A DNA stretch of 64,000 nucleotides, taken from NCBI RefSeq assembly GCF_009914755.1, contig NC_060938.1, one strand, 5' to 3'. The notes under the pieces are model-generated. The model searched no databases. It was not told the DNA's origin and saw only the letters and a program-made list of their open reading frames with translations. Made by a program: the position numbers and the translations under genes. Shown here one piece after another: positions 1 through 64,000 of this stretch. The DNA is from the human T2T-CHM13v2.0 reference genome, Homo sapiens. How positions within the stretch are numbered: position 1 is the first letter of the stretch; each line of letters starts with the position of its first letter.

Positions 1-95
1 GAACATTCCCACTTGATCACTACACATTTGATGCGCGTAACAGAATGTCATGGGTGCCCCATAGGTCTATATACCTATCAATGATAAAAAGGAAA
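1..95 (+). mobile_element. Old L1 (L1MA/MB-like) 3' end fragment
   Basis: ttgatcactacacatttgatgc...cccataggtctatatacctat...ataaaaa resembles the L1M 3'UTR terminus; by-eye match. Confidence 0.5.
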
Positions 96-1271
96 AAGTG
101 CCCTGGGACCCAGGCAGCCAATGACTCAGTGCTGGGCCTTGATCACAGCCACCACCTGGAGGGCGTTGGCCACAGGGGCCTGATGGGCTTGGCTGATGCA
201 AAGGTTGTGCTCTGGTCCCCAAACCTCCCCCTGAGCAGAGCAGGCCGGCCAGGGTCACCCCACCTCTCACATGAGAAGGAGTTGTTGATACGGAGGCAGC
301 CCCAGGCAGAGGGCAGACACCGCTGGGAGGGCCGGACCCCTACCCTGAAGTGCAGCCTTTGCAGGGATGAGCGGGACCCTCACAGACAGGGGAACCAGAG
401 CTGCAGGAACAGAGGCCTGGACATCAAGGAGCCAGAACTGGACAACAGGGACTCAGCAGGGGCCCAGGAGACAGAATGGGCAAACAGAAGGAACAAAGGA
501 GGGGAGGAGTCTGCACTAAGGGTGCTGGGGAGAGTTTGGGACAGAGGGAGCCACAAGATCGAAGACTTCCTGGAGGAGGTGGCACCCATCACAGGGAGGC
601 CAGAGGAGCAGAAGGGGCAAAGGACAGACAGGAGGCTGGGAATGGATCCCAAGGGAGTGAGCCACAGGCAGGCCCCAGCACCAGTGAGGTCTGATTGCAG
701 GAGCCACTGCAGGAGTCAGGAGAGAGACGAGGCCCGGCTGAGGCAGGAGGATGCAGGGGAGGGGGTGGGAGGGAGGGAAGAGCCTGGAGGAGGCAGCGTC
801 CACTGGGGACAGTGACCAGGAGGCAGGCCCAGGGAAGGTCCCTCTCATTCATGAGGGTTTCAGGCCAGGAGACCCTACCTCCCTAAGCTCCACATGAAGC
901 TGGGTCTGACACAGCCCCTCCCCTAGCAGGCAGGGGGCAAGGGGACAGCGGGGTCCCTGTCCAGAAGTCACCCAGGCCTACTGCTAGCTGGACTTGAGGC
1001 CTCTGTGTCCCCAGCAGGCAGACATGTGCTTGGGTCGGGGTGGAGCCTGCCTGAGCAGATATCCCCAGCCTACTCCATCCTTCTGGGCCTCCCGAGGCCA
1101 CAGGAGACACGACAGGTACCAAGTCCAGGGATGGGAGGGGTTTGGGACCCAGCACTGCCCCAGGTTGTGGCCCTGAGCAAGACATCAGGGCTCTGAGCCT
1201 CAGTGGCCCTCCCTGGGGTCAAGCAACTCTCATCTGCTTGGGCCCAAGTCCCACTGTGGTGCCCACAGCCC

Positions 1272-1317
1272 TCCAAGGGACAGTGTCTTCCAAGGGACAG
1301 TGTCTTCCAAGGGACAG
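1272..1317. repeat. 17-bp tandem repeat, ~2.7 copies
   Basis: (tccaagggacagtgtct)x2 followed by tccaagggacag, seen directly. Confidence 0.9.
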
Positions 1318-2509
1318 AGGGGCAGGGAATACAGGGTCCACTCCTCTCCCTCCCTTCCTCCTGCCCCACACCCTACCTGGGCGGCCACAGCCGCCCTGTC
1401 TCAGGCCCACAGTCCACACAGGACCCCCTTCTCTCATCTGCCCAAGGTGACCAGACCCCAGGAACAGGGTCACCTCTGCCTACTCCTAAGAGCACCTCAG
1501 GTCCCCAAGCAGGGCCAGGGCGCACCTGCTCTCCATCCCTGGCACACAGGCCCTGGCCTGCACACACAGGTGGTCCCCAGCTCTGTCCCTTCAGGTTCAT
1601 TACAGGGGACCCTAATCCTCTAGGCCAGCAGTGGGGGTGTTGCCATGCCCCCAACCCAGCAAGAAATGTGAGACCAGGACAGGCCATCCGGTCCCTGGGT
1701 AGAGGGCCTGCCTGGATGGCCTTCCCTCCCGCACCTGCCCCACTGCTGACTCACCTGGAAGGATCCAGAAGCATTGGTGGGAGGGCCTGGGGCCCCCAGG
1801 AGTTGGAGGGAAGGGGCCCAAGAGAGTGCCCGGAGTTGTTAGACTTAAGTGCTTAGCGTTTGTGGAGGGGATGGGACAGGGCCCTAACAGGGAGGGGTGG
1901 GGGGAACTTCTAGAGGGTACAGGGGCAGCAGGGCCAGGCGGCCCCGTGGGCAGGGACATAAGACTAAATTGCTACAAGTCAAAATGCGACCAGTCAACCC
2001 TGGACAAGTCCTTGCTCAAAATGCTGAGTGTTTGTGAGAGAGAGGAGGGGGAATGAGGTCCTATGGGGAGGGGAGGAGGGGGGGACCTTCTAGAGGGCAC
2101 AGGGCGGGATGGCCGGGCGGCCTCATGTGCAGGGACCTGGCATATAGAAGGCTGCCATGAGTTGCAGGACTGACTAGGGATTAACCCTAGACAGGGCCCG
2201 GATGGAACAAGTGACGAGCATCTCTGAGGTCAGAGGTGGGGAGGGCTGCAGGCCTGGGGTCCACTAGGTCCTGGGGCACAGGGGAGGATGGAGGCCCGGG
2301 GTCCCTGAGGCCTCTCCTGCAGATGCCGTGGAGTGGCCGGCCCTGTAGACCAAAAGGTGTTGTGGATGGTCATGGAGCGGAGAGGGGTGATGAGATCCCT
2401 GGGTGCAAGCAGGTCAGGACAGGGGAGGCGGAGCCAGGTCTGTGCCCACAATGGGGGTTCCTGGAGCCGCTGCTGGGAGCAAGTCCCCCTTACTGAGTCT
2501 ACCTGCCAT

Positions 2510-2570
2510 GACAGATGGGGATACTGAGGCTCAGAGAGAGGCAGAGGTTTGCTGAGGGTCACAGCCATCA
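2510..2570 (-). mobile_element. MIR SINE fragment
   Basis: cagatggggatactgaggctcagagagaggcagaggtttgctgagggtcacagc matches the reverse-complement MIR core. Confidence 0.6.
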
Positions 2571-4483
2571 GGAAGGGGCAGGAGCCATGGAGGGTACAGG
2601 AAGGAAGGAGAGAGGTGGGGAGAGCCTCACGGGAGACCACAAGGACTCTGCTGCCACCATAGCCCAGAGCCAGCCCCTGTCCCAGGAGGACAACTGTGCT
2701 ATGGGCCAGCCCCAGGGGAGTCTGTGTCCCCCAGGCAGAGCTCCAGAATCTTGGAGCCACCTGGCTGGCCTGAGCCCCAGGTCACAGCCACAGCCAAGGT
2801 CATCCCATATCTTCCCTTCACCAGGACTGAGGACCGCGATCCCTGCTGGAGGGGCCCTGGCTGCGGTAGGCTCCCTGGCAGGGGTCTGGACACATCAGAC
2901 ATTCTTCACACACCTGAGGTCCCCGGAGGGAAAGACCAAGCCCCAGACCCGTCCTCTCTCCTGACCTGACCCAGGGGAGGGGCAACCGAGATCCCTGCAG
3001 GGAGGGACAGCACAGACCTGGAGCAGACAGGGGAGCTGGGAACTAGCGAGGGGCCCCTGGGCAGGTCCCCCAGGAGGGCCAGAGAGGGGCAGTAATCAGA
3101 GGAAGACGGCTGCGATGGAACCAGGCTCAGAGAGAGCACCTGAGAGCAGGCAGCGCCTCTGCCCACCCGGCCCGGGGATGACGGCGCAGGACAGACACCT
3201 GGGGGGCTCCAGCTGTGATCCAGATCCAGACCTGGACGGCCCAGGAGGATGGAGGCAGAGCCCGGGCCCACAGATCTGCAGACTCAGGCACCTGCAGGGC
3301 AAGTCCTCAGAAGATGAACAGTCCCCTGTCCCAGACACACATTGTCCTGGACACCAAAGCGGGACCCCCAGATACAGGAGTGGACCAGGAAGCGTCCCAG
3401 GAACTGCCCTGTGCTCGGGCCCTGGACTGAGACCACAGGGGTCCAGGCGGTGCGAGGTGGGAGAGACTGAGGAGTCCCGGGTCCTTGAGCGAGGAGACGG
3501 GCGCCGTGTCAAGAAAACAGCCCCCCAAACCCCTGGCCCTGGCCCAGGCGTGGGAAGCATCCGAGAGTCATCAGGGAGAGTTTCCGACCGCCCAGGATAC
3601 CAGGATGCAGTTGGCTCAGGTGGGAGCAGACAGGGCTTCTTGCCTCAGCCAGGTGAGGCTCAGGTGGGCCAAAGGAGAGGGCCCAGGAAGTAGGGGGACA
3701 GCAGGGGCTCTCCCAACACAGAGCCGCGATCTCACCCCAGCAGGACGCAGGTGCCAGTGCAGGAGGGGTGGGCATCAGGACGTCAGAAAACTCGCCGGGG
3801 GCATAGGTCACGGGAGGTCATTCACACAAGCAAGGCACAGAAGATTCTAGTGCAAACCACACCACAGCCAAGCACCCACCCCTGGCAGAGGAACCTCTGG
3901 GGTGGAAGAGCTTGTCCCCCACTCCAGCAGGGAGCAGCCCCTCCACTCCCGGGAGCTCCCTGCCTCCAGGTACAGCCCCTGCCACTGCTCCCTGGGCTGC
4001 GGTGTGCTCAGCACCTGGCCCTGCCCTCTTGGAGCAGATGGCACCCAGAGCCTATTCAGACACCCCGGGTCCCCTCTCCCTCTACTGGGCTCAGGGCCCA
4101 GAGAAGGGAGAAACCAGGGTGCGGATTGAGGGACTCCACCTTGGGCCTGGAGCAAAACAGGACAAAGAGCCCTGGGGTGGCAGAAATGGGCTGGGGAGGA
4201 GGCCTCTGGGCCAGGGAGGGGCTCTGCCTCCCACGTGCTGGGTTTTCTGGGAGCCTCCCAGGGCAGGAGGCCAAGGCCTAGGCCTGCTTTAACATTTGAG
4301 GGGGGCAGGCTCCTTGGCCTGGGTCTCCGCAGTGCATTTGGGCAGCAAGACCAAGAGTGGCAACCACCAAGGCACCGTCAGGGAGCCCAGCCAGGCTCTG
4401 GGGCTTCGCTCCTTATCCCCCTCCCCCGGCCAGGATTAGGCGCTGCCAGGCTCACCTGCCGGCCTGAGTGAGTCCAGCCGAGA

Positions 4484-4665
4484 GGGCTGGGAGGCCGGAG
4501 GGCAGGGCTGGGAGGCAGGAGGCTGGGGTTAGGAGGCTGGAGAGTGGGGCTGGGCAGCAGAAGGGTGGGGCTGGGAGGCAGGAGGGTGGGGCTGGGAGGG
4601 TGGTGGGTGGGGCTGGGCAGCAGGAGGGCAGGGCTGGGCAGCAGGAGGGCAGGGCTGGGAAGGCA
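4484..4665. repeat. G-rich 21-bp minisatellite (~8.5 copies), G-quadruplex prone
   Basis: Unit ~gggctgggaggcaggagggca; the overlapping spurious ORFs show 7-aa periodicity (PSPALLL). Confidence 0.85.
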
Positions 4666-5987
4666 GCCAGCTCCAGGGCCCCCTGCCTGTGCCAGGCCCA
4701 GTGGGAGCAGCAGGGGGATGGGCAGCCCCTCCCATAGGTGCCAGGGCTTGGTGAGGCTGGGGCAGATGGGGACCATCCCGGCACAGGCCATCCCCCAGGC
4801 CCCTCCCTTCAGGTGCCTTCACTCCTTCTGAACCTGAAGCCTCCCGCAACACCAGCCTCCTAAAATCTTGCTTCCGGGGGCCACACTCAGAGACTCCATA
4901 TCCCTCCCCACTGACCGGACCTCAGGTGCTGACCCCTGGGGACCGGGTCCCCCGGATCAGAAGGCACTGAGGCGCGGAGTGTGGCAGGAACCGCTGAGGT
5001 TCCCCTACTGTCAGCATCACAGCTGGGCCCCTGGATTGAGCACAGTGGGTGTCCTGGCCCTGTGCCCAGCCTGCCCAGAGCCTCCCCTTTCCTCCTCACC
5101 TGCACCCCCTGGAGCAGCAATATCACCACTCACATTACTCAGAGGAGAGGAGCCGAGGCCGAGAGGCTGAGGACCTGTCTCGGGTCTCAAGTTCGGAGCT
5201 GGCAGCCAATGCCCCAGCGCCCCCAGCAGCCCGGCCCACTCTCTCCAGACTCCCTGCCCGGTAGAAGAGCACATGGGGCCAGCTCCCCTTTGCGGTTCCA
5301 GGAGGCTCCTGTGGTGCATACTTGCTCAAAGTGACCTCACAAGCTCAGTCTGATGCAGTAATCCCACTGCTAGGAAGATAGTGCTTTAGGTAAAATCTTT
5401 TGGTTGCCTGTGCTAGACAATCCAACTTTAAAAGGTCTTTGGAGAAAGAAGACATAGTGGGGCATCTTAGTGGTGCGTTTAGATGAACATCCCAGGACAG
5501 CTTCAGGTAGGGCTGGATCCAGGGCCCTACCACATTCACCAGATCCCCAGTGCCGTCATTCTAGGGGCTGCTGTGCTGACAAGCTGTCTGTGTGCAGCTC
5601 CAGCAAGAGGATGCCTCTGTCATGCAGGCCTCCCTGATCCTGTCTAACCTTCGCTGTGGCTCTTGGGAACCCAAGGTCCTGCCAGGGCAGACTCTTTCCT
5701 TTCCCTCAAAGTGTCCTGTGTCCTGGGTGAGGCTGAGGTGCTGCCTTTACTAACAGGCTCTCAGGGACGTGGATGTCTCTGATCCTGAAGTAGCAAGGCT
5801 CTGCCACCCCCAGGGGCCTGTGACCCAGGCCTGGCCATGTTAAATGTTTGTCTAATCATGGAATGGAACTGATGTCTCAGGTGAACTGAAGGATGATATA
5901 AAATGACGGGAATCTCTTTTTCCTTCCAGGATAACTGATGCTTTCAGTAGGAGGTCCTCTCCCTACTCTCTTTTTCTCTATACATTC

Positions 5988-6500
5988 TGTTGGGAACAGG
6001 CCCCCCAAAATCTGGCCATAAACTGGCCCCAAAACTTTCCATAAACAAAATCTCTGCAGCACTGTGACAGGTTCATGATGGCCATGACGCCCACGCTGGA
6101 AGGTTGTGGGTTTACTGGAATGAGGGCAAGGAACACCTGGCCCACCCAGGGCGGAAAACCGCTCAAAGGCCTTCTTAAACCACAAGCAATAGCATGAGTG
6201 ATCTGTGCCTTAAGGACATGCTCCTGCTGCAGATAACTAGCCCAACCCATCCCTTTATTTGGGCCCATCCCTTCATTTCCCATAAGGGATACTTTTAGTT
6301 AATCTAACATCTGTAGAAACAATGCTAATGACTGGCTTGCTGTTGATAAATACGTGGGTAAATCTCTGTTCGAGGCTCTCAGCTCTGAAGGCTGTGAGAC
6401 CCCTGATTTCCCACTTCACACCTCTATATTTCTGTGTGTGTGTCTTTAATTCCTCTAGCGCTGCTGGGTTAGGGTGTCCCTGACCGAGCTGGTCTCGGCA
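5988..6500 (+). mobile_element. 5' LTR (MER9-type)
   Basis: TG...CA termini, direct repeat of 10958-11475, followed by the PBS. Confidence 0.93.
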
Positions 6501-6651
6501 AGTGGCGTCCATTCGTGGGGGCTCGAATCCAGGTCAAAGGGTCGCCGGAGCGATGGTTGGAGAACGTGGAACTAAGCTGGAGGACACCAAGTACTCTTAA
6601 AGCAGTCCCCGTGGTGAGTAAGAAGGGGAGCTCAGAAGCATCAGGGTAACA

Positions 6652-8055
6652 ATGGGGCAGGTGTGGGGTGTGGTTCGTTCCACTGTGGAACTTCTTCACA
6701 CTGGTAATGAGGAGGAAGGAGAGTATAATGAAGTAACAGAAGAGTTTACAGAGTAGGTTTATTTGCCAGCTAAAGCTAAAGCGGCAAAGGAGGGAGAGGT
6801 TCATCCCTACCCTTCTGCACCCCCTCCTTATTATTTTGAAGAAAAAGACCCTCCAGATCTTTCTTTTCCAGAGGACACTGGGCGAAAAGTAGTTGCCCCA
6901 GTGACAGTTTGAGCAGCGCCTCGAGCGACCGCTCTTAGTTCTATTCAGGCAGGAATTCAGCAAGCTAGATGAGAGGGTGATTTAGAGGCTTGGCAGTTCC
7001 GTTACAATACACCCCCGGATCAACAGGGAAATATTATAGCTACATTTGAGCCTTTTCCTTTTAAATTACTCAAAGATTTTAAACAAGCTATAAATCAGTA
7101 TGGACCAGGTTCTCCTTTTGTAATGGGACTGTTAAAGAATGTTGCTGTTTCCAGTCAGATGATTCCTACTGACTGGGACGCTCTTACTCGAGCTTGTCTG
7201 ACTCCTGCTCAGTTCTTACAGTTTAAAACTTGGTGGGCAGATGAAGCTTCCATTCAGGCTGCTCACAATGCCCAGGCCCAACCTCGAATTAATATAACTG
7301 CAGACCAGCTTTTGGGGGTTGGCGGCTGGGCTGGTTTAGATGCCCAAGTGGTCAGGCAGGATGATGCCATAGAACAGCTTAGGGGAGTGTGCATTAGAGC
7401 TGGGGGAAAAAATCACTTCAAGCGGAGAACAATACCCTTCCTTTAGTGCAGTAAAACAGGGACCCAAAGAACCATATGTTGATTTTATAGCTCGGTTACA
7501 GGAGTCTCTTAAAAAGGTGACTGCAGATTCGGCTGCTCAGGAGATAGTGCTGCAGTTATTAGCTTTTGACAATGCTAATCCCGATTGCCAGGCTGCTCTG
7601 CGACCTATTAGAGGGAAAGCACATTTAGTTGATTATATCAAGGCCTGTGATGCTATCAGAGGTAATCTGCATAAAGCTACTTTGTTGGCACAGGCAATGG
7701 CAGGATTGAGAGTGGAGAAAGGAAATGCTCCATTTCCTGGAGCTTGTTTTAACTGTGGGAAGCATGTTCTGTTGGGTCATACTAAAAAATAGTGTAGAAA
7801 AAAGTCAGCGAGTCAGGCTGCCAGATAGGGAAGAAAGAAAACTGCTGAGCCTGAAATACGTCCAAAATATAAAAAAGGAAAACACTGGGCTAATCGGTGT
7901 CACTCTAAGTTTGATAAAGATAGGAACCCGATTTTGGGAAACACCATGAGGGGCCTGTCCCGGGCCCCATTCCAAACCGGGGCATTTCCAGCTCAGGCCA
8001 TTCCCTCAACCCTGTACAATGTCTGTCCCCCGCCACAGCCGGTAGTGCCGCAGTA
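6652..8055 (+). pseudogene. HML-3 gag remnant (stops, frameshifts, shortened)
   Basis: ATG at about 6652 (MGQVW); capsid fragments in ORFs 7123-7446 (DWDALTRACLTPAQFLQFKTWW) and 7517-7792 (NANPDCQAALRPIRGK, CFNCGK zinc knuckle). Confidence 0.85.
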
Positions 8056-8850
8056 GATTTATGCTGCACAAAAGCTGTGAGGCTTCTGCCTGGGGAACCC
8101 CCGCAAAAGGTCCCAACAGGAGTCTGTGGACCCTTGCCAGCGGGGACAATAGGATTAGTTTTAGGAAGGTCTAGTTTAAGTTTAAAAGGGGACAAATACA
8201 TACAGGAGTCATTGATTCAGGTTACGATGGGGAAATTCAAATTGTTATATCTACTTCTGTTCCCTGGAAACCAGAGCCAGGAGAGCGCATAGCACGGCTC
8301 CTGATCGTGCCATATGTGGGAATGGGAAAAAGTGAAATTAAATAAACAGGAGGATTTGGAAGCACAAATAAACAAGGCAAAGCAGCTTATTGGGTGAATC
8401 AAATTACTGATAAACATCCTACCTGTGAAATAACTATTCAGGGAAAGAAATTTAAAGGTTTGATAGATACATGAGCGGATGTTTCCATCATTTATCTACA
8501 GCACTGGCCGTCGACGTGGCCAATTCAACCTGCTCAATTTAACATAGTTGGAGTTGGTGAATCCCCCGAAGTATTTCAAAGTAGTTATATTTTGCACTGT
8601 GAAGGGCCCAATGGACAGCCTGGCACTATTCAACCAATTATAACTTCTGTACCTGTAAATATATGGGGGAGAGATTTATTACAACAGTGGGGAGCACAAG
8701 TTCTAATTCCAGAACAATTATATAGCCCTCAGAATCAACATATGATGCGTGAAATGGGGCATGTCCCTGGTATGGGACTAGAACAAAAAATTTGCAAGGT
8801 TTGAAAAAACCGCTTCAAGCAGAAAGACAAAGTTCCTGCCAAAGATTGGG
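8050..8850 (+). pseudogene. HML-3 pro remnant (dUTPase, protease, G-patch)
   Basis: LLPGEPPQKVPTGVCGPLPAGTIGLVLGRSSL (dUTPase); protease DTG mutated to D-T-stop (TGA 8472-8474); NIWGRDLLQQWG; MGHVPGMGL. Confidence 0.88.
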
Positions 8851-8859
8851 ATGTCATTT

Positions 8860-9850
8860 TTGATGGTGGCCGTTGTTAAGCCTCCAGAACCTATACCTTT
8901 AAAACGGTTAACAGATAAGCCAATTTGGATAGAACAATGGCCGCTAAGTAAAGAGAAGCTGGAGGCTTTAGAGAAATTAGTTACTGAACAGTTAGAAAAT
9001 GGGCACATAGCTCCAACATTTTCCTCTTGGAATTCTCCAGTTTTCATAAAAATAAAAAGTCAGGTAAATGGGGAATGTTAACTGACTTAAGAGCCATCAG
9101 TTCAGTTATACAACCTATGGGAGCATTGCAGCCTGGCTTGCCTTCTCCTGCTATAATTCCAAAAAACTGGCCTTTAATAGTTATAGATTTAAAATACTGT
9201 TTCTTTACTATACCTTTAGCTGAGCAAGGCTGTGAATGGTTTGCATTTACAATTCCTACGGTAAACAACCTGCAGCCTGCTAAGAGTTTTCATTGTTTTA
9301 GAGATGGGTCTAGTAATGGTAAAGCTTCTTATTCTGGATCAAAAAGTAAAGTTTTCCAGACGTCCTATACTTCAGCTCAAAAAGCGGAGCTTGTAGCTGT
9401 AATTGAGGTGTTGACTGCTTTCGATATGCCTATTAATGTGGTTTCTGATTCTTCATACTTGGTTCATTCCACACAGTTAACTAAAAATGCTCAGTTACTA
9501 TATCATACAGATAAACAACTGATGACAAAGACAAAAAAGGAGGAGAAACAGGGATTATGGGACAGCCCATACACAATTGAACCTAGCATTATTAACTTTA
9601 AATTTTTTGAGCCTGCCCAAAGGCCAGATGTTATCAGCAGCTGAACAGCATCTACAGAAACCAGCTGCAAAGACAGAAGCAGAACAACTGGTTTGGTGGA
9701 GAGATCCAATAACAAAAAGTTGGAAAATAGGTAAAATAATAACTTGGGGTAGAGGTTGTGCTTGTGTTTCTCCAGGACCGAATCAACAGCCGATTTGGAT
9801 ACCATCAAGACACCTGAAACCTTATCATGAGCCAGATGATGAGGAAGAGA
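8860..9850 (+). pseudogene. HML-3 pol remnant with large deletions
   Basis: [38 protein letters not shown] (RT N-terminus) fused directly to RNase H ([17 protein letters not shown]); integrase C-terminus (VWWRDP, IITWGRG). Confidence 0.88.
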
Positions 9851-10943
9851 TTCTGGGAGGATCCCGAGGACCCCCTGGTTGCAGCCATGTTGAGGCTGAC
9901 GCTGAGGAGGACCCCAACTGTCACAAGCAACACCTGCTGAACACAGCCACCCACCTGGGGACAGACCAAGAAGCTGTCACAGATGGCAGAAGAAAACCTG
10001 AGGAAAGTGGGACAACCAGTAACAATGAGTAATTTAATGGTAGCTATGATAGCGATGATCACCATTGCCATGAGTATTCCTTCAATAAGGGCTGACACAG
10101 AGAACAATTATACTTATTGGGCATATTTATCAATCTTGGCTGGCAATAATGCCTGAACGTAATCACTCTATGACGCAGTTACACATGCTTTCTGATCTTG
10201 GTATTTACCATAATAAATCTGCTCCTATAATTGAGGCATACCGTCCTCAAAAACCTATTTGTAAACAAAATAGAACCTGGCCAGAAATAATGAACATACT
10301 TGTTTAGGAAGACCGCATTGCAGAACAGGCAGAGGTGCTGCGCAGAGATTCCTATGGAATCATTATGGACTGGTCCCCTAAGGGGATGTTTAGCTTAAAT
10401 CGCACCTCTCAGTCTGCGTGCCACAACCACACTATGTTCAGCTGATCTGAACAAAATGATCAGATGGCAGAAATGATAAAACATATGACAAGAGTTCCTA
10501 TTATCTGGAACCATGGCAGTATAGTGGCACCTCAACCTCAAATGATATGGCTCGTTGTAGGAGCTAAACATAAGGATTTGTGGAAACTATTAATAGCTCT
10601 TAATAAGATCGAAATTTGGGAAAGAATAAAAAAGCATCGAGAAGGACACCCTACAAACTTGTTTTTGGATATTGCAAAATTAAAAGAACAAATATTTAAA
10701 GCATCCCAGGCACACCTGACGTTAATGCCAGGAACTGGAGTGCTTGAAGGAGCTGCAGACAGATGAAAAGCTAGTAACCCATTCAAATGGATAAAAACAC
10801 TTGGAAGCTCTGTGATTTCAATGATGATTATGCTTTTAATCTGTGTTGTTTGTCTTTGTATAGTCTGCAGACGCGGATCCTGACTCCCGCGAGAAGTAGC
10901 TCACCGTGACAAAGCTGCCTTTGCTTTTATCACTTTGCAAATC
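9850..10943 (+). pseudogene. HML-3 env remnant (deleted, multiple stops)
   Basis: NYTYWAY-like motif near 10105; TM-like LDIAKLKEQIFKASQAHL in ORF 10464-10766. Confidence 0.8.
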
Positions 10944-10957
10944 AAAGAAGGGGGACA

Positions 10958-11475
10958 TGTTGGGAACAGACACCCCCCTCCCAAAATCTGGCCATAAACT
11001 GGCCCAAAACTCTCCATAAACAAAATCTCTGCAGCACTGTGACATGTTCATGATGGCCATGATGCCCCCGCTGGAAGGTTGTGGTTTTACTGGAATGAGG
11101 GCAAGGAACACCTGGCCCACCCAGGGCAGAAAACCACTCAAAGGCGTTCTTAAACCACAAACAATAGCATGAGTGATCTGTGCCTTAAGGACATGCTCCT
11201 GCTGCAGATAACTAGCCCAACCCATCCCTTTATTTGGGCCCATCCCTTCGTTTCCCATAAGGGATACTTTTAATTAATCTAACATCTATAGAAACAATGC
11301 TAATGACTGGCTTGCTGTTAATAGATACGTGGGTAAATCTCTGTTCAAGGCTCTCAGCTCTGAAGGCTGTGAGACCCCTGATTTCCCACTTCACACCTCT
11401 ATATTTCTGTGTGTGTGTCTTTAATTCCTCTAGCGCTGCTGGGTTAGGGTCTCCCCAGCTGAGCTGGTCTCGGCA
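10958..11475 (+). mobile_element. 3' LTR (MER9-type)
   Basis: Follows the PPT, ends CTCGGCA, then the TSD CATTC. Confidence 0.93.
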
Positions 11476-11739
11476 CATTCAATGTGTTTACAGAGTGAAA
11501 TGATACCCATAACTGACATTACTTTTCTCGTGGCTACAGATGGTATTTTCCCTGGAAATCTTCCTCCAGCTTTGGGAGTGGTCTCAAGTGTGGGGGCATC
11601 AGAATTGCTTGGGGTGCCTGGGAAAACACAGATCCAGGCTGTAGATTGTATTAGCTCATGGATGATTTGATTCACCACAAGGTCTGAGAAGCATTTGCTC
11701 TACAATGTTATTTTTTAAATTATTTCACTATAATTGTTG

Positions 11740-12372
11740 ATTTTTGTTTTTGTTGTTTGAGACAGGGTCTCACTGTCACCCAGGCTGGAGTGCAGTGGTG
11801 CAGTCATGGCTCGCTTCTGCCTTGAACCTCTGGGCTCAAGGGATCCTCCTCTCTCAGCCTCCCAAGTACCTGGGACTACAGGTCTGTATCACCACACCCG
11901 GCTGAGTTTTTTAGTTTTGTAGAGATGGGGTTTAACTATGTTGCCCAGGCTGTTCTCGAACACCTAGGGTCAAGCAATCCCCCTGCCTCGGCCTTCCAAA
12001 GTGCTGGGATTATAGGCATGAGCCGCTGTGCGTGGCAGATAGTTTGATTTTTCATTTGCCATTGAAGTCATTTTACCTCATGGTTTTGAAATAATTTTTG
12101 GTCGTCTTAGCAGTTTAAAAATATTGTTTTGTTTTTTCTCCTGAGTTTGGAGCATTCCTGTTACTAATTGCTTTTTTTTTTTTTTTTTTTTTTGACAGGT
12201 GTACACTACCACATCCAGCTAATTTTTGTACTTTTTTATTTATTTATTTTTGGTAGAGATAGGGTCTTGCTATGGTACCCAGGCTGGTCTTCAACTCCTG
12301 GGCTCAAGCAGTCCTCCTGCATCAGCCTCCCAAAGTGCTGGAATTACAGGCACAAGGCAGCACGCCTAGCCC
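11740..12372 (-). mobile_element. Two old Alu elements (AluJ-like ~11758-12036; partial ~12172-12372)
   Basis: Reverse-complement Alu motifs with T-rich tails. Confidence 0.85.
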
Positions 12373-13442
12373 TAATTACTTTTATTAGGCCAAATTCCTT
12401 GTGTGGAATTCCTGTGCTTTGCACACAAATTGTCAGGTTGGCCCCAGAAAGGTGGATCCCATTTTCCTCTTTCTGTGCCTATGTGGGTGACCAATCTTCC
12501 GAATCCTACAGGAGCTGTGGTTGATCTCTGTCCTCTATTGGCTGAGATAAAGTCCACCATGGATTTCTGCTTCTTTGATTCATTGTCAGTCCACACATAG
12601 GGACAAGTTACTGTGCCCTCATTAGAAAGCCATTTGCTAAGTGGGAACTCCGGGGAGGCCAGGCCTGAAGGAGAGTTTGCCGTCAGTCATTTCGATCAGG
12701 GATCAGGGCAGAGACCACTGTCATGGGTAGAGCTGTCCCGCCATTCCCCAGGAGGAAGGCAGGGCTGATGGCAGGGGTGGGGTGGGCAGTGGTGCTTAAA
12801 AAGAGGAGAGGCCCCAGGGGTGGGCAGTCTCTTTGCTATAGATTTCCTTGCTGTCAGCCCCAAGCACTTAGCAATTCTTGCTGTCGGATTCTCATTTGCT
12901 CTCATCTGTGCTACAGGAAATCAGTGTCTTGAGCCAGATGGGGTGGCCTGAGCCTCGGGCCCCTCACAGCATCCAAGGGCAAAGTCTCAGCAGAGCCATT
13001 GCCTAAAGATGTTAAGATTATTAAATGAAAGCACAACATGCCTGCAGAAACGTATACGAATCATCAACCTACAGCTGGAAACATTTTTACAAAGCAAGCC
13101 CACCCACGGAATCAACACCCGTGACACCGCTTCCCACCCCTTCCCAACTTCCCCCACCAAGGTAACGGCTGTGTTTCACGTCTTCTAACTCCATGAATCG
13201 GTTTTACCCATTCTTGAACTTTATTGCATCAACATAAAGGAAGAAACTGAGGCAAAATTAACATAAATAGAGAGTTTATTTGGGCCACGTTTGAGGACTG
13301 AAGCCCAGGAGACATAGACTCAAGTTACCCTGGCGATAAGCTCCAACAAGCAGCAGATGCAAATGGATTTTTAAAGGAAAATTGAAGGAGCAGTTTGGTC
13401 GTTTACCAGGAATGTACATTGGTTCTTTAAAATGGCATCAGT

Positions 13443-14270
<828 letters not shown>

Positions 14271-14336
14271 TTCAGTTATTGATTGGCTGAACGTTGTTGT
14301 TTGTATCACACATTTCAGAAACATGAAGATAATGGG

Positions 14337-15572
<1,236 letters not shown>

Positions 15573-15847
15573 TGGATAAGGATCACATTGTACAATTTGT
15601 GGTAACTTTTAGGAAGTCTAGACAGTCAGCTGGCCTGGAAACTACAGGGAAGGAAAGAAAAAGCCTTTGAACAGTGAACCCTAGGCACAGCTGCTGGCAT
15701 CATTGTTCTCTGGGCCTGATAAGTTTGCAGGTCTCACATTCCTCAGGCTGCTCTGAGCCACTTCTCTTTCTTATTTCCTCCTTTGGATCAAGATCTTGCT
15801 CTCTGAAAGTATTGATGATCAATATTTTATTTTATTTTATTTATTTT

Positions 15848-16350
15848 TTGGAAACAAATGCTCGGTGCCTCAAAGAAGAACCAGCACTGAGACTAAGGAT
15901 CTCTCAGCAAGGCAAATTTACTTCGGCAGAAGGGTATGTGCATCTCACATGTGAAGTAATGGCAAAAGCACACAGAACAAAGGAAAGCAGGGGTTTTTAT
16001 TATGTCTAACACAGCTTCTGCTTCTGTGTCTTTCCCCTATTGGCTAGGGTTGGACCACACAGTCTAAACTAGTCCCAGTTGGCTAAACATTTAAACTTTC
16101 TTAGATAAGGTAGGCACGTAAGGGAGGTGAGAAGGGAGAGAAGGGGGGTCATTTACGGAGGGACTAGGAGGGTAACCTATTCCCTAATAAGGAAAGAAAT
16201 GTGGACTGGGGTTGTAGCAAGTTCAGGCATGCCTAGGCATATTCAGACAAGCTGCGGTGCAGCACAGGCAAGCGGGTATTTGGAATTGTAGGATAGAGAA
16301 TGAGGAAACTGGATAAGCTGTTTGAAGAGGAAACCTAACTGCATCTAACA
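15848..16350 (-). mobile_element. LTR10-like solo LTR
   Basis: Reverse complement begins TGTTAGATGCAGTTAGGTTTCCTCTTCAAAC; contains gaagaaccagcactgagac..aaggcaaatttacttc. Confidence 0.65.
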
Positions 16351-17378
<1,028 letters not shown>

Positions 17379-17505
17379 TAACTTTTTGAGTGATTTCTAA
17401 TTAATTTCCCACTTCTCGTCCTGGTCTGAAGAATAAGGTAACTGGCTGCAGATCAGCTTCAGCTGGGGATCTCCAGGTGGAAGGTACCCATGCATGCAGG
17501 ACTGC

Positions 17506-17885
17506 CTTTTTATTTATTTTATTTTTTTTAATTTTACGTTAAGTTCTGGGATACACATGCAGAACGTGCAGGTTTGTCGCATAGTATACATGTGCCATGG
17601 TGGTTTGCTGCACCTATCAACCCAGCATCTAGGTTTTAAGCCCCACATGTATTAGGTATTTGTCCTAGTGCTCTCCCTCCCCTTGCCCTTTACCCCCTAA
17701 CAGGGCCACGGTGTGTGTTTTTCCCCTCCCTGTGTCCTTGTGTTCTTATTGTTCAGCTCCCACTTATGAGTGAGAACATGCGGTGTTTGGTTTTCTGTTC
17801 CTGTGTTAGTTTGCTGAGAATGATGCCTTCCAGCTTCATCCATGTCCCTGCAAAGGACATGACCTCATTCTTTTTTATGGCTGCG
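17506..17885 (-). mobile_element. 5'-truncated L1PA 3' end
   Basis: Reverse-complement L1PA 3'UTR; ORF2 C-terminus AIKKNEVMSFAGTWMKLEGIILSKLTQEQKTKHRMFSLISGS. Confidence 0.92.
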
Positions 17886-18369
17886 AGGACTGCCTTTTTA
17901 AAATGAGAAATGTGAATGCATGAGTCAGTGCCTTTGAGTTTAGCTGCACAAGGAATTGGTAAACAATCCCCAACATGGGCCCTTCTGGTGAGCTGGAGGG
18001 AGTCCCTTATTTGATAGAAAGAGTCCTTGATTTGATGTCTTTTCCAAGAATCAAAACCTCCTAGTTGCAGGCCATGACCTCTGATGTCTTCGTCTCCTGG
18101 GTGCTGACTCTTCAAAGAATCTTTAATTTAGAGTTTTTAGTGAGAAGCTGTATAAGGCCTTGCAATCATGAAGAATGTCACCTTTAGGGTGAGCTGGTTC
18201 ACTGGGCTCCTTCCTCCAGGCACATGGGGCTTCCTGCAGTTATTTCAAAGGGAGAAAGCTGAGGTTTTCCAAACAGGTAGAAGGTAATTTAAGCAATACC
18301 AATGGAAGAGCCTTAGGCAAGACAAGGTTCAAAGTTTCTGTAAACTTTGCCATTTGTTCTTGTATCCAT

Positions 18370-19014
18370 TGTGGCAGGAAAATAAGGTCTGGAGGCAGGG
18401 AACATAAGGCCAATTCACACTTCAGCTATAACAGGAAATATCCTCTCCATATGGCATCACTTTACTTCATCCTCTTCATTTACACAGGGTGTACCCCAAG
18501 TAGAGGGTATTTAAACTCACATAAACTCACAAAAACTCTGTAACAGGGCCTTTGAGCCCCTATGCTCAGGCCCACTACCACACTGTGGAGTGTACTTTCA
18601 TTTTCAATAAAACCCTTCATTCGGCTGGGTGCAGTGGCTCACGCCTGTAATCCTAGCACTTTGGGAGACGAGGCAGGTGGATCACCTAAGGTCAGGAGTT
18701 CGAGACCAGCCTGGTCACCATGGGGAAACCCCATCTCTACTAAAAATACAAAAATTAGCTGGGCGTGGTGGCGGATGCCTGTAGTCCCAGCTACTCGGGA
18801 GGCTGCGCACGACAATCGCTTGAACCCGGGCGGCAGAGGTTGGCAGTGAGCCGAGTTTGCACCACTGCACTCCAGCCTGGGTGACAGAGCAAGACTCCGT
18901 CCCAAGAAAAACAAAGTAAGACAAAGCCCTTCATTCTTTCCTTGCTTTGTTTGTGCGTTTTGTCCACTTCTTTGTTCAAGACACCGAGGACCTGGACACC
19001 CTCCACTGTTAACA
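18370..19014 (+). mobile_element. MER51-like solo LTR with inserted Alu (18623-18918)
   Basis: TGTGGCAGGAAAATAAGGTCTGGAGGCAGGGAAC...GTTAACA; 4-bp TSD ccat/ccgt. Confidence 0.8.
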
Positions 19015-21749
<2,735 letters not shown>

Positions 21750-21750
<1 letters not shown>

Positions 21751-22486
21751 ACGCCCCCTTCGGCTCCCCAGAGCAGCTGTTTCTCTTGGGTGGTTTTTCT
21801 CTCCTGTTGCCATTTAAGTTGTTTGCAATCTTTTTAAAGGTGACTTTGTTTCTTGCAAGAGCAGCAGACCCCTCTTTGGTCATGTGGGCTTATCTGCATC
21901 TTCTTAAAAGGTTGGGTCTGGCAAGTCAGCTGCTGGAGCTGCCTTCGTTGAAAGAAGCGGGTTGACCAGAAGATCTGCAAGAGTGCTGTGGGATTTGCTG
22001 AGCCTCTTCCTCTGGCGGAGGAGGGATAGGAGAGATGGTAACCAGAGCATGGAAGGCCTGACAAAAGTGGATGTAGAGGTGTGGGAGGAGGCAACAGGAG
22101 AGCAGTGGAAGGAGAAAGAGAAGACATTTTCAAGGTTTTCTTTAGTTGTGAAATTGTTTCTGACAATTTTTTGCTTATCTCCTGGACGGAAGCCATTTTT
22201 TCCATACCTCTCTTAGAAGCTTCTACCTACCGTTAAAATAGGACTGCTGTTCAATTTGTCTGGTTCTAAAACCTGCTAATTGTATGCACAAACATATTAA
22301 CTTAGAAATTTCCAAAGACCCCGATTTTGGCCATTGCAATTTGGGGTCATCCTGAGTCATGTGGGTGCATCTGCCTGGGTGTCCACAGCATGGTGCTCTA
22401 CAGGGGTGACCCACAAACCCGGCTGGTGCTTCCAAGGGGGGTTGCCCCTTAAAGGAAAGCTCAGTTTTTGACAACCATTTTCCCAT
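21750..22486 (-). pseudogene. ERV1 gag remnant (matrix region)
   Basis: ORF 22223-22486 MGKWLSK...PPLEAPAGF...DPKLQWPKSGSLEISKL resembles gammaretroviral-like MA. Confidence 0.75.
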
Positions 22487-22979
22487 ACTTTTAGAAATTC
22501 CTTCTCAAAAGTGATCAAGGCTGGAACAGAGCTTCTGGTTGAAGTGTGCTGCTTGCAAGCGTCACTCCCTAAGGTCCCAGTGACACCGTGATTGACTGTC
22601 TTATGTGTCTCAGAATCCCTGGTCCCCTTGCAGTGGTAGAGTGCTAAAGGCGCCAGGTGACCAGCCCTTATGTGCACCTTCCAGCTGGGGTCTGTCCTGC
22701 AGGGAGGCCCTCTCAGACTGCTACACATCATGGACAAACATCCCAACACCCCCATAAAATCTCTAGTCCCCTGCAGCACCCAGCTGGGTTTGGAGGGAGC
22801 AAGTGTCTCTTAACTTCCAGGTGAGAGAACTCACCCTCATGCACCCTTTGGTTTGAAACTAGCAGGAATTGGTCACAATTGAAAAGACGAGTCCAAATTA
22901 CCAGCAACAGGAAACAGCTACAATTTTAAAATCATGCTATGTAACTTTAGGTCAAAAAAAGTGAAATCACCAGTGCTAG

Positions 22980-24047
<1,068 letters not shown>

Positions 24048-24219
24048 CTAGACTCCAACACTGTAACCCAAAACGCTGCCATGAGGCTGAGGAGAAGACA
24101 GACATTCTCTGCAGAGCTTTTGCCTAAATCTCCTGTCCAGAGACAGAGACAGAAGCCCTCACTCTTGCAGGAAAGAAAGGATTTGGAAAACAGCCCAAAT
24201 AAAGTTTCAACTTCTTCAC

Positions 24220-24792
24220 AACAGCCAAAATTTGGAAGCAACCTACATGTCCATCAACAGAGGTACTTACACAATGGAGTACTATTCAGCCATAAAAAAG
24301 AATGAGATCCTGTCATTTTCAAAAACATGGATGGACTAGAAGTCATTATGATAAATGAAATAACCCAGTCTCAGAAAGACAAACATCGCGTGTTCTCATT
24401 TATTTGTGGGATCTAAAAGTCAAAACAATTGAACTCGTGGAGACAGAGAGTAGAAGGATGATTACCAGAGGCTAAGAAGGGTAGTGGGAGGGTGAAGGGG
24501 AGGTGGGTTCATGGATACAAAACAAATAGTTAGAAAGAATGAATAAGACCTAGTATTTGATAGCACAAAAGGGGGACTATAGTCAATAATAATTTAATTT
24601 TACATTTTAAAATAACAAAAAGAGTATAATTGAATTGTTTGTAACATAAAGTATAAATGCTTGTGGGACTGGATACCCCATTTTCCATGATAAGATTATT
24701 ACATGTTGCATGTCTGTGTCAAAACATCTTATGTTCCGCATAAATATATACACCTATATGTCCACAAAAAATAAAAATTAAAAATTAGAAAA
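24220..24792 (+). mobile_element. L1MA 3' fragment
   Basis: ORF2 C-terminal and 3'UTR motifs (acagccaaaatttggaagcaacc; gaataagacctagtatttgatagcac) ending in an A-rich tail. Confidence 0.85.
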
Positions 24793-24840
24793 AGATCTAG
24801 ACCTCAACCAAAAGGAAGGGAGGTCTGAATTCAGGACTCA

Positions 24841-25527
<687 letters not shown>

Positions 25528-26305
25528 TCAAGTGATCCTCCCACCTCTGCCTCTAGTCCTAGTCTTTGAGTAGCTAGGACTGTAGGTGCATGCCACTATG
25601 CCTGGCTTTTTTTTTTTTTTAATAGAGATAGGGTCTCACTCTGTTACACAGGCTAGAGGGCAGTGGTATGATCACAGCTCACTGCAGCCTGGAACTCCTG
25701 GGCTCAAGCCCTCCTCCCAATCCTTGGCCTCACAAAGCACCGGGATTACGTGTGCGAGCCGCCAAACTCAGCCACAAGTCAGTATTTAAAGGAAAAATGG
25801 GGCAGTTCCTAAGTTGTTTACCAAAAATTTTTATTGTTTCATTAAAATAACCTATTGATTTATTAGACATCGTTCTTTGTATCACAAATTCCAGGAGCAT
25901 GAAGATAATGGGTGAGGCTCACATTGTGCAACTTGTGGTAATATTTTAGGTAATTTATTAGCTAGCCTGGAAACTACAGGGAAGGAAAGAAAAAAACAAA
26001 GCCCTTAAACAGTTACCCCTGGGCATGGCTGCGGGGGTGTGACTGAGGTCCCATGCTCCTGTCCCTCTGGACCTGATACATTTTGCAGACGTCCCCCCCC
26101 CATTCCTCAGGCTGTTCTGAGCCACTTTTCTTTATCAGTTGACAAGGATGCACACCCATGTACTCTTTGTGTCTGGCTTATTCACTCACAATTAAACTTA
26201 TTCACTCACTTGCTGGAAGTTGCCAGGTCATAGGGTTTGGGTAGGTTCAGCTTTAGAACACACTGCCAAACAGTTTCTCCAGGTGTTTGTACAAAGTGCA
26301 CTCCC

Positions 26306-26609
26306 GGCCGGGTGCGGTGGCTCACGCCTGTAATCCCAGCACTTTGGGAGGCAGAGGCGGGTGGATCACGAGGTCAGGAGATCAAGACCATCCTGGCTAA
26401 CATGGTGAAACCCTGTGTCTACTAAAAATACAAAAAAATTAGCCGGGCGTGGTGGCGGGCACCTGTAGTCCCAGCTACTCGGGAGGCTGAGGCAGGAGAA
26501 TCACCAGAACCCAGGAGGCGGACGGTGCAGTGAGCCAAGATCGTGCGCCACTGCACTCCCGCCTGGCGACAGAACGAGACTCTGTCTCAAAAAAAACAAA
26601 AAGAAAAAA
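26306..26609 (+). mobile_element. Alu (AluSc/Y-like) with TSD
   Basis: TSD aaagtgcactccc on both sides. Confidence 0.92.
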
Positions 26610-27056
26610 GTGCACTCCCACCAGCAAAGTGAGATGCCTCTGGGTGCTGGGTATCCTGGTGAACACTTGGTATTCTCAGTTGCTCAGCTGGTGGTGGGTG
26701 CGTGACTGTATCACTGCTTTGTAGATTTGAGGCTGCTGGGGATAGCATTCGACATCCAAGACCTGCCCAAGGACAGGAATCTAATAAGTCTCAGAAAGTT
26801 TCAAACTCTTTATTTTCACTCAGTTTTCAAAGACATATGTTAATTAACTGTCAATTACACTGCAGACTGACTGAGCTGGGCTCCCTCTGTTTCTATATGC
26901 AATTAAGTTACTCAGGAAACACTTTCTTTTTTAAAAGCATTGATAAATAGGTTATAAGTATATTTAAAACTACATGGAAATTAAAATGTTATTGCTGTAT
27001 GCAATGCTATAAATGAGATAAAACATGCAAATCTGATGGAATTCTGTGCCAAATAG

Positions 27057-27686
<630 letters not shown>

Positions 27687-27934
27687 AATATCTTTCAAAT
27701 AGCAAAAGTAACTCTCAGAACACAGTCTATGCAAATCACAGCACAAAGTGCTCCAGCAGGAGGGACCTGTTCTGTCCACCTATGTCAGCATGATCTGCAG
27801 TGATCAGGCAGCCTTGCCATGGGGCAGCAGAAGTGAGAAACCCTGCCATGGGGCAGCAGAGGTGAGACACCATTCCAGGAAATAGATCGAAACTCCAGTG
27901 TGTACTAATGGATACTACCCACTGGCTGAAGGCT

Positions 27935-29592
27935 TGAAACTACATTTGCAAAATTCTGACAGAAAGGGAAATCTGACATAGCTAACTCCATCTTGCTGTT
28001 CTGTGCAGGAAAAGTGCGAGGGGAGAAGAAAAGACACACACACAATACCTTTAAGTGTAAACAACCTTCATCTTACGTGGCAATGCAGATATAATAAGCA
28101 AATTATATAATAAGCAAATAATATAATAAGCAAATTCATATAATAAGCAAATGATATAATAAGCAAATTGCAGTGGGAAAGGGAGAAGGCAAAATATATA
28201 TCCATATGTGTGTGTATATATATATATTTTTTTTTTTTTTTCAGAGATGGAGTCTTACTCTGTCACCTAGGCTGTAGTGCAGTGGTGTGATCTCAGCTCA
28301 CTGCAATCTCAATCTCCCGAGTTCAAGCTATTCTCCTGCCTCAGCCTCCTGAATAACTGGGACTACAGGCGTGCGCCACCACACCCAGCTAATTTTTGTA
28401 TTTTTAGTAGAGACAGGGTTTCCCCATGTTAGCCAGGCTGGTCTTGAACTCCTGACCTCAGGCAATCTGCCTCCCAAAGTGCTGGGGTTACAGGCGTGAG
28501 CCACTGCGCCCAGCCAAGATAGATATATATATTTACACTCACCAGGCTATGGAGGATTCACTGCCAGACCGGGAAGCAACAGCCTGGGCTCCAGAGTTGG
28601 CCACCCGTCTGTGCACAGACAAGGAGAGGTCTCATGAAGCTTCGATGTGGTCTGGGGTCCTAGCTCTTTTTGTAACGAGCTGTTTGGCGTGAGGCCCAGT
28701 CACTAGGGGCCTTTGTGACTGGGCTCAAGGAACACAAAAGGGCCAACTTGCTTTTGCAATTTTCTATTGTTTTTCAATAACTAATGTATAGGAATAGATT
28801 GAATTAGAGATTTCTCCAAAACAGCGCTGGATAAACGCCTCAAGGGGCTCACACAACCCGTTTGGGGACTTGGTGGCCATTGTTTGTGTCCATGTTCAAT
28901 TGAGTTCAAATTTAATGTTTAACTTTTCCTCCACACTTGCCTCTAACCTCCAAGTTGTCCTTGTTCATTTCTGGGCAAAAGCCAAGCTAACTTTGGGAGG
29001 AATTTAGTTTATAGTTTAACACTGAAGCAAGGATGATAATAGCCCTTCCAAAACTATCTCCTCTTCATTCAGGAACCAAAACTGTCTTTGTAAAACTAAC
29101 GAAAGACCCCAAGATTAGAATTATGGCTCAGGAGTCAGGTAGCCAGAGATCACAAGACTTGTAACCTCCCCAGTTGCTCCTATAGATAACATAATTGAAA
29201 AATCTAAGATTCGTGTCTGATGTATTTTTCAGACCCAGTATTCTGATGGATCAGTTAGAGCCACCTGGATCAGTAGCCCATACCAAGAAGCTGGCTCATC
29301 TGGTCTTGTGATCCTACCCAAGAACTGACTCACTGCAAGAAGACAGCTTCAGTCGCATGATTTTTATCTCTGATCCAACCAATTGTTATCCCCATTCCCT
29401 AGCCCCATGCCCACCAAACTATCCTTGAAAAACCCTAGGCTCCCAGCTTTCAGAGAGGCTGATTTGCATAACAAGCTCTGGTATACCACATGGCTAGCCT
29501 TGCACTGATTAAACTCTTTCTCTACTGCACTACTACTGTCTTCATAAATTGGCTGTTCTGTGCAGCTGGCAAAATTCCATTGGGCAATTACA
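27935..29592 (+). mobile_element. LTR8-like solo LTR interrupted by LTR18
   Basis: TGAAAC...GGGCAATTACA, TSD GGCT; homologous to 22980-24047. Confidence 0.8.
27997..28935 (-). mobile_element. LTR18-like (HERV-S/HERVL18) solo LTR with inserted Alu (28228-28515)
   Basis: Reverse complement starts TGTGGAGGAAAAGTTAAAC; perfect 5-bp TSD CTTGC; internal ~17-bp repeat atataataagcaaat x5 (28090-28168). Confidence 0.8.
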
Positions 29593-29631
29593 GGCTCAGC
29601 TCATTCTCCATTATAATTTTGTTTAAAAATG

Positions 29632-31166
29632 GGCCAGGCGAGTGACTCATGTCTGTAATCCCAGCACTGTGGGAGGCCAGGATGGGAGGATCACCTGAGC
29701 CCAGGAGTTCAAGACCAGCCTGGGCAAATAGTGGAATCTCATCTCCACAAAAAATTTTGTTAGAAGTTAGCCAAGTGTGGTGGCATACAACAGGTGTCCC
29801 AGTTACTCAGGAGGGTAAGGTGGGAGGATCACGTGAGCCCAGAAGGTCAAGGCTGCAGTGAGCCATGACTGCATAAATGCACTCCAGCCTGAGTAACAGA
29901 GTGAGATCCTGCCTCAAAAAAAAATTATAAAAAAAGGTATAAAAATGACAGCCGACTCTATGAATATACTAAAACCAGTGAATTGTACACTTTATACAAA
30001 TGAAATAGCACCAAGTACGGGTGTTGCTTAAAAGGACACCTTTGGATCCTTCATAGGATGTCACCATTAGAGGATCTGGGGAGAATATAGGACTCTATTA
30101 TTTGCAACTTCCTGTGAGTCTATAATTATTCAAAATAAAAGTTTAAAAATGGGTTAGATAATAACAAATCTCAGTATTTACTAACTCCAATAGAATAATT
30201 GGAGAAATCAGTCAAAATATTTAAAAGTGACCCTGGCCCCATTTTCCAGCATATGCCCAAGGTCCTGGGTGCTGAGAGAGCCGTGGGGCCTCCTTCCCTG
30301 GGGTGGAGCCTTCTCTGTCCCTGGGCTCCTGGCACAGACTCCCTCCAGGACCCAGATGGGGTGGGCGGGGTCCTCACACTGTGCCCTCTCCCCACCCTGC
30401 CCGCCCCAGCTCAGGGCCGGAATCCAGGGTTCCCAGGCTGGGTCCCGCCCACGGTCATATCTCCCTGTGGCTCCTGGTCTCTACTGCATCCCCAGCCTCG
30501 GCACTGGGTTGACCCTGGAAGGCCTCCTGGGTGCAGGAAGGGGTGGGACCCTTGCCTTTACTCGCATGTGGCGGCATCCCCCTGGCAGCGGGAAGGGCCC
30601 TCCCCTGGACACATCTGTGCAGGTTCCAATAACCAGTCACACGGGAGCGTTTGGGCGCAGCATTAAAAAAATGCTCCGAGTTAATTTCCTGGGCCCAGCT
30701 CCTTTCCACTCTGGATTTCAGCCTCTTAGGAGAATAAGCCAGCGAAGTGGGGTTGGGCCGCAGACACAGGAGTGGGAGAAAAGTGGAGGGGAGGGTCCAT
30801 GTAGTCAGACCAATACTCCCACTGAAACCAGATCATATGGTGGACTCAGTGTTTTAATGCTGTGTTTTTGGCCAGGCATGGTGTCTCCCATCTGTAATCC
30901 TGACACTTTGGGAGGCTGAGGCAGGTGGGTCGCTTGAGCCCAGGAGCTCGAGATCAGCCTGGGCAACATAGCCAGACCCTGTCTCTAAAAAAAAAAAGTT
31001 TTTAATTAGCCGGGTGTGGTAGTGCACACCTGTAGCCTCAGCTACTGGAGAGGCTGAGGCAGGAAGATGGCTTGAGCTCAGCAGGTCAAGGCTACAGTGA
31101 GCCATGGTCACACCACTGTACTCCAGCCTGGGCAGCAAAGAGAGATTTTGTCTCAAAAAAAAAAAA
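29632..31166 (+). mobile_element. Two AluJ-like elements (29632-29935, 30870-31166)
   Basis: Alu bodies with A tails. Confidence 0.85.
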
Positions 31167-32146
31167 GTGTCTTTTTAAAAAACTGGAATGCTGGCAAGAT
31201 AATCACCAGACCCAATGGAAGGGAAGCAGGACTCTGTGGGGTCAGCCAAGCAGGAGGACCCAGGAGAGTTTAGGGGGTGAATGAGAACATTGATTCCCAT
31301 GGGCTCTGGGGGAGGGAAAACAACACAACCCTTGGGTGCTGGAGTGGGGTGTCTACGGGAAATCCCCTCCACGCTGTACTGGGCGCACAAAGGGAGTTCG
31401 CCCAGAAGCACGTGCACAGCCTCTGGGGCGGGCGCCTGCATTGCACCCCTCAAAATATTGCTACCATGATGTGCAAGGACAAGGTGGGGCACAAAGGTAG
31501 CCAAGCACCAAAGACAGAAGCCAGGACAAAGAGGGGCTCCAGACCACAGAAACATGCCCACCGGGCGGCAGAGCAGGGGACAGACTCTGTGCCCCCGTAC
31601 TTCTATTCCATGTCCTGGGTCTCACCTCACACCTTTCTTGCAGTTCATGTGTCTCTCACTGTGTCCACAATGATATTCTACACGTCCAGAAGGGTTTGTA
31701 GTAATTATAGGGTTTTTTGTTTCTATAACTCATATTTATTTATTTTTATTGGTACACAATATTTGTACATATTTATGGGGTACGTGGGATATTGTAATAC
31801 ATGCATACAATCTGTAATGATCAGATCAGGGTATTAGGATATTCATCATCTCAAATGTTTGTCACTTTTTTTTTTTGAGATGGAGTCTTGCTCTGTCACC
31901 CAGGCTGGAGTGCGGTGGCACTATCTCAGCTACTGCAACCTCTGCCTCCCAGATTCAAGTGATTCCCCTGCCTCAGTTTCCCAAGTAGCTGGAACTACAG
32001 GTGCGCGCCACCATGCCCAGCTAATTTTTGTGTTTTTAGTGGAGACAGGGGTCTCGCCGCATTGGCCGGACCGGTCTCAAACACTTGACCTCAAGTGATC
32101 CACCCGCCTTGGCCTCCCAAAGTGCTGGGATTATAGGTGTGAGCCA

Positions 32147-33291
32147 TGTGGAGGAAAAGTTAAATATTAAATTTGAACTCCATTGAACTTGAACACAAGG
32201 AATGGTTATGTGCCAGGAAATAGCCTCTGGGCATCTGCCTGGGAGCTAATAACCTATACTGATTGTTCTGGTAAGGTACATTTTCTACCTTAAGGCAAAC
32301 AAACAACAGAATCTACAGAATAGGCTAACCTTCCTGTATTCCCTGAGTCCAGTCATGAAGGGCCCTCGTGCCTGGGGCTCAGGCCAAAAAAGGAATACTA
32401 CAAAAGGGTGAGGGTCCCAGACCCCGCCGAAGCTCCGCAAGAACTCTCCTCGTCTGTGCGCGGACGGGCGGCCGACTCTGGAGCCCAGGCTGCTGCTTCC
32501 CTGTCTGGTGATGCTTCCTCCATAGTCCAGTGGGTGTAAATATATACAGATATATCTTTTCTTGTCCCTTTCCCACTGTGATTTGCTTATTATATTTGTG
32601 TTGCCATATACTTGGGATGAAGGCTGTTTGCCCTTAAAAGTATCGTGTGTGCCTTTTCTTCACCCCCCGGGCATTTCCCACACAGAACCTTTTGGTATCA
32701 GGAACAGGATTCGAAAACGAAAGTATGCCACTTTCCAGTCGCAGGGACTGGGCTGGAGGCTCGGGGACTTCCCACATCCCGGGATGGGAACTTCCCCAGT
32801 TCTCCCCCTCGGCGACTGAATAGTCCAGGGGAACTGGCTTTTGTGAAAATTGGGAATCTAAGTTAGTGCATTTTGAACTGTTGGCTGTGTGTGAGGTGCT
32901 GCAGGAAATTCTAGTTTGATAAGGGGATGCCGAGGGAATTTCCTGGCATGGATGCTGCTTGCTTACTGCTTATAAGTTAATGTGTCAAGATAGGGACCGG
33001 TTGCTACAAAAGAAATGTAAGCTGGAAAAGGAAAATGCTAATTTGACTTCCAGACTGGCCCTGGCCCAATGCCAGGCCTATGTCTTGACTGATCAAGCTC
33101 AAAGCTAGTAATGCTTCCTCCATAGTCTGGTGGGTGTAAATATATATAGACATAGCTCTTCTTCTCCCTTTCCCACTGCGATTTGCTTATTATGTCTGTA
33201 TTGCCATATACTTGGAATAAAGGTGTTTACCCTTAATAGTATTGTGTATTGTGCCCTTTCTTCTCCCCTCTCGCGTCTCCCACACAGAACA
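32147..33291 (+). mobile_element. Collapsed HERV-S/HERVL18 provirus (5' LTR, PBS, leader/gag start, partial 3' LTR) inserted at the head of an Alu (31866-33300)
   Basis: LTR 32147-32689; PBS tggtatcaggaacaggat (32693-32710) resembles tRNA-Ser(CGA); 33111-33291 repeats the LTR 3' part. Confidence 0.78.
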
Positions 33292-33329
33292 ATGTCCAGC
33301 AGTATTTTTTAGTAACTACAGTTTTTTTT

Positions 33330-39350
<6,021 letters not shown>

Positions 39351-39351
39351 T

Positions 39352-40110
39352 TGTAGTCTGTTCTCACATTGCCATAAAGAACTGCCTGAGACTGGGTAAT
39401 TTATAAAGAGGCTTAATCGGCTCACGTTCCCACAGGCTGTCCAGGAAGCACGGCTGGCTAGGCCTCGGGAGACCTTCCATCATGGTGGAAGGTGAAGGGG
39501 AAGCCGGCACATCCTTTGAGGCTGGAGCGGGAGGAAGAGGGTGAAGGGGGAGGTGCCACACACTTTTAAACAACCAGATCTTGTGAGAACTCAGTCACTA
39601 TCACGAGAACAGCAAGGGGGAAATCCGCCCCCTTGATCCAATCACCTCTGTCCAGACCCCTCCTACAATTTAACATGAGATGTGGCTGGGGACACAAATC
39701 CAAACCATTCCATTCTGCCCCAGCCCCTCCCAAATCTCATATCCTTCTCACACTGCAAAATACAATCATCCCTTCTCAACAGTCCCTCACGTCTTAACTC
39801 ATTTCGGCATTAACTCAAAAGTCCACAGTCCAAAGTCTCATCTGAGACAAGGCCAGTCCCTTCCACCTATGAGCCTGTAAAATCAAAAACAAATTAGTTA
39901 CTTCCAAGATACAATGGGGGTACAAACATTGACTAAATACTACCAATCCAAAAAGGCAAACTGGCCAAAACAAAGGGGCTACAGGCCCCATGCAAGTTTG
40001 AAACCCAGCAGGGCAGTCATTAAATCTTAAAGCTCCAAAATAATCTCCTTCAACCCTGTGTCTCGTATCCAGGCCACATTGGCTCAAGGGGTGGGCTCTG
40101 CCCTGTGGCT
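39352..40110 (-). mobile_element. MaLR MST-type LTR (~39352-39712) plus internal fragment
   Basis: gcctgagactgggtaatttataaag...ggggacacaaatccaaacca, followed by cccctcccaaatctcat..ccaaagtctcatctgagacaagg. Confidence 0.85.
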
Positions 40111-40379
40111 CTGCAGGATGCAGCCCCCACAGCTGTGGTGGCAATGGGGAGCCAGGTGTGCTGATTTGCAGGCCCCTGGGTGGCATATGCAGGTGCTAAT
40201 GGTGGTGAGTCCAGATAGGCCAGTCCTTGGGCCTCCAGCTTGCTCAGGCGCCACCAGTAGGCAGGGCAGGTGGGCTCCTGGGCAGTGTGTGTGGCAACAA
40301 TGGTGGCAGAAGTGATGGTGGGCCAACCCTGGAGCCATCAGGCAGCATGTAGCAGTTGGGTGCTTTTCCATCCATCCCA

Positions 40380-44542
<4,163 letters not shown>

Positions 44543-44846
44543 GTATAAGGGTCACATCATACACAAAAGAGAACACCCATCTCTACAGGAGTGCCGGCTC
44601 CAGAGTCTTCGGGGTCTCAGAGAAGACCCAGAAACAAGGTCTCCACGAATTAAAGCACCATCAGGAGAGAAAGACCATCCGGATATAGTCAATCAGTGCG
44701 AGGCAGCCACATACACAAGTAACCCTTGTTTAAGCGTCAGTGTACGCATTTTCGGTTACATCTTATACGGCACTATGTACGTGAGTAACGCTTAGCTTCA
44801 GTTTAAAAAATACAAGGACGGACACTGATTAAGAAAAGCAATTTTT

Positions 44847-46720
<1,874 letters not shown>

Positions 46721-47149
46721 TTTGGCTTCAAGAAGTCAATCTCAGACAGTCTAGTTTGTTCAGCTTGCATGAATTTTAAGGTATTTTAAGAGCACTTTTC
46801 TTTATATTTTGATAACATTTATTTCTTAAAATTACAAATGCAGTATATTCTGGTTTTGAAATCAGTTCATAGTAGGAGATGTTCAAACAAAAGAATAACC
46901 AAACAACCAAGTAAATTACTGAGTCGATCATGGGAGCCACCATTTTTTCTCCAGCCTTTTTTTTTTTCCAGAATGCCTTTTCCTACCAGATTTTATATAA
47001 TTTAATGTTATCCCTCCCCCCAAATAATTTTTAATAAAAATCAAAAAGAACCACCATCACTGTTTACAACTTGTTTTTTAAAAATATTGAAAACCACCCC
47101 CTACCTCCACCCTCCACTTCCAATCCCCCAGGAGTAACTAGTAGTAACA

Positions 47150-49450
<2,301 letters not shown>

Positions 49451-49480
49451 GTTTTCAAATAATTTGTGCTTTATTTTATT

Positions 49481-49512
<32 letters not shown>

Positions 49513-49933
49513 TTTTTCTTGCTAGAGACAGGGTCTTGCTCCATTGCCCAGGCTGGAGTGCAGTATCAGAATCTCAGCTCAGTGCAGCTTTGACATCCTG
49601 GGCTCAAGAAATCCTCCCACCCCAGCCTCCAGAGTAGCTGGGACTGGGACTACAAATGCATACCACCTTGTCCAGCTAATTGTTATTTACTTTCTTCTAC
49701 TTTATTTGGAATTAATTTACTGGATATTTTTCTTCCTTTTTTTTTTTTTTTTTTTTTTTCGAGACAGCCTAGGCTGTCGTCTAGGCTGCTGGAGTACAGT
49801 GGCACAATGACAGCTCACTGCTGACTTGACCTCCCTGGGCTCAGGTGATCCTCCCACCTCAGCCTCCTGAGTAGCTAGGACCACAGGCATGCACCACCAT
49901 GCCCAACTAATTTTGTATTTTTTGTAGAGATGG

Positions 49934-50309
49934 TGGTGTGGTTTGGCCGTGTCCCCACCCAAATCTCATCTTGAATTGTAGTTCCCATGATCCCTGTGTG
50001 TCATGGGAGGGACCCAGTGGGAGGTAATTGAATCATGGGGGCGGTTACCTCCATGCTGCTGTTCTCAGGATAGTCAATGAGTTCTCACAAGAGCTGATGC
50101 TTTTATAAGGGGTTTCCCCCCCTTTTGCTCAGCACTTCTTCCTGCCCCCATGTGAAGAAGGACTTGTTTGCTTCTCCTTCCACCATGATCGTAAGTTTCC
50201 TGAGGCCTGCCCAGCCCTGCGGAACTGTGAGTCAGTTAAACCTTTTTCCTTTATAAATTACGCAGTCTCGGGTATTTCTTCATAGTAGCGTGAGAACAGA
50301 CTAACATAG
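49934..50309 (+). mobile_element. THE1 MaLR LTR inserted in an AluJ (49735-50423)
   Basis: tggtttggccgtgtccccacccaaatctcatcttgaattgtag...gagaacagactaa; the Alu resumes on both sides. Confidence 0.88.
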
Positions 50310-50532
50310 ACGTGGTCTCACTATGTTGCCAGGGCTGGTCTCGAACTCCCTGGGCTCAAACGATCTACCCACTTCAGCCTCCCCAAGTGTTGGGATTACA
50401 GGTGTGAGCCATCTCACCCTGCCTCCTTTCGACTTCTCGAGATGAATATTTATCTCACTGATTTTTTTGGCTCCTCTTCTTTTCCATTATAAAAAATGTG
50501 AAACTGAAATTTGCCCCTAAAAATGGCTTTAG

Positions 50533-50876
<344 letters not shown>

Positions 50877-50919
50877 AACTTGTTTTTCTTTCTCACTGGA
50901 GCTGGTTCCAGATTAGATC

Positions 50920-51990
50920 TGGTCGGACCCGGCAGGCACCTGGCGGGCACTGTGCGGGCAGGGAACCAGGGAGAGCAGGAGGGCGCGGGTCCGGGCCAAG
51001 GCTGGCGGGGGTCGCCGCGGCGCGACCGCCTCCTCCGCCCCGGCTCCGTGGGATGCGCGTCCGCCCTCCCAGGCCCCTTCCTCCCGCCCTCCCCCCGCCC
51101 CCCGTTTTCCTCCCCTCCCCTCCCGACCCGCCCCAGGCCAGACCCCCGCGCGGGTCCTCGCCCTCCCAGGACCCTTCCTCCCTCCCCTCCCCTCCCCGCC
51201 GCGTCCCGGACCCTGCGGGCTGGTCCCGCGCCCCGCCAGGGCTGCCGGGGTGTGCTGCTGGGGAGCGTGGAGTGGGCAGGACCACGCTGGACACGCAGTT
51301 CGCGTGCGGCCGCTCCCCGAGCAGTGCGCGGCGTGGGCGGAGGAGCGGCTCCGCGAGGAGATCGAGGCGAACGCGGCGCCCGCGTTGCTGGAGGTCGTGG
51401 ACGCGGCGGGCGCCGAGCACCTGGTCACGCTCCAGGACCTGGACATCCGCCACGGCGACGGCTCCGCGGTGCTCCCGGGCGTGTGCAGCGAGGCCTCGTT
51501 CCGGGCCGTGAGGCCGCCGAGCAAGCGCCTGCGCCGGCCGTGGGAACCCGGGGCCGTCCCGCGGGTGCTGGTGGGCACCCAGGCCGACCCGGACGACGGG
51601 CGCCAGGTGCTGACGGCGCGGGGCCGCGAGGGGCGCTCCCCGTTCCCGGAGGTCATGGCCAAGAACCAGCGGATGGTGGACCGGGTGTTCATGCAGGCGG
51701 TGCGCGAGACGGAGGCCTTGGTCCCGCCCGAGGAGGAGGTGGAGTGTTGGGAAGTTTTCTGTTGTCCCCTGGACTCCATCCAGAAAAAGATGGCCCTGGT
51801 GGCAGCCTCGAAGCGCGGGGAGGGAGGCTAGGACTGGGGCCGCGTCGGGAACTGAGCCTGCCGGGACGCTTCTAACCCGCGCGCGGCCTCGAGTCCCTCC
51901 GGTGCCCAGGCCTTGTTCCCCAAGACCCACGGGTGCAGAGCAGAAGCGCGGCCCCAGCGCCCGAGGCCTGAAAGCTGTTCTTTACCTTCG
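50920..51990. promoter_or_regulatory. CpG island covering the Rap-like pseudogene and its upstream GC-box/C-rich tract
   Basis: Dense CpG; ccgccc and cctcccc runs at 51060-51235. Confidence 0.85.
51237..51831 (+). pseudogene. RAP2CP1: Disabled intronless Rap2-like small GTPase gene
   Basis: Reconstruction across two -1 frameshifts (~51270, ~51316): GVLLGSV/GVGRTTLDTQFACGRS/PEQC..EEIEANAAPALLEVVDAAGAEH..LQDLDIRHGDG..VPRVLVGTQAD..RQV..PFPEVMAKNQRMVDRVF, colinear with RAP2; no ATG, no CAAX; symbol is recalled from locus context, not verified. Confidence 0.85.
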
Positions 51991-52118
51991 CAGCTTTCCA
52001 AGTTACTATAATAGGTAAAAGGCAAGGGCTAACGTCTTAAGTATTTAATCGATTTCCTTATGCAGATTCTGCACTCGTAATTACTAAACGTGAGAGCCCA
52101 GGATGAACTATTCGGTGC

Positions 52119-54889
<2,771 letters not shown>

Positions 54890-54921
54890 CTAGGACAGAC
54901 AGACGTGCACATTTTTGGGTT

Positions 54922-55523
54922 CTCTCTTCCCCTAAACCTCCTGAGGTAATCTGTGAAAATGATTCGCTATTCACTTAACCCGGAAAACCCCACAAAATCA
55001 TGCAAAGAGGTTCAAATCTTCGTGGTCACCTTGGAACACTTGTGAAACTGCCCAGGCCATCAGGGGTATGCATATATGAAAAGCCACTAAGGATCTGAAA
55101 GATGTCACTTTACAGAAGCAGTGTGTGCCATTCCAACGTTACAGTCAGGGAGTTGGTAGGTGTGCCCAGGCCAAGCAGTGGGGCTGGACACAACGTTGGT
55201 GGCCCCAGAAGAGTGCTGAATGCTTGCTGCATATGCTTAACAATGCAGAGAGCAATGCTGAACTGAAGGGTTTAGGTGTAGATTCTCTGGTCATTGAGCA
55301 CCTCCAAGTGAACAAAGCACCTAAGATGTGCCACCAGACCTCCAGAGCTCATGGTGGGATTAACCCATACATGAGCTCTCCCTGTCGCATCGAAATGATC
55401 CTTACTGCGAAGGAACAAATTGTTCCTAAACCAGAAGATTGCCCACAAGAAAAAGATATCCCTGAGGAAACAAAAACTTATGGCACAGGAATAAATTCAG
55501 CACTAAAATAAATGCAATGAAGA
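54922..55523 (+). pseudogene. RPL17: Processed pseudogene of ribosomal protein L17
   Basis: Pyrimidine-rich leader, ATG 54959 (MIRYSLNPENPTKSCK), 4-bp deletion, premature TGA ~55076, [37 protein letters not shown]; AATAAA at the end; intronless; symbol is the parent gene. Confidence 0.95.
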
Positions 55524-56280
55524 GTTTTTTGTTTTTTAAAGTGCACTTCGTGATCTTGTTAACTACCCTGCTCTCGATCACTTCTTCTGAAGGAACTTTA
55601 AGGTTCTTGACACTCCACAGAACAGTGTGCGGGCTCCTGGTAGTGAAGACACCGTGTTAACCCATCTGATGGACAGGAAGTGCTGCTCCCGTGCCTGGTG
55701 ATGGCAGGAAAGGAGCCGCTGCAGCAACTGTGGTCACCGGAAGCTTGGACCCTTCGAGGATAAAGGTCTGAGCCATCCCAGAAACCAACAGCCTAGCCCA
55801 GCTGCGTTGCCGTCCCAGAGTAAGGAGGGTCTAAAATGAGTGGTGAGGAAGGAGGTGAGGGACATTACTCACAGCCTTGAGATCAGCGCCAGGGTGGAGA
55901 CTGTACTTAGACTTGTCCCGCCAACCCCACTGTGTATTTTTGTTTAGAGAGGGTGCAACCAGCCACCGAGGTGAAGAATCAGTCACAGGACAAGGTGGAT
56001 GCGGGGCTGAGTGGATCCGAGTCGTGCAAGCAGCAGGCACAGAGTGGGCCTCTTGCCTCGGGAGCCTTTGTCTCTGCTGCTGGCATTCTCTGGGCAGAGC
56101 TGCCTGCTTGGCCAGGGCCGGAGAGCTTGCATCCCCAGGAACAGCCCACAGGAACCAGTGGCCATGTACCCCAGTTTCCTGAGCCTTGGTGGGGCGGTTC
56201 AGAGGGAGATCCTGACCTGATGCTTTTGAATCTCAGCAACCCTGAGGCCGAATCGCTCCTGCTGTTACTTGATTTGGTTG

Positions 56281-57156
56281 TGTAAACCAAAACTAAAATT
56301 CTAAGCCACCCGACGGACTGAATGGACCCACGGACCCCCTTCTTGGCCAAAGGGACTCAAAGAAACCTGAAAAATTAGTTCAGACCATGATGGGAAGGGA
56401 GGGGTCAGACACGCCTCGTTATAAGCCCTCCTGCCTTTGGAGTTCAGGCACAGCTGACCAGCATTACATTAAAACGGAGACCTTAAGATGGACAAACAGA
56501 CTCTTTGCAGCAATAAGATACCAAAATTCCAACCTGACTCTAATATAGTGTCACATGACAGATAGCAGACCCTGAAGGAAATCAAAGTATTTACCCCAAA
56601 ATATATTTTTGACATGGTCCTGCACAGCTGCCTCTTGTGGGGGAAATTTGCCTTTTTAGAGAAACTCTTTCCCTTACTGGGTCTTTTCCAGAGAGCCTGA
56701 TAATCTTTGAAAGGTCTCAACAGGAAGTATTTGCCATCTATTGCCTCTAAGGGCAGCCACCTATGAGACTCATCTACATAATAAAAACCTTGGTCTTCAC
56801 AACCCCATACCTTATCTGAACCCAGACATTCCTTTCTACTGATTCCAGGTCTTTAGGCAATAACTTAACTCTTTCAACCAATTGCCAATCAGAGCCTTTG
56901 AAGCCACCTGTGATCCATAAGTCCCCTGCTTCAAATTGTCCTGGCTCTCCGACCCAACCACTGTATACCTCATATGTATTGACCGATGTCTTCTATCTCC
57001 CTGAAACTGAAACGTGTAAGGCCAAGCTGTAGACCAACCCCTTGGGGCACGTGTTCTCAGGAGTTCCTGAGGCTGACTCACAGGTCATGGCTCTCACATT
57101 TGGCTCTGAACAAATCTCTTCAAATATTTCACAGAATTTGGCTTTTTCTGTCAACA
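56281..57156 (+). mobile_element. MER4-family solo LTR
   Basis: TGTAAACCAAAACTAAAATTCTAAGCC...GTCAACA; TSD gttg/gtgg. Confidence 0.82.
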
Positions 57157-57489
57157 GTGGTGTGAGCAATTAAGTTCAAAGGGTAGCAACAACTCTATCC
57201 CCTTCAGTTTCTCTGAAACCTCTTTTGCTTCTGTAATAGGAAATGTTTATTTGAAAACGCAAGGAATGACGCACTTGATGTTGTGTATGTTGGAGCAAGC
57301 TGATGGCATAAAATGAGGAGTGGAGGACTATGTCCCAGGGTCTACTAGAATCTGTGCCCTCTAACCTGGAGGAAGATTTTCAGGACCCATACTTGGGGTC
57401 GTTCTGTCTTTACAGAACGTGTCCCAGGCGTGTATGGAAACACACTGGAAACAGAGATCACCTGTGTTTAGGCTCTGACTATATAGCTA

Positions 57490-58469
<980 letters not shown>

Positions 58470-58470
<1 letters not shown>

Positions 58471-59055
58471 AAGAATTTGGAGGCTACGGTTTCTAAAGGA
58501 TGGTTTGACAGGTGGGGCTTAGGAAATGGAGAATGCTGATTGGTTGGTTCAGGGGTGAAATTGCAGGGTCCAGAGCTGTCTTCTTGCTCTGAGTCAATTC
58601 CTGGGTAGAGTCACAGGACTGGGTGAGTCCATTTCTTTGTATGGGTTATGGGTTTGGGCGGCACCAGCTGGTGCCTCAGAATGCAAGTTCTGAAAAATAC
58701 CTCAAACACCAGTCTTTGGTTTTATCCTAATGATGTCATCTATAGAAGCAACTGAGGAAGTTACAAACTTGTGATCTCTGGCTACTTGACTCCAGAACCA
58801 TAATTCTAACCTTGTGGCTAATTTGTTAACTTTACAAAGGTGGTTTTTGTCCCCAGGCAAGGAGGGGGTTCATTTCAGGAAGGAACCGTTATCATCTTTG
58901 TTCTAAAGTTAAACTATAAACTAAATTTCTCCCATAGTTAGCTTGGTCTATGCCCAGGAATGAGCAAAGATGGTTAGCTTGTGAGGGTAGAAGCAAAATG
59001 GAGCCAACTGTCAGGTTTCTCTCACCGTCATAATTTTTGCAAAGGTGGTTTTACC
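58470..59055 (-). mobile_element. LTR8-like LTR fragment
   Basis: Right end tttttgcaaaggtggtttt is the reverse complement of the LTR8-like start seen at 22980. Confidence 0.7.
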
Positions 59056-59574
59056 ACTAGTCTCTAGTTTACATGGAGCTGATGGTGACAAGCCATAGCC
59101 TGGCAGGGGTGGGGGGCAGCTGCAAACTGTGTTCCTCCTTAACACTCGGCGTTGTGGCGGCTGTCCAGCTCCAATTCTGGATCCATTATGTGGCCTCCAC
59201 CGAGATGACTGGCCTCTCTCAGCCTCAGTTTCTCCCTCCTCAGGAAAACGAGGGTGATAATGATAGCGCTTTCCTGGGGAGCATGAGGCAGGCAGCACAG
59301 GCAAAGCTCCATGCAGAATCAGCACTCAATTCAGCGACGGTGGTGGCAGGAGGGGTGCCATCCTCACTCTGTGCTGTGTGGCCCTGGGCTCCTTAGGCCC
59401 CTCTGGACTTTGTTTCCTCCTGATGTATCAAACACAGACTCAGCATCCCGACACCAGCTCCCAAGAGCGTCCAGGGAGTAGGCAGGGGTGAGGCAGCCCT
59501 GGGGCCCAGGGCATGTGAGGTTGTGCTGGGGGGAGGGCCTGGATGCCCTCCCTCTCTGTACTCACGGGGACGCT

Positions 59575-60035
59575 GTGGCGAGGTGAATAAGGGCCCCCAA
59601 AGGTATCAGTTCCTAATCCCTGGAACCTGTGTACGTTACCTTATATGGCAAAGTCTTTGCAGATGGGATTACATTAAGGATTTTAAAGTGGGAGGGGACC
59701 CTGGATCATCCAGGTGGGCCCTAAATCACTTGTATCCTTATGATGCAGGTAGAGGGTGGCTTGCACACAGAGCAGAGAAGGCGATGTGAAGATGAGGCAG
59801 AGATCGGGACTACACAGCCAAGAGCACCAGCAGCCGCCGAATCCGGAGGAGGTGGGGAAGAGGCAGGCTCTACCCTAGACCCCCAGGAGGGAGCGAAGCT
59901 CTGCCGACCCCTTGATTTCAGCCCATTGATACTGATTGCAGGTTCTGGCCTCTGAAACCGTGAGAGAAGACTTTTTTGTTGCTTTAAGCCACCAAGTTTG
60001 TGGTGACTTGTTATAGCAGACACAGGACCTAATAC
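59575..60035 (+). mobile_element. MLT1 MaLR LTR
   Basis: ggcccccaaag..cctaatccctggaacctgtg..gggccctaaat..ttttgttgctttaagccaccaagtttgtgg..ctaataca. Confidence 0.85.
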
Positions 60036-60080
60036 AGACACATGCTGTTCCCAGGAAACACCGTGGCCACCCCCAGGCCC

Positions 60081-60081
<1 letters not shown>

Positions 60082-60139
<58 letters not shown>
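60082..60139. repeat. (CA)n microsatellite, ~29 units
   Basis: Seen directly. Confidence 0.95.
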
Positions 60140-60141
<2 letters not shown>

Positions 60142-60690
60142 CCCCCAGGGCCTGGCCAGAAGAAAGAAGCCCCGCCCTATGGCCCCCCATCACACACAGA
60201 CAGATCCCCTCTGTCCTCTGTAGGCTTGAGTGCCCCAGGGAATACCCAAGCCTGACCTGCAGAGGGAAACTGAGGAGCTGGGCCAGGCCTCGGGGCATCT
60301 CCTGGGGCTGCTGCAGTCCTGAGTGCACCTCCCTGGCTCAGCCCCGCCCGGGGCCGCAGGGGCAGCTCCACCGGCCTCAACCCTAGCAGCCTCCTCCTGG
60401 GTCCCACTGACCCCAGGCTCTAAACAGCCTGTGGCTGTGGCTGCCTGGAGAACCTGGCGATGGGGGGTGCAGACTCCTCCCTTACCCTGGCTTCGTCCCT
60501 CCGTCAGTCTTGCTGACTCACAGACGCTTCTGTTCATTCTAGAGCAATTAATTGCATATCTCTTTTAGATACTGCAATTATCGTTGCCTTTTCTCATATC
60601 TCTTTCCGATTTGTTCCTGGTGTCCCTGGACAATAGCATCTTAGTTTCGATGTAATTTACAATGATTGTGGCCTTATGGATTATGCATTT

Positions 60691-60730
60691 GATACGACAC
60701 TTGATCTTAGCCAGAAGCCCGAGAAGCAAT
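60691..60730 (-). pseudogene. RNU2: 3'-truncated U2 snRNA retropseudogene (first 40 nt)
   Basis: Reverse complement ATTGCTTCTCGGGCTTCTGGCTAAGATCAAGTGTCGTATC vs U2 ATCGCTTCTCGGCCTTTTGGCTAAGATCAAGTGTAGTATC (36/40); flanking repeats ggattatgcatttga/gggttaggcatttga. Confidence 0.9.
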
Positions 60731-60927
60731 GGGTTAGGCATTTGAATCCTGGTATAACAAGACCTTCTCTGCCTGTATCTTACAAAAATTCTTTTACATT
60801 TTCTTCTAGCTTCCTATTTTTACCTTTGACATTTGGAACTTTACTTTCTCTAGAGTCCTGCTTTGTATGTGAGGTTAAGTAAAGATCCATTATTTTCCCA
60901 CTAAGTTAGAGATCCAGTCTTCTACAC

Positions 60928-61256
60928 CAGGTGTTCCCAACCCCCAGGCTGTGGACCAGTACCAGTCCATGGCCTGTTAGGACCCAGGCTGCACAGCAAG
61001 AGGTGGGTGGCAGGCGAGTGAGCATTCCCGCCTGAGCTCTGCCTCCTGTCAAATCAGATTCTCATAGGAGCACAAACCCCATTGTGAACTTCACATGTGA
61101 GGGATATAGGTTGAGTGCTTCTTTTGAGAATCTAATGCCTGATGATCTGAGGTGGGACAGTTTCATCCTGAAGCCATCCCCCACACCCTAGCAGTCATGG
61201 AAAAAATTGTCCTCCATGAAATCAGTCCCTGGTGCCAAAAAGGTTGGGGACTACTG
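60928..61256 (+). mobile_element. MER1 (MER1B-like) hAT DNA transposon
   Basis: Terminal inverted repeats CAGGTGTTCCCAACC / GGTTGGGGACTACTG; perfect 8-bp TSD TTCTACAC. Confidence 0.92.
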
Positions 61257-61287
61257 TTCTACACCATTGCTTAAGAGGCTCACTGCT

Positions 61288-61931
<644 letters not shown>

Positions 61932-63208
61932 TCACAATGCTCGCCCTGCTCCGGCCCCACCCCACTCTGCGGGTGGCTTGCTCCTGTTCCCAAAAGCTGC
62001 TCCTCCGAGGACGCTTCCTAGTGTGTCTTCACATCTGGGATTCCGCGTTTTCAGCTGGCTTAGCTATTTGTGGCTGTAGTCTTTCCTCCATTTTTAGAGT
62101 ATTTACTGAGCTCATCAAAGAACCTGAGTGGTATATTGATAGGGAAGACTTTGACTTTGGATTTGTAGATGACTTGGGCAATATTGTCAGGATTCTGTTG
62201 ACTCACCAGGAGCAGGGTGGGCACCGCAGCACTCTGGTTATGCAGCTGGCCTTGTAGGGGGTAAGCCCCCACCAGCAAAGTGAGTCCGTGGGAGCGGTAG
62301 GGTGTTGGGGCACCTGCACCCCTGAACCATCTCCCTGAGTGAGAACATGCCTCTCCAGGATGCTTTCACCACCAGGAACTAACCAGGTGGTCTTGAGACT
62401 GGTGAACTCCGTGGACCAAACAGAATCCAGGCTCCGAGCCTCTCCCTGGCAAGCCTCTTGCCTTTTGGTTCATGGCAGGAAGCAACACCTCATGTCATGC
62501 TGGGACTGCAGCCCAAGGCAGGAAAGCACCAGCCTTTCTTAGGACCCCATGGGTAGCCCCCAACTTCACCAGCCCCTTTCCTGTGATGTCTCCACACATC
62601 TCTTTGGCCAGAGTCCTGTCACAGCCCAGTCCCACAACGTGGACCTGGGAGGGGCTCCAGGGAGGGGTATGGAGGGGATGAGCCCTCTTGTCCACCCCAA
62701 AAGCCTGGTCACAGTGGGGACAGCAGCAGGTGCAGTCCAGCTCTGCCCATCTCCCAGCTAGAGCGGGAGGGAGGCACCACAGGGCTCCTCTAGTCCTGAG
62801 GAATGAGCATCCTCTGTCCTCCCAAGGCCCAGCCAGGCCAGCTGATATGTGCTGCCCGGGGGCCGGGGTGGGAGCCAACAAACTCCCCCTGACCAGCCAC
62901 TGTCCAGTGGGAAGCTCTAGCCAGACCGTGCTTAGATCTAGGCAGCGGCTCCCCACAGACACAGGGCTCCAAGTAGCCACACTCCAGAGCCTCTCCAGGA
63001 CTTCGAAGAGTTTCGCAAAAGTCTAGGGAGAGAAGGAGCACCAAAGCCTCCTTAGTCACAGCCTCTGGGCCTAATGCACTCCCTTCTGTGGCCAACCTCA
63101 CCTACCCTGTCACCTCAGACTCAGAAGGAGGGCCGCAGAGCCACCTGGACCTGAGCTTCAATTCTCTTAAGGCTCTACCAGGGTGACCCTTCAGCGGAGA
63201 ATCCAGAG

Positions 63209-64000
63209 TGGGGGCTGCATGTGAATGAAGCTCAATCATGGGGGGCTGCATCTGAAGCTCTCAAGCAATGGAGGCTGGATCTGAAACTGTCAATCACTGG
63301 GGGCTGCATGTGAAGCTGTCAATCACTGGGGGCTGTATCTGAAGCTCTCAATCAGTGGGGGCTGCTCTGGGGCTCTCAATCAATGGGGCTGCCTCTGAGG
63401 CTCTCAGTCAATAGGAGCTGCATCTGAGACTCAGTCAATAGGGCCTGCATCTGAGACTCTCAATCAATGAGGACTGCATCTAAGACTCTCAGTCAATAGG
63501 GGCTGCATCTGAGACTCAGTCAATGAGGACTGCATCTGAGAGTCAATCAATAGGGGTTGTGTCTGAGACTTAATCAATGGGAGCTGCCTCTGAGACTCTC
63601 AATCAATGGAGGCTGCGTGTGAAGCTCTCAATCAATGAGGGGTGCATCCGGGACTCTCAAGCAACGGGGGGTACATCTGAGACTCTCAAGCAATGGGGGC
63701 TGCACGTGAAGCTCTCAATCAATGGGGGTGCATCTGAGACACTCAAGCAATGGGGGCTGCATGTGAAGCTCTCAATGGAGGCTGCATCTGGGGCTCTCAA
63801 TCAATGGAGGCTGATTCTGAAGCTCTCAATCAATGGGGGCCGCATCTGAATCTCTCAATCAATGGAGGCTGCATCTGAAGCTGTCACTCAGTGGGGGCTC
63901 CATGCGAACCTCTCAGTCAATGGGGGCTGCATCTGAGACTCTCAATCAATGCGGGCTGCATTTGAGATTTCAATCAATAGGGGCTGCATCTGAGAGTAAT
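63209..64000. repeat. Degenerate ~29-30 bp tandem array (minisatellite), more than 25 copies, continues past the window
   Basis: Consensus ~ggggctgcatctgagactctcaatcaatg. Confidence 0.93.

What the first reader, a model, noticed from the sequence alone, without database searches (positions are those of the whole stretch)
51237..51831. Rap2-like sequence looks like a lost (unitary) atypical small-GTPase gene, not a simple RAP2 retrocopy
Seen: a complete G-domain can be rebuilt over two single-base deletions (~51270, ~51316) and a missing ATG (gcc-ag-ggc). After the second lesion the frame stays open for about 170 codons. The sequence sits in an intact CpG island with nearly all third positions G/C, and has no poly(A) tail or TSD. 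It is far more diverged from RAP2A/B/C than the neighbouring RPL21 and RPL17 retrocopies are from their parents. Motifs are atypical: G1 GSVxVGRT, no effector Thr, G3 DAAGAEH, G4 TQAD, G5 MAK, no CAAX. Knowledge: dead retrocopies normally become methylated and lose CpG. From memory, mouse has an uncharacterised intronless Rap-like gene (Gm266) between Tnfaip2 and Eif5. Inference: this is the disabled primate orthologue of a distinct, little-studied mammalian Rap subfamily.
Basis: partly seen in the sequence, partly recalled or inferred. Interest (0 to 1): 0.8.

Follow-up and report, generated by a model that had tools for sequence, protein, structure and literature searches.

The report
Dead relic of lost Rap2-like GTPase
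This stretch is one of two broken human remnants of a small signalling-protein gene that bats, whales, carnivores, rodents and elephants still keep intact, so it records a gene lost on the human lineage, not an ordinary dead copy of RAP2C.

Summary
The sequence is real and mostly as described. Window 51217-51741 is a colinear, intronless Ras-family G domain. It is broken by three (not two) one-base deletions and a 12-base deletion, has no start codon, and its nucleotide-binding motifs have decayed. It is only about 33% identical to RAP2A/B/C but 59-67% identical to a tightly conserved 200-residue "Rap-2a/2c-like" protein. That protein was found intact in Laurasiatheria, Glires and Afrotheria, and no intact primate protein was found.

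Three corrections. First, the human genome holds a second copy 71.8 kb upstream that is absent from the supplied gene table. It shares all these lesions and alone keeps the ancestral C-terminus and stop codon. RAP2CP1 lacks the last ~17 codons and shares no 3' flank with it, so RAP2CP1 is probably a partial duplicate of the true relic. Second, the "missing ATG" spot is the third deletion, inside a lysine codon. Third, the open frame and CpG island do not argue for function. All six frames are open there, and the lineage's substitutions are strongly AT-to-GC biased.

Synteny with mouse, and the link to the name Gm266, could not be tested.

The parts
50541..52060 (.). CpG island that holds RAP2CP1
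   Evidence: this merged stretch of 200-base windows with GC at least 0.55 and CpG o/e at least 0.65 has GC 0.68 and CpG o/e 0.89. The core 50900-51950 has GC 0.746 and o/e 0.87, against 0.33 for the whole window.
51172..51733 (+). Block shared with the second human copy. That copy (copy A) lies outside the window at chr14:97443334-97443895, window coordinates -20666..-20105. Its full relic runs to the stop at chr14:97443949 (window -20051; locus L002 1498-2071).
   Evidence: 93.4% identity over 562 bases without a gap; 4 of the 37 differences lie in 51172-51368 and 33 in 51369-51733 (p 0.0015); copy A aligns to residues 2-200 of 200 of P0007 and P0005, ending ...SERFIG plus TAA. It has the same three one-base deletions and the 12-base deletion, plus a 6-base and a 5-base loss near the end. 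It is absent from the supplied gene table.
51212..51214 (+). Likely place of the lost start codon (CCT here, ACT in copy A). This would imply a fourth one-base loss in the G run at 51217-51219.
   Evidence: My own reading of the sequence against the orthologues' MAGLV...; no tool scored it. No ATG lies in the main frame before 51652.
51217..51237 (+). N-terminal extension GLVPRPA, in the same frame as the main ORF
   Evidence: tblastn and frameshift-aware alignment to P0007, P0010, P0011 and P0020.
51238..51239 (+).
   Evidence: three of four orthologue alignments place it at 51238 and one at 51244. It is shared with copy A.
51240..51269 (+). GCRGVLLGSV: beta-1 strand and the start of the P-loop, in the second frame
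51270..51271 (+). Broken codon inside the P-loop: second one-base deletion
   Evidence: four of four alignments. Shared with copy A.
51272..51313 (+). VGRTTLDTQFACGR: rest of the P-loop (GKT has become GRT) and helix 1, in the third frame
51314..51315 (+). Broken Phe codon: third one-base deletion
   Evidence: placed at 51311-51315 in four of four alignments. Shared with copy A.
51316..51741 (+). Main part of the G domain (switch I to PPEEEV), open, with 141 of 142 third positions G/C
   Evidence: Pfam Ras 47.2 bits. RAP2A 69.2 bits. 56% identity to P0006 by tblastn. GC3.
51627..51628 (+). Junction of a 12-base (four-codon, ALAR) deletion
   Evidence: four of four alignments. The same gap is in copy A.
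51539..51546 (+). CGTGGGAA, an RBPJ-like site inside the old coding sequence (TGTGGGAA at the same place in copy A)
   Evidence: Its function was not tested, and one such site in about 1 kb is close to chance.
51742..51831 (+). Tail unrelated to the family's C-terminus, ending in TAG
   Evidence: No similarity to copy A beyond the block (local score 14 against a shuffle mean of 14.4). Three of four orthologue alignments end at 51738; the fourth (P0020) runs on to 51787 only by adding a further frameshift. The 3' flank 51742-52125 is unique in the genome.

Best explanation
RAP2CP1 is a dead, 3'-truncated copy of a placental-mammal gene for an atypical Rap2-derived small GTPase.

The family probably began as an intronless RAP2C-derived retrogene in an early placental. 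It changed fast (a very long stem branch) and was then held nearly constant.

On the lineage to humans the gene lost its start codon. It also acquired three one-base deletions within the first 36 codons, which destroy the P-loop, a four-codon deletion, and replacements of key nucleotide-binding residues.

Two relics remain, 71.8 kb apart, between TNFAIP2 and EIF5. The upstream, unlisted copy still runs to the ancestral C-terminus and stop codon, so it is the better candidate for the original locus. RAP2CP1 shares only about 560-700 bases with it and ends before the last ~17 codons. It is therefore most likely a partial DNA duplicate, or the product of a conversion, of a gene that was already broken.

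The CpG island and the all-G/C third positions are inherited from a very GC3-rich gene and were reinforced by strongly AT-to-GC-biased substitution. This is the pattern of GC-biased gene conversion, possibly including exchange between the two copies. RAP2CP1 makes no GTPase.

Shown: family membership, the lesions, the second copy, the truncation and the substitution bias. Inferred: the retrogene origin, the direction of duplication, and the biased-conversion mechanism.
For: - Family. There are intact ~200-residue proteins in 10 named species, and further full or partial models in 9 more, from Laurasiatheria, Glires, Scandentia and Afrotheria. They are 73-100% identical to the bat query.
- An exhaustive search shows a gap from family representatives (80% identity or more) down to 48% or less for everything else.
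- The careful tree gives the family 100/100 with a stem of 1.51. The two human copies are sisters inside it at 100/100, and the family joins a RAP2C representative at 97/88.
- The human relic is colinear with the protein without interruption. RAP2A and RAP2C match in two separated genomic pieces and RAP2B in one.
- Lesions.
- There is no other family copy and no intact one in the genome.
- Copy A covers residues 2-200 of 200, while RAP2CP1 stops at about 181-183.
- The flanks are unrelated downstream. There is no colinear duplication in the 90 kb upstream: 23 low-copy HSPs with scattered offsets.
- Bias. In 109 codons that are identical in both copies and have an agreed ancestral residue, 27 changed: 20 W>S against 3.5 S>W, at 91.5 W and 126.5 S sites (p 4e-5).
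- Divergence between the copies is uneven, 4 of 197 bases against 33 of 365 (p 0.0015), as a later conversion tract over the 5' part would give.
Against: - Synteny of either copy with the gene of other mammals was not testable here.
- The direction (A original, RAP2CP1 derived) rests only on the truncated tail and unrelated 3' flank.
- RAP2CP1 keeps PPEEEV where copy A has lost two codons, and it sits in the larger island. It is also the only copy listed in the supplied annotation.
- Attachment to RAP2C involves a very long branch and poorly resolved RAP2 paralogues, and the bootstrap had not fully settled.
- After the copies split, the W>S bias is weak: RAP2CP1 6 W>S against 4 S>W, copy A 2 against 4.
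- Differences between the copies avoid old third codon positions (2 of 33, against 10.4 expected from context; P 1.4e-4). Neutral decay does not explain this.
- No primate outgroup DNA was available, so the age of the loss is unknown.
Confidence: 0.72

Rival explanations
1. RAP2CP1 is the original orthologous locus (a true unitary pseudogene). Its C-terminal end was later replaced by a local rearrangement, and the upstream copy A is the duplicate, made before that event.
For: RAP2CP1 lies in the larger CpG island and keeps PPEEEV, which copy A has shortened. An unnamed ORF, P0014, is 75.5% identical to the translation of RAP2CP1's own tail and 3' flank, so that tail is not recent. The supplied annotation lists only this copy.
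Against: Copy A alone carries the ancestral ...ANAQ..SERFIG-stop tail. RAP2CP1's tail shows no similarity to it. This reading needs an extra rearrangement.
Confidence: 0.2
2. It is an ordinary processed pseudogene of human RAP2C, dead on arrival and simply very old, as its name suggests.
For: RAP2 is the nearest known family. The family joins a RAP2C representative in the tree. The sequence is intronless.
Against: It is 32-34% identical to RAP2A/B/C but 59-67% identical to the intact family, with which it shares an N-terminal extension and many derived residues. Intact family members are conserved across placental orders, so the copy was a working gene for a long time. There is no poly(A) tract.
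Confidence: 0.02
3. The locus is not inert. The hypomethylated-looking CpG island persists because it still works as a promoter or Notch-responsive element, or because a product read in another frame is under selection.
For: CpG o/e is 0.96 over the old ORF, against 0.26-0.37 in neighbouring retrocopies. RAP2CP1 appears among 34 genes of an expression-based risk model in head-and-neck tumours (passages of PMC9563607). Mouse Gm266 is a Notch target with a dynamic RBPJ site (passages of PMC4889922, PMC11109962 and PMC7144913). RBPJ-like motifs number 20 in the window against 8.6 expected, and none of 100 shuffles reached 20. Differences between the two copies give pN/pS 0.34 in the +2 frame (p 0.0016) and spare old third positions.
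Against: The +2 frame (50808-51875) contains no Met and is Gly/Arg/Pro/Ala-rich, as any out-of-frame reading of GC-rich DNA would be. The frame test was post hoc on 33 differences. No methylation, transcription-start or binding data were available. GC-biased fixation can also keep CpG content high. This reading can coexist with the best explanation.
Confidence: 0.06

Closest known systems
Predicted 'ras-related protein Rap-2a-like / Rap-2c-like' proteins of non-primate placentals (P0005-P0012, P0020-P0025). From memory, mouse Gm266 is one of them.
   Same: 59-67% identity to the read-through translation. Shared features include the N-terminal extension ..GLVPRPAKGY and the stretches FACG.FPE.C, NAAPALLE.VD and CSEASF.AVRP. 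Both also have T instead of N in G4 and no CAAX box.
   Different: The human copies have no ATG, three one-base deletions and a 12-base deletion. GKT has become GRT, DTVG has become DAAG or DAAD, and TKAD has become TQAD. RAP2CP1 lacks the C-terminal ~17 residues. That Gm266 is a member, and that it lies between Tnfaip2 and Eif5, is recalled; no call showed it.
RAP2A, RAP2B, RAP2C
   Same: They are the nearest characterised GTPases (RAP2A 69.2 bits). The family nests within the RAP2 group, and the G-domain architecture is the same.
   Different: Identity is only 40-45% for the intact family and 32-34% for the human relics. The family has V/A and A at Ras positions 12 and 13, Ser for Thr35, Ala at position 61, TKAD for NKVD, and no CAAX cysteines.
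Constitutively GTP-bound atypical GTPases regulated by expression (Rnd1-3, RhoH)
   Same: This is a 'works like' comparison for the intact family only, and it is an inference from general knowledge. The family has non-glycine residues at position 12, has lost the catalytic position-61 residue, and (for Gm266) is controlled transcriptionally by Notch.
   Different: Those proteins belong to a different branch (Rho) and keep lipid-modification motifs. No biochemistry exists for this family, and none was tested here.
Unitary pseudogenes of primates (for example GULOP) and duplicated-pseudogene pairs with interlocus conversion
   Same: The gene is intact in other mammals and disabled in humans with no functional paralogue. 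The two neighbouring copies diverge unevenly.
   Different: Two relics exist instead of one, and synteny has not been shown. The comparison with GULOP is recalled, not tested.

Membership tests
Ras-superfamily small GTPase (as a working gene) | Significant match to the Ras family profile | tested here: met
   PF00071 47.2 bits against a cut-off of 21.6.
Ras-superfamily small GTPase (as a working gene) | Intact P-loop GxxxxGK[ST] | tested here: not met
   A one-base deletion lies inside the loop (51270-51271) and Lys has become Arg (GRT). The intact orthologues have GS(V/A)AVGKT.
Ras-superfamily small GTPase (as a working gene) | G4 [NT]KxD | tested here: not met
   TQAD in both human copies; TKAD in the orthologues.
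Ras-superfamily small GTPase (as a working gene) | Uninterrupted ORF with a start codon | tested here: not met
   Three frame changes and no ATG in the main frame before 51652.
RAP2 subfamily (RAP2A/B/C) | High identity to RAP2 paralogues and the effector region YDPTIEDFY | tested here: not met
   32-34% identity. The effector region reads CAAWAEERL in human and CEPSVEELF in the family.
RAP2 subfamily (RAP2A/B/C) | C-terminal CAAX box | tested here: not met
   The family ends ...WPSERFIG and copy A ends ...SERFIG-stop. The RAP2CP1 tail is unrelated.
Placental 'Rap-2c-like' family | Groups with the family to the exclusion of RAP2 and RAP1 | tested here: met
   100/100 for the 15-row family clade including both human copies.
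Placental 'Rap-2c-like' family | Full-length colinearity including the C-terminal ERFIG | tested here: not met
   RAP2CP1 aligns to about residue 181-183. Copy A aligns to residue 200.
Processed pseudogene of RAP2C (dead on arrival) | Poly(A) tract at the 3' end | tested here: not met
   No A-run of 6 or more and no AATAAA/ATTAAA in 51700-52400.
Processed pseudogene of RAP2C (dead on arrival) | Target-site duplications | tested here: inconclusive
   The ends of the inserted unit are not defined. The upstream flank is low-complexity C/T-rich.
Processed pseudogene of RAP2C (dead on arrival) | Closest relative is the parent gene of the same genome | tested here: not met
   Closest are copy A (93.4% at DNA level) and the intact family of other mammals.
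Unitary pseudogene | Intact orthologues in other species and no functional copy in this genome | tested here: met
   (intact proteins elsewhere). (only two disabled copies in the human genome).
Unitary pseudogene | Same chromosomal neighbourhood as the functional orthologue | not testable with these tools
The human position between TNFAIP2 and EIF5 comes from the supplied annotation.
Unitary pseudogene | Single relic, not a duplicate of another relic | tested here: not met
   A second copy lies 71.8 kb upstream, and RAP2CP1 is the truncated one.

The most novel reading that the evidence does not exclude
A placental-specific Rap2-derived GTPase that is switched on by Notch in mouse was destroyed on the primate lineage by a burst of GC-biased substitution and interlocus conversion. 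In this reading the repair bias itself drove damaging AT-to-GC changes into the P-loop and the G3 and G4 motifs. The two relics are also not fully neutral: their differences avoid the old third codon positions, which would fit a product read in an overlapping frame, or some other three-base-periodic constraint, still under selection.
Probability: 0.07. Interest if true: 0.75.

Novelty: new member of a known kind. Interest (0 to 1): 0.45.

Why it matters
The locus is named and listed as a RAP2C pseudogene, which hides three points.

- Most placental orders keep a distinct, highly conserved, uncharacterised atypical GTPase.
- The human genome has only two broken copies of it, one of them absent from the supplied gene table.
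- If the recalled identity with Gm266 holds, a gene routinely used as a read-out of Notch activity in mouse pre-T cells has no working human counterpart. That matters when mouse Notch target lists are carried over to human T-cell leukaemia.

The pair of relics is also a compact example of GC-biased evolution keeping a dead gene looking like a live CpG-island gene. This is a caution against reading CpG retention or long open frames as signs of function.

No paper describing the family or this loss was found. The searches were 'RAP2CP1' (2 papers, both tumour expression lists), 'Gm266' (16 papers), 'Rap-2c-like' and variants (2 papers, neither about the family by title and abstract), 'unitary pseudogene' with 'Rap2c' (0 papers), and 'Gm266' with 'Rap2' (2 large gene-table papers). 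Genome-browser orthology tables were not available to me and may already record the link.

Tried and rejected
- I first read P0004 (243 aa, 80% identical) as another primate's orthologue sharing the lesions. One search showed it is the translation of the second human copy (97.6% identity to L002), so it gives no cross-species dating. I withdrew that inference.
- The first tree contained a mis-framed 13-residue piece of the human row and used P0004 as a separate taxon. I rebuilt it with corrected rows (quick, careful). The placement did not change.
- Large segmental duplication carrying both RPL21P12/13 and the two Rap2-like copies: rejected. Blast of the 90 kb upstream against the window gave 23 low-copy HSPs with scattered offsets. 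The RPL21 copies share only the RPL21 part, at 91-94%.
- Residual homology of RAP2CP1's tail to the ancestral tail, which I thought I saw by eye: not supported (local score 14 against a shuffle mean of 14.4).
- Using the long N-terminal extensions of some orthologue models to decide which human copy keeps the ancestral upstream region gave only low-complexity Gly/Pro/Arg matches on both copies. Searches printed nothing because of script slips.
- Synteny from the literature failed. No passage places Gm266 (the Gm266 term was not found in the held 300,000 characters of PMC9542162).
- Earlier scan notes were not open.
- Rfam found no family at gathering score in the window. Tandem repeats near the locus were unremarkable.
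- Explanations tried for the codon-position skew between the copies: trinucleotide context (still P 1.4e-4); concentration of A/T sites at positions 1 and 2 (explains the W/S differences only if all are W>S, whereas polarisation gives 8 W>S to 8 S>W); antisense ORFs (the fitting antisense frame has stops at about 51425 and 51653). None is satisfactory.
Full report
**What is at the coordinates**

The window is human chr14 (T2T-CHM13), as the hub states. The finding lies in a 1.5 kb CpG island.

Three forward frames each carry a piece of a Ras-like G domain. The 171-residue translation of 51316-51828 matches Pfam Ras PF00071 at 47.2 bits against a cut-off of 21.6. Among solved structures it is closest to RAP2A at 69.2 bits. 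RAP1B scores 49.2, and Ras, KRAS and RalA chains score 43 or less.

**The decisive result: an intact family elsewhere**

A search of the 5.8-billion-protein collection with the human translation returned 12 hits. Two are human-like ORFs (P0003 and P0004), and one is a short ORF over the tail (P0014). Nine are ~194-209-residue proteins that are 58-64% identical.

Searching again with the bat protein P0006 gave 29 hits at E <= 1e-30, all of this family:
- 19 carry species names. They include bats (Hipposideros, Rousettus, Phyllostomus), whales (Mesoplodon, Physeter) and carnivores (Phoca, Canis, Crocuta).
- The others are Sus, Sorex, the rodents Jaculus, Perognathus, Dipodomys, Lemmus and Spermophilus, Tupaia, and the afrotherians Loxodonta, Echinops and Elephantulus.
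- 8 are unnamed, and 2 are the human-like broken ORFs.
- Ten named species have models of 199-205 residues. The rest are longer, partial or flagged low quality.
- No primate, marsupial, monotreme or non-mammal name appears. The search is limited by word-sharing and by 90% clustering, so this is not proof of absence.

An exhaustive phmmer over 1.84 billion representatives shows family representatives at 80-99% identity to the query. After that nothing exceeds 48%.

Identities among intact members are 78-88% between orders and 96-97% among bat, whale and seal. That level of conservation across placental orders implies purifying selection. This is an inference, because no orthologue DNA was available for dN/dS.

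**Where the family comes from**

In a careful ML tree of 33 rows, with RAP1-like outgroups and named RAP2A/B/C representatives, the results are:
- The 13 intact members plus both human copies form a 100/100 clade on a stem of 1.51 changes per site.
- That clade joins a RAP2C representative at 97/88.
- The RAP2 paralogues themselves are poorly resolved, the branch is long and the bootstrap had not quite settled. I therefore treat 'RAP2C-derived' as likely, not shown.

The human relic is colinear with the protein without interruption. In the same genome RAP2A and RAP2C match in two separated pieces and RAP2B in one. An intronless derivative of an intron-containing RAP2C points to a retrogene that became a real gene in an early placental. 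The name 'RAP2C pseudogene' is thus right about deep ancestry and wrong about history.

**Lesions**

I aligned four orthologues to the DNA with a frameshift-aware routine. All four give:
- one-base deletions at 51238-51245, 51270-51271 and 51311-51315;
- a 12-base deletion at about 51628.

It is the Lys codon of ...RPAKGY..., not a start codon.

The orthologues carry an N-terminal extension (MAGLxxRPAKGY). Its remnant GLVPRPA (51217-51237) sits in the same frame as the main ORF, because the three deletions sum to three bases. That frame has no ATG before 51652.

By eye, the two residues before GLV read Ala-Gly only in another frame. That would put the lost start codon at 51212-51214 (CCT) and add a fourth one-base loss in the G run. 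No tool scored this.

Motif decay on top of family traits is listed:

| Motif | RAP2 | Family | Human |
|---|---|---|---|
| G1 (P-loop) | GSGGVGKS | GS(V/A)AVGKT | GSV-break-VGRT |
| Switch I | DPTIED | EPSVEE | AAWAEE |
| G3 | DTAGTEQ | DTVGAEH | DAAGAEH |
| G4 | NKVD | TKAD | TQAD |
| G5 | SAK | TAK | MAK |
| C-terminus | CAAX box | ...WPSERFIG | unrelated tail in RAP2CP1 |

From general knowledge of Ras, non-glycine residues at positions 12 and 13 and Ala at position 61 predict a GTP-locked, GAP-insensitive protein. Such proteins are regulated by expression, as Rnd and RhoH are. This is an untested inference about the intact family.

**A second human copy changes the reading**

The human genome is held as G000. 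Searching it with P0006 found two family loci on chr14 and otherwise only RAP2B, RAP2A, RAP2C and more distant GTPases.

The second locus, copy A, is chr14:97443334-97443949, at window coordinates about -20666 to -20051. It lies 71.8 kb upstream of RAP2CP1 and is absent from the supplied gene table.
- The two copies are 93.4% identical over 562 bases without a gap (window 51172-51733). Copy A therefore has the same three one-base deletions and the same 12-base deletion.
- P0004, which I had first taken for another primate, is the translation of copy A (97.6% identity).
- Copy A aligns to residues 2-200 of 200 of the seal and whale proteins, through ...ANAQHTRLSERFIG to a TAA at the orthologous stop. 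It has extra losses of 6 and 5 bases near the end.
- RAP2CP1 aligns only to residue ~181-183. What follows shows no similarity to copy A (score 14 against a shuffle mean of 14.4) and is unique in the genome.
- Upstream there is only weak similarity in C/T-rich sequence.
- The 90 kb upstream show no colinear duplication with the window. The two RPL21 pseudogenes share only their RPL21 parts.

The simplest reading is that copy A is the relic of the original gene, and that RAP2CP1 is a partial DNA-level duplicate or conversion product of an already broken gene. The reverse direction is possible but needs an extra rearrangement.

P0014 is an unnamed ORF 75.5% identical to the translation of RAP2CP1's own tail and flank. 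It suggests that RAP2CP1 with its present tail also exists in a moderately diverged genome, so the duplicate is not recent. I did not pursue its source.

**Why it still looks like a live CpG-island gene**

- CpG o/e is 0.96 over the old ORF. It is 0.98 in RAP2CP1 and 0.96 in copy A over the shared block.
- GC3 is 141 of 142.

Stop-free stretches of 200-362 codons occur in all six frames, so the open frame carries no weight.

I polarised changes with the residue agreed by at least 11 of 13 intact orthologues and the nearest codon:
- RAP2CP1 differs at 42 of 137 such columns, with 29.8 W>S against 8.8 S>W changes.
- Restricted to 109 codons identical in both copies (the shared lineage), 27 changed: 20 W>S, 3.5 S>W, 2 S>S and 1.5 W>W, at 91.5 W and 126.5 S sites (p 4e-5).

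Ordinary human mutation favours S>W (general knowledge), so this is a strong fixation bias of the kind ascribed to GC-biased gene conversion.

Divergence between the copies is uneven: 4 of 197 bases in the 5' part, which holds all three frameshifts, against 33 of 365 in the rest (p 0.0015). This fits later exchange between the copies. It also means the shared frameshifts might have been spread by conversion instead of inherited.

Whether the bias caused the loss or merely acted on a dead sequence cannot be told from these data.

**An unexplained pattern**

Of the 33 differences between the copies that fall in old codons, 9 are at first positions, 22 at second and 2 at third.
- Context-matched expectation is 11.7, 10.9 and 10.4. 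Monte Carlo P for 2 or fewer at third positions is 1.4e-4.
- pN/pS is 2.69 in the old frame (p 0.044) and 0.34 in the +2 frame (p 0.0016).
- All seven C<->G differences avoid third positions.

The +2 frame has no Met and looks like out-of-frame GC-rich sequence. The test was post hoc on few sites. I record it as unexplained and as the basis of the low-probability novel reading.

**Literature**

- 'RAP2CP1' occurs in two papers, both head-and-neck tumour expression lists (passages of PMC9563607 read).
- 'Gm266' occurs in 16 papers. Passages of three Nucleic Acids Research papers show it is used as a standard Notch target in mouse pre-T cells. Those papers report a dynamic RBPJ site and a Notch-dependent enhancer (PMC4889922, PMC11109962, PMC7144913).
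- None of the passages describes the protein or its location.
No call shows it.
- Searches for the family's database names, and for unitary-pseudogene reports mentioning Rap2c, found nothing relevant.

**Verdict**

It misses that RAP2CP1 is the truncated one of two relics, and it over-reads the CpG island.

This is a new, apparently unreported member of a known kind (lineage-specific gene loss leaving duplicated pseudogenes). Interest is moderate. It rises if the Gm266 link and a primate-wide loss are confirmed.

Noticed in passing
outside the window: chr14:97443334-97443949 (window -20666..-20051), locus L002 1456-2071: A second, fuller relic of the same gene lies in its own ~1 kb CpG island (L002 1100-2099: GC 0.65-0.77, CpG o/e 0.69-1.15). 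It is not in the supplied RefSeq gene table. An unnamed database ORF (P0004) is its translation running on into an Alu.
   Followed up: yes
window 51369-51733 against L002 1653-2017: Differences between the two copies avoid old third codon positions (2 of 33; P 1.4e-4 after matching for trinucleotide context) and give pN/pS 0.34 in the +2 frame. No explanation tried was satisfactory.
   Followed up: partly
window, whole; clusters at 39361-39752 and 48888-51546: RBPJ-like YGTGRGAA motifs number 20 in 64 kb against 8.6 expected, and none of 100 shuffles reached 20. Four lie within 392 bases at 39361-39752 and six within 2.7 kb around RAP2CP1. I did not check whether they lie in repeats, nor whether they function.
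   Followed up: partly
window 44831-46670: A second unannotated CpG-rich stretch of 1.8 kb (GC 0.68, CpG o/e 0.77) lies beside an Alu, 5 kb upstream of RAP2CP1. I saw nothing recognisable on reading the translations of its 12 stop-free frames of 90 residues or more; no family search was run on them.
   Followed up: partly
window 13444-14003 and upstream -79523..-78635: RPL21P13 and RPL21P12 match each other only over the RPL21 part (91-94% identity) and not in their flanks. They are therefore independent retrocopies, not part of a shared duplication.
   Followed up: yes
locus L004 (chr5:76655158-76655670, minus strand): An uninterrupted 188-codon open frame is 41% identical to the bat family protein (E 2.4e-39). 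It is presumably an intronless RAP-like copy elsewhere in the genome. I did not identify it.
   Followed up: no
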